From positions 151,421 through 215,420 of the forward strand of contig CAVSUL010000002.1 in NCBI GenBank assembly GCA_963731325.1: a stretch of DNA of 64,000 nt. Reading direction: 5' to 3'. The stretch is from an uncultured Verrucomicrobiae bacterium. Its GTDB lineage: Bacteria; Verrucomicrobiota; Verrucomicrobiia; Chthoniobacterales; JAFAMB01. Each line of letters starts with the position of its first letter. Within the stretch, counting starts at the first letter, position 1. A program made the position numbers and the translations under genes. The notes under the pieces are model-generated. The model saw nothing but the letters and a program-made list of their open reading frames with translations, searched no databases and was not told the DNA's origin. Shown piece after piece: positions 1 to 64,000 of this stretch.

Positions 1-683
1 GATTTGAGAAGGCTATCCGCGTTGGTCGCCCGTTTTTTCAGGTTCGCCGTGCCCCTCGCGAAGTCCAGCAACTCGTCGGTCAGGAGCATCATGCGGTCGG
101 CGGCCGAACGGATGATATCGGAAAGGGTCCGAGTAAAATCATCGGTCGTCCGCCGCTCGAGATAATCGACCGAAGACAGGATTGCGGCCATCGGGTTCTT
201 GAGGTCATGAACGATCGAACTCACCATCGTACCCAGGAAGGTCAGGCGCTCGGACTGCAGCAGTTCTTCGACAAAGCGAGCGTTTGTATAACGCAGCCGT
301 TCAATAGTGACTCGGGTAAAATTCAGCGGTAGAACCCGAGGCGCTTTCTCCATAAGCTCGTCGAGTGTTTTTCGATCGAGTTCACCCAGAAAGGCTTTTC
401 CCACCGCGGTCGCCGTCGCCGACCTGGGACCAAAATCGAGAACCGCCAACTCGCCAAAAAAATCATTCGTTTCGAGAATCGTCAGGATTTCCGGCCGGCC
501 CTTTCGACCGATCTTGGAAATTTGCACCCTTCCCCGGCCGACAAGCAGGACTGTGGACCCCGCAGAACCTTCCTGAAAAATCTCGGCGCCGGCCGGGTAC
601 TCGATCTCTCGGATCGGGACCGAACTCAAGACCTCAGGCGAGAGGCCAGAGAAAAGACGGTTCGAAAAGAAGACCGGGTTCAT
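1..683 (-). CDS. Sensor histidine kinase with N-terminal cyclic-nucleotide-binding (CAP/Crp-like) domain; C-terminal part runs off the window edge
   Basis: Manual reverse translation from ATG (complement of 681-683) stays open to position 1. It reads MNPVFFSNRLFSGLSPEVL...FGELAVLDFGPRSATATAV (cNMP-binding FGE and RSA motifs), then the H-box SSIVHDLKNPMAAI. It is absent from the ORF track because there is no stop inside the window. Confidence 0.75.
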   Translation of the reverse strand, partial: MNPVFFSNRLFSGLSPEVLSSVPIREIEYPAGAEIFQEGSAGSTVLLVGRGRVQISKIGRKGRPEILTILETNDFFGELAVLDFGPRSATATAVGKAFLGELDRKTLDELMEKAPRVLPLNFTRVTIERLRYTNARFVEELLQSERLTFLGTMVSSIVHDLKNPMAAILSSVDYLERRTTDDFTRTLSDIIRSAADRMMLLTDELLDFARGTANLKKRATNADSLLK

Positions 684-808
684 TGACTCATCATCCGCAC
701 CGACCCTCTCTCCTGGGCAATCTCTTGGCAGCAGCTCCGACCGGGAGCAAAATCTGGGGCATTTCGCATCGAGCCTTTTCAGAGCATTAAGACCACTGAA
801 ACAGAGTG

Positions 809-1495
809 TCAGAACTTTCGATTCCAGTCCAGCGAGCCGTATTTTTCGCCTGCCAGCCGTTCCGCGAGTGCAAGCGTTCCCGCCAAAAGATCAAATGGCT
901 CGACCTGATCGGCCAATCCTGCGGCGAAGCTGGCTCCTAAATCCGGTGGGATCGCGAGGCCTTGGATCGATCCCTGCAACAGAACCGCGGTGCGATGCCT
1001 TCGCAATGCGGCGCCGGCGACTTTTTTCCCGGCAAGGACCAGGTCGGAAATGACCGGATTCGCAAAACAGGAGTCGGAAGAAAGGGCTCGTCGGCCTGCC
1101 GGCGTAGTCTCTACAGGCGTGCTCGCGTCGACCAGCGCGATCGACCCGTGGATGCCCTGCAGAGCGAAGGCCAGCGCTCGATGAACCTGAGCATAGAGCA
1201 TTGTACTTGGTATGGGAGCCTGGGTGGGGGGTAGAATCAAAGAGTAGGTCAGGTCGTGACCATGACCGACAATGCCTCCACCTGTCCATCGCCGGACAGC
1301 TTTCGTCTGGGGCTGCAGCTCAGCAACCCTTTCCCAGTGCACAAAGTAGCCGTAGGTCCTCCAGGGCTCGGCCCAGCGATACAGTCGAAGGACGGCCCCG
1401 GTCTGTTTGACCGAGTGAACGATTGCCTCGTCGAGGGCCATGTTCATCGGCCCATTGCGGAAAGTGGAATCGAGAAAGAGCGCGATTCGCTTCAC
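809..1495 (-). CDS. Biotin/lipoate A/B protein ligase family protein (LplA/LipB-like)
   Basis: 228-aa ORF. RRWTGGGIVGHGHDLTYSL and GKKVAGAALRR resemble the lipoate ligase/octanoyltransferase catalytic core. 4-bp overlap with the downstream MFS gene. Confidence 0.7.
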   Translation of the reverse strand: MKRIALFLDSTFRNGPMNMALDEAIVHSVKQTGAVLRLYRWAEPWRTYGYFVHWERVAELQPQTKAVRRWTGGGIVGHGHDLTYSLILPPTQAPIPSTMLYAQVHRALAFALQGIHGSIALVDASTPVETTPAGRRALSSDSCFANPVISDLVLAGKKVAGAALRRHRTAVLLQGSIQGLAIPPDLGASFAAGLADQVEPFDLLAGTLALAERLAGEKYGSLDWNRKF

Positions 1496-2760
1496 AATGC
1501 TTCACCGGGACGGGTTTGACGCGGTACTGGGCAGGTGCGGACCCGGCGACAAGCCAGAATCGCCATCCAGCCGACCATGGCAACAATAGCGATCATCCAA
1601 TAAGCCGAACGAGGACCTTGTTCGGCGACCTGCCGAGTCGCCAACGCCAGAAAACCCGCCCGGAGCAGTCTTTCAAGCGCGCTATAGGACAATCCCAAGC
1701 GCCCAACCAGATCGTTTGGCACTGTTTCCAGAATGAGGATACTTCGCGCAACGCGAGAACCGGCGTTCCCCCAGCCCTGCCACAGGTAGGCCAAGAGAAA
1801 AACCGGGACAACCGGAAAGGAAGGAGTTATTGCACTTGCTCCCGCAAAAACACCGACAGTCAAAAGGAGCGTCAGCACGAGACCCAGGCGCGCGTTGATG
1901 GCCGGCACAGTGAGGCCCGCAAGAATTGCACCGGCGGCATAACAGGCTTCGCCCGCCCCATAGATCTCGGGTCCGCGTCCAAGGGTCTGCCGCACAAAGA
2001 TCGGGGCCAGATAGTTCGAAATCATCAGCCCCAGGAAGGGAAGGAAACTTGCAAATATAATAACCGCCAGACGAGGCCGTTGCCGAAGATAGTCGATCCC
2101 GTCAAACATCATTTTCCAAGCCGAACCGTGACCGGTGGAAAACGAGAATCGGCGCTGGTAAGGAATCAATCCGATCAACACAAACCCGCTCAAATAGGCG
2201 AGGCTGTCGATCACCAGGATACCCCAGAGCGGCACCCGGTTGATCAGTACCGCACCCAACGCTCCGGCGATCATTGCGCCGGCCTGCCACTGAACTTCGA
2301 TCGCGCCGCTGAGTGCGGCGTACTGGTCGGGCGAAAGGACCTCCTGGTTAAACGCAAATTGCGCCGGGTAATACAGACTGTGGCCGAGTGACCCGAGCGT
2401 GTAGACGGTCAGCAGATGCCAGAGCTCGACCCGTCGCTCAATCAACAGACTCGTGATAACCAGGATATTCATCACGACGTTAAAGAGAAAGAAGCCGAGC
2501 ATAATCGCTTTCCGCGAGGAGCGGTCCACCAGCTTGCCCAGGTATGGCAGCAGTAGAAAAATCAGGAGGGTAACAGCCACATTCGAGTAACCGAAAAGCG
2601 ACGCTCCGTTTGGGCGTTGGATCAGTAGCCAGGGAATTGCCATGAAAGTGATTCCTGCCCCGACCACGAGGAAAAAATTCGCCAGCAACACAAGGCGCGC
2701 TTTGGGATCCCGCCAGAGATTCACTGCAGGCAGCTGAGCAGGGGAAGAGGAGGCAGTCAA
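1492..2760 (-). CDS. MFS transporter
   Basis: 422-aa ORF, hydrophobic throughout with about 12 helix-like segments by eye. The antisense 322-aa ORF is R/S/P-rich and looks spurious. Confidence 0.8.
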   Translation of the reverse strand: MTASSSPAQLPAVNLWRDPKARLVLLANFFLVVGAGITFMAIPWLLIQRPNGASLFGYSNVAVTLLIFLLLPYLGKLVDRSSRKAIMLGFFLFNVVMNILVITSLLIERRVELWHLLTVYTLGSLGHSLYYPAQFAFNQEVLSPDQYAALSGAIEVQWQAGAMIAGALGAVLINRVPLWGILVIDSLAYLSGFVLIGLIPYQRRFSFSTGHGSAWKMMFDGIDYLRQRPRLAVIIFASFLPFLGLMISNYLAPIFVRQTLGRGPEIYGAGEACYAAGAILAGLTVPAINARLGLVLTLLLTVGVFAGASAITPSFPVVPVFLLAYLWQGWGNAGSRVARSILILETVPNDLVGRLGLSYSALERLLRAGFLALATRQVAEQGPRSAYWMIAIVAMVGWMAILACRRVRTCPVPRQTRPGEAL

Positions 2761-2873
2761 TTACGGCATCGGTTTGGTCGTATAGGTCCTATGGGTCGCG
2801 CGGCCTCAAACCTTCGGTGTAGGGCGGGGAGGAGATTAAGCGGTAGGCAAGGACGAGGAAACAAGTAGGCTCA

Positions 2874-3356
2874 ATGCTTATGCCGAAGACCTCCAGCGCT
2901 GGCCTGCTCATGTACCGCGTCACCGATGGACGGCTCGAAGTATTGCTGGTTCATCCCGGCGGACCTTTTTGGAAAAAGAAGGATGACGGCGCCTGGACGT
3001 TTCCGCGAGGGGGGGTAGCCGAAGGAGAAGAACTCTTCCGAGCGGCCGTCCGTGAGTTTTCCGAGGAAACCGGCCTTGTTCCAGACGGACCCTATCTTGA
3101 GCTCGGTTTCACCCGTCAGAAATCGGGTAAGCTGGTTTACGCTTGGGCATTTGCGGGATCATGCGACCCAGCGACGATACGAAGTAACATCTTCGAACTG
3201 GAATGGCCGCCTCGATCGGGCAAGTATCAGTCTTTCCCCGAAATCGACCGCGCCGATTTTTTCGGCTTGGAAAGAGCGGAACAGAAAATACTAGCAGCAG
3301 AACGGCCTTTTCTCAGTCGATTGGCCGAAGCGGTAAGCGGCGAACCTCTCCAATAA
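2874..3356 (+). CDS. NUDIX hydrolase
   Basis: 160 aa with Nudix box GGVAEGEELFRAAVREFSEETG. Confidence 0.85.
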   Translation: MLMPKTSSAGLLMYRVTDGRLEVLLVHPGGPFWKKKDDGAWTFPRGGVAEGEELFRAAVREFSEETGLVPDGPYLELGFTRQKSGKLVYAWAFAGSCDPATIRSNIFELEWPPRSGKYQSFPEIDRADFFGLERAEQKILAAERPFLSRLAEAVSGEPLQ

Positions 3357-3373
3357 GCCTGAGGATTGCCTGT

Positions 3374-3394
3374 GAGTTGTCGCCGCTTTCGGAT
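3374..3394. repeat. Degenerate fragment of the family-1 inverted-repeat arm
   Basis: GAGTTGTCGCCGCTTTCGGAT matches the inner part of the family-1 arm (CGACTTGTCGCCGCTTTCGGAT) with 2 mismatches. No partner arm is present. Confidence 0.4.
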
Positions 3395-3545
3395 GCAGGG
3401 CAGCAGACGGACGAGCGGAGCTCGTCCCTGCCCCACTCCGATCGCGATGGACCGGTAGGGATCGCCTCCGGCGGTCCAGGATCGCGCGCCGCGCGGTCCG
3501 AGACCCAAGAACCGTCCTTTTGACAGGCCAGACGCGACCGGAGTT

Positions 3546-4304
3546 GTGCAGAACACTCATCCGCGTCCAGCTTTGACGACTGAGACCGCCACCTTTTTGA
3601 ATTTTTTCATTCTGGCGGTCAGCGCTTTCACGTTTTTCCGACTGGCCGGCAAAATCCAGCGAGGCCGAACCGACGAAGTCGATGAACGAATGCTGAAGGC
3701 ATTGCGCCGTCCCGAAAATCCAGCGGTTCCGAGAGGACCAGGCTGGCTCCCCGAGGTGGCCCAGGACCTGACCTCTCTGGGCAGCGGAAGTACCCTCACC
3801 TTGGTAACCTTTCTCGTGGTTGGTGCGCTCAGTCTGGTACGCAGGTTTCGAGCTGCGGCCTTTCTCCTCTTTTCTTTGGGGAGCGGAACGGTTTTGAGTC
3901 GTCTGTTGAAGGATTTTTTTGTCCGTGATCGGCCAACGATCGTTCCAAAACTCACCCATTTCGATCCCGGGAGTTTCCCGAGCGGTCATTCCATGCTTTC
4001 CGCATTGGTCTACCTGACGCTCGGTGGAATTGTCTCACGGCAAACGCGGGGTTCCGTTGCGAAAGCTTATTTCCTGGCCAGCGCGGTCCTCGTAAGTCTG
4101 CTGGTGGGTCTCAGCCGTATCTACCTTGGAGTACACTACCCCAGCGATGTGCTTGCGGGGTGGGCAGCCGGTTCACTCTGGTCCACCGTTTGTACCCAGG
4201 CCGCACGGCTGCTTCAGCGCGGAGGCCAGATGGAGCGAGCGGCGGAAGACCAAAATGGAATCGCTCAAGGCATTGGGCCCTTGGTCGCTTCCCAACAAGA
4301 GTAA
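3546..4304 (+). CDS. PAP2-family phosphatase (membrane)
   Basis: 252 aa with PAP2 motifs SFPSGHS and SRIYLGVHYPSDV. GTG start as given by the ORF track. Confidence 0.85.
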   Translation: MQNTHPRPALTTETATFLNFFILAVSAFTFFRLAGKIQRGRTDEVDERMLKALRRPENPAVPRGPGWLPEVAQDLTSLGSGSTLTLVTFLVVGALSLVRRFRAAAFLLFSLGSGTVLSRLLKDFFVRDRPTIVPKLTHFDPGSFPSGHSMLSALVYLTLGGIVSRQTRGSVAKAYFLASAVLVSLLVGLSRIYLGVHYPSDVLAGWAAGSLWSTVCTQAARLLQRGGQMERAAEDQNGIAQGIGPLVASQQE

Positions 4305-5135
4305 CTCTCGGCGGCGACCTGCCAATCCTCTTGAGATTGGACGATCATCACGCGAACTCTGGAATCGCCAGCAGCGATATCCATATCGGGGACACCTCTC
4401 CGATTTGCCTCGGCATGGAGTTTCACACCCAAAAAGCCGAACGGCTCACAGGCGCGCGCTCGAATCTCCGGTTCTGATTCTCCGATGGCGTCAGTAAATA
4501 CCAGCGCGTCCAAGCCGGCCAAACTGGCAATCATCGCACCAATTCCAGACCGGAGACGGTGGACAAACACGTCGATAGCCAGGGTCGCCCGGTTGTTTCC
4601 TTTCTTTGATTCCGGAAGGATTACCCTGGTATCACCCGGTAGGCCAGACAACCCGGCAAGACCGGACTCTTTGTTCAAAAGTCTTTCAAGCTGTTCCGGA
4701 GAAGCCCCTCTTTTTGCGAGATAAATCAGGATACCAGGATCTACCGAGCCGGATCGAGTGCACATCGCCACACCGTCGAGCGGCGTAAACCCCATCCGCG
4801 AATTGCGCTTCGCTCTTCCCAAAGACGGTCTCGGCGACTTTAATCCCTTCGAGCTGGACCGGATTGTGCAAAGGCGAGAACTCGTACTCGATCAACCACA
4901 TGTATAGACCTCTCCTCACAACAATCATCCACCTCAATCCCCCTCAACCCCCCCCCCCCCCCTCGCGGTTTTTGATCTTGATCAGCAGCTCCTCGGGCGG
5001 CTGATCCGGAGCCGTCGAATCAACTTTGGCTTGCCAGATCGGCGGACGAGGGCTTTCTGTCGAGGCATTTGCCGCAAAATCGAAAATCGCGAGTTTCTGA
5101 CTGCCGCTTCCGATGTTGAGAACAAGCATCAGCAT
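4265..5135 (-). pseudogene. ackA: Acetate kinase relic (in-frame stop, frameshift, internal deletions)
   Basis: Three ORF pieces match AckA. 4944-5135: MLMLVLNIGSGSQKLAIF (N-terminal ATP-binding motif). 4686-4937: EFSPLHNPVQLEGI. 4265-4822: MGFTPLDGVAMCTRSGSVDPG...VFTDAIGE. The total is only about 290 codons against about 400 for AckA. The segment carrying the DTAFH and GAHGTSH motifs is missing. Confidence 0.7.
4948..4962. repeat. Homopolymer C15 (G15 on the ackA coding strand)
   Basis: Counted directly: 15 consecutive C at 4948-4962. They encode the GGGGG just before the in-frame TGA that ends the first ackA fragment. Confidence 0.95.
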
Positions 5136-5156
5136 AAGAAAAGTCCTGTCTTTTGA

Positions 5157-7286
5157 TCACGGGCCAACGGCATTACGTGCAAAGAATTTCCTGATCTCGG
5201 CGAGTTCATTGTTGCGGACCACATCGTCCCAAGCAGCCTTGATTTCCGCTTTATCGGATCCGCGCAGATGCCAGGAAAGGGGCGCCTGATAGCCGGCGGC
5301 CATCTGTGGAAAGCTCACCGTCGCGAAGGTGATTCGAACCGGGTACACTGGATCCAGTTCCCAGCGCTTCGAGAATGCCGAAAAATCGCGTTGGGAAAAA
5401 CCGGTCTGCACCTGGTTTCGCACGTTCAACACGGCTTGAAGCGGCGAAAGCAATTGAAAAAATGGCCCGGATTCCGGCCGGACCGTTCCCGATTCTGCGA
5501 TAGGAAAAGGAAGGATCTGGATCACGAGGATTTCTTTCGACCGCTGGCCAGCCCCCTTGGCCGCCCGGGATTGAAGAGCCGCATCCAGCCAGGTCGTGAG
5601 GGCAACCAATCCCGAGTTGTCGAAATAACCTCCATCGACCAAGTGCAAGTCACCGTTTGCGACGGAATTTGCCAGATCGGGCCGGGCAGCCGGCGAGACA
5701 AAAGGGAAGGTAGCGGAGAGCCGGGCCGCGGTGGAGATCGCCACATCCCAATCGCCGTAAAGCGCATCAAAGTCCGCCTGTCCCTGGGCGATATCCTGAT
5801 TTCCGAAGTGAGAAGTTGAAAAGGTGAATCTTTGACCGGTCTCGACCACCGTGGCGTTGAAGATGACCGCCGGGAGCTGCCCAGCGGTTGTCTCTTGCCG
5901 CCATTCTTTTAGAGTCGCCGCTGCCAACAACGGTTTGCCCGACTTTGGAAAACGCGAGTCGCAACTGCTGACCCAGGCTCGCTCCAGGCCTCGAGCGCGA
6001 TCCTCCTCCCGGTCTTGAATCAGGAAAGGCGCGAGGATACGCATCAGGTCCGAATAAGCCAACCCCTGAACAGCTGGTCCCAGGCTCGAAGCTTCCGCCG
6101 AATCGATAATGTTTTGGGCAAGGCTCGCAGACTGGCCGGAAAGCGGAAATTCACCTTGCAAGTAATCCATCAAACCAACGCTGCCGCCAGAAACACCGCT
6201 GACAACGCGGATTGAACGAGCGAACGTTTGTTTCTCCGGATCGCCGAGAACGTTGTCGAGTCCTGTCAGAACCTGCGTGGTCCAAGCGGCCGCCTGGATT
6301 CCTCCGCCCGCCGCCGCGACCAGCACAAAAGGACGATCATCGGATTCAGCAGTATCGAGCAACTCGCCCGGGGAGGTGTGATCCGGTTCTGCGCTCTTTT
6401 GCGCTGTGGTAAGCGGGTAATAGTGGTCGGAGTTCGGGGAATGGGCAAACAAGGCCACCCAGATGATGAGTGGCAACAGTACCGGCACCCGGTAGGCATC
6501 GAAGAAGAAGGCGACGCCGGCAAAAAGCCAAACGTAGATTGCCGCCAGCAGCAACAAATAACCCAGCGGCGGCAGCGGCGCTCGGCGGACTCCAAGATAG
6601 AAAACGAAAAGAATCACTAGACTGAGGAAGGCCTCCACATGCGGTCGATAGATCCGCAATTTCCCCTCCTGGAACGTAAAGTACCCGCGCCAAAATTGTT
6701 TCGGCAGGAAGAAATTGGCCACTGGCACACGGATTAAAGGAGCGTCGGCCAGCTTTTGCAAAGCTTCATGCCCACGTTCTGTCGATCCAGGAACAAAGGG
6801 TAGTAAGACGAGTCGCGAAAACAGGTACAACACGATCCCGGAGACTAGGCCAAGAACAAATCCGCCGGCGATCTGAAACCAGGGCGCCCCGCTCACTAAC
6901 AGCAGGCAAACGAGATGAGCAACGACAATCAGAACGCTGGCGATATCCCTCACGATCTGGCCGATCGCGGAGCGACCGGGCAGAACATGTCCAATCCGCA
7001 CAGCGCCAAGACTGAGAACCGACTCGGACGTCATGCGAATTGCCCAAAGCGTCAGAAAAAGCAGGAAACCGACTGCAGCCGCCTCCCAAAAACCGGCGAG
7101 ATCGAACGCCCCAAGCAACAAACGGCTGCCGGTCCCGGAGCGAGCAAGAAACGGAAAGAACAAAAGGAGAGCGAGCGCCAGGAAGCTTATCCGGCACAGA
7201 TAAAGCCGCTGAGTGCCGAAGCCGATGATCAGGACAAGCAACCCAATGCCGGTGATCACCAAGGGGATCCACATTTTTTTGTGCAT
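5157..7286 (-). CDS. Polytopic membrane protein with C-terminal patatin-like phospholipase domain
   Basis: I start at MHKKMWIPLVITG (M76 of the 784-aa ORF) because the upstream 75 codons translate repeat copy 7378-7506. About 8 hydrophobic helices precede the patatin motifs AAGGGIQAAAW (oxyanion hole), GVSGG (GxSxG) and HLVDGGYFDNSG (catalytic DGG). Confidence 0.75.
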   Translation of the reverse strand: MHKKMWIPLVITGIGLLVLIIGFGTQRLYLCRISFLALALLLFFPFLARSGTGSRLLLGAFDLAGFWEAAAVGFLLFLTLWAIRMTSESVLSLGAVRIGHVLPGRSAIGQIVRDIASVLIVVAHLVCLLLVSGAPWFQIAGGFVLGLVSGIVLYLFSRLVLLPFVPGSTERGHEALQKLADAPLIRVPVANFFLPKQFWRGYFTFQEGKLRIYRPHVEAFLSLVILFVFYLGVRRAPLPPLGYLLLLAAIYVWLFAGVAFFFDAYRVPVLLPLIIWVALFAHSPNSDHYYPLTTAQKSAEPDHTSPGELLDTAESDDRPFVLVAAAGGGIQAAAWTTQVLTGLDNVLGDPEKQTFARSIRVVSGVSGGSVGLMDYLQGEFPLSGQSASLAQNIIDSAEASSLGPAVQGLAYSDLMRILAPFLIQDREEDRARGLERAWVSSCDSRFPKSGKPLLAAATLKEWRQETTAGQLPAVIFNATVVETGQRFTFSTSHFGNQDIAQGQADFDALYGDWDVAISTAARLSATFPFVSPAARPDLANSVANGDLHLVDGGYFDNSGLVALTTWLDAALQSRAAKGAGQRSKEILVIQILPFPIAESGTVRPESGPFFQLLSPLQAVLNVRNQVQTGFSQRDFSAFSKRWELDPVYPVRITFATVSFPQMAAGYQAPLSWHLRGSDKAEIKAAWDDVVRNNELAEIRKFFARNAVGP

Positions 7287-7377
7287 CGCCAGGGTAAGCG
7301 TTGAGCTGGGAAATGGGAAGGTCGAATGCGGGGCGACGGACGGTCTCGTCCGGATCTTCCGGCGAAGGCTACTCTGT

Positions 7378-7506
7378 GTTTTGGAGTGCGCGCGACTTGT
7401 CGCCGCTTTCGGATCGCGCGGAGCGTGACCTCCAGCCAGAGGACGCAACCACAAAGCGCGGGGTTTCCCGGCAAAAAGCGGCGACAAGTCGCGCGCACTC
7501 CAAAAC
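7378..7506. repeat. Family-1 inverted-repeat element, short copy (129 bp)
   Basis: Left arm GTTTTGGAGTGCGCGCGACTTGTCGCCGCTTTCGGATCGCGCGGAGCG. Right arm AAAGCGGCGACAAGTCGCGCGCACTCCAAAAC. The interior is shortened. Confidence 0.85.
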
Positions 7507-7524
7507 GTCACTCCACCTGCCTAC

Positions 7525-9501
7525 TCAAAAAGAGATCGAAAAACCGGCGTTGCCGGTATACTCCTCACCGTCCGAACGCCCCACCAGAGCGTCAAATCCG
7601 AGCTGGCCGCAAAAGCGTTCCGTGAAATGAATTCGGAGCCCAAACCCGAGGCGGCCGTAATCCTGTGAGCTATCTTCTATCGCGCTATCCAACTCAAGGG
7701 ACGGCTCCGCGGTAAATCGCGATTTGATAGTCGTGCCATCGCCTAGAAATTCATGCTCGTACTCCGCCTTGATGTAGGGTTGCACCAGCGTGCTCCCCAA
7801 ATGAAAATCGTAGTTTGCTCGCAGCCCGATCGTCCCAAACAGATCGTTGACTTCCCGGCTCCCGACTGCCTGCGTAAGAACCGGATCGCCCGATTCCGAG
7901 TAGCTATTCACGTTGACGGTGGTAAACGTGAGACTGCCAATCGGACCCACCGAGAAATCACCTAAGTTCCAGAAGTAGGCGCCCTGCGCGCCAACGAGCA
8001 CGGTGTGGCCATTTGGCTGGCCCTGAATCGTGTCGCCAAGGATTCCCGGCCGTCTCTGATCAAACTCATCGTAACCATAGGACGCGATTCCGCCGGCAAA
8101 CCAGTGAGGCCCATGAAAATCGACAAAACCGCCGACCTGGTAAGCGTCCACCTGCACCCGCCCCTGCCCGTCGTTCAGGTCGGCCCAATTATAACCGTAG
8201 CCAAAAAGAAGTCCGGCGCTGATCAGAGGATTGAACGCATAGCTCGCTCCAATGGCGACGTTGCCCAAGGAATAATCAAATCCCGTCGAGTTAAAACGAT
8301 CGTCCCGCGAGCCTTGCCGGTAATCGCCCACCACGAAGATTGACCAACGCTTTTCCGGTCCAGCCGAAATAACGGACGGAGGCGCAACCGGTTCCTTTCC
8401 GCTCGAGACAGCACCTTTCCCTTCGCTCACCGGCACGGGCGCTGGCGGCGGCTCCGGCGGCAGGGGCGACGGCCCAAGCTGATCGTAAAGCAAATCGCCA
8501 AATCCACGGACTCCGTAGGTCATCAGCTGGGTCTGGCTGGCCAGGGTGGCCGGCGCCCCAACCATGTTGGCTATATAGCGAGCTACGAGCAAGTGACCAG
8601 CGGTCGTAGGATGAACAGAGTCCCAGAACAGGTGTTCGTTCTGCACGGAAGTCGGCGCGAACAATAGCGCCGGGTTCGCGTTCGCCGCGTCGGTCACATT
8701 GGTGAAACCGTACCGGGTCGGATCCGCCACAATCTGGCGGAAAGCAAGATCAGCCGGAAACAGAAAAATGTTGGCGCCAGTCCCGGCGTGCACTCGTGCC
8801 AGATTCAGAGCAAGGATCTGATCGTGGTTTTCGGACAGCTGGGTAGCCGTCGCCGAGACGAGCGCCCGCTGTACTGGATTGGCAATACTGTTCACCAGCG
8901 GCAGCTTTCCGAGATCCGGCAAATTGACGAAGACCAGGCGTCTAGCCCCTGAACTGATCAAACGCCGGGCCGCTGACTCGAGGTTTGAAGTGTCCTGGAT
9001 AACCGTGGCCGTGGCTAGTTCAGGAGTAATGGAACCGGGCGGACTCGCCAAAAGCTGGAAGTAATCGTTGGCGCCAGCCCATACGGCAACCAGATCACGG
9101 CTCCGAAAACGCAGACCCTCATCCTGGAATAATGTGATTTGGTCGGCCAGTCCGGGCAGAGGCACAGGACCGATCCCAGGGATGCTGGTAATATTTCCGC
9201 TGCCGGAAAGAGCACCGCCGACGCCAAAGTTGGTGCCGGTACCGTAAACTGTGCCGACACTGCTGTTCAATCCGAGCAGCCCGGGGAGGTATTCCGCAAA
9301 GGTCGGACCGTTACTATAGCGGAAGCCGACGTACAGCGGGGATGGCGGAAAAGGTATCCCGAGGATCCGAGGCGTATTTCCGTTATCGACCAGACTGTCG
9401 CCAAACGCGAAGAGGGAGCCAGCGCTCCGGGCGGAGGCAATCCCTCCGAAGACGGTCAGCGCGAACAAGCTTAGCCTGGGCAAGAGGCGAAAGAAGCGCA
9501 T
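7525..9501 (-). CDS. Autotransporter with SGNH/GDSL lipase-esterase passenger domain (EstA-like)
   Basis: 658 aa. Signal peptide, GDSL block FAFGDSLVDNGN, and a C-terminal beta-barrel-like alternating region ending in NAGFSISF (terminal Phe). Confidence 0.85.
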   Translation of the reverse strand: MRFFRLLPRLSLFALTVFGGIASARSAGSLFAFGDSLVDNGNTPRILGIPFPPSPLYVGFRYSNGPTFAEYLPGLLGLNSSVGTVYGTGTNFGVGGALSGSGNITSIPGIGPVPLPGLADQITLFQDEGLRFRSRDLVAVWAGANDYFQLLASPPGSITPELATATVIQDTSNLESAARRLISSGARRLVFVNLPDLGKLPLVNSIANPVQRALVSATATQLSENHDQILALNLARVHAGTGANIFLFPADLAFRQIVADPTRYGFTNVTDAANANPALLFAPTSVQNEHLFWDSVHPTTAGHLLVARYIANMVGAPATLASQTQLMTYGVRGFGDLLYDQLGPSPLPPEPPPAPVPVSEGKGAVSSGKEPVAPPSVISAGPEKRWSIFVVGDYRQGSRDDRFNSTGFDYSLGNVAIGASYAFNPLISAGLLFGYGYNWADLNDGQGRVQVDAYQVGGFVDFHGPHWFAGGIASYGYDEFDQRRPGILGDTIQGQPNGHTVLVGAQGAYFWNLGDFSVGPIGSLTFTTVNVNSYSESGDPVLTQAVGSREVNDLFGTIGLRANYDFHLGSTLVQPYIKAEYEHEFLGDGTTIKSRFTAEPSLELDSAIEDSSQDYGRLGFGLRIHFTERFCGQLGFDALVGRSDGEEYTGNAGFSISF

Positions 9502-9682
9502 GGCAACGAGAGAGCTTTAGAGGTTTTCATGGTACTACGGACCCCGGCTAGTGTGTAAACAATAAAATCCGGCAACCGCTGATTTTCCGGATCAAGGAGC
9601 CAGGCTTCAGGCCAATAGATGCTCCGCGGCTTGGCGCTTCAAAAACTCGAGCCCGTTGGCGGTCAGATCCCGCGGACCGTAC

Positions 9683-11056
9683 TTAGAGGAATTTCCCCGG
9701 GTTGAGCAGGTTTGCCGGATCGAGCGCGTCTTTGATCCGTCGATGCAATGCTTGGTTTTCCGCCGACACTGCGTTCGGCCACCAACGTTTTTTGGCTAAT
9801 CCGATACCGTGTTCGCCGGTAATCGCTCCACCCCAGGCAAGGACCTGGGCAAACAAGGCGTCGAGCGCCCGTTCCATTTTCTCGGCCACGCCGGGGCCGT
9901 CGGGGTCAGCAACCATGATATTCACGTGGATGTTGCCGTCTCCAGCATGGCCGAAGCAAGCGACCGGAAAGGTGTATTTTTTTTGCAGTCCAGAGGCAAA
10001 TTCGACCAGATCCACCAACCGACTGCGCGGCACAGTGACGTCTTCGTTGAGCTTTTTTAGCCCGGTCGCCTTCAGCGACTCAGAAAAGCCGCGCCGCAGG
10101 TCCCACAACCGCTCACAGGCGTCTTCACCGAATGCTGATTCAAGCGTCAGAGCGCCTGCCGATCGGACCAGACGAGCGAGGGCAGCCAACTCCGACTTCA
10201 CCGATTCGATCTGCCCGTCCAGATCGACAAGCAAGTGGGCTGCTCCCTCCGGTACAATCTGCCGGGACAGATGTTCCCGGGCCGCTTCCAGAGTGAACCG
10301 GTCAGCAATCTCCAAGGCAGACGGCAGATATCCCCTGGCAAGAATTAACTGCACCGCAGCGGCCGCTGCCTCGATCGTGCGAAAGCTGCCCGACAGAGAT
10401 CCTCGAGCGGGAGGCAAAGGCAGAAGCCGCAAGGTTGCTTCCGTCACCACGCCAAGCATTCCCTCAGAGCCGACAAACAACCCGACCAGATCAAATCCCG
10501 TTTTGTTCTTCAAGGTTCGCGCCCCGAGACGCACGACCGAACCGCCGATCAACACCACTTCGACACCCAGCACATAGTTCCGCGTTACGCCATATTTCAA
10601 GCAACGGGGTCCTCCGGCATTCGTGGCGATGTTACCGCCGATCGAGCTGTTCTTGAGACTGGCCGGGTCGGGCGGATAAAACAAGCCTTCTAGACGGGCG
10701 GCCTTTTGCAGGTCCCCGGTAATCACGCCGGGCTCAACCACAGCGATCCCGTCCGGCACGGAGATCTCCTTGATGCGAGTCATCCGAGCCAGGGAAAGCA
10801 CGATCCCGCCTCGCTCAGGCACACACCCCCCAACGTACCCATAGCCAGACCCTCGAGGTGTGATGGGTATCTGACGGTGGCCCGCAAACTCCAGGAGGCG
10901 AGAGACCTCGGCAGTGGAGGTTGGACTGACGACAACGTCCGGCCGATGCCGGGCGAACCACTTATCTCCACTGTTTTCCTCAAGCACCGCCGGATCAGCC
11001 GAAACGATCTCCGGACTAAAGAGAGCAATGAGATTTTGGAGGTCGCCAGAGTTCAA
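9683..11056 (-). CDS. FAD-linked oxidase, GlcD-like (glycolate/D-lactate oxidase family)
   Basis: 457 aa. The FAD-binding PCMH-type N-terminus (ITPRGSGYGYVGG) and C-terminal GEHGIGLAKK are typical of GlcD. The TTG start lies inside a decamer repeat, so the start is uncertain. Confidence 0.85.
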   Translation of the reverse strand: MNSGDLQNLIALFSPEIVSADPAVLEENSGDKWFARHRPDVVVSPTSTAEVSRLLEFAGHRQIPITPRGSGYGYVGGCVPERGGIVLSLARMTRIKEISVPDGIAVVEPGVITGDLQKAARLEGLFYPPDPASLKNSSIGGNIATNAGGPRCLKYGVTRNYVLGVEVVLIGGSVVRLGARTLKNKTGFDLVGLFVGSEGMLGVVTEATLRLLPLPPARGSLSGSFRTIEAAAAAVQLILARGYLPSALEIADRFTLEAAREHLSRQIVPEGAAHLLVDLDGQIESVKSELAALARLVRSAGALTLESAFGEDACERLWDLRRGFSESLKATGLKKLNEDVTVPRSRLVDLVEFASGLQKKYTFPVACFGHAGDGNIHVNIMVADPDGPGVAEKMERALDALFAQVLAWGGAITGEHGIGLAKKRWWPNAVSAENQALHRRIKDALDPANLLNPGKFL

Positions 11057-11090
11057 GGAAGTTCGGGGAAGTTGAAGGAAGTTCGAGGAC
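11051..11090. repeat. Period-10 tandem array (GGAAGTTC core), 4 units
   Basis: GTTCAAGGAA GTTCGGGGAA GTTGAAGGAA GTTCGAGGAC. On the gene strand this is GAACTTCC repeats ending at the glcD-like TTG start. Confidence 0.85.
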
Positions 11091-11164
11091 GACCCCAGTC
11101 AGCCAATGCGATAGCTCTTCCGCGACCCCGCTGCTGAATCCCCTCCTGCCGCTCAAGCCTCCGC

Positions 11165-11941
11165 CTACATTCCCATGATCTCGTAGCCGCCATCGACGTA
11201 AATCACTTGTCCCGTGATTGCCGCTGCGCCGTCGCTAACCAGAAAAACGCCGGTTTGCCCTAGCTCCGCCGGATCACAGCTCCGGCGCAACGGCGCTTTC
11301 TCCTGGTATTGTTTCAACATCGTCGTGAAGCCGCTGATACCGCGTGCTGCCAGCGTTTGCACCGGGCCGGCACTAATACAGTTGACCCGAATTTTCTTTG
11401 GGCCCAGGTCATAAGCCAGATAGCGGCAACTGGCTTCCAGGCTGGCTTTCGCCACACCCATCACGTTGTAGTGCGGTACGACTTTTTGGGAACCGTAGTA
11501 GGTCATCGCGACCACGCTCCCGCCGCCGGTCATCAGCGGTACCGCTTCTCTGGTGAGCGCAACCAGGGAATAAGCGCTAACTTCATGAGCGGTCAGAAAT
11601 GCTGACCGGGAAGTATTGGTGAATTCGCCTTCCAGGGCTTCTCGAGGAGCAAAAGCGACGGCGTGCAGCAAAAAATCCACTCGATCGGTATGATTGCGGA
11701 CATTCCGGAAAAAGTCGGCGATATCATCTTCGCGAGAGACATCGCAGGGGTAAATCGGGACTGCGGCGCCGAACGTACCGGCCAATTCCTCCACGTTCTC
11801 TTTCAGGCGTTCCCCCTGATAGTTGAAAATGAGCTTGGCACCCGCCGCGGCCCATGCCTGCGCAATCGCCCATGCGATACTGCGCTTGTTAGCAACACCA
11901 AAAACAATTCCGATTTTGCCCGATAGAACTTGAGCGGTCAT
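11165..11941 (-). CDS. fabI: Enoyl-ACP reductase (NADH)
   Basis: Start taken at MTAQVLSGKIGIVFGVANKRSIAWAIA (M17 of the ORF). Contains the YYGSQKVVPHYNVMGVAKASLE Tyr/Lys catalytic block. Confidence 0.9.
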   Translation of the reverse strand: MTAQVLSGKIGIVFGVANKRSIAWAIAQAWAAAGAKLIFNYQGERLKENVEELAGTFGAAVPIYPCDVSREDDIADFFRNVRNHTDRVDFLLHAVAFAPREALEGEFTNTSRSAFLTAHEVSAYSLVALTREAVPLMTGGGSVVAMTYYGSQKVVPHYNVMGVAKASLEASCRYLAYDLGPKKIRVNCISAGPVQTLAARGISGFTTMLKQYQEKAPLRRSCDPAELGQTGVFLVSDGAAAITGQVIYVDGGYEIMGM

Positions 11942-12090
11942 TGCAATAAAATGGTTCTCAGCAGTTAGTGCGAAAAAAGCCGGGCGCAAAGCGAATTATT
12001 CCGAGCGGCCGAAGAAAAGCTTTAGAGCTTGCCTCGCGACACGTTCTTTGGCTTTGGGCCGGCCGGGCTTAGCGCCTTTCTTATCGCGCA

Positions 12091-12254
12091 TTTTGGAGTG
12101 CGTGCGACTTGTCGCCGCTTTAAGACGGCGCGGAGCGGGGGAGCCAACGGACGAGCGTCTTTTCACAACCACTCCTATTTCGTGATTCTGTCCTCTTTGC
12201 GAGGCCGCGCTCCGCGCGATCCGAAAGCGGCGACAAGTCGCACGCACTCCAAAA
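12091..12254. repeat. Family-1 inverted-repeat element (164 bp)
   Basis: TTTTGGAGTGCGTGCGACTTGTCGCCGCTTTAAGACGGCGCGGAGCG ... 70 nt ... CGCTCCGCGCGATCCGAAAGCGGCGACAAGTCGCACGCACTCCAAAA. Confidence 0.9.
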
Positions 12255-12269
12255 CACGCTGGGCCCGAA

Positions 12270-12947
12270 CTATCCAGCGCGTTTGCTCGCCAGCTTTTTC
12301 TTTTCGAACCGGCCGCAGCTCGGACAAAGGTCGGCCAGTTCGCAGTGCGGACAGTCCGGTTGCCGAGCGAAACACCGTCGTCTTCCATGCCAGATGAGCC
12401 AGTGGCTGAAGTTCGTCCAATTTCGACGGGGGACGAGACGCATCAGGTCGCCTTCAATTTTCTCCGGAGCGGTCTGCCGGGTTAGCCTCAGGCGCTGCGC
12501 GAGCCGGGCAACATGCGTATCGACGACCACTCCTTCCTCGATCTGAAAAGCATTCCCTAAAACGACATTGGCGGTCTTGCGGCCGACCCCGGCTAAACTG
12601 GTCAGGTCCTTCATGGTCCGAGGAACTTCGCCGCCGAACTTGTCGACTAAATCTCTGGCCATTACGCGCAAGCTCTTTGCCTTGTTTCGAAAGAATCCGG
12701 TGCTCTTGATTGCCTCCTCCAGCTCAGTCGGATCCGCCTCGGCAAGGTTGATCGGCCGCGGATATTTCAAAAAGAGTTGGGGAGTCACGAGGTTGACGCG
12801 CACATCAGTAGTCTGGGCGGAGAGAATGGTTGCGACGAGCAGTTCGAATGGATTACTGAAGTGCAGTTCACAATGGGCGTGCGGATAAGTCGCCCGCAGC
12901 CTTTGGATCAGTGTCTCGATCCTTTGCCTGGCCGGACCCACGTTCAT
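12270..12947 (-). CDS. nth: Endonuclease III
   Basis: 225 aa. HhH motif LTSLAGVGRKTANVVL and the C-x6-C-x2-C-x5-C cluster CFARQPDCPHCELADLC. Confidence 0.9.
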   Translation of the reverse strand: MNVGPARQRIETLIQRLRATYPHAHCELHFSNPFELLVATILSAQTTDVRVNLVTPQLFLKYPRPINLAEADPTELEEAIKSTGFFRNKAKSLRVMARDLVDKFGGEVPRTMKDLTSLAGVGRKTANVVLGNAFQIEEGVVVDTHVARLAQRLRLTRQTAPEKIEGDLMRLVPRRNWTNFSHWLIWHGRRRCFARQPDCPHCELADLCPSCGRFEKKKLASKRAG

Positions 12948-13636
12948 CGCTTTTCTTTTGCCGGACCGCCGGGACCGGGGAGCGGCACCAGTTTCAGTTC
13001 GCGCAACGCCTGATCAAAATAAGAGCATTGCGCCTGAGTGTAGTACTTGCGCGCGTTGGTCAGATATTGATTTGCCTCTTCGATCTGGTTTTTTCGAAAA
13101 AGAATCGCTGCCCGCGCAAAGTAGTAAGCCGGAGTGTGACCGGGAAAGTTGATCTGCTCCGTGCCGCTGATCGCGTCGGCCTCCCGATCTTGCAAGACGT
13201 CGCACAACACAACCTTGAATTGAAGCAACTCGGAGCCGGGATCGAGTTTTTGCAGCTCGGTAAAACGGTTCCGAGCGTCATCAAAGTTTCCTTGGAGCAG
13301 AGCCAGCTCGGCGAGGTTGAATTTCGCTAGTTGAAAGTTCGCGTCCAGCTCGAGAGCCCTGTTGAATTCCTGCGCCGCTTCCTGGTATTTGCCTTGCCTG
13401 GAAAAAAGCGCTCCTCGCAGGTTGGCGACTTCCGGCTTGCCGGGAGCGATCCGGCTAGCGGCGTCCACCAACTTTTCGGCCTCAGCCAGTTTGCCGCGCA
13501 ACAACGCATCGTTGGCTCGCTGGAGCGTGGAATTCAGCGCTTTCGACTCGGCTCCCCCCACGGCTTGCACTAGCAGCCACCCGAACAATAGCGCGTACAA
13601 AAGGCGCGTTCTTGGACTTCGATCGGCGAACATCAT
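12944..13636 (-). CDS. Secreted TPR-repeat protein
   Basis: Start taken at MMFADRSPRTRLLYALLFGWLLVQAVGG (signal-like). This removes the overlap with the upstream DAHP synthase gene. TPR-like repeats (e.g. GKYQEAAQEFNRALELD). ATGA overlap with nth. Confidence 0.65.
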   Translation of the reverse strand: MMFADRSPRTRLLYALLFGWLLVQAVGGAESKALNSTLQRANDALLRGKLAEAEKLVDAASRIAPGKPEVANLRGALFSRQGKYQEAAQEFNRALELDANFQLAKFNLAELALLQGNFDDARNRFTELQKLDPGSELLQFKVVLCDVLQDREADAISGTEQINFPGHTPAYYFARAAILFRKNQIEEANQYLTNARKYYTQAQCSYFDQALRELKLVPLPGPGGPAKEKR

Positions 13637-13637
13637 T

Positions 13638-14651
13638 TCAGAGGTTGCGCCCAACCGCCAAAGCGACGTCCCGGATCCGTTCAACCAATCGGCTGAAGGA
13701 CTCCGGTAAAAGCGATTGTTCTCCGTCGCTTTTCGCCTGTTCGGGAGCGTTATGGACCTCCAGCATAATCGAATCGGCACCCGCGGCAACCGCCGCCAAA
13801 GCCATGGCCGGTATGTAATCGCGGACGCCCACCCCGTGCGTTGGATCGACCACCACGGGTAAATGGGTTTCTGACTTCAGTACGGGAACTGCATTGAGAT
13901 CCAGTGTGTTCCGCGTCATCGTCTCAAACGTCCGTATGCCGCGCTCGCACAGGAGTACATTAAAGTTTCCCTCGCTCAAAATGTATTCCGCACTCATGAG
14001 CAAATCCTTGATCGTGGCAGACATGCCGCGTTTGAGCATCACGGGCAACCGCGTTCGGCCAACTTCCCGCAGTAGAGAAAAGTTCTGCATGTTGCGCGCG
14101 CCGATCTGCAGGCAATCGGCATACTCGACGACAAGATCGAGATCCTTGGTATCCATCACCTCTGTGATGATCGGCATCCCGGTTTGTTTGCGCGCTTCAG
14201 CCAGAAGTTGCAGGCCGACTTTCCCTAATCCTTGAAAACTGTACGGAGAAGTGCGCGGTTTGAAGGCGCCTCCGCGAAGAATCTTTGCTCCGGACGCCTT
14301 CACGCTGTGGGCAATCGCGGTAATCTGTTCCTCGCTCTCGACCGAACAGGGTCCAGCCATCATGACGAGTTGCTTTGTGCCGATCGGCACTTGCCCGATG
14401 CGGACAACAGAGGGCATTCCGCGGAATTCATAAGCGACCAGTTTGTAAGGCTTCAGAACCGGCGTTACCGATTCGACTCCGGGGAAAGCGCCAAGCGGTT
14501 TTTCGCGGATTTTATCTTCCGGCCCGATCACGCCAATGACGACGCGCATTTTGCCGCGGCTGACCTCGGCCTTCAGGCCCCAGGCCTGAATTCGGGACAC
14601 AACGTGTTCGATCTGTTCCTCAGTCGCATCGGGACGAGTGATGATGATCAT
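13638..14651 (-). CDS. 3-deoxy-7-phosphoheptulonate (DAHP) synthase, type I-beta with N-terminal regulatory domain
   Basis: Start taken at [17 protein letters not shown] (M65 of the 401-aa ORF), giving 337 aa. [13 protein letters not shown] and the KDO8PS/DAHPS-like barrel are present. Confidence 0.85.
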
Positions 14652-14974
14652 GGCAAGGAAGTTCGGGGTGAGGATTGATCTCTCGCAACTTTTATTAATA
14701 TCCGGCGGTTTCGATGAGAATTTCACCGAACTCGGGACCGGAAATGGAGGGGTAAGTGTCTGCATGATGAGAACAAGCGGTCGACCGGAGAGCACTCGAG
14801 GGCAGTGGAAAACGAGTGGTCGGGCGCTTAGATAAAGCGCCAAAAGAAAAACCAGTAACCAAAGAACTCGCTTTTGGCAGCGACGCTGGTCAGCGAAATT
14901 CGGCTCGGTCTCATGGTCTCCAGAGATCTTTACCGCACCTGGGTCTTTTTGCCAACGGGAAAGTTGGCGGGGTC

Positions 14975-16048
14975 CTACAACCCAAGCAACTCACGCTGCC
15001 AAGCCATCAGAACCTCAGAACCGGCTCCCGGATCGCGCGCAACTCGTTCCAATGCTTGTCGGGGCGCTACGACGCCCGGATCCAACTCAAGCTCGACGGC
15101 CACCTTGTCTCGCTTGCTCTTCAGGTGTTCAAAAAGCTGATCCTGTTCAGGGGTCGAACGCAATCTTGGAGCTGGCTGCGCCTGTGGCCAAGCCGATTCC
15201 GGAAGACGCAACGCTTTCTCAATCGATTCCCGCAATCTTCTGCGTCGGCCGGAAGGTAAATGACCGGGCAGTTCTACAAAATCAGTCTCGGTTGCTCGCC
15301 GCGCAATGGCGATCAGATCCTCATTGCGCAGGATTTGAAAAGCGGGCCGATCGACCTGGCGAGCTTCGCCATCGCGCCAGAACCAGAGTTCCCGCAGCAC
15401 CGCAGACGCTTGACCTCGCAGAGCGGCGCTCCCGGGGATTTTCCAGACTTTTCCCAGATCACGCTCTCGATCCGCGGCGGCGGCCGCGACCGCCCGACCG
15501 CACGTTTCCTCAAACCACGACCAGCGCTGCCGGCTTTGCAGCAAAGCGGCTAAGCGGTCCCTCAAGTCCAGGAGATACCGCGTGTCGTTAAGCGCATATT
15601 CCATCATGGGACGAGTGAGCGGCCGCTTGGCCCAATTGGCTTTTTGCGAGGATTTCGGAAGATCAATTCCAAAGAAAAATTCCACGAGCGACGCGTACCC
15701 GACCTCTTTCAGCCCGGCGAGACGGGCCGCGTGGTACGTGTCAAAGACGTTAGCCGGAGAGAACCCAATCCCTCGCCGGAGCATCCGAAGATCATAATCG
15801 CAGCCGTGGAGGACCAACCGCTTACCCTCTAGCGCCGCGTTGAGCAGGGATAGATCGATCGCCGCGAGTGGATCGACGAGGATGTTCCGGTCAGGCAAGC
15901 CGATCTGGATGAGACAGAGCTTCTCGAAATAGCAATGGAGACTGTCACCCTCCGTGTCGAGAGCGACCGCGTTTGCCTGCGCGATGACGGCGCACCGGTC
16001 CGAGAGAGCGTCATTTGAGTCAATGAGCTCGGCCGCCTCAGTTATCAT
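14975..16048 (-). CDS. rnd: Ribonuclease D
   Basis: 357 aa. DEDD exonuclease motifs ([18 protein letters not shown]) and an HRDC-like C-terminus. 4-bp overlap with rho. Confidence 0.8.
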
Positions 16049-17361
16049 TTGCGCAAGGCGGTAAGCAACAGTTCGGCATTGCTCTTAGTCGCCTTCAGGG
16101 TCTGCAGAAGCACTTCCATCGCTTCGATCGCCGGCAGCTGGGCGAGCTTCTTCCGGAGAAGGGTCACCCGCTCAAATTCTTCCGGGTGATAAAGGAGATC
16201 GTCTCGCCGGGTCGCCGACTTCAGGATATGGATCGCCGGATAGACTCTTTTTTCGACGAGCGTGCGATCCAGGTGCAGCTCCATGTTACCGGTGCCTTTG
16301 AATTCCTCGAAGATCACTTCGTCCATCCGGCTTTCGGTATCGATCAGCGCGGTGGCCAGAATTGTCAGGCTGCCTCCTTCCTCTACATTACGCGCCGCTC
16401 CGAAAAATTTCTTCGGCTTCAGCAACGCTTTTGCTTCGACTCCGCCCGACATGATTCGCCCCTTGCCTGGTTGCAGAGCGTTGTAGCCGCGCGCCAAGCG
16501 GGTAATACTATCCAGCAGGATAACGACATCTTTGCGCAATTCGACGAGCCGTTTGGCTCGTTCGCTGACCAACTCCGCCACCTGGACATGTCGGGCCGGC
16601 GATTCATCGAAGGTGGAACTGAAGATCTCGCAGTCGAGCACACTCTTCAAGTCGGTCACTTCCTCCGGCCGTTCGTTGACCAGCAGCAGAATGAGATGAA
16701 CGTCGGGAGAGTTTGCCCGAATGGCGAGCGCAATATCCTTCAGGAGAATCGTTTTCCCGGTCCGGGGCGCCGCGACAATCAAGCCTCGCTGCCCGCGGCC
16801 AAGGGGGGCAATCAAATCGACCGCCCGCGCGCTAACGCTCTTTGTCCGAAGGTTTTCCAGGAGAATTCGACGATCCGGGAAAAGGGCAGTGAGTTGATCG
16901 AACTGCTTTGGCTCCTCCCATTTCTCCAAAGGGATGCGCTCGATCGAGATGACCTGCTCCAGCGCCATGAACTTTTCCTTATCCCGCGGCGGTCGAATCA
17001 CCCCCTTCACTTTGTGCCCTGCCCGTAAACCGTATTTTTTTAGAAAAACGGCGGGTACGTAGACGTCCTCGGGGCAAGGCGTAAAGTTGTACTTTTCCCA
17101 CCGAAGAAACCCGTAACTCTCATTGGTAAGTTCCAACATGCCTTCGGCTACGAGAGCAACGTCGCGGCCGGCGTAAGCTTTGAGGAGGTCAAAAATAATC
17201 TGATGTCGCGTTCGCTCGTGCGACGTCCGGAGAGGGAACTCGGCGGCCAGCTCGAGCAGCGTCGGATGGCTAAGCTCATGGAGGGTAGCCAGCTCCAACG
17301 TGGAGCCGCCTTCGCTTAAATACATTGAACCAGGAACAGTTCCCGGTGTTCGGTCATCCAT
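16045..17361 (-). CDS. rho: Transcription termination factor Rho
   Basis: 438 aa. Rho N-terminal/CSD region plus RecA-type ATPase with P-loop [12 protein letters not shown]. The start may instead be the internal MYLSEGG. Confidence 0.9.
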
Positions 17362-17956
17362 AGCGGTCGATGATTTCCTGAGCCAGACGATTCACCTGCA
17401 GTTTCGTGGTGCTCGGCAGGCAGTCGGTCCAAACAAGGCGGTCGGCCCTGCGGATCTTAGCGTCCAGGGAGAGTTGCGAGCCAATCACCTGTTCGGCAAG
17501 TGTAATTGGCAACCCTCGCCCGGCCACGAGGCGGTGCTTTTGGGAGTTCAAACTACATGCGGTAACGATTATTAAGTCAAAACTTTGGTCAGCGCCTGTT
17601 TCATACAACAGCGGGATTTCCGCCAGGAGCAACCGTTCTTCTCGCAAATGAGCAATCCAGGCCTGTCGAATCCGTGGGTGCAGGATTTCTTCCAGCCTTT
17701 TTCGCGCTGAGGCGTCCTGGAATACCAACGCTCGCAGCCGATCCCGGGCAAGCGCACCATCAGGGTGGAAGACCTGACCTCCGAATTCCGACCTGATTTC
17801 CTCTTGTACCGCGAAATCTGAATCCGTCAATCTCCGAGCCTCAAAATCTGCGCTAAACAGGAAAACAGAGATCCGGGGCGACAAGTCCGCAGCGAGTTGT
17901 TGGGCGACGGACGATTTACCCGTCGCCACACCGCCCGTTATTCCGATTGCAGGCAT
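17354..17956 (-). CDS. coaE: Dephospho-CoA kinase
   Basis: 200 aa, P-loop IGITGGVATGKSSV. Confidence 0.85.
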   Translation of the reverse strand: MPAIGITGGVATGKSSVAQQLAADLSPRISVFLFSADFEARRLTDSDFAVQEEIRSEFGGQVFHPDGALARDRLRALVFQDASARKRLEEILHPRIRQAWIAHLREERLLLAEIPLLYETGADQSFDLIIVTACSLNSQKHRLVAGRGLPITLAEQVIGSQLSLDAKIRRADRLVWTDCLPSTTKLQVNRLAQEIIDRYG

Positions 17957-18034
17957 CGAAATTGGAAAAAAGGTCGAAAATCACCTTCAACGCCACTGTC
18001 CTCTCCAGGCGAGAGGGCGCGAACTGGATTCAAC

Positions 18035-18994
18035 TCAAATCTTCAATTTGGCTCTGAAGTACTGAATGGTTTCCCGGATCCCGTCAGCGAAGGCCACTTT
18101 GGGTTCCCAGCCAAGCAACTGGCGCGCCCGGGTGATATCCGGCTGACGGACCTTTGGGTCGTCCTCCGGGAGAGGCCGATAGACGATGTCGACATCAACG
18201 CCAACAATTTCCCGGATCCGTTCGGCAAACTGTTTGATCGTCATTTCCTGAGGATTCCCGAGATTCACCGGGGCATGGTAATCGCTCAAGGCCAAACGAA
18301 AGATGCCATCGATGAGATCCGAAACATAACAAAAGCTGCGGGTTTGATTGCCGTCACCAAAAACGGTTAATGGTTCGCGATTGAGTGCCTGGCTGATAAA
18401 AGCAGGAACGACTCGACCATCGCGCAGCCTCATCCGAGGCCCATAAGTATTGAAAATCCGGACAATCTTCGTATCCATCCGGTGGAAGCGGTGGTAGGCC
18501 ATGGTCATCGCTTCGGCAAATCGTTTTGCCTCATCGTAAACCCCTCTTGGGCCGATCGGATTCACGTTCCCCCAGTAATCTTCGTTCTGGGGATGAACCA
18601 ACGGATCTCCATACGATTCCGAGGTTGAGGCCAACAAAAAAGTCGCTCCTTTGTCTTTCGCGAGGCCGAGGGAGTTATGGGTCCCTAGCGCGCCGACTTT
18701 CAGCGTCGGTATCGGGTGTTCCAAGTAGTCAATCGGACTGGCCGGCGAAGCAAAGTGAAACACATAATCAACCGGTCCCGGAACAAACAGGTAGTCCGAC
18801 ACGTTCTGGCGGAAAAAAAGGAAATCCTGATTTGCCGCCAAGTGGCTGATATTATCGGGCGTACCGGTGATGAAATTATCGATCGCGATCACCCGGAACC
18901 CTTCGGCGAGGAGCCGATCGCAAAGATGAGAGCCCAGGAATCCTACGCCACCGGTGACGACCGCTGTCTTTTTGGATGAGTCTGATTGGAGCAT
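18035..18994 (-). CDS. UDP-glucuronate decarboxylase / NAD-dependent epimerase-dehydratase
   Basis: 319 aa. Rossmann motif [11 protein letters not shown] and YDEAKR catalytic motif; overall UXS-like. Confidence 0.85.
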
Positions 18995-19041
18995 TTAAAA
19001 TAGGACCTCGTGACAACTAGTGTAGCTCCGGAGCTTGTCGA

Positions 19042-19207
19042 GAAAATTGTCGCGCGAGGTGGCCGGAGCCCGTGCCGGTTTCGGAGCAGGTCACGTCTAG
19101 CTAAACATTCAACATTCAGCCGAAAATCCCAGCCTAAGACAAAAACCGCCAACTGAATGTTGAATGCTTAGATGTGACCCTGGTTCCGAACTTGCGCGAC
19201 AATTTCC
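19042..19207. repeat. Family-2 inverted-repeat element, copy A (166 bp)
   Basis: Inner arms GGTCACGTCTAGCTAAACATTCAACATTCAG (19089-19119) and CTGAATGTTGAATGCTTAGATGTGACC (19153-19179). Outer arms GAAAATTGTCGCGCGAG (19042-19058) and CTTGCGCGACAATTTCC (19191-19207). Confidence 0.85.
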
Positions 19208-19900
19208 TTAGTCTTCCTGCTTCGCGCCATAGGTGTGCCGGATATCCTCCGCTTGCTCGACCCAGAAAGCATCCTCCGCGATATTCGTTGCATGATCGCC
19301 GATGCGCTCGAGACAACGCGCTACAAAAATTAGATTCATGAAAGTCCGGATCCGGTCCGGCTGCGCGGCCATCCGAGTGATCAAGGTTTCGTTGGCATCC
19401 GCATTCAGCAGATCGAGTTGGCGGTCGCGTGGTTTCAATTCCAGCGCGAGATCGGGATTCCCGTCCGCATACGCCCGCATGCTATCCCGGAAAATGCCGA
19501 TCGCCTCCCGATAGAGGGGTTCGATCAGCGAAACCTCTGGGACCAACGGCTCCTGATTCAGCTTCTTCCCTCGACGCCCGATGGTCACTCCCTGGTCAGC
19601 GACCCGCTCGAGGTTTGCGCCGACCTTCATTGCGGAGATGACCTCGCGCATATCCACCGAGACGGGCTGATAACGGAGAAGCAGTTCGACCCCGTCCTGA
19701 TCAACCTGCTTTTCCAACGCGTCGACCTCCTGATCGTCCGCGATGGCGAGGTTGCACAACCCGCTGTCTCGCTCCAACACTCCCTGAATAGCGTTCTCCA
19801 GAAGCCGCTCGGTCAGACTGGACATCATCAGCACGTCGTTCTTCAAAGAGTCCAGCGCAGCATCGAACCCACTGTAGATATGCTTGCCATGTTCCGCCAT
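19208..19900 (-). CDS. phoU: Phosphate signalling regulator PhoU
   Basis: 230 aa with two PhoU repeats (e.g. ERIGDHATNIAED). No pst genes are adjacent. Confidence 0.85.
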   Translation of the reverse strand: MAEHGKHIYSGFDAALDSLKNDVLMMSSLTERLLENAIQGVLERDSGLCNLAIADDQEVDALEKQVDQDGVELLLRYQPVSVDMREVISAMKVGANLERVADQGVTIGRRGKKLNQEPLVPEVSLIEPLYREAIGIFRDSMRAYADGNPDLALELKPRDRQLDLLNADANETLITRMAAQPDRIRTFMNLIFVARCLERIGDHATNIAEDAFWVEQAEDIRHTYGAKQED

Positions 19901-19956
19901 AGATGGGCGTCAATTAAAACTAGTAACGCACGCTTTACAATAGCAGCGGAATCACG

Positions 19957-20067
19957 CAGGCGGGAGGGTCACGTTTAAACTTTCAACCTTCAGCCGTTAT
20001 TGTCTGTTTGCCTACCTGCAATTCCCGGCGCTGAATGTTGAACGTTTGGGCGTGACCCTTCCGCCTG
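19957..20067. repeat. Family-2 inverted-repeat element, copy B (111 bp)
   Basis: CAGGCGGGAGGGTCACGTTTAAACTTTCAACCTTCAGC ... loop ... GCTGAATGTTGAACGTTTGGGCGTGACCCTTCCGCCTG. Confidence 0.85.
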
Positions 20068-20077
20068 ACCCGCCGCC

Positions 20078-21778
20078 TCACATTCTTTCCGGCACCCCAA
20101 TTCCCAAAAGGCCGAGTCCAAGCTCCAGCACACGCGCAAAAATGTCGCAGAGCAACAAGCGGGTTGAGCGCGCCGGCTCAGCTGCCTTCAACACCGGACA
20201 AAGCTCGTAAAACCCATGGTATTCAGAAGCCAATTCGTACAAATAATTCGCGAGTATGTTCGGCCTAAAACCGTCCAGAACCGCGGGAACCATCTCCGGA
20301 AAAAGAAGGAGCTTTTTCGCCAGGGCAAGTTCCGCCGGTTCGCGCAACGAGACCGTGCCCGCCCAGACGAACGGCTCATTGAGCCGGCGAAAAATCGACC
20401 TGCTGCGGACAAAAGCGTTCTGGAGATAAGGAGCGGTGTTGCCTTGCAAAGCCAGAAGCTTCTCCCACGAAAAGACATAGTCTGTCATCCGATGCTGTGA
20501 CAATTCCGCGTATTTCAGTGCGCCGATTCCTACCGTTCGCGCAACCGCTTCGCGCTCTTCTGCAGAGAGCTGCGGGTTCTTCTCACGCACCAGGTTTCTC
20601 GCCCGATCGATCGCCTCGTCCAGCAAATCTTTGAGCGGTACCAAATCGCCGGAACGCGTCCGCATCAATTTGCGATCGGCACCCAGGATATTGCCGAAAT
20701 CGATGTGCGCCAGCTCGATGTCGTAACCGATTTGGCGAGCAAGACCGAAGAGCATTTGAAAATGGAGGCGCTGCGGGGCGCCGACGACGTACCAGATGCT
20801 TCCGGGCTGCCAACGGCCCACTCGGTACTTCAGTGTGGCCAGATCGGTTGCCGCGTAGTTGTATCCGCCATCCGACTTTCGAATAATAAATGGGTCTGGG
20901 GAGAGCGACCGATCCCAGTACACCACCGCGCCCTGGCTCTCTTCGGCCAGTCCGCGCTTCAGCAATTCCTCGACGATTTCGGGAAGCAAAAAATGATAGA
21001 AACTCTCGCCCAATTGCTCGTCAAAATGGACATCCAGGCGTTCGTAAATTTCGGAAAACTCCTGTTTCGAAAGTTCAAGGCACTCTCGCCAGATCGCAAC
21101 CATGTCGGAATCCCCTTGCTGCAGTCTGACCAGATTCTGGCGACAGATCTCGAGAATTGCCGGATCATTCTTCGAAAGGACTTCCGCCTCGCGATAAAGC
21201 CGGACAAGTTCCGCCATCGGGTCGATGGCGAGCGCAGCCCGGTCGAGCAAATGCTGCCACCCGTAAATCAGTTTCCCAAACTGGGTACCCCAGTCCCCGA
21301 CGTGATTGTCGCTGATCACCCGGTGCCCCAGAAATCGACTGATCCGCACGAGTGCGTCACCCAGTACGGTCGAACGAATATGCCCGACATGCATCGGTTT
21401 AGCGATATTGGGAGAACTGAAATCGACGACAATCGTTTTCGGGTTTGCGCTCTCCGCGACACCCAAGCGCGGGTCATGCGCCATTTTCTTGATCTCCTCA
21501 TCGAGAAATCCGGCGCCAAATCGAAAATTGATAAAACCAGGTCCAGCGACTTCGGCCGGCGCGCCCAGGTCGGTTACCACGAGGCGCTCGACGATTCGAG
21601 TCGCCAGTGCCCGCGGATTCGTTCCCAGCGACTTCCCCAGAGTAAGCGCAAGATTGGTTTGGTAATCGCCGTGCCGGCCGTCCGACGCGGGCGTCACCTC
21701 AACCGGTGCATCGGGCAGTTCAGCTGCGCGCAAAGCAGCGCGCAAACGAGCTTCCAGATTTTGAGCCAATGTCGCCAT
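20078..21778 (-). CDS. argS: Arginine--tRNA ligase
   Basis: 566 aa, class I HIGH motif (PMHVGHIRSTVLGD), ArgRS N-terminal domain and DALR anticodon-binding region. Confidence 0.9.
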   Translation of the reverse strand: MATLAQNLEARLRAALRAAELPDAPVEVTPASDGRHGDYQTNLALTLGKSLGTNPRALATRIVERLVVTDLGAPAEVAGPGFINFRFGAGFLDEEIKKMAHDPRLGVAESANPKTIVVDFSSPNIAKPMHVGHIRSTVLGDALVRISRFLGHRVISDNHVGDWGTQFGKLIYGWQHLLDRAALAIDPMAELVRLYREAEVLSKNDPAILEICRQNLVRLQQGDSDMVAIWRECLELSKQEFSEIYERLDVHFDEQLGESFYHFLLPEIVEELLKRGLAEESQGAVVYWDRSLSPDPFIIRKSDGGYNYAATDLATLKYRVGRWQPGSIWYVVGAPQRLHFQMLFGLARQIGYDIELAHIDFGNILGADRKLMRTRSGDLVPLKDLLDEAIDRARNLVREKNPQLSAEEREAVARTVGIGALKYAELSQHRMTDYVFSWEKLLALQGNTAPYLQNAFVRSRSIFRRLNEPFVWAGTVSLREPAELALAKKLLLFPEMVPAVLDGFRPNILANYLYELASEYHGFYELCPVLKAAEPARSTRLLLCDIFARVLELGLGLLGIGVPERM

Positions 21779-21780
21779 TT

Positions 21781-21835
21781 AGAAATTGCCAGAAACGGCA
21801 CAAGCTCCCGGCTTGTGCCGTTTCTGGCAATTTCT
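21781..21835 (-). promoter_or_regulatory. Perfect 25-bp stem / 5-nt loop filling the ptsN-argS spacer (function unknown)
   Basis: AGAAATTGCCAGAAACGGCACAAGC-TCCCG-GCTTGTGCCGTTTCTGGCAATTTCT; the arms are exact reverse complements. It overlaps the ptsN stop by 1 nt and ends 2 nt from the argS ATG. No U-tract follows it. Confidence 0.6.
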
Positions 21836-22311
21836 CACGGCGTCTGCGGACGGGACGCTTTATTGTCGAAAATAGCGAGGATTTCATCGGCATTGTCAGC
21901 CTTGCCCAATTGCTCCCGAACATTTTTATCATTCAGAAACTTGGCGATGGCCGCCAACGTGCGCAGATGTACCTGGAACTGGTCCTTTGGCACGACAAAC
22001 AACACGATGAATTTGACTAAAGAATTGTCGAGAGAATCGAACTCTATTCCAGTCGTCGACCGGCCGAAGGCTGCAATCACCTCGGAAACACAGTTCGACG
22101 AGGCATGAGGAATTGCGATGCCAAAGCCGATACCGGTGCTCATCGTCTCCTCTCGCTGGCGAAGAGCGCTCAGGATGGACTCACGGTCAGACACTTTGAC
22201 CCGCCCCTTGTCGACCAGCAAATCAATCAATTCGACAATGGCAGCCCACCTCTCGGAGGCCTTCATTTCAGGAATGATTTGATTGACGGATAGAAGAGAG
22301 CCCAAAGTCAT
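21835..22311 (-). CDS. ptsN: PTS EIIA-Ntr type regulatory protein
   Basis: 158 aa, EIIA(Fru/Ntr) fold with phosphorylatable His in GFGIAIPHA. Confidence 0.8.
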   Translation of the reverse strand: MTLGSLLSVNQIIPEMKASERWAAIVELIDLLVDKGRVKVSDRESILSALRQREETMSTGIGFGIAIPHASSNCVSEVIAAFGRSTTGIEFDSLDNSLVKFIVLFVVPKDQFQVHLRTLAAIAKFLNDKNVREQLGKADNADEILAIFDNKASRPQTP

Positions 22312-22489
22312 AGCTCAGGAACGGAAATTCCGCACCTTATCAAGACCCACCTCTTTGACAAGGACCATTCACTGCGAAGCTGGGATCGGCACGGCCAAGG
22401 GAATACCTTTTGAAAACCGCAGTTGTTGAACTACTGGCAATACCTATAAACACCTGAATGGAAAACGGAAACGAGGAGGAACCTATCGC

Positions 22490-23929
22490 ATGAAGATTTT
22501 AATGGCAACGAGCGAGTTTGCACCGCTGACAAATGCTGGCGGCCTGGGTGATCAGGTCAAGATACTGGCGACGGAGTTGAAAAAGTCGGGCCATGACGTC
22601 AGCGTCGCACTGCCCTGCTATCGATCTGCTCAAGAGAGCAAGCAAAGTATCCGATCTGCCGGCATCGATTTCCAGATCAACCTGGGTGGGAAAAAAGCTA
22701 CGGCGGAAATCCTCGAAACAGTCGGTCCCGATGAGATCCAGACCTTTCTCGTTCGGCGCGATGAATATTTCGATCGCAGCGGAATCTATGGGAGCGACGG
22801 CCGTGCATACGAGGATAACGCTGAGCGGTTTATCTTTTTCGCAAAAGCAGTGCTCGAGCTCTCTCGGCATCTCAGCCCGACCCCCGATATCCTGCATAGC
22901 CATGACTGGCCGACCGCCTTGATTCCCGTGTTCGTCAAGGAGCGGCAGCTTCCATTCCTGTCGGTGCTCAGTATTTACAGCCTGGAACACCAAGGCTCGT
23001 TTTGGAGCTTCGATTTTGCTTTAACGAACCTTCCAGGCAGCTATTTCGGCCCGCGCGGGGTCGAATTCTACGGGCGGCTAAACTTTCTCAAAGCTGGTAT
23101 TCTCTATAGCGACGCGGTCGTGCTCCCGGGCGAGTTAGCCGTGGATTCGGGATTGAGCGCGGAAGGCGGCTACGGTCTGCACCTCGTTTTGCAGGAAAAT
23201 GCCTCCCGGACGTTCGGCATTTTGCCCGGAGTCGACTATACCGTGACAAATCTGCCCCTGGACAAGCTGCTCGGCAGACGTCAACGCAACGGCAACTACG
23301 CCGGCAAGGCGGCGGCACGAGAGGCCGCGCTCAAGCAATTCGGTCTCAACCCTACCGAGGGTCTCGTTCTTGCCTGCGCTTCCCAAAACCCTTCGCCGAC
23401 TGCTTTCGGCGAGATTTCTTCCCTACTCGACCTTATTCTTTCCGGCGACCAGAGGTTGCTTATCGCTGGAGACATACCCGCAGAGTTTCTGCCCGACGTA
23501 TTAGTCGCCGAACGCAAGTATCCCGGCCGCCTTGCGCGCGTCGCCGGTGAGGATCGCAAAACCCACCACCTGCTTTTGGCTGGTGCCGACGCGCTGATTC
23601 TGCCCCAGTTGACCGAGAGGGAGTACATCGATCTCGTGGCGGCCCTGCGTTATGGTACGATCCCGATCACCAGTTTTCGCCGAGGTCTGTCCCAATTGGT
23701 ACAAGACTTGGACCCGTCGGCCAACGACGGATTTGCCTTTGTCTATTATCGCCAGTCGGCCGCCGCGCTCAGGGATGCCGTTCGACGCGCGCAGCAAACG
23801 CACCGGCACGCCGAGCACTGGAATGCGCTGGTCGAGCGCGCGCGCGCCGTTGATTTCTCCTGGTCCGAGTCCGCCAAAGCGTACGTGCGGCTCTATTCCA
23901 ATCTTCTGCGGCACCGCCAGGCCGCCTGA
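22490..23929 (+). CDS. glgA: Glycogen synthase (GT5)
   Basis: 479 aa. N-terminal MKILMATSEFAPLTNAGGLGDQV. Preceded by the SD-like GAGGAGGA. Confidence 0.85.
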   Translation: MKILMATSEFAPLTNAGGLGDQVKILATELKKSGHDVSVALPCYRSAQESKQSIRSAGIDFQINLGGKKATAEILETVGPDEIQTFLVRRDEYFDRSGIYGSDGRAYEDNAERFIFFAKAVLELSRHLSPTPDILHSHDWPTALIPVFVKERQLPFLSVLSIYSLEHQGSFWSFDFALTNLPGSYFGPRGVEFYGRLNFLKAGILYSDAVVLPGELAVDSGLSAEGGYGLHLVLQENASRTFGILPGVDYTVTNLPLDKLLGRRQRNGNYAGKAAAREAALKQFGLNPTEGLVLACASQNPSPTAFGEISSLLDLILSGDQRLLIAGDIPAEFLPDVLVAERKYPGRLARVAGEDRKTHHLLLAGADALILPQLTEREYIDLVAALRYGTIPITSFRRGLSQLVQDLDPSANDGFAFVYYRQSAAALRDAVRRAQQTHRHAEHWNALVERARAVDFSWSESAKAYVRLYSNLLRHRQAA

Positions 23930-23987
23930 AGAAAACCAATCGATCCTTTCGTCCGCCCGGTTCCATGTCGAACCCGGAGAAAGAAAC

Positions 23988-25367
23988 ATGTTACCTGAAG
24001 CAAGACACCCTCTGCCGGGTCCACGCTCAAGCCTGCTGGCCAAAGAATTGCGCCACTACGAGAATCGCAACGTCACCTACACCGGCAAACATTTTCCGAT
24101 CTTCTGGGAAAGAGCGCTCGGAGTGAACGTCTGGGATGTCGATCAAAATCGGTTTCTGGACCTGACGGCAGGTTTCGCGGTGGCTTCTCTGGGACATTCT
24201 CACCCGGCGATCCGCGCTGCCGCGATCGAGCAATCCGAGAAGCTCATTCACGCACTGGGCGATGTGCATCCGGCCGCCAATAAACCCGCCCTTTGCCGGC
24301 GCCTCAGCGAGATCACCTTCGAGCGTTGGCAGCTCGGACCGGGTAAAGTGACCTTGTGCAATTCCGGATTCGAAGCCGTGGAAGTCGCGATGAAGACATC
24401 GCTGCTCCAAACTGGAAAAACCGGAATGATCGGTTTTGGCGGCAGCTATCACGGCCTGGGATACGGCGCTTTGAACGTGATTGGTATTCCCTGGTTCCGG
24501 GATCCCTTCCGCGCACAACTGCGGGACCTGACAACCTGGATTCCTTTTCCCTATTGTTACCGTTGCCCGTTCGGTCGCAAAGAAGGTCACCGCCTCGAGG
24601 GCTCGAAATTTCCTAATTGCGCCACTTCTTGCCTCGAGCAAATCGAACAGCAAATCGTGGCAACGATTCGCCAACGACCGATTGGTTGCATCCTCGTCGA
24701 ACCGTGCCTGGGACGGGGAGGAGAAATCGTTCCGCCGCTTGATTTTTTGCGATTGCTCCGACAGATCAGCGACACCTACAAGATCATTCTGATTTTCGAC
24801 GAGATTTATACTGGCTTCAATCGAACGGGAGCATTGTTTGCTTCCGATCTGTTCGGCACGTACCCAGATCTGCTCTGTCTCGGAAAGGGCCTTACCAATG
24901 GTTTTCCTTTGTCTGCTTGCGTCGGGCGTGGAGAGATCATGGACGCCTGGCCGCGGTCCGCCGGCGAAGCGTTGCATACCTCCACTTTCCTGGGAAACCC
25001 GCTTGGCTGCGCAGTGGCGCTTGCCTCCATCGAGCTCCATTCGGATCCGGCTTTGGCCACCAGAGTAAGGTCTCTCGGCCGACATTTTTTGAATGGCTTG
25101 CGGGGAATCCGCTCGCCGGCCATCGGCGACGTGCGCGGGTTGGGATTGTTTCTTGCGGTCGAACTGGTTGAGGCAAACGGCGGCCCGAATTCCGCTCTAG
25201 CTTCCGACGTTGTGGAGCGCGCTCTCCTGGACGGACTGCTCCTGCTGAAGAGCGGACCATCGGGAAACGTGCTTTCCTTCACGCCGCCGTTCTGCATCGA
25301 ACCTGCCGAAATCGATTTTGTCTGTCAGCGGCTTGAAGGGTACTTGCGTTTGGGATCCGTCTCGTAA
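23988..25367 (+). CDS. Class-III PLP-dependent aminotransferase (acetylornithine/GABA aminotransferase family)
   Basis: Start taken at MLPEARHPLPGPRS, downstream of the glgA stop. DEIYTGFNRTG and LCLGKGLTNGFP (PLP lysine region) are present. Confidence 0.8.
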   Translation: MLPEARHPLPGPRSSLLAKELRHYENRNVTYTGKHFPIFWERALGVNVWDVDQNRFLDLTAGFAVASLGHSHPAIRAAAIEQSEKLIHALGDVHPAANKPALCRRLSEITFERWQLGPGKVTLCNSGFEAVEVAMKTSLLQTGKTGMIGFGGSYHGLGYGALNVIGIPWFRDPFRAQLRDLTTWIPFPYCYRCPFGRKEGHRLEGSKFPNCATSCLEQIEQQIVATIRQRPIGCILVEPCLGRGGEIVPPLDFLRLLRQISDTYKIILIFDEIYTGFNRTGALFASDLFGTYPDLLCLGKGLTNGFPLSACVGRGEIMDAWPRSAGEALHTSTFLGNPLGCAVALASIELHSDPALATRVRSLGRHFLNGLRGIRSPAIGDVRGLGLFLAVELVEANGGPNSALASDVVERALLDGLLLLKSGPSGNVLSFTPPFCIEPAEIDFVCQRLEGYLRLGSVS

Positions 25368-25645
25368 TCCAGCACCAGCGATTCGGCGGTATTCGGCTTG
25401 ATCGTCTCTTCGACAAACTTGATGTAGATCGGATCCTCCTGGAAGATCGCCAGACGCTCTTTGGAGTCGAATTCTACTGCCAGGAAAAAGGGCCAAACAT
25501 TATTATGATCGGTTCGCCGGCCGCACCGCACGTTCATCGCGACTCCAATTTTCAGGAGCTGCATGCGCGTTTGCATCATAATCTCCTCGAGACCTTCCGG
25601 CGTCACTTCTGGTCTGAGTTTATAGAGAACAATATGATGAATCAT
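25325..25645 (-). CDS. Dabb (stress-responsive alpha/beta barrel) family protein
   Basis: 106 aa. MIHHIVLYKLRPEVT... is typical of Dabb domains. Its 3' end overlaps the convergent aminotransferase gene by 43 bp. Confidence 0.7.
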   Translation of the reverse strand: MIHHIVLYKLRPEVTPEGLEEIMMQTRMQLLKIGVAMNVRCGRRTDHNNVWPFFLAVEFDSKERLAIFQEDPIYIKFVEETIKPNTAESLVLDYETDPKRKYPSSR

Positions 25646-25730
25646 ACACGCTGCGCGATGGGAGCGTATTCTTCTAGATAAGTCCGTGTCATCGAGGCAA
25701 GCTCTAATGCAGCGGCTTGAGCGGCTCGCG

Positions 25731-25852
25731 GGGTAGGATAAGCTTCCAGCTTGTCAGCTTTTGAACCGGCAGGATGGGTCTGTCGGACTTTAAGGTGGGA
25801 TAAGCTTCCAGCTTGTCTGCTTTTTTAAACCGGCAGGATGCCGGCGCTACTT
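25731..25852. repeat. Family-3 two-hairpin repeat, two tandem units
   Basis: GGATAAGCTTCCAGCTTGTCAGCTTTTGAACCGGCAGGATGG, then GTCTGTCGGACTTTAAGGTGGGATAAGCTTCCAGCTTGTCTGCTTTTTTAAACCGGCAGGATGCCGG. Confidence 0.85.
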
Positions 25853-25883
25853 GGTACGGACCTCCGCGCTGCGTAGAAGCCGC

Positions 25884-26714
25884 TCAGGCCGATCCCCTTG
25901 CGGCCAACATGGTGATCCATTTGCCCCTGGTCACCTCTCGCCGGATCTCGCCCTGCCGGCGCCCGATGCTTTGCCTGACCGCTTCTGCCTGGTCATGAAG
26001 AATTCCGGATACAATCAGACTTCCGCCGGTTGCGAGCGCACCCCAGATTCGAGGCATTCCGGCAACCAGGGCGTCTCCATACAAATTCGCACACACGATT
26101 TCGAAGCGTTGCGACCCAGACCAGCGCTGGATACCGACTCGGCGGAAACGTATTTCATGGACATTGTTGGCTTTCGCATTCTGTTTCGCGATGGAGACCG
26201 CAGTCGAGTCCGGGTCGATTCCAACAACCCTCCTTGCGCCGAGCGCGGCCGCCGCAATCGCCAGAATTCCTGTGCCCGTGCCGACATCCAGAAAATCCCA
26301 CGGCCTTCCCGTTGGCGCCACGTCGCAAAGCATTCGCAGACAAGTGGCCGTCGTCGCGTGTTCTCCCGTACCGAAGGCCAGCCCGGCCGGAATGTAAATA
26401 TTCGTGATCCCCGACCGCCGCGCGGCCTTGCTGTCGTCGTTGACAATCTGGAGCCGGCCTCTGATGGAGATCGGGATTTTGCGGATCACGCCCTTGACCC
26501 AATCGGCGCTGGACCTGGACAGATTCCTGGTCTGGCCGCCGAAACGTTGAAGCAGCATCTCGCTCTCCTGTCCGGTGAGATCAAACAGCTCGAAACGAGC
26601 ACGGCTCGAACCGGAAAAATGGGTGATTACGAGTCTCTCTGGCCCAAGGAATGAAAGTCGCTCTTCCCAGGCGTCAATCCACTTCGCCGTCGTTATTTTT
26701 CGCCAGACGAGCAT
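25884..26714 (-). CDS. prmA: Ribosomal protein L11 methyltransferase
   Basis: 276 aa, SAM-binding DVGTGTGILAIAAAALGA, PrmA-like N-terminus. Confidence 0.8.
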   Translation of the reverse strand: MLVWRKITTAKWIDAWEERLSFLGPERLVITHFSGSSRARFELFDLTGQESEMLLQRFGGQTRNLSRSSADWVKGVIRKIPISIRGRLQIVNDDSKAARRSGITNIYIPAGLAFGTGEHATTATCLRMLCDVAPTGRPWDFLDVGTGTGILAIAAAALGARRVVGIDPDSTAVSIAKQNAKANNVHEIRFRRVGIQRWSGSQRFEIVCANLYGDALVAGMPRIWGALATGGSLIVSGILHDQAEAVRQSIGRRQGEIRREVTRGKWITMLAARGSA

Positions 26715-26716
26715 AT

Positions 26717-26765
26717 GCGTTTCACGTTTCGCATCTCACGTTTCGGGTTTCGCGTTTTAGATTTA
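26717..26765. repeat. Heptamer tandem array (GTTTCRC type), 7 units
   Basis: GCGTTTC ACGTTTC GCATCTC ACGTTTC GGGTTTC GCGTTTT AGATTTA. It starts 2 nt from the prmA ATG. Confidence 0.85.
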
Positions 26766-26866
26766 GCAGTTCGCCGGTTCATCAGCTCATCGCCTTTATT
26801 CAGTGACCGATCGCGACACATTCCTTGGTTGAAAACCGGGTTGCTCACATATAGTGAGAGGTTTTT

Positions 26867-28030
26867 ATGCAACTTTCCTCACGAGCCAACAGCCTAACTC
26901 CCTCCCTTTCCCTCTCGGTCGACAGCAAGGCCAAGGCGATGAAAGCAGAAGGGATCGATGTTTGCAGCTTCGGCGCGGGCGAGCCCGATTTTGACACTCC
27001 CGATCATATCAAAGCTGCGGCGATTGCCTCGCTGGAAGCAGGATTTACGAAATACACGCCGAGTTCAGGCACTCCCGAGCTGCGCCAGGCAATTGCCGAC
27101 AAGTTCCTCCTGGACAACGGGTTAGAGTATAAGCCGTCGCAGATCATTGTAAGCTGTGGCGCGAAACATTCCTGTTACAACGCCATCCTCGCGACCTGTC
27201 AGCCGGGCGATGAAGTCGTCATTCCTGCACCGTACTGGCTCAGCTATCCTGAGATGGTGCGGTTGGCTGGCGCCGAGCCGATCTTCGTTCAAACGAAAGA
27301 GGAGAACGGCTGGAAAATCACTCCGGAAGAGTTTGAGAATGCGATGACGCCGCGGACAAAAATGATCATTCTGAACTCTCCGAATAACCCGACCGGAGCG
27401 GTTTACTCGAAGGAAGAACTGGAAGGCATTGGAGCGGTCGCCGCCGAGGAGGAAATCCTCATCCTTTCGGACGAGATCTACGAAAAGCTGGTCTACGACG
27501 GCGTGGAACATGTCAGCATCGCGTCGCTCAATCCAGACTTTTACCAGCTCACTGTGACAGTAAATGGGTTTAGCAAATCGTACGCGATGACTGGCTGGCG
27601 CCTGGGATACCTGGGGGCTCCGGATCTTATCGCGAAGGCCATCGACTCTATCCAGAGCCACGTCACCTCGAATCCATGTTCTTTTGCTCAAAAGGGCGCT
27701 CTCGCAGCTTTGAAGGGCGATCAACAACCGCTGGCTGATATGCGTGAAGAATTCAATTTGCGTCGCGAATACATGGCAGATCGGTTTTCCAAAATGGAAA
27801 AGGTGACCTTTGCCCGCCCGGCGGGCGCATTCTACTTTCTGGTGAATGTGAGCAAGCTGGGACTGACCTCACAAAACTTCGCCGATCGGCTCCTGAGCAA
27901 ATTCAATGTCGCGGTCGTTCCGGGCGCGGCGTTTGGGGACGATCGCACGATCCGGTTCAGTTACGCTACGAGTCTGGATGTGATCAAGAAAGGTCTGGAC
28001 CGGTTTGAAGAGTTTTGCCGGACCCTGTGA
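26867..28030 (+). CDS. Aspartate/aromatic aminotransferase (class I/II PLP enzyme)
   Basis: 387 aa, NGFSKSYAMTGWRLGY PLP-lysine motif. Confidence 0.9.
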   Translation: MQLSSRANSLTPSLSLSVDSKAKAMKAEGIDVCSFGAGEPDFDTPDHIKAAAIASLEAGFTKYTPSSGTPELRQAIADKFLLDNGLEYKPSQIIVSCGAKHSCYNAILATCQPGDEVVIPAPYWLSYPEMVRLAGAEPIFVQTKEENGWKITPEEFENAMTPRTKMIILNSPNNPTGAVYSKEELEGIGAVAAEEEILILSDEIYEKLVYDGVEHVSIASLNPDFYQLTVTVNGFSKSYAMTGWRLGYLGAPDLIAKAIDSIQSHVTSNPCSFAQKGALAALKGDQQPLADMREEFNLRREYMADRFSKMEKVTFARPAGAFYFLVNVSKLGLTSQNFADRLLSKFNVAVVPGAAFGDDRTIRFSYATSLDVIKKGLDRFEEFCRTL

Positions 28031-28053
28031 GCGGGTGTGGGTGCCGGCGCCAG

Positions 28054-28196
28054 TTGGGACCTATGGGACTCATGGGACCCATAGGACTCATGGGACCTAT
28101 GGGACTCATGGGACCTATGGGACTCATGGACCCATAGGACTCACAGGACTCGTGAGACCTATGGGACCCATGGGACTTATTGGACCCATGAGCCCT
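28054..28196. repeat. 9-bp tandem array, 16 units (ATGGGACYY)
   Basis: TTGGGACCT ATGGGACTC ATGGGACCC ATAGGACTC ATGGGACCT ATGGGACTC and so on. One unit is 8 nt (28126-28133). Lies between convergent genes. Confidence 0.9.
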
Positions 28197-28222
28197 GTGG
28201 AAACATTTGCGAGCGATGCAGG

Positions 28223-28672
28223 TTAGCGACCCAGCAGACGCTCCCACTGAAGAATGCTCGCTTTCCAATAGGTGGGATCGGCAGCGCAGTACAACACAGC
28301 AATCTGACTCAACATGTTCCGGCCGCGAAATGGCCTTCGGTTCAGGAGCTGTGCCGCATAGTAAATGGAATCTTCCGCCTTGGAAAAGCGCTTCGCGCCC
28401 CTGGACGTCATCAATCCCATCCAATTGTTCTTCTTCCGCGCCGCGACGCTTTTCCATCTGCCTGTCTCATGCGCCGAGATGGCAGCGAGCACCAATGGAT
28501 CAAGCCGGTACGTCCGAGCGGCGTCTACGAACACATGTCCGGAACCAGCCGGGACCTTTTTCTCCAGGGCCACCGGATCAACCGCGCGAAAGACCCTGAT
28601 GTTCTGGTCGGCGGCATGAGTCGAGAAGTGGATACCGAGGAGTAAAGTCGTACTGATGATCCAAGCCTTCAT
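28223..28672 (-). CDS. Secreted lytic transglycosylase-like (SLT domain) protein
   Basis: Start taken at MKAWIISTTLLLGIHFSTHA (signal-like). LVLAAISAHETG resembles the SLT catalytic Glu motif. Confidence 0.6.
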   Translation of the reverse strand: MKAWIISTTLLLGIHFSTHAADQNIRVFRAVDPVALEKKVPAGSGHVFVDAARTYRLDPLVLAAISAHETGRWKSVAARKKNNWMGLMTSRGAKRFSKAEDSIYYAAQLLNRRPFRGRNMLSQIAVLYCAADPTYWKASILQWERLLGR

Positions 28673-28723
28673 GAATTTGTCGTAATACGGGCACAAATCC
28701 TCTCTTGGCAAGGAATTTCGGAC

Positions 28724-28760
28724 ATTTTTCGCGTTTCACGTTTCGGATTTCGCGGTTTTC
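28724..28760. repeat. Heptamer tandem array (GTTTCRC type), about 5 units
   Basis: ATTTTTC GCGTTTC ACGTTTC GGATTTC GCGGTTT, upstream of the SLT-like gene. Confidence 0.8.
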
Positions 28761-28835
28761 AGCTCCTCCGGCACGGCCGACTTGTCCGTCAGCGGCACGG
28801 TACAACGCTGCTTGCGCGAAAGGTGAAGCGCGAAC

Positions 28836-29966
28836 TCACCCCCGCTCGTCGATTGGCACAAACTTTCGGCCAACCGGTTCGCCGATGTACTCGCTCAAAG
28901 GGCGGTAAAGACGGTTGTCGCCCAGTTGCTCGAGAATATGCGCGGTCCACCCGGCCGTCCGCGAGATCGCGAAGATCGGAGTAAAGAGATCGGTCGGAAT
29001 TCCGAGCGAATAGTAGACCGTAGCCGAATAGAAATCGACGTTCGCGTTGAGTCCTTTTTTCTCCTTCATCAGCGCGGCAATGCGCTCGGACATCTCGATC
29101 CACTTCGGTTCGCCAATTTCCCGGCCCAGCTCGACTGCCATCTTGCGCAAATGCGGCGCCCGAGGATCGAGAACCTTGTAAACCCGGTGACCGATTCCCA
29201 TGATCTTTCGCTTTTCGTTGAGCGCTCGTTCGATATAAGGGTCAACCTTGTCCGGCGACCCAATTTCCTGCAGCATGTGAATAACGCCCTCATTCGCGCC
29301 TCCGTGCAGAGGACCTTTGAGCGTCGCAATCGCGGCGGTGACCGCGGAATAGATATCGGTCAACGTCGAAATCGTTACCCGGGCACTAAAGGTCGATGCG
29401 TTCATTCCGTGCTCGGCATGGAGCACAAAAGCGACGTCCAACGTATTCACCTTTTTTTCTGACGGGTCGGTTCCATCAAGCAAGTAGAGAAAATGCGCCG
29501 CCTCGTCGAGGTCCGGGCGAATCGGCGGGAGATTTTTTCCCAGTCGAGCTCGGTGAAAATACGCAACGATCACCGGAGTCTTCGCCTGGATGCTCAACGC
29601 ACGACGCCGATTTGCATCCGCCGAGTCATCCAGAGAAACGGAAGGATCGTACAAACCGAGCATCGAAACCCCGGTTCGAAGCACGTCGATCGGCGCGGCC
29701 GTCCTCGGCGCTTTCCGGATGAATTCCACGATCCCTTCGGGCAGCTCACGCGCGGCGCTCAGCTCCTTCTTGAGCGCGTCTAACTCGCTCCTGGTCGGAA
29801 GCCGGTTGTTGTACAGAAGAAAAATGATCTCTTCAAAAGAGGTTTTGCCGACCAGCTCATTGATATCATAGCCGCAATAGATGAGCTGGCCCGCTCGGCC
29901 AAGCACGTTCCCCAAACGGGTTTCATTGGCAACAACTCCTTCCAAGCCTTTCGTTTCGATTGACAT
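28836..29966 (-). CDS. gltA: Citrate synthase (short, about 376-aa type)
   Basis: LKGPLHGGANEGV and MGIGHRVYKVLDPR catalytic His motifs. Confidence 0.9.
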   Translation of the reverse strand: MSIETKGLEGVVANETRLGNVLGRAGQLIYCGYDINELVGKTSFEEIIFLLYNNRLPTRSELDALKKELSAARELPEGIVEFIRKAPRTAAPIDVLRTGVSMLGLYDPSVSLDDSADANRRRALSIQAKTPVIVAYFHRARLGKNLPPIRPDLDEAAHFLYLLDGTDPSEKKVNTLDVAFVLHAEHGMNASTFSARVTISTLTDIYSAVTAAIATLKGPLHGGANEGVIHMLQEIGSPDKVDPYIERALNEKRKIMGIGHRVYKVLDPRAPHLRKMAVELGREIGEPKWIEMSERIAALMKEKKGLNANVDFYSATVYYSLGIPTDLFTPIFAISRTAGWTAHILEQLGDNRLYRPLSEYIGEPVGRKFVPIDERG

Positions 29967-29968
29967 AG

Positions 29969-30844
29969 CTAAGCTTTCAACACCTTGACCATCGTCTCAC
30001 CGATCGCGGCAGGCGTCTCCGCGACCGTAATTCCCGCTTCCCTCAGCGCCGCAATTTTGCTCTCGGCAGTTCCCTGTCCACCCGCGACGATCGCGCCGGC
30101 ATGGCCCATTCGCCGACCGGGCGGGGCGGTGACTCCCGCGATAAACGCGCATACCGGTTTCCGAAGGTGGTCTTTGATCCAGCGTGCCGCCTCCTCTTCC
30201 GCTGTTCCGCCGATCTCTCCGATTAAAACGAGCGCCTCGGTATCCTTATCTTCGCTGAAAAGCCTGGCCGCCTCAAGGTGGGAGGTCCCGTTGATTGGAT
30301 CGCCGCCGATCCCGATGCAGGTGGATTGGCCGTAGCCCCGCTGGGTCAACTGCCAAACGGCTTCATAAGTGAGAGTCCCCGAGCGGGAAATAACCCCTAT
30401 CCTCCCCGGCCGATGAATGTAACCGGGCATGATACCGATCTTGCATTCTCCCGGAGTGATGATGCCAGGACAATTCGGCCCGATGAGTCGATTGGGCCTG
30501 TCGCGCAGCGCAGCCTTGACCCTCATCATATCCAGGACGGGGATTCCTTCCGTGATACAAACGATCAACTCAATTCCGGCGTCGGCCGCCTCCAGGATGG
30601 CGTCGGCCGCGAACGGCGCCGGCACGAAAATCATCGTCGCGTTGCAATTCGTGGCCGCTCTCGCCTCGAACACTGTGTCGAAGATCGGAATGGAGCCATC
30701 GAATTTCTGGCCACCCTTCCCCGGGGTAACTCCGGCGACAACCTTCGTGCCGTATTCCTTGCAGGCCCGCGCATGAAAAGCGCCGGAGCTGCCGGTGATC
30801 CCTTGCACCAATAGTCTGGTATTCTTGTTAACGAGAATAGGCAT
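29969..30844 (-). CDS. sucD: Succinyl-CoA synthetase alpha subunit
   Basis: 291 aa. [18 protein letters not shown] and the phosphohistidine loop [10 protein letters not shown]. Confidence 0.92.
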
Positions 30845-30856
30845 GTGGCTTTCGGG

Positions 30857-31252
30857 TCAGTGCGAGGGCGGCGCGGATTCGACGTTTTCGTGGCGCTTGT
30901 GAATGGCAATGGAGTTGCCGTCCGGATCCGAAACAATCGCCATGCGGCAAATCGGACTTTCGATGGTCTCGACCTGGAAATGGGTGTTGCTTTCGCGCAA
31001 GCGGAGAAGTGTTTCCTCAAACGAGTCCACCTCAAGAGCAGCCGAAGGCCCATCTTTCGATGGTTTCCACTGCTCTCCTGACATGTTGCTGATCGCGAAG
31101 GTGGCCGGCCCGATATCGTACTCTACCCAGAGTGAGTCGCCGGACCCGAATGTTCGGGTCGGCTCCAATCCAAGTACGTCCTCATAAAAGCCCCGGGCGC
31201 GCCGAATATCGGTTACGGGGTAGGCAATAAATGCTATTTCAGTGACTCTCAT
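30857..31252 (-). CDS. VOC (glyoxalase/bleomycin-resistance/dioxygenase) family protein
   Basis: 131 aa with a paired beta-alpha-beta-beta-beta pattern typical of VOC. ATGA start/stop overlap with sucC. Confidence 0.75.
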
Positions 31253-32439
31253 GCGCGAGCTTTTGCCGCCGCTACCACTCGCCGAGCCGCTTCCGCCAAG
31301 TTCGGAGCGGCCTGGATCGGCAGCTTGGATTCTCCCAGAAGTTTTTTGCCGAGATCAACGTTTGTTCCTTCCAACCGAACCACCAACGGAACCGGCAGGC
31401 TCGTGGCTTTTACGGCGTTGATGATTCCTTGCGCAATGACGTCACAGCGCATGATTCCGCCGAAAATGTTTACCAGGATAGCCCGGACATTCTTGTCGGA
31501 GACAAGGATCTTGAAAGCCTCGGTGACCTGCTCTTCGGTCGCGCCTCCGCCGACGTCGAGAAAATTCGCCGGCTTCCCTCCGGCATACTTGATGATGTCC
31601 ATCGTCGCCATCGCCAAGCCCGCACCATTGACCATGCAAGCGATGTTGCCATCGAGACCAATATAGTTCAGGCCAAACTTCGAGGCGGCTAACTCCCGGG
31701 GATCTTCCTCCGAAGGGTCGCGCATTTCGACAATTTCCGGATGCCGGTAGAGAGCGTTATCATCGAAGTTAAATTTGGCGTCCAATGCCATAACTTCGCC
31801 ATTTTTCGTTATGACCAATGGATTGATTTCGACCAGGGAGCAATCGAGCTCCGAAAAAAGCTGGGAGAGATTTTCAATGAGTTTAGCAGCGCTGCGCAAT
31901 TGAGTGCCCGAAAAACCCAGCTCACGTCCAATCTTTAACCCTTGGTGAGGCTGAAAACCAAGGAGCGGGTGAACCGGTTCACGGTAGATCTTGTCCGGGT
32001 GTTCTTCGGCGACCTTCTCAATTTCAACCCCGCCTTCGGTGCTCGCGACCACTACCGGAGCGGCCAACCCCCGATCCAGCAGCATCGCGAGGTAATTCTC
32101 CCGTTCGATTTCGACTGATTCAGCCACCAGCACCCGGTGAACGACTTTGCCGTCCGGCCCGGTCTGATGAGTCACCAGGATCTGACCAAGCATCTTTTCG
32201 GCGAGCGCCCGAACTTCGGCCGGTGTGGAACAAAGGTGAACGCCACCTTTGAAGCCATTCTTAAAGATTCCCTTTCCCCGGCCTCCCGCATGAATCTGCG
32301 CTTTTACCACTAACTGCGTCGGGCCGAGTGATTCCGCGACTTTCTCAGCCTCTTCGGGCGTGCCGGCCGGTTCGCCTTTTGGAGTCGCAATCCCGAAACG
32401 ATGAAACAATTGTTTTGCCTGATATTCGTGAATGTTCAT
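31249..32439 (-). CDS. sucC: Succinyl-CoA synthetase beta subunit
   Basis: Start taken at [12 protein letters not shown] (M25 of the ORF), the canonical SucC N-terminus. ATP-grasp domain. Confidence 0.92.
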
Positions 32440-32660
32440 GGCTGGCTGGGGACCAGCGCCCCGGCAGAACGGACTCCGTTGGTACATAGGGCGGTCGTGG
32501 AAAAGCGTCAACCGTCAATTGTTTTCTTGCCGACTCGAGGCCATCAATGAAGATCAACAGCTAGTGAGGCCGCGCCCCAGACCACCGAGATTATCGCGCT
32601 GTGAAAAGAGCGCTGGGAAGTGGCATCGATCGGACTCAAGCGGCCCCGCCGTAACGCCAT

Positions 32661-33053
32661 ATGCGATTTGATCCCGTACTTCTGCGACGAATTCACCGGC
32701 TCGGACTCGACGAGCACGATTTTGTGGAAATGTTCGCCCGCGCCGGCGGTCCAGGCGGACAGAACGTCAATAAAGTTTCTACCGCAGTGACGCTCCGACA
32801 CACCCGCTCCGGCACGGAGGTTACCGCGCAGGAATCGCGTTCGCAGTACGCCAACCGCCAGTCGGCCGCTCGTCGATTGGTTTCCCTGCTGGAGGAACGC
32901 GCCGCGGCGGTGTGCGCTCGGCAAAAAGCCGTCCGAGAAAAAGAACGGCGGAAACGCTCTCCGCGGCCACCGGCTTTGAAGCGGGAAATCCGCCGGAGTA
33001 AGGAAGGCCGGGCCGAACTCAAACGCCAGCGCCGATCCGTCGAGGCAGAATAG
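32661..33053 (+). CDS. arfB: ArfB-like peptidyl-tRNA hydrolase (RF-1 GGQ domain with basic tail)
   Basis: 130 aa, GPGGQNVNKV GGQ motif and a Lys/Arg-rich C-terminal tail. Confidence 0.75.
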   Translation: MRFDPVLLRRIHRLGLDEHDFVEMFARAGGPGGQNVNKVSTAVTLRHTRSGTEVTAQESRSQYANRQSAARRLVSLLEERAAAVCARQKAVREKERRKRSPRPPALKREIRRSKEGRAELKRQRRSVEAE

Positions 33054-33162
33054 GCGAAGGATTCCGCAAAGCCTTCGGTCAACTGGCTTTTTTCGCTCTG
33101 ATCATGAGTAACGCTACTGATCGCTCGCGGCGGAACACGCGCCATTCTACACGGGGCGTTGT

Positions 33163-33197
33163 GAGACGCGAAACGTGAAACGTGAAACGCGAAACGA
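33163..33197. repeat. Heptamer tandem array (GAAACGY), 5 units
   Basis: GAGACGC GAAACGT GAAACGT GAAACGC GAAACGA. This is the reverse complement of the unit at 26717 and 28724. Confidence 0.85.
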
Positions 33198-33202
33198 AGT
33201 TC

Positions 33203-33790
33203 TCAGCTCGGAGCCATCAACCGCTCCACGTACTTGGCGATCAGATCGAACTCCAGGTTCAGGCGGTCACCGCTGTGACACGTCGCCAAATTCGTCACCT
33301 TCCAAGTCTGCGGAATAATCCAGATCACGAACTCACTGCCAGTCACTTCGCCTACCGTGAGGCTGATTCCGTTGACCGCAATCGAACCTTTGGGAATCAG
33401 GTAACGCGCAAACGCGGCCGGATACCCGACCGCCAGGCGACGATCAACTCCCTGCGTCTCGAGAGAAGTCACAACGCCGGTTGCGTCGATGTGTCCTTGC
33501 ACGATATGCCCGTCAAAACGGCCGCCGGCCGGCAGCGGCCGTTCGAGATTCACCAGGTCGCCCGGTCGCAGATCTCCGAGGTTCGTCCGGCGCAAGGTTT
33601 CTTGGAGCAAATCGAAGCTCAGCTCATCTCCTGAATTGTCCGTGACGGTAAGACAAGCTCCGTTCAAGGCGAGGCTGGTGCCGATCAACAACTTCTCTGG
33701 AAACGATGCGCGCAACTTTAGCCGGTAAGCGTCCCCTTGATTTCCGACAGATACGACCCTTCCGGTGCGCTCAACAATGCCAGTAAACAT
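33203..33790 (-). CDS. ribE: Riboflavin synthase
   Basis: 195 aa. MFTGIVE N-terminus and an internal duplication of lumazine-binding domains. Confidence 0.85.
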   Translation of the reverse strand: MFTGIVERTGRVVSVGNQGDAYRLKLRASFPEKLLIGTSLALNGACLTVTDNSGDELSFDLLQETLRRTNLGDLRPGDLVNLERPLPAGGRFDGHIVQGHIDATGVVTSLETQGVDRRLAVGYPAAFARYLIPKGSIAVNGISLTVGEVTGSEFVIWIIPQTWKVTNLATCHSGDRLNLEFDLIAKYVERLMAPS

Positions 33791-33837
33791 GGCTTGGTAT
33801 TCTGATTTTCACTATCGGCCGCAGACGGTAGAATCCG

Positions 33838-35073
33838 CTAGCGTCGCGGCCAAACTGGAACCGGCTGGTCAATCCAACATCTTCGTTCCTCGTCCAAATG
33901 GCCTTTGACCCTGGTCCGCAACCAGAGATCGCTGTCAGTCTGGATGATCTGGCCTGTCTCGATGCGACCGTCCAGGCTGAGCCGTTGCGGTAGGAACGGA
34001 CCCGAGATCACCAGCTCCCCAGTTTTTTCCGGTGGCAGCAGGATATCTTCCATTGCTGGAGACTTGGTCGGATCCGGTTCGCGTAGCCATTCGATAATGG
34101 CGTATTGGACGTTTGGAAAGAACTCTCCGACCCAGGTCGAGGCGCCCTCCACCGCGTGCTCGGCCAGGCTGGCCGTTGCCAAAGGTACATCCGCTCCAAA
34201 AATCAGCTCTACATCGGCGTGATCCGCGCATTCGCCGAAGTACTCAATGCTGGTCTGGTCCAGCGGCGCATCGAGGATAAAGATCCGGCGCAGCGGCAGG
34301 GCACCTTTCCAGGTCAGATTCCGAAGTACGGAAGAAAGCGCCGCCGACCGAGTGGGTTTAAACTTTTCGATCTGTCGACGGAGAGTCTTTCGCTGCAAGC
34401 GTTTAAAGCCGACTGGGATGACGCTGGTCAGGCCAGCCGACAAATTTGCCATCAGCTGGAGCGGCCGATCACAAAGATCGATCTCGCCCGCTTTCAACTT
34501 CAGGCTCGCAACGAGTTGTTGAGTGGTTTGCGCGAGTTGCTGCTGTGACCAGGCATAGACGGCGAGCTCTTGATCCGGTCCACGGATCAAAAACATGAGC
34601 GCAGCCTTGTCCGCCTCAACTTCCTCGACTGAGCCCATTCTCCCCAGCCTAAGCCAGCGGCTCTGGAACCGAATCGTGTTTGCCAGAATCTTTTTGGGCA
34701 GTCGGCGCAGCTCGCGATCAAGCTGCATTTCGAGCCATTTGTTTTTTGGAAGGACGCACGCATCGGGCGGCATCTGCTGCAACCATGCGGCAATTTCGCG
34801 CGGAGTCAGCTCCGCGGAATAGAGCATGGGCAGAGCACCGATCTGCAGCAATGCCAAAAGAAGAGCATAGAATTCCTGCCCTCGTTCCATCAAAACCAGG
34901 ACACGAGCGCCCGGTTCAATCTTTTCCTCCCGCAGACGGACCGAAATAAAGTCCACAAACCGGTTCAGCGCCGAGAAACTGATGACTCGGTCTCCAAGCA
35001 AGGTATGATCGATCAAGGCCGGAACGCCCGGCTGCAACTCGACTCGCCCCCGTAGTGTGTGGATCCAGTTCAC
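33838..35073 (-). CDS. ANL (AMP-binding enzyme)-like protein with degenerate motifs
   Basis: 411 aa. GELVISGPFLPQ and WLRTRVKG resemble the ANL GEL-I-G and W-TGD motifs. The expected TSGTTGxPK P-loop position reads LIRGPDQE. Confidence 0.5.
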   Translation of the reverse strand: MNWIHTLRGRVELQPGVPALIDHTLLGDRVISFSALNRFVDFISVRLREEKIEPGARVLVLMERGQEFYALLLALLQIGALPMLYSAELTPREIAAWLQQMPPDACVLPKNKWLEMQLDRELRRLPKKILANTIRFQSRWLRLGRMGSVEEVEADKAALMFLIRGPDQELAVYAWSQQQLAQTTQQLVASLKLKAGEIDLCDRPLQLMANLSAGLTSVIPVGFKRLQRKTLRRQIEKFKPTRSAALSSVLRNLTWKGALPLRRIFILDAPLDQTSIEYFGECADHADVELIFGADVPLATASLAEHAVEGASTWVGEFFPNVQYAIIEWLREPDPTKSPAMEDILLPPEKTGELVISGPFLPQRLSLDGRIETGQIIQTDSDLWLRTRVKGHLDEERRCWIDQPVPVWPRR

Positions 35074-35984
35074 GCAAAACGAAAACTACAGCGCCGAGTC
35101 AGGGTTTCACCCGGCGGGATCACCTGGATCCCAACCTTTTTTTCGAAAGGCTCTTGCTCCCGATGGTCCGGCAGACCCCAGCATGGCTCGATGCACATAA
35201 AAGGATGGAGATCGCTCCAGATCGTGAAAAACGGCGCTTCCGAAAGATCAATTTCGACTTGCCGCTGCCAGCCAAAGTCCTGCAGCCGGACCACGTGGTG
35301 CACCACATCGACCGCCTCAAGCAGGAACGAATCCGGCAGATCAAAAGGACGAAACGGTGCCGGACCGCCGTCCGCCTCGAACTCCACGGTCTCGCCACTC
35401 AGAAAATTCCCGGGAGCCAGATATCGCCGGTACGTGCCGCGGGGAAGGATGATCCGGGCGTTGTCCAGCGAACTCACCGCAAATCCGGGATGCAAACCGA
35501 AACTGATGTGCGCCTGGCGACTCGCTTCCTCATTGGCGAAATGAAAGGCGACGACCAAGGTGTTATCTTCGAGGAGATAATCGAGCTGAAACGACACTTT
35601 GCGCGGGTACTCGACAGGCTGAATCTGGGTTGCGGGCAGCCGGTAGGTCAACCCGGCATTATCGATCACGGTCGGATCCGCGAACTCCTTCGTGCGCAGG
35701 AAACTGTGGTTCCCGCCGCGAATTTCGTCGCCTTCATAGAATGTCCGCTGATCGAGCAAGCGATGAATGTAATAGCCCATGACAGTGGCATGACCCTTCC
35801 AACCTTCGGCTGGCGCGGCGACAAGGCCATCGCGGTAGAGATAGGTTGTCCAAGTACCATCGTCCTTTTGGAGGGCAACGCTGATGAGTTCGGCGCCAAG
35901 GTTATCGGTCGCGATTCGCATGCGGCCACGCTCCAGCTCATTCAGCCGATGCCCGTTTTCTTGGTAGCTCCGATGTCGAACCAT
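35070..35984 (-). CDS. Aldose 1-epimerase (mutarotase)-like protein
   Basis: ISFGLHPGFAV and FMCIEPCWG resemble mutarotase-fold motifs. Start chosen at MVRHRSYQ to avoid overlapping the divergent lipoprotein gene; the start is uncertain. 4-bp overlap with the downstream ANL-like gene. Confidence 0.55.
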   Translation of the reverse strand: MVRHRSYQENGHRLNELERGRMRIATDNLGAELISVALQKDDGTWTTYLYRDGLVAAPAEGWKGHATVMGYYIHRLLDQRTFYEGDEIRGGNHSFLRTKEFADPTVIDNAGLTYRLPATQIQPVEYPRKVSFQLDYLLEDNTLVVAFHFANEEASRQAHISFGLHPGFAVSSLDNARIILPRGTYRRYLAPGNFLSGETVEFEADGGPAPFRPFDLPDSFLLEAVDVVHHVVRLQDFGWQRQVEIDLSEAPFFTIWSDLHPFMCIEPCWGLPDHREQEPFEKKVGIQVIPPGETLTRRCSFRFA

Positions 35985-36111
35985 CGCAGCACCATAACCC
36001 AAGCGCCTGCCGGGCCAAGCCCCGGTTTGAAACGTTTGAAAAACCGGAAAAATTCTTGTGCCCATCCCATCCATCACGCTAGCCTTCGGATCTCTTTCTG
36101 AAGCGCGCTCT

Positions 36112-36624
36112 ATGAATCTCTGCTTGATCAAGGTTACTTCCACCCTGGTCTTGGTGGCTCTGCTGTTCACGGGTTGTGAGAATATGTCCCCCGAGACAAC
36201 TGGAATAATCAGCGGCCTGGCTGCCGGTGCGGCCGCCGGAGGTATTGCCAAGGCGGCGGGCGCTAGCAGCGGTACCGCAGTCGCTGTCGGACTTGCGACA
36301 GGAGCTGCCGCAGGAGCGATTGCCTACGTGATCTCCAAGCACGCCGCAACTGAGCGTCAACGCCGAATCGCCGAGGAACGCGCTCGCCTCGCTTACGAAA
36401 GAATGTCAGCGGAACGAAGAACGCAGGCCCATCGTACCCGCTACATCGCCGTATCCACTGTGCGGGAGAAAAACTCGACCGGCGCAAAAAGCGTCATGAT
36501 TTACGACACCCAAACCCAACAGGTAGTTGGCAATAATGTTTATGATGTCAAGACTGCCCCGCAGGACGGTCAGGTGACGAAGTTTGACACCGTCTCGGCC
36601 GAGTACGTCGGTACCGGGGCATGA
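36112..36624 (+). CDS. Lipoprotein with glycine-zipper segment
   Basis: Start taken at MNLCLIKVTSTLVLVALLFTGC (lipobox LFTGC). Contains the Gly/Ala zipper GIISGLAAGAAAGGIAKAAGASSG. Confidence 0.6.
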   Translation: MNLCLIKVTSTLVLVALLFTGCENMSPETTGIISGLAAGAAAGGIAKAAGASSGTAVAVGLATGAAAGAIAYVISKHAATERQRRIAEERARLAYERMSAERRTQAHRTRYIAVSTVREKNSTGAKSVMIYDTQTQQVVGNNVYDVKTAPQDGQVTKFDTVSAEYVGTGA

Positions 36625-36640
36625 TGGCCGAGGGCCCGCG

Positions 36641-36731
36641 GCCGATAGCCGATGACCGAGAGCCGATAGCCGATGGCCGATTACTGATTACTGATTACTG
36701 ATTACTGATCACTCCCGACTCCCGACTCCTC
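36641..36731. repeat. Heptamer tandem array, 13 phased units in three blocks
   Basis: GCCGATA GCCGATG ACCGAGA GCCGATA GCCGATG GCCGATT ACTGATT x3 ACTGATC ACTCCCG x2 ACTCCTC. It ends 2 nt before the MFS ATG at 36734. Confidence 0.92.
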
Positions 36732-36733
36732 CC

Positions 36734-38044
36734 ATGCCCTACCCCCAGGCATCCATCGTTGTGTCCGAAGAGCCGGTTTACGCGAAAGTCGCCGGCCGTC
36801 TCATCCCGTTCCTTTTTCTCTGTTATATCGTTGCCTATCTTGACCGGGTAAACGTCGGGTTCGCTAAGTTGCAGATGCAAGCGGACCTGAAGTTCAGCGA
36901 CACCGTATTCTTCTTTGGTGCCGGCATTTTTTTTGTCGGGTATTTCCTGTTCGAAGTTCCCAGCAATCTGATTCTCGAACGAGTCGGCGCGCGCTTTTGG
37001 ATTGCCCGGATCATGATCAGCTGGGGAATCATCTCCTCGCTGACAATGTTCGCGCATTCCGCGTTTCTTTTTTATCTCCTCCGATTCTTGCTCGGTGTAG
37101 CGGAAGCGGGTTTTTTTCCGGGAATTATTCTTTACCTGACCTATTGGTTCCCTTCGCCGCGGCGAGCGCATGTGACCGCGCTATTCATGTCGGCCATTGC
37201 TCTTACAGGAGTCATCGGCGCGCCGATCTCCGGCTGGATTATGCACGTTTTTTCCGATTCTACCGGGCTGCGGAGCTGGCAAATGCTTTTCCTGATTGAA
37301 GGAATTCCGTCGATCGTAGTGGGTATCCTGGTGCCATTCGTTTTACCGAACGGAATTCGACAAGCTAAGTGGCTGGACGACGCTGAGAAACGTCATCTGG
37401 AGGAAAATCTGCGTCTGGAAGACAGCCGTAAAGTGGCCTTGCCGCTCCGGCAGGTTTTCGTCGATCCAAGGCTGCTGCTCTTTTGCCTCATCTATTTCTG
37501 CTGTGCCGGCGGTCTGTACGGCGTTGGCTTCTGGCTGCCGCAACTCATCAAGGACACTGGCGTTAAGGATCCGCTTCCGATCGGGCTGTTGACCGCGATC
37601 CCCTATGCTCTTGCGGCTGCTGCAATGATCTGGTTTGGCTGGAACTCGGACCGCACCCGGGAACGGCGCTGGCACTTCGCTGCCGCCGCGCTCATTGGTG
37701 CAATCGGCCTGACGATCAGCGCACGGTTTGCTCATCAGACGGGCCTGGCTATGGCCGGCCTTTCGCTTGGGGCAATCGGGATTCTCTCTACCTTCCCTCT
37801 ATTCTGGCCGATGCCTGCCGGTATGCTGAGCGGCACCTCCGCTGCGGCCGGGATTGCCTTGGTAAACTCGGTTGGAAATCTTGGAGGATTTGTCCTTCCG
37901 TTTCTGGTCGGCTGGCTCAACGATCTGACCAGGCAATCGACTTCCGGACTCCTGCTGCTTGCTGCCTCAATGGTACTGGCGGGCGCGCTGGTAGTTGCGT
38001 TTGTTCCAAAAACTTTGCCCGGGGATGAGGTGGGAAGTCGGTGA
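36734..38044 (+). CDS. MFS transporter (anion:cation symporter-like)
   Basis: 436 aa with about 12 hydrophobic helices. YLDRVNVGFAKLQM is typical of ACS-family MFS. Confidence 0.85.
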   Translation: MPYPQASIVVSEEPVYAKVAGRLIPFLFLCYIVAYLDRVNVGFAKLQMQADLKFSDTVFFFGAGIFFVGYFLFEVPSNLILERVGARFWIARIMISWGIISSLTMFAHSAFLFYLLRFLLGVAEAGFFPGIILYLTYWFPSPRRAHVTALFMSAIALTGVIGAPISGWIMHVFSDSTGLRSWQMLFLIEGIPSIVVGILVPFVLPNGIRQAKWLDDAEKRHLEENLRLEDSRKVALPLRQVFVDPRLLLFCLIYFCCAGGLYGVGFWLPQLIKDTGVKDPLPIGLLTAIPYALAAAAMIWFGWNSDRTRERRWHFAAAALIGAIGLTISARFAHQTGLAMAGLSLGAIGILSTFPLFWPMPAGMLSGTSAAAGIALVNSVGNLGGFVLPFLVGWLNDLTRQSTSGLLLLAASMVLAGALVVAFVPKTLPGDEVGSR

Positions 38045-38071
38045 AGCGTTGGAGCGAGGCAATTCAGTATT

Positions 38072-38162
38072 CCGTAATCGGTCATCGGCCATCGGCCATC
38101 GGTCATCGGTCATCGGCCATTGGTCATCGGTCATTGCCCATCGGCCTTCGGCCATCGTCTTC
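38072..38162. repeat. Heptamer tandem array (CGGYCAT), 13 units
   Basis: CCGTAAT CGGTCAT CGGCCAT CGGCCAT CGGTCAT CGGTCAT CGGCCAT TGGTCAT CGGTCAT TGCCCAT CGGCCTT CGGCCAT CGTCTTC. Confidence 0.92.
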
Positions 38163-38207
38163 GATTTTTCTTTCCACCAGACCTCCATTGACCTGAGATC
38201 GAAGACG

Positions 38208-38954
38208 ATGGCCATTTGTGAGTTACATTATTTCAGCTCTGCCCTGCAGAAGCAGACTGCGGCCAACGTGATTTTCCCGGAGAACGAGTCCGGTCCTTTC
38301 CCGGTGCTCTACCTGTTGCATGGGCTTTCCGACGATCACACGATCTGGATGCGGCGAACGAGCCTCGAGCGCTATGTTGAAGGGCTGCCGCTCATCATTG
38401 TGATGCCCGACGGCGGTCGAGGTTTTTATACGGACGCCGCAGCTGGCTTCGCGTATGAGACCGCTCTGATCCGCGATCTGATCGGTCTTGTCGATCGGAC
38501 CTTTCAGACTCAGACCGCACGACGCGGCCGCTGCATTAGCGGACTGTCAATGGGCGGGTACGGCGCGTTAAAGCTCGGGTTGAAACATCCGGATCTGTTT
38601 TGTTCGGCCGTCAGTCACTCGGGCGCGCTGAATTTCGGGCAAAGCGGCGGCCGTTATCAGCTTCCGGAGTTTGCGCGTATTCTGGGTGATCCGTCGACCG
38701 GGAAGCCGCACAGCCTCTACGCTCTGGCGGAGACCGTTGATCGTTCGCTTGTACCGGCACTGCGAATCGACTGCGGAACCGATGACGAGTTGATCGAAAA
38801 CAATCGTGAGTTTCACGCGCACCTCACGAATCTCGGTTTGCCGCACGAGTATGAGGAATTCCCGGGGGGACACAATTGGGCGTATTGGGACACGCACGTC
38901 CAAGAGGCAATCCGTTTTCACGCAAAGCATTTGGGAATAACCGCTCAGGTCTGA
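38208..38954 (+). CDS. Esterase (esterase D / S-formylglutathione hydrolase-like alpha/beta hydrolase)
   Basis: Start taken at MAICELHYFSSAL, because the ORF-track N-terminus translates the heptamer array. GLSMGGYGAL nucleophile elbow. Confidence 0.8.
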   Translation: MAICELHYFSSALQKQTAANVIFPENESGPFPVLYLLHGLSDDHTIWMRRTSLERYVEGLPLIIVMPDGGRGFYTDAAAGFAYETALIRDLIGLVDRTFQTQTARRGRCISGLSMGGYGALKLGLKHPDLFCSAVSHSGALNFGQSGGRYQLPEFARILGDPSTGKPHSLYALAETVDRSLVPALRIDCGTDDELIENNREFHAHLTNLGLPHEYEEFPGGHNWAYWDTHVQEAIRFHAKHLGITAQV

Positions 38955-38991
38955 ATATCCAGCTACTTCGACGTAGCGCGGACGGCCTCGG

Positions 38992-39052
38992 TTCTGTCGG
39001 ACTTCAAGGTAGGATAAGCTTCCAGCTTGTCAGCTTTTTGAACCGGCGGGAT
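38992..39052. repeat. Family-3 two-hairpin repeat, single unit
   Basis: TCTGTCGGACTTCAAGGTAGGATAAGCTTCCAGCTTGTCAGCTTTTTGAACCGGCGGGATG, nearly identical to 25778-25845. Confidence 0.85.
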
Positions 39053-39071
39053 GCGCGATAACCAAAACCGC

Positions 39072-39836
39072 TCAGTAACTCACCTTATTTTTCCGGCACC
39101 ACTCGATTGCCCGGGCATTGCCCGCCTTGGCCGCGCGCCGGAAATAGTCCGCCGCAGCCTTTGGATCCTTCGGTACGCCCAGTCCGCTGAAATACAGAGT
39201 TGCCCCTAAGGAATAAATGTCAGCCCGAATATCAATATCCAGTTCTTCGAGCTGTTCCGGGCTCGCAAACAACGGCGTCCCAACGAAACCGCCGCCAAAC
39301 GTCAGGGTGCCTGATTCATCCCCGACTGCCCGGGCACTTTTGGCCAGGCCGAAGTCAATGACCTTGACGATGCGTTCCCCATCCTGGTCGACCAACATCA
39401 GGTTAGCCGGCTTCAGATCGCGATGAACCAGGTTCTGTTTCGCTGCCGCGCCGAGAGCACGACTCACCTGTAAAGCGATGTCCAGCGCTTCCTTCGCTGG
39501 CAAGGGGCCATGCCGGCGCAAATAATTATCGACAGTTTCGCCGTCGATAAACTCCATTGCATAGAAATACTTGTCATCGAGGTCACCGAGATGAAAAACC
39601 GAAGCAACGTTCTGGTGACGGAGGGCCGCCGCAGCCCGAGCTTCCCGCAGGAATCTCTGGCGCGCGACGTCGTTTTCCAGGTAGGTGTTGTTGATTACCT
39701 TGAGCGCGACTGGGCAACGCAGGCTCGTATCAAAGGCTTTGTAGGTGATCCCCATGGCTCCACGGCCGAGTTCCCACAAGCTTCCGTCGTCCCGCTTGAG
39801 AATTTGATAATGCTGATAACGCTCCTCGTCCGCCAT
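39072..39836 (-). CDS. Ser/Thr protein kinase catalytic core fused to a single Sel1-like repeat (short form)
   Basis: Start taken at MADEERYQHYQIL. Contains GRGAMGITYKA, HRDLKPANLML, DFGLAK and GTPLFASPEQ. Straight after DIYSLGATLYF comes GVPKDPKAAADYFRRAAKAGNARA. Confidence 0.75.
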   Translation of the reverse strand: MADEERYQHYQILKRDDGSLWELGRGAMGITYKAFDTSLRCPVALKVINNTYLENDVARQRFLREARAAAALRHQNVASVFHLGDLDDKYFYAMEFIDGETVDNYLRRHGPLPAKEALDIALQVSRALGAAAKQNLVHRDLKPANLMLVDQDGERIVKVIDFGLAKSARAVGDESGTLTFGGGFVGTPLFASPEQLEELDIDIRADIYSLGATLYFSGLGVPKDPKAAADYFRRAAKAGNARAIEWCRKNKVSY

Positions 39837-39910
39837 GATCGCCAAAAAGGTTACAATTTGCCGAAAAGGCGGATAGCAATCAAGGAGGGCCTTTGGCGTC
39901 CTTCTCGGCT

Positions 39911-39940
39911 TGAACTTCTCCGAACTTCCCTGAACTTCCG
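39911..39940. repeat. Period-10 tandem array (GAACTTCC core), 3 units
   Basis: TGAACTTCTC CGAACTTCCC TGAACTTCCG, then CC ATG (start at 39943). Confidence 0.85.
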
Positions 39941-39942
39941 CC

Positions 39943-40863
39943 ATGTCCGTGCTCATCGTCGGCTCTATCGCCATCGACACCATCAAGACCCAGACCGAGG
40001 AACAGGCCGACCTGCTTGGGGGTTCCGCCTCCTACGCCTCGGTCAGCGCCAGTTTCTTCGATCCAGTCAACCTGGTCGGTATCGTTGGTTCGGATTTTCC
40101 CCGCACGCATATCGACCTGTTCCGGTCGCGCCGGATCGACCTTGCCGGGTTGGAAATCGCCGACGGCCGGACGTTTCGCTGGACGGGCGAATACGAGGCC
40201 GACATGAACAAACGACGCACCTTGCACGTTGAGCTGAACGTGTTTGAAACTTTTAGCCCAAAGTTGCCCGCGGGCTATCGAGAAACGCCCGTCGTGCTGC
40301 TGGGCAACATCAGCCCGACACTCCAAGCAAATGTTTTGCATCAGACCAGGGATCCACAGTTCGTGATCGCCGACACGATGGATCTCTGGATCACGACGAT
40401 GCGGAGCGAGCTGCTCGAACTGCTCAGCCAGGTTGATCTGCTGGTCTTGAACGATAGCGAAGCACGCCAATTGACCGAGCACGACAACCTGATGAAGGCG
40501 GCCAAAACGATCCTGGATCTCGGTCCCAAGTACGTTGTCATCAAGAAAGGCGAGCACGGTTCCTTATTGATCTCCCGCGACGAGTTCTTCAGTTGCGCTG
40601 CATTCCCACTGGAGGATCTCATCGATCCTACGGGTGCAGGCGATGCGTTTGCCGGGGGGTTGGCCGGTTATCTGGCCGGATTGAAGCAATCGCGATTCAG
40701 CTTCGAAGATCTCCGAAAAGGCGTCGTGCGCGGTAGCGTGGTGGCCAGCTACAGCGTCGAATCGTTTAGCTTGGACCGGTTATTGCGGCTAAGTCCGAAA
40801 GATATCGAAGACCGTTACGACGCGTTCCGGCGGATCACGCACTTTGAGATCGTCGAAAAGTAA
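39943..40863 (+). CDS. PfkB-family carbohydrate kinase
   Basis: 306 aa, C-terminal DPTGAGDAFAGG signature. Confidence 0.8.
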   Translation: MSVLIVGSIAIDTIKTQTEEQADLLGGSASYASVSASFFDPVNLVGIVGSDFPRTHIDLFRSRRIDLAGLEIADGRTFRWTGEYEADMNKRRTLHVELNVFETFSPKLPAGYRETPVVLLGNISPTLQANVLHQTRDPQFVIADTMDLWITTMRSELLELLSQVDLLVLNDSEARQLTEHDNLMKAAKTILDLGPKYVVIKKGEHGSLLISRDEFFSCAAFPLEDLIDPTGAGDAFAGGLAGYLAGLKQSRFSFEDLRKGVVRGSVVASYSVESFSLDRLLRLSPKDIEDRYDAFRRITHFEIVEK

Positions 40864-41076
40864 CGCCGCCTAACCTCGGTTGATACACGAAAGATCCAAG
40901 GGAGCAAACTCCGGATCCGGTATAACGGGGCGCCTGCTATGTGGCGCAAAGCGCCATGGCATTCCCGCGACTAAGGGCGAAATTTGAAACTCCCTATCTG
41001 CCGCCGTTCTGGTCAAGCCTGGATCAGTTCCTGTTCGTAAAGCGCCTCGGCGCCGTCTTGCGTGGCAGGAGCGCCA

Positions 41077-41352
41077 TGGAGTGCGTGCGACTTGTCGCCG
41101 CTTTGAGACCGCGCGGAGCGTGGCCCTCCGGGACGCAGCGTTGGGAGTGGCATTACCGGCAATGAATTGCCGGCCTATTTTCAATTCGCTCCTCCGGAGC
41201 ACATCTTCGTCCTTTCCAAAATCTCCGCAGGAAAACATCAAATTAGAAGAAAGGAGTACCAAGCGCGGAGTTCCCGATCAAGAGACCCGCCTCGTCGGCG
41301 GCCACGTTCCGCGCAGTCCCAAAGCGGCGACAAGTCGCACGCACTCCAAAAC
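41077..41352. repeat. Family-1 inverted-repeat element, enlarged copy (276 bp)
   Basis: Left arm TGGAGTGCGTGCGACTTGTCGCCGCTTTGAGACCGCGCGGAGCG. Right arm CCGCGCAGTCCCAAAGCGGCGACAAGTCGCACGCACTCCAAAAC. Interior of about 184 nt. Confidence 0.85.
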
Positions 41353-41358
41353 CCGCCG

Positions 41359-43152
41359 TCACCCTTCGAACTTGCCGTGGCGCTCATCAATAATGATGTC
41401 ACGATAGGTTTTCCCTGACGGAATCATCGGAAGAACATGCTCGGTATAGGGAACCATCACATCGAGCACATAGCATTCCTTCGAATCGAGGAGCCGTTCC
41501 AGTGCCGGGCATAGGTCTTTCTTGTGCAGAACGCGTTCGCACTTTACACCAAAGCCGGAACAGAGCTCCACATAGTCCGGGTAAATGCGTTTGCGATCGC
41601 GAGGATCTCCCAAAAAAGTGTGGCCGCGGTTGCCTTTATAGAAGCGGTCCTCCCACTGAACGACCATGCCAAGATGCTGGTTATTCAGAATGATTACCTT
41701 GGCCGCGATCTCTTCGATATGCGCACACGCCAATTCCTGAATATTCATCAGGAACGAACCGTCCCCGTCGATATCAATTACCTGTTTTTCCGGATGGGCC
41801 ACTTTTGCGCCAAGCGCCGCCGGAAACCCAAAGCCCATGGCACCGAGTCCGGCCGAGGTGATGAACTGGCGAGAACGGCGAAAGTCGTAATACTGTCCAG
41901 CCCACATCTGGTGTTGTCCAACACCGGTCGACACAATCGCGTCTCCCTTGGTGAGTTCGTGCAAGAGACGGATAACATATTGGGGTTGAATGAGGTCTTC
42001 CGTATCGTTGAAATCCAGCGGGTACCGCTTCTTCCAGCGATCGATCTGTTCATGCCAGGCTCGGACCGGCTCGGTCGCCCCATCGAACCGACCTTCGCGC
42101 AACAACCGATTCAGTTCCGCCAGCGCATGCTTGATATCACTATGGATCGGGAGTTTGACGACTTTGTTCTTGTTCAGCTCGGAGAAATCGATGTCGATGT
42201 GAACGATCGTTCCGTGTTCCGCGAATTTCTCGACTTTGCCCGTCACGCGATCGTCAAATCGAACTCCAAAGGCGAGCAAGAGATCCGCCTCATTCACGGC
42301 GCAATTGGCGTAAACGGTGCCATGCATGCCCAGCCACTTCAGGGACAACGGATGATTCTCCGGAAATCCGCCAATCCCCATCAGGGTGGTGGCCACCGGG
42401 ATCTGGCTCCGTTCGGCAAATTCCAAGAGTTCCGGTGCAGCCTCGGCTGTAATAATCCCGCCGCCGGCATAGATCATCGGACGACGAGCGGATTTGATCA
42501 GCCCGATGACTTCGTTCAATGCGACTACATCGGCCTTGGGCGGGAGCAGGTAGCCGCGCAGGCTGATTTCCGAGGGAAAAATAGGCTGCGCGGTTTGATT
42601 CTGAATATTCTTGGGAACGTCGATCACCACCGGACCGGGCCGGCCGGTTTGTGCGATATGAAATGCTTCCTTCACCACGCGCGGAATCTCGTGGATATCC
42701 ATAATCAGGTAGCTGTGCTTCACGACCGGGAGAGTCATGCCAAAGAAATCCGTCTCTTGAAATGCCCCCCGCCCGATCATTTCCTGGGGCACTTGCCCCG
42801 TGATCGCCACAAGCGGAACCGAATCCATATAGGCGTCGGCGATACCGGTCACCAGGTTGGTCGCACCCGGCCCCGAGGTCGCCATGCACACACCCGCTTT
42901 ACCCGAAGCACGGGCGTACCCTTCGGCCGCAAAAGCGCCGCCCTGCTCGTGCCGGGGCAGGATCGTGCGGATCTTCTCGGACCGGGTCAGGGCCTGGTGG
43001 ATCGGCATGCTCGCCCCACCGGGATAAGCGAAGATTACCTCTACCCCTTCTCGCTCCAGACAGGCGACAAGGATTTCGGCGCCGTTCATTGTCTCGCCTC
43101 GTTCGGGCGCCTGACGCGCATTGACCGTTTTAATGGTGGGAGAGGTCTTCAT
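41359..43152 (-). CDS. ilvB: Acetolactate synthase large subunit
   Basis: 597 aa, ThDP enzyme with GDGSFLMNIQEL ThDP-binding motif. An alternative start MNGAEILV at 43089 has a GAGG upstream. Confidence 0.9.
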   Translation of the reverse strand: MKTSPTIKTVNARQAPERGETMNGAEILVACLEREGVEVIFAYPGGASMPIHQALTRSEKIRTILPRHEQGGAFAAEGYARASGKAGVCMATSGPGATNLVTGIADAYMDSVPLVAITGQVPQEMIGRGAFQETDFFGMTLPVVKHSYLIMDIHEIPRVVKEAFHIAQTGRPGPVVIDVPKNIQNQTAQPIFPSEISLRGYLLPPKADVVALNEVIGLIKSARRPMIYAGGGIITAEAAPELLEFAERSQIPVATTLMGIGGFPENHPLSLKWLGMHGTVYANCAVNEADLLLAFGVRFDDRVTGKVEKFAEHGTIVHIDIDFSELNKNKVVKLPIHSDIKHALAELNRLLREGRFDGATEPVRAWHEQIDRWKKRYPLDFNDTEDLIQPQYVIRLLHELTKGDAIVSTGVGQHQMWAGQYYDFRRSRQFITSAGLGAMGFGFPAALGAKVAHPEKQVIDIDGDGSFLMNIQELACAHIEEIAAKVIILNNQHLGMVVQWEDRFYKGNRGHTFLGDPRDRKRIYPDYVELCSGFGVKCERVLHKKDLCPALERLLDSKECYVLDVMVPYTEHVLPMIPSGKTYRDIIIDERHGKFEG

Positions 43153-43203
43153 AAAAAGGCGTAATTATAGGCGCAAGCGTCGTCCCGCGCCAGCGGCAAT
43201 AGC

Positions 43204-43252
43204 GATTAAGGATGACCGATGGCTGATGGTCGATGGCCAATCACCGATTGCC
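43204..43252. repeat. Heptamer tandem array (GATGRYC, complement of CGGYCAT type), 7 units
   Basis: GATTAAG GATGACC GATGGCT GATGGTC GATGGCC AATCACC GATTGCC. Confidence 0.85.
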
Positions 43253-43270
43253 CGGTGCGCGGGCTCGCGC

Positions 43271-43316
43271 GGCACAGGCTCCAGCCTGTCGTCTTCTAAC
43301 CGGCAGGATGCCGGTC
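43271..43316. repeat. Family-3 repeat, diverged copy
   Basis: GGCACAGGCTCCAGCCTGTCGTCTTCTAACCGGCAGGATGCCGGTC. Both hairpins are retained (ACAGGCT/AGCCTGT and CCGGCA/TGCCGG). Confidence 0.7.
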
Positions 43317-43432
43317 GTCGGATTTTGAGAAGATTAGAGCGCGACAATGAAGCGCTTATCAATGCTTGCAAGAAGCCAGATTCCGGATGTCCCGCACAGC
43401 GGCTTTCGCTTTAGCGGCCTGAGCGGCGTGAG

Positions 43433-43516
43433 CGGTCGATGATGATCGGTTATCGGTCATCGTCTTCTCCCGATTCCTTATCCTATTTGCGAATCGGCGA
43501 TTTGCGATTTGCGATT
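43433..43516. repeat. Heptamer tandem array, 12 phased units of mixed sequence
   Basis: CGGTCGA TGATGAT CGGTTAT CGGTCAT CGTCTTC TCCCGAT TCCTTAT CCTATTT GCGAATC GGCGATT TGCGATT TGCGATT. Confidence 0.8.
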
Positions 43517-43536
43517 TACTGGCGGCTATTACGTTC

Positions 43537-44274
43537 ATGATCACTCGACGCGATGCCATTAAGACGGTTGCTTTGGCAGCCGGTGCAGTAGCTTTGAATC
43601 CCTCCCTGATCCGAGCAGAACAACCAGCGGTGACCAGCGAGACCTATCCCTTCAAGCTGCCGGAATTAGGTTATCCCTACGATGCACTCGAACCCCACAT
43701 CGACACGAAGACGATGGAAATCCATCACGATAAACATCATGCCGCTTATGTCGAAAACCTGAACAAGGCTCTCGCGACGGCAGATCCTAAATTCCAGCAG
43801 ATGACGCTGACCGATCTGCTGACCCAGCTTGACCAAGTGCCCGAAAAAATCCGTACGACCGTCCGGAACAACGGCGGCGGCCATTACAACCATTCACTCT
43901 TCTGGCTCATGCTGAAGAAGAACGAAGAGGGAAAGCCTTCCGGCGACCTCGCCAAGGCAATCGACGACAGCTTCGGCGGTTATCCTTCGTTTCAACAAAA
44001 ACTCTCGGAAGCGGCCACCAAGGTCTTTGGCAGCGGATGGGCTTGGCTTGTCCTGAACAGCGGGAAGCTCGAGATTGAGTCCACCCCGAACCAGGATACG
44101 CCGATCTCAAAGAAAGCGGAACACGAAGCGCCCTTGCTCGGTATCGATGTCTGGGAACATTCCTATTACCTCAAACATCAAAATCGGCGCCCGGAGTACA
44201 TCAAGGCTTTCTGGAACGTGATCAACTGGGACTACGTGCAGCAACGCTACAGCGAGGCGCTCAACAAGGCGTAG
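43537..44274 (+). CDS. Fe/Mn superoxide dismutase with Tat-type signal peptide
   Basis: 245 aa. MITRRDAIKTVALAAGAVA (twin-Arg). Metal ligand motifs HHDKHHAAY and DVWEHSYY. Confidence 0.9.
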   Translation: MITRRDAIKTVALAAGAVALNPSLIRAEQPAVTSETYPFKLPELGYPYDALEPHIDTKTMEIHHDKHHAAYVENLNKALATADPKFQQMTLTDLLTQLDQVPEKIRTTVRNNGGGHYNHSLFWLMLKKNEEGKPSGDLAKAIDDSFGGYPSFQQKLSEAATKVFGSGWAWLVLNSGKLEIESTPNQDTPISKKAEHEAPLLGIDVWEHSYYLKHQNRRPEYIKAFWNVINWDYVQQRYSEALNKA

Positions 44275-44310
44275 GACGAGACCAGTCCCGCCACCAGTTC
44301 GAGGCGTGTT

Positions 44311-44476
44311 ATGGAGTGCGTGCGACTTGTCGCCGCTTTAGGATCCGCGCGGAGCGCGACGTAGACCGAAAAGAGAATTATGAAGGCCGAGTTCCCTGGC
44401 GAAAGTAACCCGCTTGGCTGCTAGCCGCGCTCCGCGCGGTTCTCAAAGCGGCGACAAGTCGCGCGCACTCCAAAAA
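44311..44476. repeat. Family-1 inverted-repeat element (166 bp), core in opposite orientation
   Basis: ATGGAGTGCGTGCGACTTGTCGCCGCTTTAGGATCCGCGCGGAGCG ... 71 nt ... CGCTCCGCGCGGTTCTCAAAGCGGCGACAAGTCGCGCGCACTCCAAAAA, immediately followed by ATG at 44477. Confidence 0.9.
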
Positions 44477-46528
44477 ATGTTACGCCTTTTTGACCTTAAC
44501 CCGGAACAGGCCAAAGCAGTCCGTACGATCGGCGGACCGCTGCTGATTCTTGCCGGAGCGGGCACGGGCAAAACGCGGGTAATCACAATGCGCATCGTTT
44601 ACCTGCTCCATGAAGGGATCGATGCCCGCCAGATTCTGGCACTGACTTTCACGAACAAAGCGGCCGCCGAGATGCGTGCCCGTGTCGCCTCGATGGTCGA
44701 TCGCAAACAGGCCGGCGCGCTAACGATTTGCACGTTTCACTCGCTCTGCGTGCGACTGCTTCGGGAGGACATCGGTCAACTCGGCTATAAGCCGAACTTT
44801 TCGATCTATAGCGAGGGTGATCAGCTTGGGCTGATCCGAAAAGTCATTAACCGAATCTCCAGCCAGGATGAAAAACTCGATCCGAATACGGCGCGGAACG
44901 TTATCAGCCGCCTCAAAAATCGAGGCCCCGCTCCGATACATTCAGGGCGCTCCAGCCAAAGCCGAGAAAGCGAAAGTGATTTGCTGGCGGCCGTGGCGGA
45001 GAGCTACCAAGCCGATCTGAAGACACGGAATGCGGTCGATTTCGATGACCTGTTGATCTTGGCGGTTCGCCTGCTGGAGGACTTTCCGGCCATGCGGAAC
45101 AAGTGGCAGAGTCGATTCCGTTTTTTGTTGGTTGACGAATTTCAGGATACCAACCGCCTGCAGCTCGATTTGGTTCGTCACCTCGCCGGCCTACATCGGA
45201 ATGTGTGCGTCGTGGGAGATGACGACCAGAGCATCTATGGCTGGCGAGGCGCTGAAGTGAGTAATATTCTGGAGTTTGAACGCCATTTTCCTGAGCCGAA
45301 GATTGTCAAGTTGGAACAAAATTATCGCAGTTCCAATGCGATCCTCGGAATCGCTAACAGCCTTATTCGGCAAAACCCGCGACGGCGCCCGAAAACCCTT
45401 TGGAGCGAGCTTGGGTCTGGCGAGAAAGTGCGGCTGATCAGGGTGCCGGACGAGCGGAAAGAAGCAGAACTGGTCGTCGATGAACTCAACCGTCGCAGGC
45501 TCCAGGAAAACTCGGCCTGGAGTGATTTGGCGGTTCTCTTTCGAATGAACGCCCAATCGCGTTTGCTGGAGGAACTCCTGCGCCGGTCCCAGATTCCCTA
45601 TCGACTGATCGGCGGTCGCAGCTTTTTCGATCGACGCGAGGTGAAAGATCTCCTGGCCTATCTGCAGTGTTTGGTGAATCCACAGGATGACGTCAGCCTT
45701 CTGCGAGTGATCAATACCCCGGCGCGCGGCATTGGCGCCTCAACCGTCGAGCTGGCCCTGCAGGAGAGCGCGACCCGGCCTCTTTTCGAAACCTTGCGGG
45801 CGCCCGGGTTTCTTGCGCTCCTGAGCAAGCGTAGTCGGGCGGCGATCGAAGGCTTTGTTGAGTTGATCGATCGATTCGAAACCAAAGCCAACGAGCCGCT
45901 CGTTGACCTCGCCGTCTTGCTGGAGTCCTTAGTGGCCGAAATCGGTTACCAGTCCGACTTGCGGCGTTCGAGCAAGGCGCCCGAGGAAGCGCTGAATCGC
46001 GAGGAAAATGTGCGCGAAGTTACGCGTTCGCTCCGGGAATATCAGCAACGATCTTCGGACGGACTGAGCGGATTCTTGTCAGAAGTAGCTCTCGATAATG
46101 AACGCGAGGAGGATCTGGCTCCGGATCAGGACAGTGTTCATCTCATCACCTTGCACGCAGCCAAGGGCCTTGAGTTCAACCATGTCCTTCTGGTTGGAAT
46201 CGAAGAAGGGATTCTCCCGCATGATCGGTCGAAGGCCGAAGGCGCGCTCGATGAAGAACGCCGACTACTTTATGTGGGGATTACTCGGGCCCGCCGCTCG
46301 CTGATGATCAGCCATTGTGCCAGCCGCTCCCGGTACGGTCAGCCGACACCTTGCACACCTAGTTCATTCCTGAAGGATCTCGATCCCGCCTGGATCGAGG
46401 AAATGGACTATCAATTACACATGAATCGGCCGGCCAGTGAAGGAAACGCGCGCAGCCATTTCGCGAAAATGCGAGCGCTGATCGAACGCAAGGAAAACGG
46501 CGGGAGCGGAGGAACCGGGTTCGGCTGA
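44477..46528 (+). CDS. UvrD/PcrA/Rep-family SF1 DNA helicase
   Basis: Start taken at MLRLFDLNPEQAKAV, because the upstream ORF codons translate the repeat. Walker A AGAGTGKTRV, motif II LVDEFQDTN. Confidence 0.88.
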   Translation: MLRLFDLNPEQAKAVRTIGGPLLILAGAGTGKTRVITMRIVYLLHEGIDARQILALTFTNKAAAEMRARVASMVDRKQAGALTICTFHSLCVRLLREDIGQLGYKPNFSIYSEGDQLGLIRKVINRISSQDEKLDPNTARNVISRLKNRGPAPIHSGRSSQSRESESDLLAAVAESYQADLKTRNAVDFDDLLILAVRLLEDFPAMRNKWQSRFRFLLVDEFQDTNRLQLDLVRHLAGLHRNVCVVGDDDQSIYGWRGAEVSNILEFERHFPEPKIVKLEQNYRSSNAILGIANSLIRQNPRRRPKTLWSELGSGEKVRLIRVPDERKEAELVVDELNRRRLQENSAWSDLAVLFRMNAQSRLLEELLRRSQIPYRLIGGRSFFDRREVKDLLAYLQCLVNPQDDVSLLRVINTPARGIGASTVELALQESATRPLFETLRAPGFLALLSKRSRAAIEGFVELIDRFETKANEPLVDLAVLLESLVAEIGYQSDLRRSSKAPEEALNREENVREVTRSLREYQQRSSDGLSGFLSEVALDNEREEDLAPDQDSVHLITLHAAKGLEFNHVLLVGIEEGILPHDRSKAEGALDEERRLLYVGITRARRSLMISHCASRSRYGQPTPCTPSSFLKDLDPAWIEEMDYQLHMNRPASEGNARSHFAKMRALIERKENGGSGGTGFG

Positions 46529-46558
46529 ATTCTTTCCCGCCGCTCCCATCGCTTTGCT

Positions 46559-47353
46559 TCAGACTACTTTCAACATTCCGCCGTCCACAAAGTAGGTCGA
46601 GCCCACCGAGTAGCTGGCTCGGTTCGAGCAAAGAAAAACAAAAAAATTGGCGAGCTCTTCCGGCGTTCCGAATCGATCGATCGGCGCGTGCTCCCGCGCA
46701 ACAGAAGCAAGATAGCCTTCCCAATCGCCACCCTTATCGGCCGTAAGCTGTTTGGCCGTCTTGATCCAGTCTGGTGTCAAAATCAAACCCGGATTAATGC
46801 AGTTCACCCGGATATTCTCTTTGATCAGCTCGTTCGCAAGCGTCTTTGAAAACATCATTAACGCCGCCTTGGTAACGTTATAGATCGGTTCGTACCACAG
46901 GGGCTGGGCGGCGCAGATCGACGCGTTGTGCAGGATCACTCCGCCGCCACGACGACGCATCGCCGGGACCAGACTGCGCGCCAGGCGGACCGCGGCCATC
47001 ACATGCAGATCCCAATAGTACTGCCATTTTGAGTCAGGCGCTTCCATGACCGTTTCGTTGCTTCCGGTACCAGCGTTATTGATCAAGATATCGATGCCGT
47101 TCTCGAATTGCTTGGCCGTTTCGGCAACGACGCGATCGACATCTTCTGCTTTCGAGACGTCGGCCGCCACGCCCAGTGTCTGCACGCCAAACTGCTTGGC
47201 GAGCCGGCTCGCCTGCTCGGAAACCCGATCAGCGGCTCGAGCCACTAAAACGAGATGAACCCCCTCTGCCGCGAGGCCTTCCGCGACCGCTAATCCAATA
47301 CCGATACTGCCTCCAGTGATTACCGCTACTTTGTCTTTCAAGCTAAGGTCCAT
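46559..47353 (-). CDS. SDR-family oxidoreductase
   Basis: 264 aa, TGGSIGIGLAVA and YNVTKAAL (YxxxK). Confidence 0.85.
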   Translation of the reverse strand: MDLSLKDKVAVITGGSIGIGLAVAEGLAAEGVHLVLVARAADRVSEQASRLAKQFGVQTLGVAADVSKAEDVDRVVAETAKQFENGIDILINNAGTGSNETVMEAPDSKWQYYWDLHVMAAVRLARSLVPAMRRRGGGVILHNASICAAQPLWYEPIYNVTKAALMMFSKTLANELIKENIRVNCINPGLILTPDWIKTAKQLTADKGGDWEGYLASVAREHAPIDRFGTPEELANFFVFLCSNRASYSVGSTYFVDGGMLKVV

Positions 47354-47584
47354 CCTGTTCGTTTAACTCGGAGCGGGAAGGTCGGGAAGCAGAAAAAGGC
47401 ACATTCGAAGAGCGGTTTGATCAGCGCATGACGATGCGTCTGGCGGCGCTCATTCGACAGCAACAGATTCCGCAGCTCAAACCGGAGCAAAGACGGGGCA
47501 AAAGCTTCGTCATTGTCCCCCCTAGGCAAAATGCAAGCACTTCCAACTTTTTGGCAATAACTCTTGTGAACTCCGCCCTGGTAC

Positions 47585-47620
47585 TCACTATCACTAAACA
47601 CTGACACCGACACTACATCC
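47585..47620. repeat. Hexamer tandem array, 6 units
   Basis: TCACTA TCACTA AACACT GACACC GACACT ACATCC, then CCT ATG (47624). Confidence 0.7.
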
Positions 47621-47623
47621 CCT

Positions 47624-48751
47624 ATGCCTGCCAAATCTCCGTCCCGATTGATTTACGCCGCGAGCAATGAATCGGCTGACATGTTCTATGTCACCAAAGT
47701 TTCGGTGCCCGATCCTTTCATTTTCCTCGAACAGAATGGTCGGCGAACGATTATTCTGAATAAGCTCGAACTGAATCGTGGACGGCGGGATGCAGTCGTC
47801 GACGAGGTTGTCGCACTCGATAGCCTCGAGCATCCGCTCGAGAAACGGCTGAAGAAGAAGCCGTCAATCGGACAAGTCCTTACTGATTTTCTGCGTCAAC
47901 GCCGGGTGAAGAGAGCGCTTGTGCCCTTCGATTTTCCGCTCGGTTTGGCCCGGCATCTTGAGCGTGCCGGTGTCGAACTGACTTCGGTCGATGGTTTGTT
48001 CTGGCCCGAACGCGAATCGAAGTCTGTCGAGGAAATCCGGTCAATTCAACACGCGATCCGGATCACCGAAATCGGTTTGGCCCGCGGGATTGAGGTGTTG
48101 CGAGCCTCTAAAATTGGACCGGTTCGGCAGCTGACCTGGTCCGGAAGACGGTTGACCTCAGAGATTCTGCGCGCGGAAATCGATACTGCCATTCTCCGCG
48201 CCGGCGGGGCGCCGGCCGAGACGATCGTAGCTGGAGGCAACCAGGCCTGTGATCCCCACGAGCGAGGCAGCGGACCGCTTCGCGCGAACTCGCTGATCCT
48301 CCTGGACATTTTTCCGCGAGATCCAAAGACCGGGTTCTATGGCGATCTTACGCGCACCGTGGTTCGCGGACAGGCGAGTGAAGCGCAGCGCAAACTGTGG
48401 CAGACCGTTTGTGACGGCCAGGCACTGGCCTTGGACGGGATTCGCATTGGTCGATCAGGCAAAGAATTGCAGGAAAAGGTTTCCACATTTTTCCGCGATC
48501 AAGGATATCCCACCGAGATCCGGAACGGCCGATGGACCGGATTCTTTCATGGGCTTGGGCATGGATTCGGCCTGGACATCCATGAACCACCAAGAATTGC
48601 CATGACAGAATTCAAAAAAGGTCAGGCACTGACGGTCGAGCCCGGTCTCTATCTGCACGGTGTCGGAGGGGTTCGGCAAGAAGACGATGGCGTGGTGGTC
48701 GAAAGCGGGTTTCGCGTCCTCTCCAATTTTCCCAAAGAATTGGAGATCTGA
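47624..48751 (+). CDS. M24-family Xaa-Pro aminopeptidase
   Basis: 375 aa, metal-ligand motifs DLTRTV and HGLGHGFGLDIHE. Confidence 0.85.
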   Translation: MPAKSPSRLIYAASNESADMFYVTKVSVPDPFIFLEQNGRRTIILNKLELNRGRRDAVVDEVVALDSLEHPLEKRLKKKPSIGQVLTDFLRQRRVKRALVPFDFPLGLARHLERAGVELTSVDGLFWPERESKSVEEIRSIQHAIRITEIGLARGIEVLRASKIGPVRQLTWSGRRLTSEILRAEIDTAILRAGGAPAETIVAGGNQACDPHERGSGPLRANSLILLDIFPRDPKTGFYGDLTRTVVRGQASEAQRKLWQTVCDGQALALDGIRIGRSGKELQEKVSTFFRDQGYPTEIRNGRWTGFFHGLGHGFGLDIHEPPRIAMTEFKKGQALTVEPGLYLHGVGGVRQEDDGVVVESGFRVLSNFPKELEI

Positions 48752-48784
48752 GGAAGGAACCAAGGCGCTCTTTGCTGGTGGCCA

Positions 48785-48829
48785 CGCTCCGCGGTCTCAA
48801 AAGCGGCGACAAGTCGCGCGCACTCCAAG
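48785..48829. repeat. Family-1 solo right arm
   Basis: CGCTCCGCGGTCTCAAAAGCGGCGACAAGTCGCGCGCACTCCAAG. No matching left arm in the 35 nt back to the peptidase stop. Confidence 0.8.
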
Positions 48830-48842
48830 ACATCCTCGGCCC

Positions 48843-49409
48843 CTAAAAAACCGTCAAAGCACAGAGGAGCACGATCGCGCCGTAGAGTACGCCGCCGAAC
48901 GTAACCAACCTCCACCGGACCGCGCTTCTGGTGACCCAGGTGATCTGATCGCGCAACAAATACGGCTTTCCGACCCAGAACATTCCGATCGTCAGCCATC
49001 CGTACGCCAGGACGACCAGGAGAAGCCGCGCAAGTTGCGGCTTTAGGAACGCCGCCGAGAGCATCGGTTCAGCAACCAGCAGGGCAAAGATGCCGAGCGC
49101 CCGGGCCGAAAGGAATTCGTCAACAAACAACAGAGTCATCACCGCCAGAACCGGAATGGCAATCAGGATCCAGCTCCGGAATCCGGCGAATTCTCCGAGA
49201 TCCATCGTCGCAGCCAGCCAGAAGCACCAGACCGCATCGACCACAAATAACACACGGCCGAAACCAGACGAGCGCGGCAAGCTGAGCAGCCAGCGTTGAG
49301 TCACCTTCGGCTGCAGCAGGCCATAGAGATGCGTCGCGATCAAGAAAAGGCCGACCACCAATCCGGCGGTTTGCAGACTGAAATGATAAATGCGAGGCGG
49401 ATATTCCAT
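48843..49409 (-). CDS. Hypothetical integral membrane protein
   Basis: 188 aa with about 5-6 hydrophobic helices and no recognisable motif. Lies 4 bp downstream of miaB on the same strand. Confidence 0.5.
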   Translation of the reverse strand: MEYPPRIYHFSLQTAGLVVGLFLIATHLYGLLQPKVTQRWLLSLPRSSGFGRVLFVVDAVWCFWLAATMDLGEFAGFRSWILIAIPVLAVMTLLFVDEFLSARALGIFALLVAEPMLSAAFLKPQLARLLLVVLAYGWLTIGMFWVGKPYLLRDQITWVTRSAVRWRLVTFGGVLYGAIVLLCALTVF

Positions 49410-49413
49410 GCGA

Positions 49414-50778
49414 TCAAAGGACAGATAACGGCACGGGTTGGCCGTAGAGGGTGTACCCGGTCGATTCAGTAATATGGACCTGGACCAGTTGCCCGATATG
49501 TTCGGGCTGCCCGGCGAAAACGACGATCTTGTTTCCCCGGGTTCGACCCGTCAGCCGATACGGGTTTGTTTTGCTTGGGCCTTCGCACAAGATCTCCACG
49601 GTCTGCCCGGTGAAGCGTTGCGCGCGGCGCTTGGCCCAAGTGTTTACCAATCCTAGCAAATCATGATTCCGCGATTCTTTCACCCCTTCCGGAACCTGAT
49701 CCGGCATGACCGCCGCCGGTGTGTCTTTGCGTTTCGAGTATTTAAAAACGAACGCATTATCAAACCCTACCTGGTCAACGATCGTCCGGGTCGCTTCGTA
49801 GTCGGTTTCCGATTCGCCGGGAAACCCAACGATAAGATCGGTGGTGATTGCCATGTGTGGGGCCGCACACCTGATCCGATCGATCAGCTCAAGATATTTT
49901 GCCGCCGTATACGTGCGCCGCATCGCCTTGAGGATCCGGTCCGAACCGGACTGCAGCGGCAGATGGATGTGCTCAACCAGCTTCGACAGCCGGGTGAAAG
50001 CTTCGATGAGGTCGCTCTTAAAGCCGATTGGGTGAGGCGAAGTAAACCGAATCCTCTCGATTCCTTCAATTTCCTGGACGGCCTCGAGCAGTTGCACAAA
50101 GGGGCTTTTGTCTTGGCGGCGCGGAAGTTCGTGCCGAGCGTAGAGATTCACAATCTGGCCGAGCAAAGTCACTTCGCGCACTCCACGTTCAACCAATTCC
50201 TTGATCTCTGTCACTACGTCGTCGATTGAGCGCGCCCGTTCCCCGCCGCGAGTCGAAGGGACGATGCAAAAAGTGCAGCGCATATTGCAGCCCTGCATGA
50301 CAGAAACAAAGGCTGTGACCTGGCGATCAACCAGGAGATGTTCGCGAATGGTGCTTTGCGAATCACGCTCTTCGGCAATATCGACAATCGAGCAGCGGAC
50401 ATCGTCCATTGGTTCCGCCGCTTTTCGGGCGAGCGCTTCCTCGATATAGTCGGCAACCCGATGGAATTTCTGGGTGCCAATCACCAGGTCCAGATGCGGC
50501 ACATCCTGGAAGAGCGAAGCTCCCCGGCTCTGCGCCATGCAACCGAGGAAACCGTAAACGACCGGTCGCCGGCGCGACAGCGCTCCCAGCATCCCCATTT
50601 TTCCGAGAGCCTTTTTCTCAGCGAGATCTCGCACACTGCAGGTGTTCAGCAGCACAACCTCGGCCTCCGTTTCGTTCTTGGTGAGAACGTGGCCTCGGGC
50701 CACCAAAGAGCGCGCAACTTGCTCAGAATCGCGCTCATTCATCTGGCAACCGTAGGTTTTCAGGTAGATCTTGGCCAT
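49414..50778 (-). CDS. miaB: tRNA-2-methylthio-N6-dimethylallyladenosine synthase
   Basis: Start taken at MAKIYLKTYGCQMNERDSE. Radical-SAM CNMRCTFC and a TRAM-like C-terminus. Confidence 0.9.
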   Translation of the reverse strand: MAKIYLKTYGCQMNERDSEQVARSLVARGHVLTKNETEAEVVLLNTCSVRDLAEKKALGKMGMLGALSRRRPVVYGFLGCMAQSRGASLFQDVPHLDLVIGTQKFHRVADYIEEALARKAAEPMDDVRCSIVDIAEERDSQSTIREHLLVDRQVTAFVSVMQGCNMRCTFCIVPSTRGGERARSIDDVVTEIKELVERGVREVTLLGQIVNLYARHELPRRQDKSPFVQLLEAVQEIEGIERIRFTSPHPIGFKSDLIEAFTRLSKLVEHIHLPLQSGSDRILKAMRRTYTAAKYLELIDRIRCAAPHMAITTDLIVGFPGESETDYEATRTIVDQVGFDNAFVFKYSKRKDTPAAVMPDQVPEGVKESRNHDLLGLVNTWAKRRAQRFTGQTVEILCEGPSKTNPYRLTGRTRGNKIVVFAGQPEHIGQLVQVHITESTGYTLYGQPVPLSVL

Positions 50779-50783
50779 GCGGG

Positions 50784-51644
50784 ATGATTCGAGCGCGTAA
50801 GGTAGGCAGAAAAATCGTGTCTGTAAACGGGATGACTGTGCCAGTACCAACTGTTCTCCATCTGCGGTGTTCCCTCAATGAACTTGCACTGACACTGACA
50901 CTGGCAATGACACTAGCCCCGGCAATGACCCCTGCCCGCACAAATGCGAACGTGGCTGAGATCGTACCCGAGCTGCGCTCTGCTCGACAGCTCGTTCTGG
51001 TGAAAACACGCTCCTGGCGAGATCTGAACGCGACAGTCCAGCTGTTTGAACGCCCCATGTCCGGTTCCTGGCAAGCGAGCTCTCCCGCGATGCCAGCTGT
51101 GATCGGATGGCACGGGCTTGGCTGGGGCATCGGCCTTCACGGAACCGGGGTTTCCGGGCAGCCGCAAAAGGTGGAGGGCGATGGCCGATCGCCAGCCGGT
51201 GTGTTCCGGTTTTCCGAAATCTTCGGCAAAGCGGCTCCACGGACCGTCTCCTTTCTCCGCCTGCCTTATCGACAGGTCACCCTGACCATGGAGGCCGTTG
51301 ATGACCCGCGGTCGCGCTTCTACAACCGGATTGTGGATCGAGCCGTGGTTGACCAGCCTGACTGGTTGCATTCGGAAGGAATGGCCCGCGTTGGCGGACA
51401 GTACCATTGGGGGTTAATGGTGGAACACAACTGGCAGCAAATGGCCGGACGGGGCTCGTGCATTTTCCTTCACGTCTGGGCTGGCCCGCATGGTGGCACA
51501 ATTGGCTGTACTGCCCTGAGTGAAGGCGATCTGGAACACCTCTTGCGCTGGCTCGATCCGAGCGCTCAACCGCTGCTTGTGCAATTGCCCGAGTCGGAAA
51601 TTGCCAAACGCGGAAAAGCCTGGGGGCTTCCGGAAGATCAGTAG
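50784..51644 (+). CDS. L,D-transpeptidase (YkuD) family protein; start uncertain
   Basis: Catalytic region GSCIFLHVWAGPHGGTIGCTAL (His ... Gly-Cys). The N-terminal codons ALTLTLAMTLAPAMTPA are encoded by a hexamer array. In-frame alternative starts at ATG 50832 and GTG 50952. Confidence 0.65.
   Translation: MIRARKVGRKIVSVNGMTVPVPTVLHLRCSLNELALTLTLAMTLAPAMTPARTNANVAEIVPELRSARQLVLVKTRSWRDLNATVQLFERPMSGSWQASSPAMPAVIGWHGLGWGIGLHGTGVSGQPQKVEGDGRSPAGVFRFSEIFGKAAPRTVSFLRLPYRQVTLTMEAVDDPRSRFYNRIVDRAVVDQPDWLHSEGMARVGGQYHWGLMVEHNWQQMAGRGSCIFLHVWAGPHGGTIGCTALSEGDLEHLLRWLDPSAQPLLVQLPESEIAKRGKAWGLPEDQ
50887..50934. repeat. Hexamer tandem array, 8 units, inside the 5' end of the L,D-transpeptidase ORF
   Basis: CACTGA CACTGA CACTGG CAATGA CACTAG CCCCGG CAATGA CCCCTG. 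Confidence 0.8.
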
Positions 51645-51721
51645 TCAGTAATCAGTGATCAGTAATTCAGGAGTCGGCATCATTCGCATCGGTCATCGGT
51701 CATCGCTCATCGGTCATTGGT
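51638..51721. repeat. Heptamer tandem array, 12 units, filling a convergent spacer
   Basis: TCAGTAG TCAGTAA TCAGTGA TCAGTAA TTCAGGA GTCGGCA TCATTCG CATCGGT CATCGGT CATCGCT CATCGGT CATTGGT. Confidence 0.9.
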
Positions 51722-52371
51722 CAGCCAACTTCAGCAATTAGTCGTAGATCTGCTACAAAATCATCGAAGGCTTTCTTCTGCTGCGCTTCGTCCGGCGCAC
51801 GAAGAATCGACGATGGATGCACGGTGACCAACGTCCTCTCGGCATACCGCGAAGCAATCCATCGTCCACGGTCTTTCATCACTCGGACAGTCTTTCCGAA
51901 AACCGCTGTTGCTGCGGTCGCTCCGAGACAGACCAGCACTTTCGGCTTGAGCGCCCGTAGCTCGGCCTCAAACCAGCCACGGCATTGCTCGATATCACGT
52001 GCAGTCGGGGTCTGATGAATCCGGCGTTTACCGCGCGGTTCCCATTTGAAATGTTTGACTGCGTTGGTGACGTAGCATGCCGTGCGGTCCGCGCCCGCCG
52101 CTGCCAATGCCCGGTCAAGAATCATTCCAGCCGGTCCAATGAAGGGACGCCCCTCTCGATCTTCCTGGTCACCAGGTTGTTCTCCCAGAAGCACCACTGT
52201 CGAACCCGCCGGGCCCTCGCCAAAAACAGTTTGAGTCGCTTTTTTGGCAAACGGGCAAGCCAGGCAGGTGCGTGCCGCCTCCTTCAACTCAACCAGATCG
52301 GTTGTGTCCGGAACGAAAGGCTTTTCGCAATTCGCGTGATCGGCCATTCGTTTCTTTGAGGTAGCGTTCAT
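51721..52371 (-). CDS. Uracil-DNA glycosylase, family 4
   Basis: Start taken at MNATSKKRMADH. Motifs GEQPGDQED and HPSSILR, plus N-terminal Cys residues (CLACPF) as in Fe-S family-4 UDGs. Confidence 0.85.
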   Translation of the reverse strand: MNATSKKRMADHANCEKPFVPDTTDLVELKEAARTCLACPFAKKATQTVFGEGPAGSTVVLLGEQPGDQEDREGRPFIGPAGMILDRALAAAGADRTACYVTNAVKHFKWEPRGKRRIHQTPTARDIEQCRGWFEAELRALKPKVLVCLGATAATAVFGKTVRVMKDRGRWIASRYAERTLVTVHPSSILRAPDEAQQKKAFDDFVADLRLIAEVG

Positions 52372-52445
52372 GACCGACTCAGCCTGGCCTCTCCTAGTTC
52401 GATCTGCAGCGATTTTTGGTCGTCCGGCGGTAGAAAACAATTTCC

Positions 52446-52607
52446 TTTGGAGTGCGCGCGACTTGTCGCCGCTTTCGGATCGCGCGGAGCGCGGCCATCA
52501 ATAATGCGGTGCTTTTTGGCGAGGAAACTTGGCGCTTCGCAGTTCGGGTCTCCGTTTGGGTCGCGCTTCGCGCGGTTTCAAAGCGGCGACAAGTCGCGCG
52601 CTCCAAA
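52446..52607. repeat. Family-1 inverted-repeat element (162 bp)
   Basis: TTTGGAGTGCGCGCGACTTGTCGCCGCTTTCGGATCGCGCGGAGCG ... 72 nt ... CGCTTCGCGCGGTTTCAAAGCGGCGACAAGTCGCGCGCTCCAAA. The right arm has a 2-nt deletion. Confidence 0.9.
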
Positions 52608-52611
52608 GCGC

Positions 52612-52947
52612 TCAGGTCCCGCCCGTGACGGTGTAACCCTGTTCCCGAAGGTCTTGGGCGAGATCTTTCTCCATTTGTACCGCCGCATCGTAAGGCATCG
52701 GATTAAGGTACTCGTAGAGCTCCGGCAGCAGCCGAATACCGTATTTTTCAACCACCCAAGCTGCTTTGTACCCGTTCTTGTGATTTTCAAAACGGTGCTC
52801 CACCGGAAGCCCCGTCAGCCCGACATAAACACACGGCTTCCTGGGGTCGCGCCTCGGATTGAGACGGAGGATTGATGGATGCTGCAACACTTGGCGACTC
52901 AGCTCGATCACATAGACGTTGTGATGAAACTGCTCGGCCGGATCCAC
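52612..52947 (-). CDS. Small GIY-YIG-like domain protein (hypothetical)
   Basis: 111 aa. NVYVIEL ... CVYVGLTGLPVEHRFENHKNG resembles the GIY / YIG / R..H..G spacing of GIY-YIG modules. The assignment is tentative. Confidence 0.5.
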   Translation of the reverse strand: MDPAEQFHHNVYVIELSRQVLQHPSILRLNPRRDPRKPCVYVGLTGLPVEHRFENHKNGYKAAWVVEKYGIRLLPELYEYLNPMPYDAAVQMEKDLAQDLREQGYTVTGGT

Positions 52948-52978
52948 CGATCGATTATGAAAATCGGGAATGCGAAGG

Positions 52979-55111
52979 TCAATCCGAAGTCGATCGCAGT
53001 TCCCCCTTGCCCGAAGTCAGTTCGCTGACCAGTGAAGTTGCTCTATAAACTTTTTCGAGCGCCTCCAGGATACCGCGTGAATCGACCGACACGGCGCGGC
53101 CCTGCCGGGAATCAAAGGCATAATCCCAGCGCAAGGATTGCAGGTTTCCATCGAAGATGATGCCGACGAATTCACCCGCGCGATTGACTACCGGACTGCC
53201 ACTGTTCCCACCGATGATATCGGCCGTACTCACAAAGTTCAATGGCGTGGTCGGATCCAACTCCGGCTGGCGCTCGATCCAACGCGCGGGCAGGTCAAAC
53301 GGGGCAAGGTTCTTGTGTTCTGCCGACCGCTGGTAAAGACCGCCAAAATTTGTTAACGCCGGAATCGCTTTGCCTTTTTCCTGGTAGCCTGCGACCTGTC
53401 CAAAGGCCAGCCGCAAGCTAAAAGTGGCATCAGGATAGTCGTTCGGACCATGGAGAGCGAAACGCGCCTGGCCGATCGTCTGGTAAGCCTGCTGCTGGAT
53501 CTCAATCTGCTCCTCGATCTTTTTTCGGACTGCCCGCGCGGGAGCGTCAACCTGCTGCGCCAAACGAATCATCGGATCCGAACAGGACTCAAGTGCGCCA
53601 GCGCCGCCGGCATAGAGCTGCCGCCGGACATTGACATCCTTCAATTTAGAGCCAGTAACGAGCTCAAACGCCCGTTCGTCCGGAGATTTTTCAGCAAGGA
53701 CCGAACGGACCCGCGGATCGCTGGCTCCGAGCTGTTCCGCAAAGCTTGTCAGCGAGTTGCCCAGGGTCAGAGCTTCGACGTTATCGTAAATCGGGGCTTC
53801 CGAAAAGAGCTCTAATTCCAGCGAAGTACGCGCCGCATCTTGAAACTCCGGCAGACGTTCTCCGTTCGGTTTGGGACGCTCGGCCGCCGCTCGCACCAGC
53901 GTCCGCGCAATCCAGAATAAGTCGCTATCAAATGCGTCGGCCTTCTTCGCAAATCCGTGGCCCTTCTCGTAAAGATCAAAAATCTTGTCATTGTCAGCAA
54001 TGACACGCTGCGCGGCGGCAATGCGGTTTTCCGCCTCGATGGCGGGTTGAAAACGAGGTTCTTTCGCAAACTCTGTACGCTGCCTGGCCCGCTGCTCCTC
54101 AAGTTGAGTAAAGAACTCCGGATCAAGAAGTCCGCTCGTCGCGCCATTCAAGAATTTCCGCGTATTTTTGACAAAAAAAAGATCTTCATGGATTCGCCGC
54201 GAGTTCTCCAGCGAGCGTTCGCCGAAGGCCGACAAGGACACTTCCCGGCGATACGTTTTATTCAGTAGGTAGGGCAGCACTCGGTCCCGCGTGTCCGCCA
54301 ATTGTGACAGCGTGATCTGCCGTTCCGTTCTCCCCGGATGGCCGCTGACAAAGACAAGGTCGCCGTCAGATGGACCGGTGGCGCTGAATTTCAGATGGTC
54401 GTCGACATGAACCGGTTGACCATTTTCGTAGACTCGGAAAAAGCAGATATCCAGATCGTAGCGCGGATATTCGAAATTGTCCGGATCACCGCCATAATTA
54501 GCCGCCTGCTGCTCGGGAGCAAAAACTAATCTCACATCGGTGTACCTTTTGTACCGGTACAGCTGGTAACTACCGCCCTCGTAAAGAGTGACAACGTCGC
54601 TCCGCAGGCCGGTCTGTTCCTGCGATTTCTTCTCGATATCGGCAATGACGCTTCGGCGAGCAAGGTAAGCTTGCTCAGGAGTCATTCCCGATTTTATCGC
54701 TCCATTAACCTGCGCGGTGACGTCTTCGATCGACTCCAGGACATTGAGTTCCAGATCAAAACAGCGTTTCTCTTCCTTGCGCGAGGCCGCCAAAAAGCCA
54801 TCCCGGAGATAATTATGAGTCGCATCGCTGAACTTTTGCAGATCGTCTGACCCGACGTGCTGATTCGTGATAACCAGTCCATCCTGTGAAACAAACGAGC
54901 CACTGCCACCGTCGGTGAAGCGGACAGAGCTTCTCTGAAGGTGGGCCAACCATTCGGGAGTGGGAGTAAAATGATATTTGTCTTGCAGGAGCTTTGTCGG
55001 CGGAGCGTTAAAAAGCCACATGCCTTCGTCAGCTTTCGCCAGGTTAGCGGTAATGAAAAGATGCGCTCCGGCCAACAGACCGGAGATTACGATTGTCGGA
55101 CGAAAACACAT
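52979..55111 (-). CDS. S46-family dipeptidyl-peptidase (DPP7/DPP11-like)
   Basis: 710 aa. Signal peptide, ADEGMWLFN and GLVITNQHVG N-terminal motifs, catalytic Ser in GGNSGSPVVN. Confidence 0.85.
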   Translation of the reverse strand: MCFRPTIVISGLLAGAHLFITANLAKADEGMWLFNAPPTKLLQDKYHFTPTPEWLAHLQRSSVRFTDGGSGSFVSQDGLVITNQHVGSDDLQKFSDATHNYLRDGFLAASRKEEKRCFDLELNVLESIEDVTAQVNGAIKSGMTPEQAYLARRSVIADIEKKSQEQTGLRSDVVTLYEGGSYQLYRYKRYTDVRLVFAPEQQAANYGGDPDNFEYPRYDLDICFFRVYENGQPVHVDDHLKFSATGPSDGDLVFVSGHPGRTERQITLSQLADTRDRVLPYLLNKTYRREVSLSAFGERSLENSRRIHEDLFFVKNTRKFLNGATSGLLDPEFFTQLEEQRARQRTEFAKEPRFQPAIEAENRIAAAQRVIADNDKIFDLYEKGHGFAKKADAFDSDLFWIARTLVRAAAERPKPNGERLPEFQDAARTSLELELFSEAPIYDNVEALTLGNSLTSFAEQLGASDPRVRSVLAEKSPDERAFELVTGSKLKDVNVRRQLYAGGAGALESCSDPMIRLAQQVDAPARAVRKKIEEQIEIQQQAYQTIGQARFALHGPNDYPDATFSLRLAFGQVAGYQEKGKAIPALTNFGGLYQRSAEHKNLAPFDLPARWIERQPELDPTTPLNFVSTADIIGGNSGSPVVNRAGEFVGIIFDGNLQSLRWDYAFDSRQGRAVSVDSRGILEALEKVYRATSLVSELTSGKGELRSTSD

Positions 55112-55181
55112 GCAATCGAGAAGACACGAACTGAGTTCGATTGCAAGAGCGGCGAGGCAAAATGGTTAGTGATCACGCGCT

Positions 55182-55907
55182 TTGCCTCGACTGCGAGCTG
55201 TGCCATCCTTTGCTTACAGTACACTTGAGCTACTCTTGAGAGTTTGGATCATTATAGCGATCGAAGTTGTGGTGTTTGCCGCGATCCTGTTCGGTGGGGC
55301 GGGAACGCTGGCATGGCCGAGTGGTTGGATCTTTTTGATTGTGATGTTCGGCTCAGCGATCTTGGCCACTGCTGATCTGGTCAGGCGCGATCCAGGGCTA
55401 GTCGAGGAGCGATTGAAGCCGCTGCCGCAAAAGGATCAGCCACTCTGGGATAAGATTCTTTTGCCAGTCCTGGTGACGGTTTTTGTTCCCTGGCTGGCTC
55501 TGATGGGAATTGATGCGGTGCGGTTCCGCTGGTCGGTTATGCCTCGCTGGCTTCAAACGGTCGGCGCGGCCCTTGTCGTCCTCTCGATCTGGGCACAGTA
55601 CCTCGTGTTTCGGGAAAACAGTTTCGCGGCACCCGTTGTGAAGATTCAGCGTGCGCGTGGCCAGCGAGTGATTTCTACCGGTCCCTATGCGGTAGTGCGG
55701 CACCCAATGTATTCCTCGGCGATCGTCTTTCTTGCAGGCACAGCTCTCTTGCTAGGCTCATGGTGGGGATTACTGGGCAGCCTTGCTCTGGACGGTCTCT
55801 TCGCGCTGCGAACAGCGCTCGAAGATCGGGAATTGCACGCGGGCCTTGAGGGCTACGATTGCTACGCGGAACGGGTCCCTTACAAGCTGATACCCAGAAT
55901 CTGGTGA
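55182..55907 (+). CDS. Isoprenylcysteine carboxyl / phospholipid methyltransferase-family membrane protein
   Basis: 241 aa, polytopic, with GPYAVVRHPMYSS motif. TTG start from the ORF track; an in-frame GTG lies at 55200. Confidence 0.7.
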   Translation: MPRLRAVPSFAYSTLELLLRVWIIIAIEVVVFAAILFGGAGTLAWPSGWIFLIVMFGSAILATADLVRRDPGLVEERLKPLPQKDQPLWDKILLPVLVTVFVPWLALMGIDAVRFRWSVMPRWLQTVGAALVVLSIWAQYLVFRENSFAAPVVKIQRARGQRVISTGPYAVVRHPMYSSAIVFLAGTALLLGSWWGLLGSLALDGLFALRTALEDRELHAGLEGYDCYAERVPYKLIPRIW

Positions 55908-55941
55908 CCGCATTCAACATGCTGGTCCACGACGGCACCTA

Positions 55942-56760
55942 TCAGGTTCCCGCGCCTTTGGCGGTCAAAGCGGCTTCTTCTTCGCGCCGCCGTTTTTTCT
56001 CGATAAACCCGCCAATCAGAATGCAAAGCTCGAACAGGATGTACATCGGAGCGCCCATCATCGCCATGGAAACGGCGTCCGGCGTCGGAGCGAGGAACGC
56101 CGCAGCAATGAAGATCAGAAGAAAAGCATAAGCTCGCGTGCGGCGTAAAAGGGCGGTCGACACAATCCCCAGGCGGATCAGCACCAAAATTACCACCGGC
56201 AATTCAAACGCTACGCCAAATCCGACACACGCCTGCGTGGTAAACGAGAAATAGTCACGCACGGTCCAGGTCGGCGACCAATTCATCTGTTGGGCGTCGT
56301 GGAAAAAGAATCTCAAGGTAGGCGGCAAAACGAAAAAGTAGGCAAAAACGACACCGGCCAGGAAAAGGCCGAAGCCGATAGCGACCGCCGGCAGCATCGC
56401 CTTTTTTTCGTGCGGAGTCAGGGCAGGCAAAATGAACTCTGCGGCGAAGTAGATCAGGAAAGGAAACGCGAGGACGATCCCGGCATAAAAGGCGAGCTGG
56501 AAAGAGATCGTCAGCGAATCAGCTACCCCAAGGGAGACCAGCGACTTGAGAAGGTTCGGATCGAGTTTCTGCAGAGGCCATTGCAAAACCGCGACGAGAT
56601 GATGGCGAACCAGGAACGCGAGCATCATGGCCACGCCCAGCGCCATCGCCATTTTCACGATGACCCATCGCAGATCTTCCAGGTGATCCAGGAACGGTTT
56701 GGTCGCTTCGGGATCACCGCCCTCGCGAAATTTGAACAAGTTCGAGAGTTTAAAAGCCAT
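55942..56760 (-). CDS. tatC: Twin-arginine translocase subunit TatC
   Basis: 272 aa. Six-helix TatC pattern and N-terminal PFLDHLEDLR. Confidence 0.9.
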   Translation of the reverse strand: MAFKLSNLFKFREGGDPEATKPFLDHLEDLRWVIVKMAMALGVAMMLAFLVRHHLVAVLQWPLQKLDPNLLKSLVSLGVADSLTISFQLAFYAGIVLAFPFLIYFAAEFILPALTPHEKKAMLPAVAIGFGLFLAGVVFAYFFVLPPTLRFFFHDAQQMNWSPTWTVRDYFSFTTQACVGFGVAFELPVVILVLIRLGIVSTALLRRTRAYAFLLIFIAAAFLAPTPDAVSMAMMGAPMYILFELCILIGGFIEKKRRREEEAALTAKGAGT

Positions 56761-56765
56761 AAGGA

Positions 56766-57383
56766 TCAGACGAGGTTTCGCGCGGCCATTCTGGCGTAAA
56801 GCGCCAGGGTGTTACCGTCTTGCACGATCTCTCCGGCAATCATGGAACGCAACTCCGACGGGGTAAACTCACGCACCTCATGGATCGCCTCGGTCTCGTC
56901 GGGCGCCGGCACACCGCCCACCATCCGGACTGGCCGGGCAACGAATAGATGCTGGGTTTCGTCGGTAAATCCCTGCGAGGAATAAAAATGACCAAATGGA
57001 ACCAGTTCCCCGCCATCGGCCATCTGGTAACCGGTTTCTTCGGCTAACTCGCGAATGGCCACTGTAACAAGCATCTCGTCACTGGGGTCAAACGACTGAT
57101 CGACCTGCCCCGCAGGAAATTCCCAAAGAAACTGGCGGACCGGGATCCTTGCCTCTCGGATCAGCACAAAACGTCCTTGCTCGGTAATCGGCGCGATCAC
57201 GACCGCATGTTTCCGCCGGACGGTGGTCCATCTCCGGTAATTACTGCTGCCCGGGATCCTCACCAGCTCCTCGCGGACTTCGAGATGTGGGCTGGTGTAA
57301 ACCGGAGTCGATTTCTGGATGGCCCAGTCGGATTGATTATCCACGAAGCTTTGCGTTCCACGCCTCCAATTCGGCCGCAACAT
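56766..57383 (-). CDS. NUDIX hydrolase (ADP-ribose pyrophosphatase-like)
   Basis: Nudix box GQVDQSFDPSDEMLVTVAIRELAEETGY. Start uncertain: ATG 57383 overlaps argH by 47 bp, and a GTG at 57344 is an alternative. Confidence 0.75.
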   Translation of the reverse strand: MLRPNWRRGTQSFVDNQSDWAIQKSTPVYTSPHLEVREELVRIPGSSNYRRWTTVRRKHAVVIAPITEQGRFVLIREARIPVRQFLWEFPAGQVDQSFDPSDEMLVTVAIRELAEETGYQMADGGELVPFGHFYSSQGFTDETQHLFVARPVRMVGGVPAPDETEAIHEVREFTPSELRSMIAGEIVQDGNTLALYARMAARNLV

Positions 57384-58704
57384 TTTTTCGAGCCGGTGCG
57401 CCGATAGCGGTCCGGCTGTTGAGCGAACGCTCGAGATCGAGAACCGCAAACACGTCAGAATCAAACCGGTCATTGGCGGTCCGAAACTCTTCCAGACTCA
57501 ATTTGTTCAAGCGGCGGTTTTCGCGGACGGAACAGGCAACCAGCTTGCCCACTGCTTCATGAGCCTGTCGGAACGGCACGCCCCGGCGCACCAGGTAGTC
57601 TGCCAGATCAGTGGCAAGCAACATTTGATCGCTCGCGGCGCTAATTGTCCGTTCTCGATCCACCTCGATCCCTGGCATCATCGCGGTGAAGACCCGCAGG
57701 ACAATCTTCAGCTGATCGAGCGAGTCAAACAGCGGTTCTTTATCTTCCTGCAAGTCCCGGTTGTAGGTCATTGGGATGCCTTTCAAGATCGTCAAGATCG
57801 TCACCAGGTTTCCAACGAGCCGGCCAGCCTTTCCCCGAGTCAATTCGCACACGTCAGGATTTTTCTTTTGCGGCATCAAGCTTGAGCCTGTCGTAAAAGC
57901 ATCACTAATGCGGAGAAAGCCAAACTCGGAGGAGGTGTATAAGATCAAGTCCTCGCTCAATCGGGAGAGATGTGTCCCGCACAACGCCAGAACAAAAATC
58001 GTTTCGGCGACGAAATCGCGGTCGCTCACCGCGTCCATGCTGTTTTTCGTTACTTCCGGAAAGCCGAGCTGTTCAGCAATAAAGTTGCGATCGAGCACGA
58101 TCGTCGAACCCGCGATTGCGCCGGAGCCGAGGGGCATCCGATTAAGCCGATTCCGGCAATCAAGCAGTCGACTATCGTCGCGGTCCAGCATTTCGACAAA
58201 CGCCAGAACATAGTGCGCGAATAAGACCGGTTGCGCTCGCTGCAGGTGGGTGTAGCCCGGCAAAACCGCATCTTGATAACGGTCCGCCACAGCAACCAGC
58301 GCTTTCTGCAGGTCCCGAAGCGCTTCGCGAATCTCGGCAAGTTCGTCGCGGAGGTAGAGTCGAAGATCCAGCGCTACCTGGTCGTTCCGGCTTCGTGCCG
58401 TATGCAGCTTCGCTCCGGCCGGGCCGATCCGCTCTGTCAGAGCAGCCTCGATGTTCATGTGGATGTCTTCCAGTTCGGGACGAAACGTGAATCTTCCCGA
58501 CTCGATTTCCTGCTTGATCTGCAGAAGACCCTTCTCGATTTCCGCCCGCTCCGACGCGCTGAGCAATCCGGCTCTCTCCAACGCGGCGGCGTGAGCGATT
58601 GAACCCTGCACATCCGCTTGATAAAGGCGCCAATCAAACGACACGGATTCGGTGAACTGTTGAACCAAGGGAGCCGTGTTTTCCTGGAAACGTCCTTTCC
58701 ACAT
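57337..58704 (-). CDS. argH: Argininosuccinate lyase
   Basis: 455 aa, signature GSSLMPQKKNPD. Confidence 0.92.
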   Translation of the reverse strand: MWKGRFQENTAPLVQQFTESVSFDWRLYQADVQGSIAHAAALERAGLLSASERAEIEKGLLQIKQEIESGRFTFRPELEDIHMNIEAALTERIGPAGAKLHTARSRNDQVALDLRLYLRDELAEIREALRDLQKALVAVADRYQDAVLPGYTHLQRAQPVLFAHYVLAFVEMLDRDDSRLLDCRNRLNRMPLGSGAIAGSTIVLDRNFIAEQLGFPEVTKNSMDAVSDRDFVAETIFVLALCGTHLSRLSEDLILYTSSEFGFLRISDAFTTGSSLMPQKKNPDVCELTRGKAGRLVGNLVTILTILKGIPMTYNRDLQEDKEPLFDSLDQLKIVLRVFTAMMPGIEVDRERTISAASDQMLLATDLADYLVRRGVPFRQAHEAVGKLVACSVRENRRLNKLSLEEFRTANDRFDSDVFAVLDLERSLNSRTAIGAPARKNVAAELEAWNAKLRG

Positions 58705-58722
58705 GCGGGCGAAAGTAAGCGC

Positions 58723-58764
58723 GGGTCAGGGTCGGCGCCAGTGTCAGTGTCTGTAGTCGCGCTG
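58723..58764. repeat. Hexamer tandem array, 7 units
   Basis: GGGTCA GGGTCG GCGCCA GTGTCA GTGTCT GTAGTC GCGCTG, the complement of the CACTGA/TGACAC type. Confidence 0.65.
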
Positions 58765-58767
58765 CGC

Positions 58768-58933
58768 GTTTTGGAGTGCGTGCGACTTGTCGCCGCTTTG
58801 AGACCGCGCGGAGCGCGTTTGCTAATGAAGCGGGTCTTTCTCGGGCAAATTCGGCGCTTCGTTGGTTCGCCCTCGCTCTGAGCCGCGCTCCGCGCGGATC
58901 CGAAAGCGGCGACAAGTCGCACGCACTCCAAAA
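58768..58933. repeat. Family-1 inverted-repeat element (166 bp)
   Basis: GTTTTGGAGTGCGTGCGACTTGTCGCCGCTTTGAGACCGCGCGGAGCG ... 70 nt ... CGCTCCGCGCGGATCCGAAAGCGGCGACAAGTCGCACGCACTCCAAAA. Confidence 0.9.
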
Positions 58934-58943
58934 TTGCTATCTT

Positions 58944-58964
58944 GACAGCATATAACTTGCTGTC
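58944..58964 (+). promoter_or_regulatory. Palindrome abutting the vapB start (candidate operator)
   Basis: GACAGCA-TATAACT-TGCTGTC, a 7-bp perfect inverted repeat ending 1 nt before ATG 58965. TTGACA lies at 58942-58947. Confidence 0.45.
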
Positions 58965-59249
58965 ATGATTGCGCCTATGCGAACAACGGTTACACTCGAC
59001 CCGGATGTCGAGCGATTGTTGAAAGAGGCCGTTCATCGCAGTCGATCAAGTTTCAAGGCGGTGCTCAACAACGCTGTCCGCCGAGGGCTGCAACCCGAGG
59101 CGAAAGCTCAACCCCGGAAACCCTTTGTCGTCAAGGCGCGAGCATTAGGATTACGACCCGGAATTGATCCTGCTCGCCTGGCCGAGTTGGCGGACGATTT
59201 GGAAATCGAAGAGTTTGTGACCAAAACGCGGCGAGCGAAAAAGAAGTGA
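58965..59249 (+). CDS. vapB: Type II antitoxin (VapB-like)
   Basis: 94 aa. N-terminal MRTTVTLDPDVERLLKEAV is typical of DNA-binding antitoxins. GTGA stop/start overlap with the PIN gene. Confidence 0.75.
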   Translation: MIAPMRTTVTLDPDVERLLKEAVHRSRSSFKAVLNNAVRRGLQPEAKAQPRKPFVVKARALGLRPGIDPARLAELADDLEIEEFVTKTRRAKKK

Positions 59250-59677
59250 TCCTACCGGACACGAATCTTTTGCTCTATGCCTATGACACGTCGAATCCTT
59301 TCCATCGGGCTTCGGTTAAGTGGTGGACCACCACTTTGGCCGGGCCCGAAACCGTCGGTCTGTGTGCACCTGTAATTTTCGGATTTGTCCGGGTCGGCAC
59401 CAGCTCGCGCGCATTCTCTTATCCGATGGCCATCCGCGAGACACTGGAGATTGTCACCGAGTGGTTTGAGCAGCCCACCGTGCAATTTGTTGAAACCCAA
59501 ACAACCGACGTTCACACCGCCTTGCGCTTTCTGGACCGAGCTGGCACCGGTGCGAACCTGACAACCGACGCCCAGCTTGCCGCAATCGCCGTTCGGCTGC
59601 AGGCGATCGTGCATACGGCCGATAGCGATTACGCGCGCTTTCCTGAGGTGCGTTGGCACAACCCGTTGCTTTCCTAG
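59246..59677 (+). CDS. vapC: PIN-domain toxin VapC
   Basis: 143 aa. Acidic residues in ILPDTNLL, TDAQLAAIAV and HTADSDYARF fit the PIN catalytic quartet. Confidence 0.85.
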   Translation: MILPDTNLLLYAYDTSNPFHRASVKWWTTTLAGPETVGLCAPVIFGFVRVGTSSRAFSYPMAIRETLEIVTEWFEQPTVQFVETQTTDVHTALRFLDRAGTGANLTTDAQLAAIAVRLQAIVHTADSDYARFPEVRWHNPLLS

Positions 59678-59736
59678 AAAGCTCGCGGCGAGCGCGTTTT
59701 GTTTGCAAACGTCTTCCAGTGTTAACTTATCTCAAG

Positions 59737-60300
59737 ATGACACCCACCGTTCGCCTGCTCGCCATCTCCGGTAGCCTTCGATCCCGATCGTCGAACACGG
59801 CTCTCTTGCAGGCGGCGGCGATACTAGCGCCACCTGAGGTTGAGGTTGTCGTTTACGCAGGACTTCATCTGCTGCCACATTTTAATCCCGACCTGGAGGA
59901 GGATCCAGGCAAGCTACCCTCCGCTGTCATCGCTCTGCGAGCCGCCGTTGGCGCTGCCGACGGTCTGCTCATCTCGTGCCCCGAGTACGCGCGCGGAGTA
60001 CCGGGATCGTTCAAGAACCTCCTGGACTGGTTGGTTGGCAGCTCCGAATTCCCGGGCAAACCAGTGGCTATTCTGAACACCTCCGATCGCGGAACCGCTG
60101 CGCAGGCCGCACTCCGATTGATTCTTTCCACGATGTCGGCGCGGATTATCGAAGAAGCGTCGCTGACGATCCAGCTCCAAGGTCAGGAACCAAATGCGCA
60201 GTCCGTTGTGGCCAACGAGGAGCTCGCTCAACTGCTCCGCGCAGCCCTGGCCACCTTCATGCGCAGCCTGCGTCGCTCACAAATTGCTAAGGATTTGTGA
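59737..60300 (+). CDS. NADPH-dependent FMN reductase family protein
   Basis: Start taken at MTPTVRLLAISGSLRSRSSN (flavodoxin-like phosphate loop). Contains CPEYARGVPG. Confidence 0.8.
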   Translation: MTPTVRLLAISGSLRSRSSNTALLQAAAILAPPEVEVVVYAGLHLLPHFNPDLEEDPGKLPSAVIALRAAVGAADGLLISCPEYARGVPGSFKNLLDWLVGSSEFPGKPVAILNTSDRGTAAQAALRLILSTMSARIIEEASLTIQLQGQEPNAQSVVANEELAQLLRAALATFMRSLRRSQIAKDL

Positions 60301-61756
60301 GCGATGCAGGCTTCGGTCTCAGCTGCGGAAAAAGAATCACATCCCGGATCGATTCCGCGCCTGTCAACATCATAACCAGCCGATCGATCCCGATACCGAC
60401 GCCCCCGGCCGGAGGCATCCCATATTCCAAGGCAAGCAGAAAATCCTCGTCGAGATTCTGGATCTCCCCTCCGGCTTGCGCCTCGAGCCGGTCGCGCTGC
60501 ACGACCGGATCGTTCAGTTCGGTGTAGCCGGGCGAAATTTCCTGCCCGTTGATGATTAATTCGTAAACGTCCACCAGCCGCGGTTGTTCGCGATTCTGCT
60601 TGGCCAGAGGCACAAGCTCCGCCGGCAGATGGGTAACAAAGACCGGGTCAATGATGGCCGGCTCGATCAGCTTTTCAAAAAGCTCCTGCGTGATTGCAGA
60701 CTCGGCCATGCTTTCCGGCCTCAACTCGACTCTGAGCGCCTGGCAACGGGCAATCTTCTCCGGGAGAGATCGTTGGAACCAATCCGGGTCGATTTGCCGT
60801 ACAAGATCTTCATAACGGGCCCGTCGCCAGGGCCGTTGAAGATTGACTGTGCGCATGGGTTGACCCTCCGCGTTCCGCTGCTCGATCTGCAACGTCCCAA
60901 TCACCGATTCCGCCACCAGACAGATCAGCTCCTCCACCAGATCGGCCATCGCTTCGAAATCCGCGTATGCCCAGTATGCTTCCAGCATCGTGAACTCAGG
61001 GTTGTGCCGCCGGGAAATCCCCTCGTTGCGGAAGTTCCGGTTCAGCTCAAATACTTTCGGGAAGCCGCTGACCAGCAATCGCTTCAGGTAGAGCTCTGGG
61101 GCGATTCGCAGATAAAAATCGGCCCCGAGCGCGTTATGATGAGTCTTGAAAGGCTCAGCCGCTGCCCCGCCTGCCATTGGTTGCATCATCGGTGTCTCGA
61201 CTTCCAGGAAACCGCGCGACTGAAGAAACTGCCGGATCTCGGCGACAATCCGAATTCGCTTTAAGAAAAACTCGCGCGATTGCGCGTTGCTAATCAAGTC
61301 CAGGTAACGTTGCCGATGACGCGCTTCGATGTCGGACAAGCCATGCCATTTATCGGGCATCGGCCGCAGCGTCTTGGTCAGAAAAACAAACTGCTCGACC
61401 CGAACCGTCGGCTCTTTCGTTCTCGTCAAAAAGTATTCACCCCACACACCGAGAAAATCTCCCAGGTCAATCAACTGAAACAGCTCAGCCTGTTTCGGCG
61501 AAATCTCTTTCAGGTTGATAAATATTTGCAGCCGGCCGGTGACGTCGCTGAGGTCAAGAAACTGACTTTTGCCCATGTTCCGATGAGCGGTCACCCGGCC
61601 GGCCAGGCGGACCTTTTCGCCTTCTTTAAACCGGTTGCGCAAGTTGCCAATTGTATCCGTGACATCGAAACGGCCGCCGAAGGGATCGATGTTCAGCGAT
61701 GCGAGCTGGTTGAGCTTGTGCCGCCGGATGGCAAGCAGCTCGTTTTCTTCAGTCAT
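60287..61756 (-). CDS. lysS: Lysine--tRNA ligase (class II)
   Basis: 489 aa, OB-fold N-domain and class II motifs (FRNEGISRRHNPEFTMLE, GGVGIGIDRLVM). Confidence 0.92.
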   Translation of the reverse strand: MTEENELLAIRRHKLNQLASLNIDPFGGRFDVTDTIGNLRNRFKEGEKVRLAGRVTAHRNMGKSQFLDLSDVTGRLQIFINLKEISPKQAELFQLIDLGDFLGVWGEYFLTRTKEPTVRVEQFVFLTKTLRPMPDKWHGLSDIEARHRQRYLDLISNAQSREFFLKRIRIVAEIRQFLQSRGFLEVETPMMQPMAGGAAAEPFKTHHNALGADFYLRIAPELYLKRLLVSGFPKVFELNRNFRNEGISRRHNPEFTMLEAYWAYADFEAMADLVEELICLVAESVIGTLQIEQRNAEGQPMRTVNLQRPWRRARYEDLVRQIDPDWFQRSLPEKIARCQALRVELRPESMAESAITQELFEKLIEPAIIDPVFVTHLPAELVPLAKQNREQPRLVDVYELIINGQEISPGYTELNDPVVQRDRLEAQAGGEIQNLDEDFLLALEYGMPPAGGVGIGIDRLVMMLTGAESIRDVILFPQLRPKPASLTNP

Positions 61757-61809
61757 TTTCGGTCATCGCTCATCGGTAATCGGTATCGCTCGTCGCTCGT
61801 CGGCCATTA
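61757..61809. repeat. Heptamer tandem array (GGTCATC type), about 7 units
   Basis: GGTCATC GCTCATC GGTAATC GGTATCG CTCGTCG CTCGTCG GCCATTA, beginning directly upstream of the lysS ATG (61754-61756). Confidence 0.85.
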
Positions 61810-61817
61810 GCCCTCAG

Positions 61818-63176
61818 TTACTCAAACCGGAGCGCCTTCACCGGGTCAAGCCGGGCCGCAAAGTAAGCCGGGATCAAGGCGGCGATTGAACAAATCACGA
61901 ACCCGCTCAGGCAGATGATCATCAGGTCGCGCGGCACAATCTCCGCCGGGATCTCCGGGAACTGATAAACCGACGCCGGAAATAGCTGGATGTGAAAAGT
62001 CGCTGAGAGGAAATCGCGCACTTCATTGCGATACTGAACCAGAACAATGCCGGCCACCAACCCGATGAGGGTGCCAAAGAATCCGACGATCATCCCCTGG
62101 GCCAGAAAGATCCACAGAATCTGGCTGACTTTCGCGCCCAGCGCTTTCATAACGCCGATCTCCCGCGTTTTCTGGACCGTGGTGGTAATGAGGGTACTCA
62201 TGATACCGAAAGCAGCGACGATGACTACGAAGATCAGCACGAAAAACATCGTTGTCCGTTCAATCCGGATCGCATCGAAATATTCCTTATTATCATCGAT
62301 CCAGGTCGCGGCCGCGACCGGCGCCGGCAGGAATTTGTTCAGGCGGGTTTTCACCTCATCAGCATGAAACGGGTCACCTGTTTTCACCTGAATCGCGTGA
62401 ATGGCATCGCCCAGCCCGTAAGCTTCCTGTCCGATGTGCAGCGGGACAACGACATACTCAGAATCGTAAATGTACCGACCCGAATTGAAGAGACCGGTAA
62501 TCGTCAGTTGGGTTGGCAATACGAGGTTGAGCGCTTTTTCGACGTGTTCTTTATTGCCAGGTTCATTCTCCGCCTTTTTTAGCTCATCGGTAATCACTCC
62601 CAGATTGCCCGGTGAGTAGATCGTCAGGGTGTCGCCGACACTGCAACCAAGGCTTTCGGCAAGATCGGTCCCAATCACGCAGGTGTCGCCGGTCAGATCG
62701 AATTTCCCGACAACGATGAAATGCTCGAAATCGGTGACAGCTCGTTGTTTGTCGGGTTCAACGCCCAGAAGCCAGGGGGATAAGCGCCGGTTCTGGAATT
62801 CCGCAATAACCCGCCCTTGCATAACGGGGGCTGCCGCCTGCACTCCTGGGGTATGCTCGACTTCGGTCAGGATCTCCCGCCAATTGGTGATCAGTTGCGG
62901 GCTGCGAATCATGATGTCGGATTCGAAACCAATGATCTTGCGGATCAGCTCGCGTTCGAAGCCGGTCATCACTGAAATTACGATGATCAGCACGCTGATC
63001 CCCAGGACTACGCCAAAAATCGAGATCAGCGTGATCAGCGAAAGAAACGTTCGTTTCGGCCGAAGGTAACGAAGCGCGATAAAAGCGGAGAAAGGCAGCC
63101 GAATCGGCCGAGCGTTCCGGGCGACATCGGGCACCAGACTTGAAGGGGCAGGCCGTTGAGATGTTTCAGTATCCAT
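61818..63176 (-). CDS. LolC/LolE-type lipoprotein-release ABC permease (FtsX/MacB-like)
   Basis: Start taken at MDTETSQRPAP. FIALRYLRPKR N-terminus, a large periplasmic loop, and a C-terminal FtsX helix bundle ending in LDPVKALRFE. Confidence 0.85.
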   Translation of the reverse strand: MDTETSQRPAPSSLVPDVARNARPIRLPFSAFIALRYLRPKRTFLSLITLISIFGVVLGISVLIIVISVMTGFERELIRKIIGFESDIMIRSPQLITNWREILTEVEHTPGVQAAAPVMQGRVIAEFQNRRLSPWLLGVEPDKQRAVTDFEHFIVVGKFDLTGDTCVIGTDLAESLGCSVGDTLTIYSPGNLGVITDELKKAENEPGNKEHVEKALNLVLPTQLTITGLFNSGRYIYDSEYVVVPLHIGQEAYGLGDAIHAIQVKTGDPFHADEVKTRLNKFLPAPVAAATWIDDNKEYFDAIRIERTTMFFVLIFVVIVAAFGIMSTLITTTVQKTREIGVMKALGAKVSQILWIFLAQGMIVGFFGTLIGLVAGIVLVQYRNEVRDFLSATFHIQLFPASVYQFPEIPAEIVPRDLMIICLSGFVICSIAALIPAYFAARLDPVKALRFE

Positions 63177-63445
63177 CAAAAGGAGACAAAGCCCAATACA
63201 TGGCACAGAGCAGCGGAGCCGCAACCCAATCGTGCTCGTGCTGGTGCTCGTTGTCGCCCTCGAAAACACGTAAATGTGGCTTCCGCAGCTTCTCGATCTA
63301 CAAAAAAATGACCTTGGCGCGCTAGAATGGCAACCAAAGGCGAATAAGCGCATATCCGAGGACTAGCACGAGCACGAGGCACGGACAGTATCCTCGGAGG
63401 AAAAGAGATTCTCGAGGGAAGCGGTATACGCCGAAATCCCACAAA

Positions 63446-64000
63446 CTACCGATTCAGGAAACGGCCAAACAGGCGAAGCCGGCGGTAGATCACGGCATCC
63501 CGCAAAGCCAGCGAAATTGGTTCACCACGCCGCTCCACCAACGGACGTGCCAGATCGAACGTCCAAAGAACCAGCAGGACCAGCAGACCGAAGTAGATGC
63601 TGTAACGATTGATCGACACGGGACCGAGTTTGGTTTGCCAGTTGCCGACGATGTCGAGCATGATCCCCCAACAGATGGGAGACAGGCCGAGGCTTAACGA
63701 AGCGAAAACGGTGAACAGCGAAAAAAAGTGGTTTCGGCCCATCACCGGCATCGTATCCATGGCGATTTTCGTGTTGGCGATCGAAAAGAGGCCACCCGCT
63801 ACTCCCATCACAAAATAAATCATGCCAATCACCAAGGGGGTAGTCTCGAGTAAACCGGTGGCCACGAGCATCCAGCAAAGCACGGCCCAGAGGTAACATA
63901 CCAGCGAGATCCGAAGGATCGGCTTGCTGCCCGTGCGCTCCAGCAACCCCCCAAAGATCGGCAGACTGGCAAATGCGCCGATGAATAACATCAGACCGCA
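63446..64000 (-). CDS. MFS transporter, C-terminal half; probably continues beyond the window
   Basis: Six hydrophobic helices in 181 aa. The frame stays open through 63992-64000, so the in-window Met is probably internal. Confidence 0.6.
   Translation of the reverse strand, partial: CGLMLFIGAFASLPIFGGLLERTGSKPILRISLVCYLWAVLCWMLVATGLLETTPLVIGMIYFVMGVAGGLFSIANTKIAMDTMPVMGRNHFFSLFTVFASLSLGLSPICWGIMLDIVGNWQTKLGPVSINRYSIYFGLLVLLVLWTFDLARPLVERRGEPISLALRDAVIYRRLRLFGRFLNR

Follow-up and report, generated by a model that had tools for sequence, protein, structure and literature searches.

The dispersed palindromic elements of the window, by which we mean the whole 64,000-nucleotide stretch of DNA analysed here, are very probably REPINs, i.e. 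inverted pairs of REP units with outward-facing feet that belong to a RAYT-linked repeat family. In practical terms they are best taken as ordinary intergenic repeats, neither genes nor novel RNAs. The REP is the functional unit, and the spacer between two REPs is lineage-specific. REP/REPIN-RAYT systems as such are a known type of repeat, and the family to which the window copies belong, characterised by a GGAGT foot and tied to a large RAYT clade, appears to be undescribed. It stands out by i) the near-identity of its REP across phyla, ii) a non-canonical foot and iii) an in-frame REP at a fixed position upstream of the transposase core.

No long-lived, vertically inherited replicators in bacterial genomes have been studied better than REPIN-RAYT systems; to our knowledge, nearly all characterised cases come from Proteobacteria, with isolated reports from other groups. 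The GGAGT REP family extends them to abundant, poorly studied phyla of soil and water, and the RAYT family that comes with it is large, with thousands of homologues. Besides, these REPs explain many spurious "hypothetical proteins" that contain the peptides ECGDLSPL and SGDKSPHSK, as well as contig breaks in assemblies of PVC bacteria and Acidobacteria.

Copies in the window and anatomy of the REP unit

The six inverted doublets, the solo arm and the fragment of the original prediction are real. A repeat search of the window returned six inverted pairs, whose arms measure 31-55 nt and show 86-100% complementarity, and an HMM built from the arms recovered 13 full arms, the solo arm included, together with one weak fragment. 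The arm core GACTTGTCGCCGCTTT, with up to three mismatches allowed, occurs 14 times in the 64-kb window, compared to a mean of 1.04 and a maximum of 5 in dinucleotide-preserving shuffles of the window, of which 0 out of 100 reached 14. The copies and the REP units of copy 2 are located as follows:

3367..3394, plus strand: degenerate arm fragment GAGTTGTCGCCGCTTTCGGAT (HMM, E = 3e-4)
7378..7506, minus strand: REPIN copy 1, a heads-out REP doublet (repeat search, HMM)
12091..12254, no strand given: REPIN copy 2, between nth and fabI (repeat search, HMM)
12095..12118, plus strand: left-arm REP unit of copy 2, foot GGAGT and hairpin GCG(T)GCGAC-TT-GTCGCCGC with a 1-nt bulge, then TTT
12227..12250, minus strand: right-arm REP unit of copy 2, identical foot and bulged hairpin
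41077..41352, minus strand: REPIN copy 3, between convergent genes for a pfkB-family kinase and an acetolactate-synthase-like protein (repeat search, HMM)
44311..44476, minus strand: REPIN copy 4, between sodA and a uvrD-like helicase gene, which are in tandem on the plus strand (repeat search, HMM)
48779..48831, minus strand: solo REP arm with both small hairpins, between a convergent M24 peptidase gene and an unannotated ORF (HMM)
52446..52607, plus strand: REPIN copy 5, downstream of an S46 peptidase gene (repeat search, HMM)
58768..58933, plus strand: REPIN copy 6, where argH and a PIN-toxin operon diverge (repeat search, HMM)

Using the interior core for orientation, the six copies align over their full length as one unit of about 166 bp, from which all of them descend. 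The arm consensus, the interiors of 65-72 nt, the weak polar core and the mixed orientations that had been read from the sequence before are confirmed. In copy 1, a 42-nt deletion has removed the second hairpin of one arm, and the interior of copy 3 carries an insertion of about 110 nt with a terminator-like hairpin within it at 41156-41173. Among the window copies the arms are 90-100% identical and the interiors only about 60%, which argues for old rather than recent copies. The arms are kept intact by either selection or gene conversion.

As predicted, every copy is intergenic, the neighbours being housekeeping genes with Pfam support. In five of the seven elements, the start is found 7-37 nt past a stop codon. 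Copy 1 begins 19 nt past the stop of a GDSL-lipase autotransporter gene, the nth stop codon (12270) lies 16 nt from copy 2, and copy 5 starts 6 nt upstream of the start of the UDG gene. The prediction that no transposase is present in the window holds as well, since neither a RAYT-like ORF nor an IS with the same terminal inverted repeats was found within the 64 kb.

The anatomy of the elements had to be revised. They had been described as carrying 47-bp terminal inverted repeats, and the arms are indeed inverted, but each arm is made up of two small hairpins. In order, a window arm consists of i) the foot TTTTGGAGT, ii) a small hairpin GCG(Y)GCGAC-TT-GTCGCCGC with one bulged pyrimidine, iii) a TTT tail, iv) a variable 5-nt linker and v) a second small hairpin, CCGCGC-GGA-GCGCGG. 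Only the first hairpin (foot GGAGT plus 8-bp stem) is conserved outside the lineage of the window. The conserved unit is a module of about 28 nt, TTTGGAGT-GCGGCGAC-TT-GTCGCCGC-TTT, which combines a 5' foot, an 8-bp hairpin and a tail. Its foot reads (T)TTGGAGT, the 8-bp stem is GC-rich with the apex GAC-TT-GTC, and the tail is TTT; in the bulged REP of the window type the stem is GGAGTGCG-Y-GCGAC.

Folded as single-stranded DNA, the REP unit with its 8-bp stem and 2-nt centre reaches -7.6 to -9.4 kcal/mol (z -3.8 to -4.7). The arms of one window doublet are also able to pair with each other, and copy 6 as single-stranded DNA adopts a single long hairpin of -73.6 kcal/mol (z = -12). The ends of the element are not sharp and fade into a T-run. 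Target-site duplications, which had been proposed as something to look for, are not found at the six window copies, as none of them is flanked by direct repeats, and the comparison of the filled and the empty site of copy 1 revealed no clean duplication either.

These features fit REPs and REPINs in most respects. The module is an imperfect palindrome within the range of 20-40 nt that forms a stem-loop, it is multicopy and extragenic (the 13 arms of the 64-kb window all fall between annotated genes), and the six doublets are inverted REP pairs with a short spacer, as in REPINs. A conserved, unpaired foot is present as well, but it reads GGAG(T) and not GTAG or GT[AG]G as in described REPs. A terminator scan called none of the arms; just TTT follows the small hairpin, and the T-run is located 5' of the long stem. 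The proposed Rfam query gave no family, with 0 matches for the whole window at gathering thresholds, and at E <= 1 over 41-59 kb it returned microRNA-like long-hairpin artefacts only, far under the cutoffs. A tRNA scan of the window was likewise negative.

The module and its transposase in other genomes

The remark that similar strings occur in other PVC and soil genomes turned out to be correct. Scanning 185,579 species genomes with the 18-mer GCGACTTGTCGCCGCTTT yielded at least 116 matching stretches, several of them on megabase contigs, and among the matches listed are about 26 assemblies of Planctomycetota, 10 of Verrucomicrobiota, 22 of Acidobacteriota, 3 of Chlamydiota and a few others. 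What is shared between genomes is the foot-hairpin-tail module of about 28 nt alone, with differing flanks and spacers, and an identical 26-mer of the REP is found in several phyla. The bulged window variant is also present in Pirellulaceae, Planctomycetaceae, Limisphaerales, Chlamydiae and the close relative CAWEXO01, and the interior core occurs in the window and in CAWEXO01 only. The matches in Clostridia, Rhodanobacteraceae and Devosia (L032, L084 and L089) are chance hits of the 18-mer in coding-like sequence devoid of a foot, and they are therefore not counted toward the taxonomic range.

Foot and hairpin belong together in these genomes. A count over 966 kb of collected DNA gave 178 sites at which a perfect 8-bp palindrome follows GGAGT, compared to 0-11 for nine control heads, GTAGT among them. 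For alignment A1, sites were chosen by foot, spacing and tail only (GGAGTGC-N14-GCTT), which gave 43 unique variants. The foot is invariant in this alignment, and 28 of the 43 variants form six out of six inner pairs and 14 form five. Cells are paired in 95% of cases, in comparison to 80% after shuffling and 26-70% with the partners slid, and compensatory changes are seen at six of the eight pairs; the observed values were attained in 0 of 500 shuffles. Covariation of this kind is alike for single-stranded DNA and RNA hairpins and does not discriminate between them. In the Planctomycetaceae locus L118, the two arms of each doublet have different self-complementary stems (GCGGTGAC/GTCACCGC and GCTCCGAC/GTCGGAGC), which indicates that local folding is kept and not arm-arm pairing. 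Across the genome loci, heads-out doublets (84) by far outnumber heads-in (6) and direct ones (8), and their median spacer of 73.5 nt gives the same geometry as in the window.

Searching the ORFs of the fetched loci with E. coli RayT as seed connected these repeats to a transposase. In L012, a 234-aa ORF is bracketed by four REP copies and reaches 84.2 bits on the NCBIfam model NF047646 (REP-associated tyrosine transposase; cutoff 80) and 25.6 bits on the IS200 model (cutoff 55), so that it is above cutoff solely on the RAYT model. In L118 and L119, REPs flank a RAYT homologue on both sides, and L119 carries the exact bulged REP of the window type; tnpB is absent beside the gene in all three loci. 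A search for a RAYT flanked by the same arms had been suggested, and a RAYT flanked by REPs of this family does exist in other genomes.

The RAYT core of L012 has 5,752 database relatives at E <= 1e-10, and in 114 of the best 120 of these the core starts with WPHAP. The peptide HS[KR]x, which is the translated REP foot CACTCCAAR, is placed directly before the conserved W in 37 of the 114 WPHAP homologues. Many more homologues have covarying versions (SGDESPHSK, SDDKSSHSK, SGNELPHSK), and KAATSHSHSK represents the bulged type. An in-frame REP thereby occupies a constant place in its own transposase gene, 6 nt ahead of the conserved core, and this arrangement opens up the possibility that the RAYT binds its own gene or mRNA and could regulate itself.

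Searching metagenomes with the family profile retrieved 80 loci, 72 of them with a recognisable RAYT core. At least one GGAGT-REP is present in 64 of the 72, so that at the family level the RAYT flanked by the same REPs is found here as well as in L012, L118 and L119. In 51 of the 72 loci a REP lies no more than 150 nt past the stop codon, and in 13 it ends 6-29 nt before the W codon, the distance being exactly 6 nt in 9 cases. Up to 300 nt from the RAYT gene, REP density amounts to 4.89/kb versus 0.23/kb more than 1 kb away, an approximately 20-fold difference, with a chance background of the REP detector of 1-7 matches per 64 kb of shuffled sequence (about 0.02-0.1/kb). Some RAYT genes have REPs inside as well as on their flanks. 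The REP stems vary between RAYT loci, which is compatible with a co-evolution of REP and RAYT. Together, hairpin covariation and the clustering with a RAYT family in other genomes support the REP-like element that had been listed among the candidate explanations.

Throughout alignment A2 of the RAYT family, the histidines of the HUH motif NHYH (H128, H130) and the tyrosine in YVHQN[AP]V (Y189) do not vary, with NA instead of NP after the catalytic tyrosine in many members. Searched against the PDB, the profile of this family matched solely 4ER8, the E. coli TnpA-REP bound to its REP (E = 1.5e-5). All named RAYT matches come from Planctomycetota, and for this reason we infer the cognate RAYT in Verrucomicrobiota and Acidobacteriota; a cognate RAYT is also predicted in the window's own genome, where it may still mobilise the window copies. 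A DNA pattern of the bulged window-type REP joined to the WPHAP codons had 0 matches in the metagenomes. A further RAYT-like ORF, located 680 nt from a REP in L096, belongs to a different subfamily with inverted repeats of its own (GGAAGGTC) and was rejected as coincidental. Clustering the ORFs of 116 REP-bearing loci all against all gave no enriched neighbour family, as is expected for dispersed repeats. A collection of viral contigs contained no REP 23-mer and no RAYT relative, which gives no sign of a phage vehicle.

For the mechanism we rely on the analogy with E. coli TnpA-REP and the IS200/IS605 elements. The REP foot and hairpin would form on single-stranded DNA, and a single-copy RAYT of the HUH/Y1 type would bind the hairpin, read the foot, and cleave and rejoin the DNA beside it. 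In this way, doublets could be excised, copied and reinserted without generating target-site duplications. The mechanism of REP/REPIN-RAYT and IS200/IS605 systems is taken here as established (PMC3733652, PMC6006769).

Turnover between relatives and alternative explanations

By its FabI and M24 peptidase, the window belongs to a Verrucomicrobiota genome whose neighbours are Chthoniobacterales-like. The closest available relative of the window's genome is GCA_963813025.1 (CAWEXO01, uncultured Verrucomicrobiae MFD09603.bin.2.211), with 95% identity to the window in FabI and 87% in the M24 peptidase. Two syntenic stretches of it, L123 and L205, can be aligned to the window, with 76-89% of nucleotides identical, and 42 kb of syntenic CAWEXO01 DNA contain one doublet only. 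The figure of hundreds of copies per genome, which had been extrapolated from the density in the window, is a prediction. Among the six testable element sites just one is shared, that of copy 2: the orthologue in L123 (9686-9854) has conserved REP hairpins and arms, and its interior and flanks are about 50% identical. Copy 1 is missing at the orthologous site of L123. In L205, the site of copy 3 is a 6-nt gap between two stop codons, that of copy 4 has a different inverted repeat with 35-nt arms plus GCACTCCAAA, a remnant of the REP foot, and copy 5 and the solo arm are both missing, their sites being taken by another inverted repeat and another palindromic element, respectively. In turn, L123 contains a 268-nt composite element that is absent from the window. 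The single shared site and these replacements indicate gain, loss and replacement of elements over the divergence time of the two species, and the differences could represent losses in CAWEXO01 rather than gains here.

Such a turnover, with some copies absent at orthologous sites, would also be expected from a classical MITE, which derives from a DDE-type IS by deletion and is moved in trans by cut-and-paste via its terminal inverted repeats, here those of 47 bp. The elements are short, non-coding and dispersed, and their long inverted ends and polar interior suit this explanation, which had been among the original candidates. We nevertheless regard it as very improbable, because target-site duplications are absent, the ends fade into a T-run, each arm is palindromic in itself with only the inner 28-nt hairpin module conserved across genomes, and the arms of the L118 doublets are not complementary to each other. 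Moreover, neither the window nor some 1.3 Mb of related loci revealed an IS with these ends, and the recurrent neighbour is a Y1 transposase instead. The Y1 enzyme in turn raises the question of whether the repeats might be ends or palindrome-associated derivatives of an IS200/IS605-type IS (TnpA-IS200 with or without TnpB) instead of partners of a domesticated RAYT. The chemistry is alike, with a Y1 HUH enzyme, hairpins on single-stranded DNA and no target duplications, and of the first two RAYT-like ORFs, which both score on NF047646, only that of L096 also matches NF033573 and Pfam Y1_Tnp. However, the associated protein has the class-2 RAYT signature Y---N[PA], stays below the cutoff of the IS200 model, and matches TnpA-REP in the PDB and not the IS200/IS608 transposase; tnpB is missing beside the gene in L012, L118 and L119, and the repeats are far more numerous than the gene itself. 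An origin from such an IS is thus extremely improbable.

It is unlikely, yet less so than the two origins above, that the elements are currently immobile hairpins that selection conserves for a host function, be it mRNA 3'-end protection, termination or binding of nucleoid or topology proteins. The frequent position just past stop codons (five of seven copies), the conservation of arms next to decayed interiors and flanks both within the genome and between orthologues, the very stable fold of the whole element and the covarying stems all speak for this idea. On the other hand, a purely structural role leaves the identical 26-mer in several phyla and the 20-fold clustering around RAYT genes unexplained, the arms are not scored as intrinsic terminators, Rfam provides no matching family, and some copies have other positions, namely in a divergent promoter region or 6 nt ahead of a start codon. 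A family of transcribed long-stem RNAs, also among the original candidates, may be envisaged as well, with no counterpart in Rfam. A host-functional role does not preclude a REPIN origin, and in the REPs of E. coli the two are combined. E. coli REPs act as mRNA 3'-end stabilisers, and the position past stop codons makes a secondary host role at mRNA 3' ends plausible here too; by this analogy, the post-stop hairpins of the window may plausibly double as stabilisers.

For the REPIN-RAYT explanation, the distribution of the hairpin raises a further point. The four phyla Planctomycetota, Verrucomicrobiota, Acidobacteriota and Chlamydiota might share one REP-RAYT system with a near-invariant hairpin (the identical 26-mer), which would be either extremely ancient or horizontally spread; we put this forward as a tentative idea that is rather doubtful at present. 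If true, such a cross-phylum system would contradict the concept of REPINs as lineage-specific vertical passengers. In this context, a REP this constant across phyla provides a way to examine if REP-RAYT pairs are invariably tied to one lineage.

Comparison with known systems

Correia elements of Neisseria and other bacterial MITEs resemble the window elements in being about 100-170 bp long and intergenic, with inverted ends and long hairpins when transcribed. In Correia elements the terminal inverted repeats are defined (26 bp) and a TA target is duplicated; neither applies to the window elements, and the GGAGT REP family associates with a Y1 transposase. With the IS200/IS605 family they share the principle of a Y1 HUH enzyme that acts on subterminal hairpins of single-stranded DNA and leaves no target-site duplications. 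In contrast to these IS, the gene is located outside the repeated unit, the doublets are symmetric instead of having distinct left and right ends, and the RAYT protein is under the cutoff of the IS200 model.

Searching the literature for the DNA motif and the peptides as strings retrieved no relevant paper. The survey of GTAG-tagged REPs by Di Nocera et al. (2013; PMC3733652) reports feet that read CGTC or are variants of GTAG; Opitutus terrae and Rhodopirellula baltica are among its species, with REP-encoded peptides such as VGPALAAG and SRIRQEF. The peptides of these two species differ from SGDKSPHSK and ECGDLSPL of the GGAGT family.

Compared by motifs and description, the RAYT seems to have its nearest counterpart in subclass 2.8 of class 2 in the classification by Quentin et al. 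(2018; PMC6006769). This subclass of TnpA-Y1 class 2 has the HuH motif NHYH, the W motif W[YH], a proline-rich N-terminal region and long flanking REPs; it was sampled in Cyanobacteria only, with relatives in "other unrelated phyla", and in-frame REPs inside some RAYT genes were already reported in the same study. Our family likewise has NHYH, a W motif (VW[YFH]NFW) and REPs inside some genes and on their flanks, and its N-terminal motif is WPHAP where subclass 2.8 has the proline-rich region. It differs in the Y motif (YVHQN[AP]V versus YIHYNP) and in a foot that is not GT[AG]G, as well as in size, with 5,752 database members at E <= 1e-10 for the GGAGT-linked RAYT family versus 8 proteins.

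Overall, the REP/REPIN-RAYT systems, i.e. the E. coli REP/BIME with TnpA-REP/RayT and the REPINs of Pseudomonas fluorescens, provide the best match. Both there and here the repeat is an imperfect palindrome of 20-40 nt that carries an unpaired foot on its 5' side and ends in a short tail, it is extragenic and multicopy and occurs mostly as inverted doublets with variable spacers of 20-100 nt, and clusters of repeats flank a single gene for a Y1 HUH transposase, with no target duplications. This is in line with the matches of the protein to NF047646 and PDB 4ER8. Differences concern the foot, which is GGAG(T) here versus GTAG or GT[AG]G there, and the distribution: described REPs are lineage-specific, whereas the GGAGT REP is near-identical across at least four phyla.

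Intergenic sites in the relative

In the window genome and its relative CAWEXO01 (GCA_963813025.1), different hairpin repeats seem to reuse the same intergenic sites. Two elements were found in the syntenic stretches L205 and L123 of the relative:

L205 3678-3806: non-REP inverted-repeat element between sodA and uvrD; the orthologous site in the window, 44311-44476, holds REPIN copy 4
L123 6477-6745: composite element of 268 nt, present in the relative and missing from the window (junction 14971/14974)

The sodA|uvrD element consists of 35-nt arms (CAAATGCTACAAGTCAAAAAATGCCACAAATGCCA) with a complementarity of 97%, which enclose a spacer of 59 nt. Beside it, a remnant of the REP foot, GCACTCCAAA, persists at 3822-3836, and therefore the arrangement suggests that the REP element at this site was replaced by another inverted repeat. 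The composite element is bounded by outer inverted repeats of the GGAAGTTCA type and contains a degenerate REP arm together with the lineage-specific interior core. Besides, an AP_endonuc_2 gene (xylose-isomerase-like TIM barrel) lies at L123 12292-13144 and is absent at the syntenic window position 9683/9684.

L205 carries two more unrelated palindromic elements, at 14941-15052 and 11190-11300; their orthologous sites in the window hold REPIN copy 5 and the solo arm, respectively.

REPIN copy 3 and an unrelated palindrome in the window

Two further hairpin features were located in the window itself:

41156-41173: hairpin resembling a canonical terminator (CCGGCAATGAATTGCCGG, then a T-run), within the ~110-nt insertion of REPIN copy 3
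21781-21835: perfect inverted repeat of 25 nt with a loop of 5 nt (AGAAATTGCCAGAAACGGCACAAGC), between two minus-strand ORFs

The latter shows no relation to the REP family. Copy 3 is adjoined by 214 nt of intergenic sequence (40864-41076), for which the relative has no counterpart, the pfkB-family and ALS-like genes being separated there by 6 nt.

RAYT loci and a possible larger REP-based element

Among the best 120 of 5,752 database relatives of the RAYT core, an N-terminal helical segment, RLxRLxxLQLxEVERLVxxLE, is conserved in many; in the predicted proteins it would be connected to the catalytic core by a REP-encoded linker. In some of these homologues, a second REP-encoded peptide is situated at the extreme N-terminus of the predicted protein.

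The RAYT locus L012 is distinguished by a repeated module:

L012 1557-2700: direct duplication of ~838 bp, in which the module 5' of the RAYT gene recurs directly after the gene

This module comprises a REP, a variant hairpin, a small N-terminal ORF and a REP. The locus also contains a variant REP with unchanged foot and tail and a different stem (GCGATGCC-CT-GGCATCGC).

In the Planctomycetaceae locus L118, a RAYT gene and a REP-doublet cluster (9769-11251) take the place of the expected 5' part of a DUF1501 gene, of which only a 158-aa C-terminal fragment is left after the PSCyt2/PSD1 gene; judged from this gene order, the REPtron thus appears to have disrupted DUF1501.

A longer conserved repeat, common to loci of Kuenenia GFS MAGs and one 'Chitinophaga' MAG (L003, L005, L008, L024, L034, L109), starts with the REP and continues with gcctttccRacacggcatttttgtcaatcggc... 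The 'Chitinophaga' label may reflect misbinning, and the repeat may constitute a larger, REP-based element.

Follow-up and report, generated by a model that had tools for sequence, protein, structure and literature searches.

Short tandemly repeated repetitive (STRR) sequences are found mainly in heterocystous cyanobacteria, and we take the units of STRR1, STRR2 and STRR3 to be CCCCAGT, TTGGTCA and CAACAGT. It has been suggested that STRR act in stabilising transcripts and in coupling translation (PMC2670836). The long SSRs (LSSRs) have units of 5-11 nt. According to the accounts of Mrazek et al. (2007) given in PMC4679880 and PMC4692102, heptanucleotides are the most abundant LSSR class in most of the genomes analysed, polymerase slippage is the proposed cause, 7 nt matching the length of DNA that the replicative polymerase engages, and the richest genomes include Burkholderia, cyanobacteria, actinobacteria and Xanthomonas. 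In cyanobacteria and Bacteroidetes, closely related strains are reported to differ by indels in increments of 7 nt, different heptamers to share a spacer and the arrays to be missing from close relatives (PMC4679880), and extensive variation in the length and sequence of heptamer arrays was reported among Xanthomonas species (PMC4692102). Recurring unit families, so far unexplained, are also a feature of cyanobacterial STRR and of the TAACTGA repeats (PMC4679880). For Verrucomicrobia and Chthoniobacter, the literature searched yielded nothing relevant on heptamer repeats or on tandem repeats in general.

The DNA analysed here, called the window, is a stretch of 64,000 nt from an uncultured Verrucomicrobiae bacterium, in which an earlier note had described STRR-like heptanucleotide arrays in a genome that did not look cyanobacterial. 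This was confirmed. The closest loci belong to Verrucomicrobiota/Chthoniobacterales MAGs at 72-93% protein identity, and the host is a soil bacterium of the Verrucomicrobiota (Chthoniobacterales-like) and not a cyanobacterium. Among the relatives, which come from such MAGs and from soil metagenomes, the MFS gene of the window is matched at 93% in L001, 87% in L162-164, 79% in L002 and 72-73% in L003 and L081; none of the relatives returned by a metagenome scan exceeded 73%. The window is an ordinary piece of chromosome, with argS, rho, RNase D, DAHP synthase, fabI, prmA, an aminotransferase gene, citrate synthase, sucCD, ribE, an ilvB-like gene, sodA, a UvrD-family helicase, a MiaB/RimO-like enzyme, a UDG-family gene and lysS among others. 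Its coding share is 90%, and the 36 intergenic spacers total 6.5 kb. Shine-Dalgarno-like motifs were found upstream of only 7 of its 54 starts. Rfam at gathering thresholds matched zero families over the whole window, and a tRNA scan of the same extent found none.

The arrays and the features associated with them are listed below by position in the window.

26717..26765, minus strand: prmA/aminotransferase array of GCGTTTC/ACGTTTC units (GAAACGY family); Tandem Repeats Finder (TRF) 26717-57; lag-7 identity 0.64; in a divergent spacer, with the prmA ATG (26714) 2 nt away on one side and the aminotransferase gene (26867) downstream on the other.
28724..28760, minus strand: short, weak array of the GAAACGY family in the spacer from the citrate synthase (gltA) stop (28836) to the start (28711) of a glucosaminidase-domain gene; lag-7 identity 0.60.
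33163..33197, plus strand: RF-1/ribE array of five GAAACGY units; TRF 33161-96; lag-7 identity 0.86; in a convergent spacer from the stop of the RF-1-domain (ArfB-like) gene (33053) to the ribE stop (33203).
36112..36624, plus strand: small lipoprotein gene with an LFTGC lipobox and a glycine-zipper region; absent from L001.
36625..36733, plus strand: exemplar spacer of 109 nt, from the lipoprotein gene stop to the MFS start; heptad-like throughout; lag-7 identity 0.80.
36641-36731, plus strand: exemplar core array of six GCCGATR/ACCGAGA, four ACTGATY, two ACTCCCG and one ACTCCTC units, followed by CC and the ATG.
36734..38044, plus strand: MFS transporter gene, flanked by two inverted arrays and itself inverted against its flanks in comparison with four outgroup lineages (L162-164, L003, L004 and L081).
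38072..38162, minus strand: MFS/esterase array; about 12 units that read ATCGGYC on the plus strand (GRCCGAT on the minus strand); TRF 38077-38157, 11.6 copies.
38150..38213, plus strand: predicted hairpin at the esterase start, a perfect 19 bp in which 38150-38168 pairs with 38195-38213, including the esterase ATG at 38208.
43204..43252, plus strand: left array of the divergent ilvB-like/sodA spacer, GATGRYC units (GRCCGAT family in plus orientation); TRF 43211-52.
43433..43516, no strand assigned: composite stretch of the ilvB/sodA spacer, partly decayed and with a non-periodic centre; lag-7 identity 0.55 overall; CGGTYAT units (GRCCGAT family in minus orientation) at about 43440-43460 and a GCGATTT array at 43485-43517, just upstream of sodA (43537).
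51637..51723, minus strand: YkuD/UDG arrays, four TCAGTAR and five CATCGGT units with 21 degenerate nt between; TRF 51637-66 and 51687-723; in a convergent spacer between the stops of a YkuD-domain gene and a UDG-family gene.
61757..61809, minus strand: FtsX/lysS array of TCGGTCA/TCGCTCA units; TRF 61759-802, 5% indels, with one phase-breaking indel; fills the 61-nt spacer from the stop of the FtsX-family permease gene (61818) to the lysS ATG (61756), which it adjoins.

The exemplar proved to be as first described. Its 13 units share a single phase (start positions mod 7 = 3), the array lies in the 109-bp spacer and ends 2 nt before the MFS ATG at 36734, and the upstream ORF is a true lipoprotein gene. 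The units read GCCGATA, GCCGATG, ACCGAGA, GCCGATA, GCCGATG, GCCGATT, ACTGATT (three times), ACTGATC, ACTCCCG (twice) and ACTCCTC, and TRF resolved 36641-36729 into three sub-arrays (GCCGATA, GATTACT and ACTCCCG) with 0% indels. The reported adjacency of arrays to the ATGs of prmA and lysS was also borne out by the coordinates. The array at 38072 is the inverted counterpart of the exemplar; it lies in the spacer from the MFS stop (38044) to the esterase start and begins 27 nt past the former. Array-bearing spacers are divergent (prmA/aminotransferase and ilvB/sodA), tandem (gltA to the glucosaminidase-domain gene, lipoprotein gene to MFS, MFS to esterase, and FtsX-family gene to lysS) or convergent, 3'/3' (RF-1-domain gene/ribE and YkuD-domain gene/UDG-family gene), and housekeeping genes, namely prmA, gltA, ribE, ilvB, sodA, lysS and the UDG-family gene, are their neighbours.

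The earlier note had counted at least ten arrays of strict period 7. Nine sites were actually listed, and those at 28724-28760 and 43433-43516 are weak. TRF returned period-7 arrays at eight of the nine, most with 0% indels, and gave no period-7 row for 28724-28760, which also fell below the stricter lag-7 threshold. Strict periodicity holds for the best arrays and fails at 61757-61809 with its indel, at 51638-51721, which is made of two arrays, and at 28724 and 43433. That the arrays are real and enriched over chance is confirmed. By TRF, period-7 arrays cover 434 nt of the window, whereas 20 dinucleotide shuffles of it average 26 nt (about 17-fold). In the stricter lag-7 test on the 36 spacers, 353 nt in six spacers were found, against a mean of 0.3 nt and a maximum of 31 nt in 200 shuffles, which is an excess of several hundred-fold at this strict threshold. 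Lags of 4, 5, 6, 8, 11 and 12 gave 0 nt in the spacers by the same test. Over the whole window lag 7 accounted for 393 nt, 377 of them intergenic, and lags of 4, 5, 8, 11 and 13 for 0 nt; no heptamer arrays were found inside the reading frames of the window. As in LSSRs, therefore, the runs exceed compositional expectation and 7 nt predominates among unit lengths that are not multiples of three. Beyond the heptamers, the window has one array of 9-mers and two of 10-mers only; the 9-mer array, separate from the heptamers, is the sole strongly structured one.

An artefactual origin, in assembly or sequencing, can be regarded as effectively refuted, and so can a chance product of composition. Repeats can be mis-assembled in MAGs, and exact-protein look-ups with the MFS, lysS, esterase, UDG-family, lipoprotein, ribE and prmA genes and with P0001 gave no second contig, sodA alone being the exception. 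Against this, the arrays of the ilvB/sodA spacer are identical in L161, an independent short-read (Logan) assembly of the same strain, another MAG and several JGI metagenome contigs carry arrays that are homologous but different, and both the several hundred-fold spacer excess and the roughly 17-fold window-wide excess tell against chance. Since short, imperfect arrays are unchanged in a second sample of the same strain, the mutation rate is not extreme, a point against the hypermutability proposed below.

Compared with the described systems, the window resembles the LSSRs in having 7-nt units in runs beyond chance length, intergenic position, sporadic phylogeny and change in unit steps, and the slippage origin proposed for LSSRs is also proposed here. 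As in cyanobacterial STRR, 7-bp tandem units of few families occupy many intergenic sites, here within 64 kb, but the host is of a different phylum and the units of STRR1-3 are not those of the window. The likeness to STRR units suggested earlier is thus approximate: tandem dimers of CCCCAGT, TTGGTCA, CAACAGT, TAACTGA, GGGAATC and GGGGATT are all absent from the window, and TTGGTCA occurs only as a single variant unit inside the TCGGTCA arrays, one mismatch away, with an estimated chance of about 0.05-0.08 per family. The TAACTGA repeats of marine Beggiatoaceae, cyanobacteria and Bacteroidetes (MacGregor 2015, PMC4679880) are, like the window arrays, often placed directly upstream of starts without Shine-Dalgarno sites, and share with them mixed heptamers per spacer, 7-nt indels, patchiness and a suspected link to rearrangement. 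The window unit TTACTGA/ACTGATT is one mismatch off TAACTGA but forms a minority family, and TAACTGA itself appears as three singletons, never in tandem. Moreover, TAACTGA repeats are mostly forward and a few nt before starts, whereas the window arrays show no orientation bias and two of nine lie between stop codons, a position also known for the heptamer arrays of Microcystis (PMC4679880). The GGGAATC/GGGGAYT repeats of Xanthomonas and Nostoc (Rehm et al. 2015, PMC4692102) are likewise intergenic with conserved housekeeping neighbours, vary in length and sequence between species and occasionally form inverted repeats. G-quadruplex heptamers need at least four tracts of at least three G, while GRCCGAT, GAAACGY and ACTGATT contain no G3 and only ACTCCCG, repeated two to three times, yields short C/G runs. 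With the phase-variation SSR loci of host-adapted pathogens the likeness is that changes of unit number near promoters or 5' UTRs could alter expression; those loci, however, belong to surface and virulence genes, whereas the window arrays adjoin housekeeping genes, lie also in 3'/3' spacers and are never in reading frames.

A small number of unit families recurs among the arrays. The GRCCGAT family, in either orientation, is present at six loci (36641, 38072, 43204, 43433, 51687 and 61757), GAAACGY at three (26717, 28724 and 33163) and ACTGATT at two (36683 and 51637). The families are clustered, GAAACGY at 26.7-33.2 kb and GRCCGAT at 36.6-61.8 kb. Within arrays, pooled unit identity falls monotonically over lags of 7, 14, 21 and 28 nt (0.76, 0.71, 0.66 and 0.60), so that adjacent units are most alike, and the units at junctions are intermediates, for example GCCGATT before ACTGATT and ACTGATC before ACTCCCG. 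A superperiod of 21 nt (two helical turns), hinted at by period-21 rows in TRF, was rejected on the same monotonic decay. Selection on helical periodicity, which had been offered as one reason for the conserved phase, finds no 21-nt peak to rest on. The view of phase conservation as a constraint also did not survive comparison with L001, whose ACTYCYG sub-array lies 1 nt out of register with the GCCGAT/ACYGAW sub-arrays. Unrelated units have arbitrary boundaries, and related units keep phase through mutation and local amplification; for this reason the register across unit types mirrors array growth and is no constraint.

The relatives vary in the way expected of such growth. The L001 genes flanking the arrays have about 83% nucleotide identity to the window. 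Upstream of its MFS gene the array reads GCTGATA, GCTGATC, GCCGATA, GCCGATG, ACCGATT, ACTGAAT and ACCGAAT and includes, further on, CTTCTGA (twice), CTCCTGA and CTCCCGA (twice), a unit mix that differs from that of the window, and downstream of the MFS gene there are about 6 units as compared to about 12 in the window. A second Verrucomicrobiota lineage, with MFS proteins 59-62% identical, has a heptamer array abutting the orthologous MFS start too, made of the unrelated units TAACCTC/AACCTAG. TAACCTC units number six in L086 and L094, five in L087 and about three in L089, and these metagenome contigs of L087 and L086/L094 differ by exactly one 7-nt unit within an otherwise near-identical 250 nt. 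Length polymorphism in whole units, a property of LSSRs, is thus seen both there and between the window and L001. Together with the very large enrichment over shuffles, this difference in array length among relatives is the opposite of what the earlier note had named as grounds for giving up its proposal. The slippage-type origin raised in that note fits these unit-step changes.

The trait is patchy among related lineages, with few or no arrays at 72-87% protein identity and two separate lineages that are rich in them. Period-7 density was 6.3 nt per kb in the window, 17.1 in L001 and 10.5 in the L005/L086 lineage, as against 1.5 in the 87% lineage, 0 in the 72-79% lineages and 0.19 nt per kb at 73 non-Verrucomicrobiota loci fetched with the same query. 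The orthologous spacers of the 72-87% lineages had no arrays, and P0005 (78% identity) was non-syntenic and without arrays.

Taking these observations together, we consider the arrays to be hypermutable heptanucleotide microsatellites of the LSSR/STRR class without dedicated function as a class, with a probability of roughly 0.7. They are mostly a familiar element type, here in another lineage. A short heptamer duplication in non-coding DNA would grow or shrink by whole units through replication strand slippage or unequal exchange, and point mutations would yield variant units that are then amplified locally; such local amplification of variants would make one array drift between unit types, usually in register. 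As a 7-nt step is a frameshift, arrays would persist only in spacers. There they may extend until they reach selected sequence such as start or stop codons, and growth that stops at selected sequence would explain why arrays fill spacers and abut ATGs. With the little use of Shine-Dalgarno sites in this genome, arrays abutting starts would be tolerated, since an array reaching an ATG displaces nothing obviously needed. Altered leader length, altered local pairing and new substrates for recombination may follow as side effects. We infer slippage from the unit-step indels and the neighbour-biased similarity of units, and the reason for a period of 7 would be the published one, the match to the DNA engaged by the polymerase. 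Random independent seeding does not predict the recurring families and composite order; to account for the same families at separate loci, the slippage model needs a further component, either a degree of copying from locus to locus or a preference for certain sequences.

The arrays might alternatively be cis-regulatory leader or promoter elements, which bind a protein (S1, a Csp- or CsrA-like protein, or a transcription factor) or pair with starts, unit number tuning or switching the gene downstream. Arrays do abut the starts of MFS, prmA and lysS, the MFS orthologues of two distant lineages have start-abutting arrays even though the units are unrelated, and in a genome poor in Shine-Dalgarno sites leader features of another kind may be important. 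For the start-proximal TAACTGA repeats of Beggiatoaceae, a part in translation has been proposed (PMC4679880). The placement of arrays in 5' leaders, as assumed in the earlier note, does not hold in general, however: two of nine (33163 and 51638) lie in convergent 3'/3' spacers, the 38072 array follows the MFS stop, and arrays occur in both orientations, with one family in both orientations to genes. The units are diverse and turn over from one relative to the next although the genes themselves are conserved, the neighbours are unrelated housekeeping genes, and the orthologous spacers of the 72-87% lineages are array-free. Intrinsic structure is also lacking. Folding of the heptamer arrays in five spacers showed no structure beyond shuffles (z -0.9 to +0.4), and structured leaders, riboswitches and terminators were dropped as candidates on this ground. 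A sigma-70 promoter scan stayed at chance level, with no sigma-70-like hexamers within arrays. A terminator-like scan gave 36 matches against a shuffle mean of 20.3, none in heptamer arrays. We therefore judge a regulatory function of the arrays unlikely, and a general regulatory role is disfavoured by the convergent spacers, the two orientations, the diversity of units, the housekeeping neighbours and the array-free orthologous spacers.

At the esterase start, array units are predicted to pair with the start codon in both the window and L001, a point in favour of the regulatory reading. The last units of the 38072 array and its flank form the perfect stem of 19 bp, with a predicted dG of -35 kcal/mol and z of -5.6, and the inverted repeat includes 16 nt at 100% complementarity. 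An equivalent stem of 11 bp (predicted z -1.5) is found at the esterase start of L001, where it can form since the start context ACCGATGGC equals one repeat unit in inverse orientation. This hairpin, along with the start-abutting MFS arrays of two distant lineages, could be a hint of local selection.

The MFS gene bears on another explanation, in which the arrays are copies of a dispersed composite element (GRCCGAT, then ACYGAWT, then ACTCCYG) spread by active or recombination copying, the inverted copies driving rearrangements such as the flip of MFS. The composite order GRCCGAT then ACYGAWT recurs at three to four loci, namely 36641 (plus), 38072 (minus), 51638 (minus) and upstream of MFS in L001; at 51637-51723 GRCCGAT units are followed on the minus strand by TTACTGA units. 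In the nucleotide alignment of L162 with the window three blocks were obtained, 40858 to 38206 (minus), 36732 to 38019 (plus) and 36620 to 34098 (minus), which shows the MFS gene alone inverted with both breakpoints inside array-bearing spacers. L003, L004 and L081 have the same MFS orientation relative to the kinase and epimerase genes as L162, so the orientation in the window and L001 is derived. Inverted arms surround the MFS gene in the window at 36623-36713 and 38066-38156 (71-91 nt, 73-80% complementary) and, as arms of 30-34 nt with 71-80% complementarity, in L001, and the ACYGAWT end faces the gene on both sides. The deletion of the lipoprotein gene in L001 has its edge at an array edge. 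All this, the local clustering of families and the role in gene rearrangement suggested for heptamer arrays of Bacteroidetes and Microcystis (PMC4679880) agree with a dispersed element.

However, there is no sign of a transposase, of a terminal structure or of a target duplication. ACYGATT is two substitutions from ACCGATG, so the composite could arise repeatedly, and where both flanks of a gene bear the commonest family the prior for inverted orientation is about one half. A search of L162 for arrays or inverted repeats flanking the lipoprotein and MFS genes found none; as this lineage has the ancestral MFS orientation, the arrays could postdate the inversion. The lipoprotein gene, which shares the direction of MFS in the outgroups but runs against it in L162, was itself flipped earlier, in L162 without flanking repeats. 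A dispersed element thus appears quite improbable as the explanation of the arrays, slightly less likely than a regulatory function, and the data of the MFS locus fit either recombination between inverted arrays or duplication associated with breakpoints. A bolder combination, in which the composite of GRCCGAT, ACYGAWT and ACTCCYG is copied between spacers, its inverted copies flip single genes such as MFS by recombination, and arrays also form start-sequestering hairpins as at the esterase gene, is doubtful, though it deserves slightly more credit than either of these two explanations. If true, the arrays would be drivers of micro-inversions and of operon and leader re-wiring in free-living soil bacteria.

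On the reading of the arrays as microsatellites, the unexplained preference of bacteria for heptamers is extended to another phylum, in soil Verrucomicrobiota of the Chthoniobacterales type. In genomes of this sort the arrays probably interrupt short-read assemblies and make gene starts harder to call. The uneven spread among lineages and the array-flanked inversion are the points worth following. The MFS locus is a concrete case of heptamer arrays at both breakpoints of a single-gene inversion, and the patchiness between lineages provides a natural comparative design for finding why certain replication or repair systems produce 7-nt arrays.

The MFS gene (36734-38044, plus strand) lies between a lipoprotein gene (36112-36624) and an esterase gene, with heptamer arrays on both sides. 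Comparison with the 87% lineage (L162) and the outgroup lineages L003, L004 and L081 revealed that it is the only gene inverted relative to its flanks. Both inversion breakpoints fall within spacers which bear inverted heptamer arrays (flanks 36623-36713 and 38066-38156). The neighbouring lipoprotein gene underwent an earlier flip, and in the sister locus L001 it is deleted, with the edge of the deletion at the heptamer array. A length difference was also found in the Ser/Thr kinase gene, which encodes 304 aa in the window (39072-39986) versus 816 aa in the 87% lineage (L162 3407-5857). In the latter, about 1.7 kb that is absent from the window separates the kinase domain from the C-terminal Sel1 repeat.

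On the esterase side, the end of the heptamer array and the region of the esterase start codon (ATG 38208) form a perfect 19-bp stem (38150-38213), and L001 possesses an 11-bp equivalent. The esterase start context in L162, GCCGATGGC, is itself one repeat unit and was taken as ancestral. The L162 esterase/MFS spacer (6675-6794) contains no heptamers. In their place, it carries two direct copies of a GC-rich sequence about 50 nt long (CTCCCGCCTTCGCYTCCGCTACGCTT...GCTACGGCGCGGCA), with a spacing of 69-70 nt.

Repeats of other periods were also identified in the window. One has a 9-nt unit:

28055-28190, 15 copies of the quasi-palindromic 9-mer TGGGACCCA

This array, in which higher-order repeats of 18 and 62 nt are also seen, occupies the convergent spacer between an aminotransferase gene and a glucosaminidase-domain gene. 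A long hairpin is predicted for it (-78.5 kcal/mol, z -7.3), while the heptamer arrays show no such folding. It may act as a terminator in both directions or be a REP-like element.

A decamer is present in 3-4 copies, in sense orientation, just before the start of each of two unrelated genes:

11050-11089, minus strand, GAACTTCCNN, 5' of the FAD-linked oxidase gene (9683-11056)
39905-39942, plus strand, GAACTTCCNN, 5' of the PfkB-family kinase gene (39943-40863)

In L005, a second array-rich Verrucomicrobiota lineage, two copies of CAACTTC were observed upstream of the MFS gene. At 4927-4962 of the window, 15 consecutive C residues (G when the minus strand is read) adjoin 2.7 copies of ATCCCCCTCA, about 100-140 nt upstream of a minus-strand gene starting at 4822; the run is a possible site of homopolymer slippage.

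Hexamer- and 18-mer-period repeats extend into genes:

50882-50937, CACTGA/ACTGGCAATGACACTAAC, within a YkuD-domain ORF (50784-51644)
63230-63383, TCGTGC/CGAGCA, across the start of an FtsX-family gene (61818-63353) and into the adjoining spacer

Their coding portions are in-frame, consistent with a rule that coding sequence keeps only multiples of three.

The window also carries a rho gene (16045-17361). Across the whole window, a GGAG, GAGG or AGGA motif precedes only 7 of the 54 gene starts, and therefore Shine-Dalgarno sites seem to be little used by this genome.
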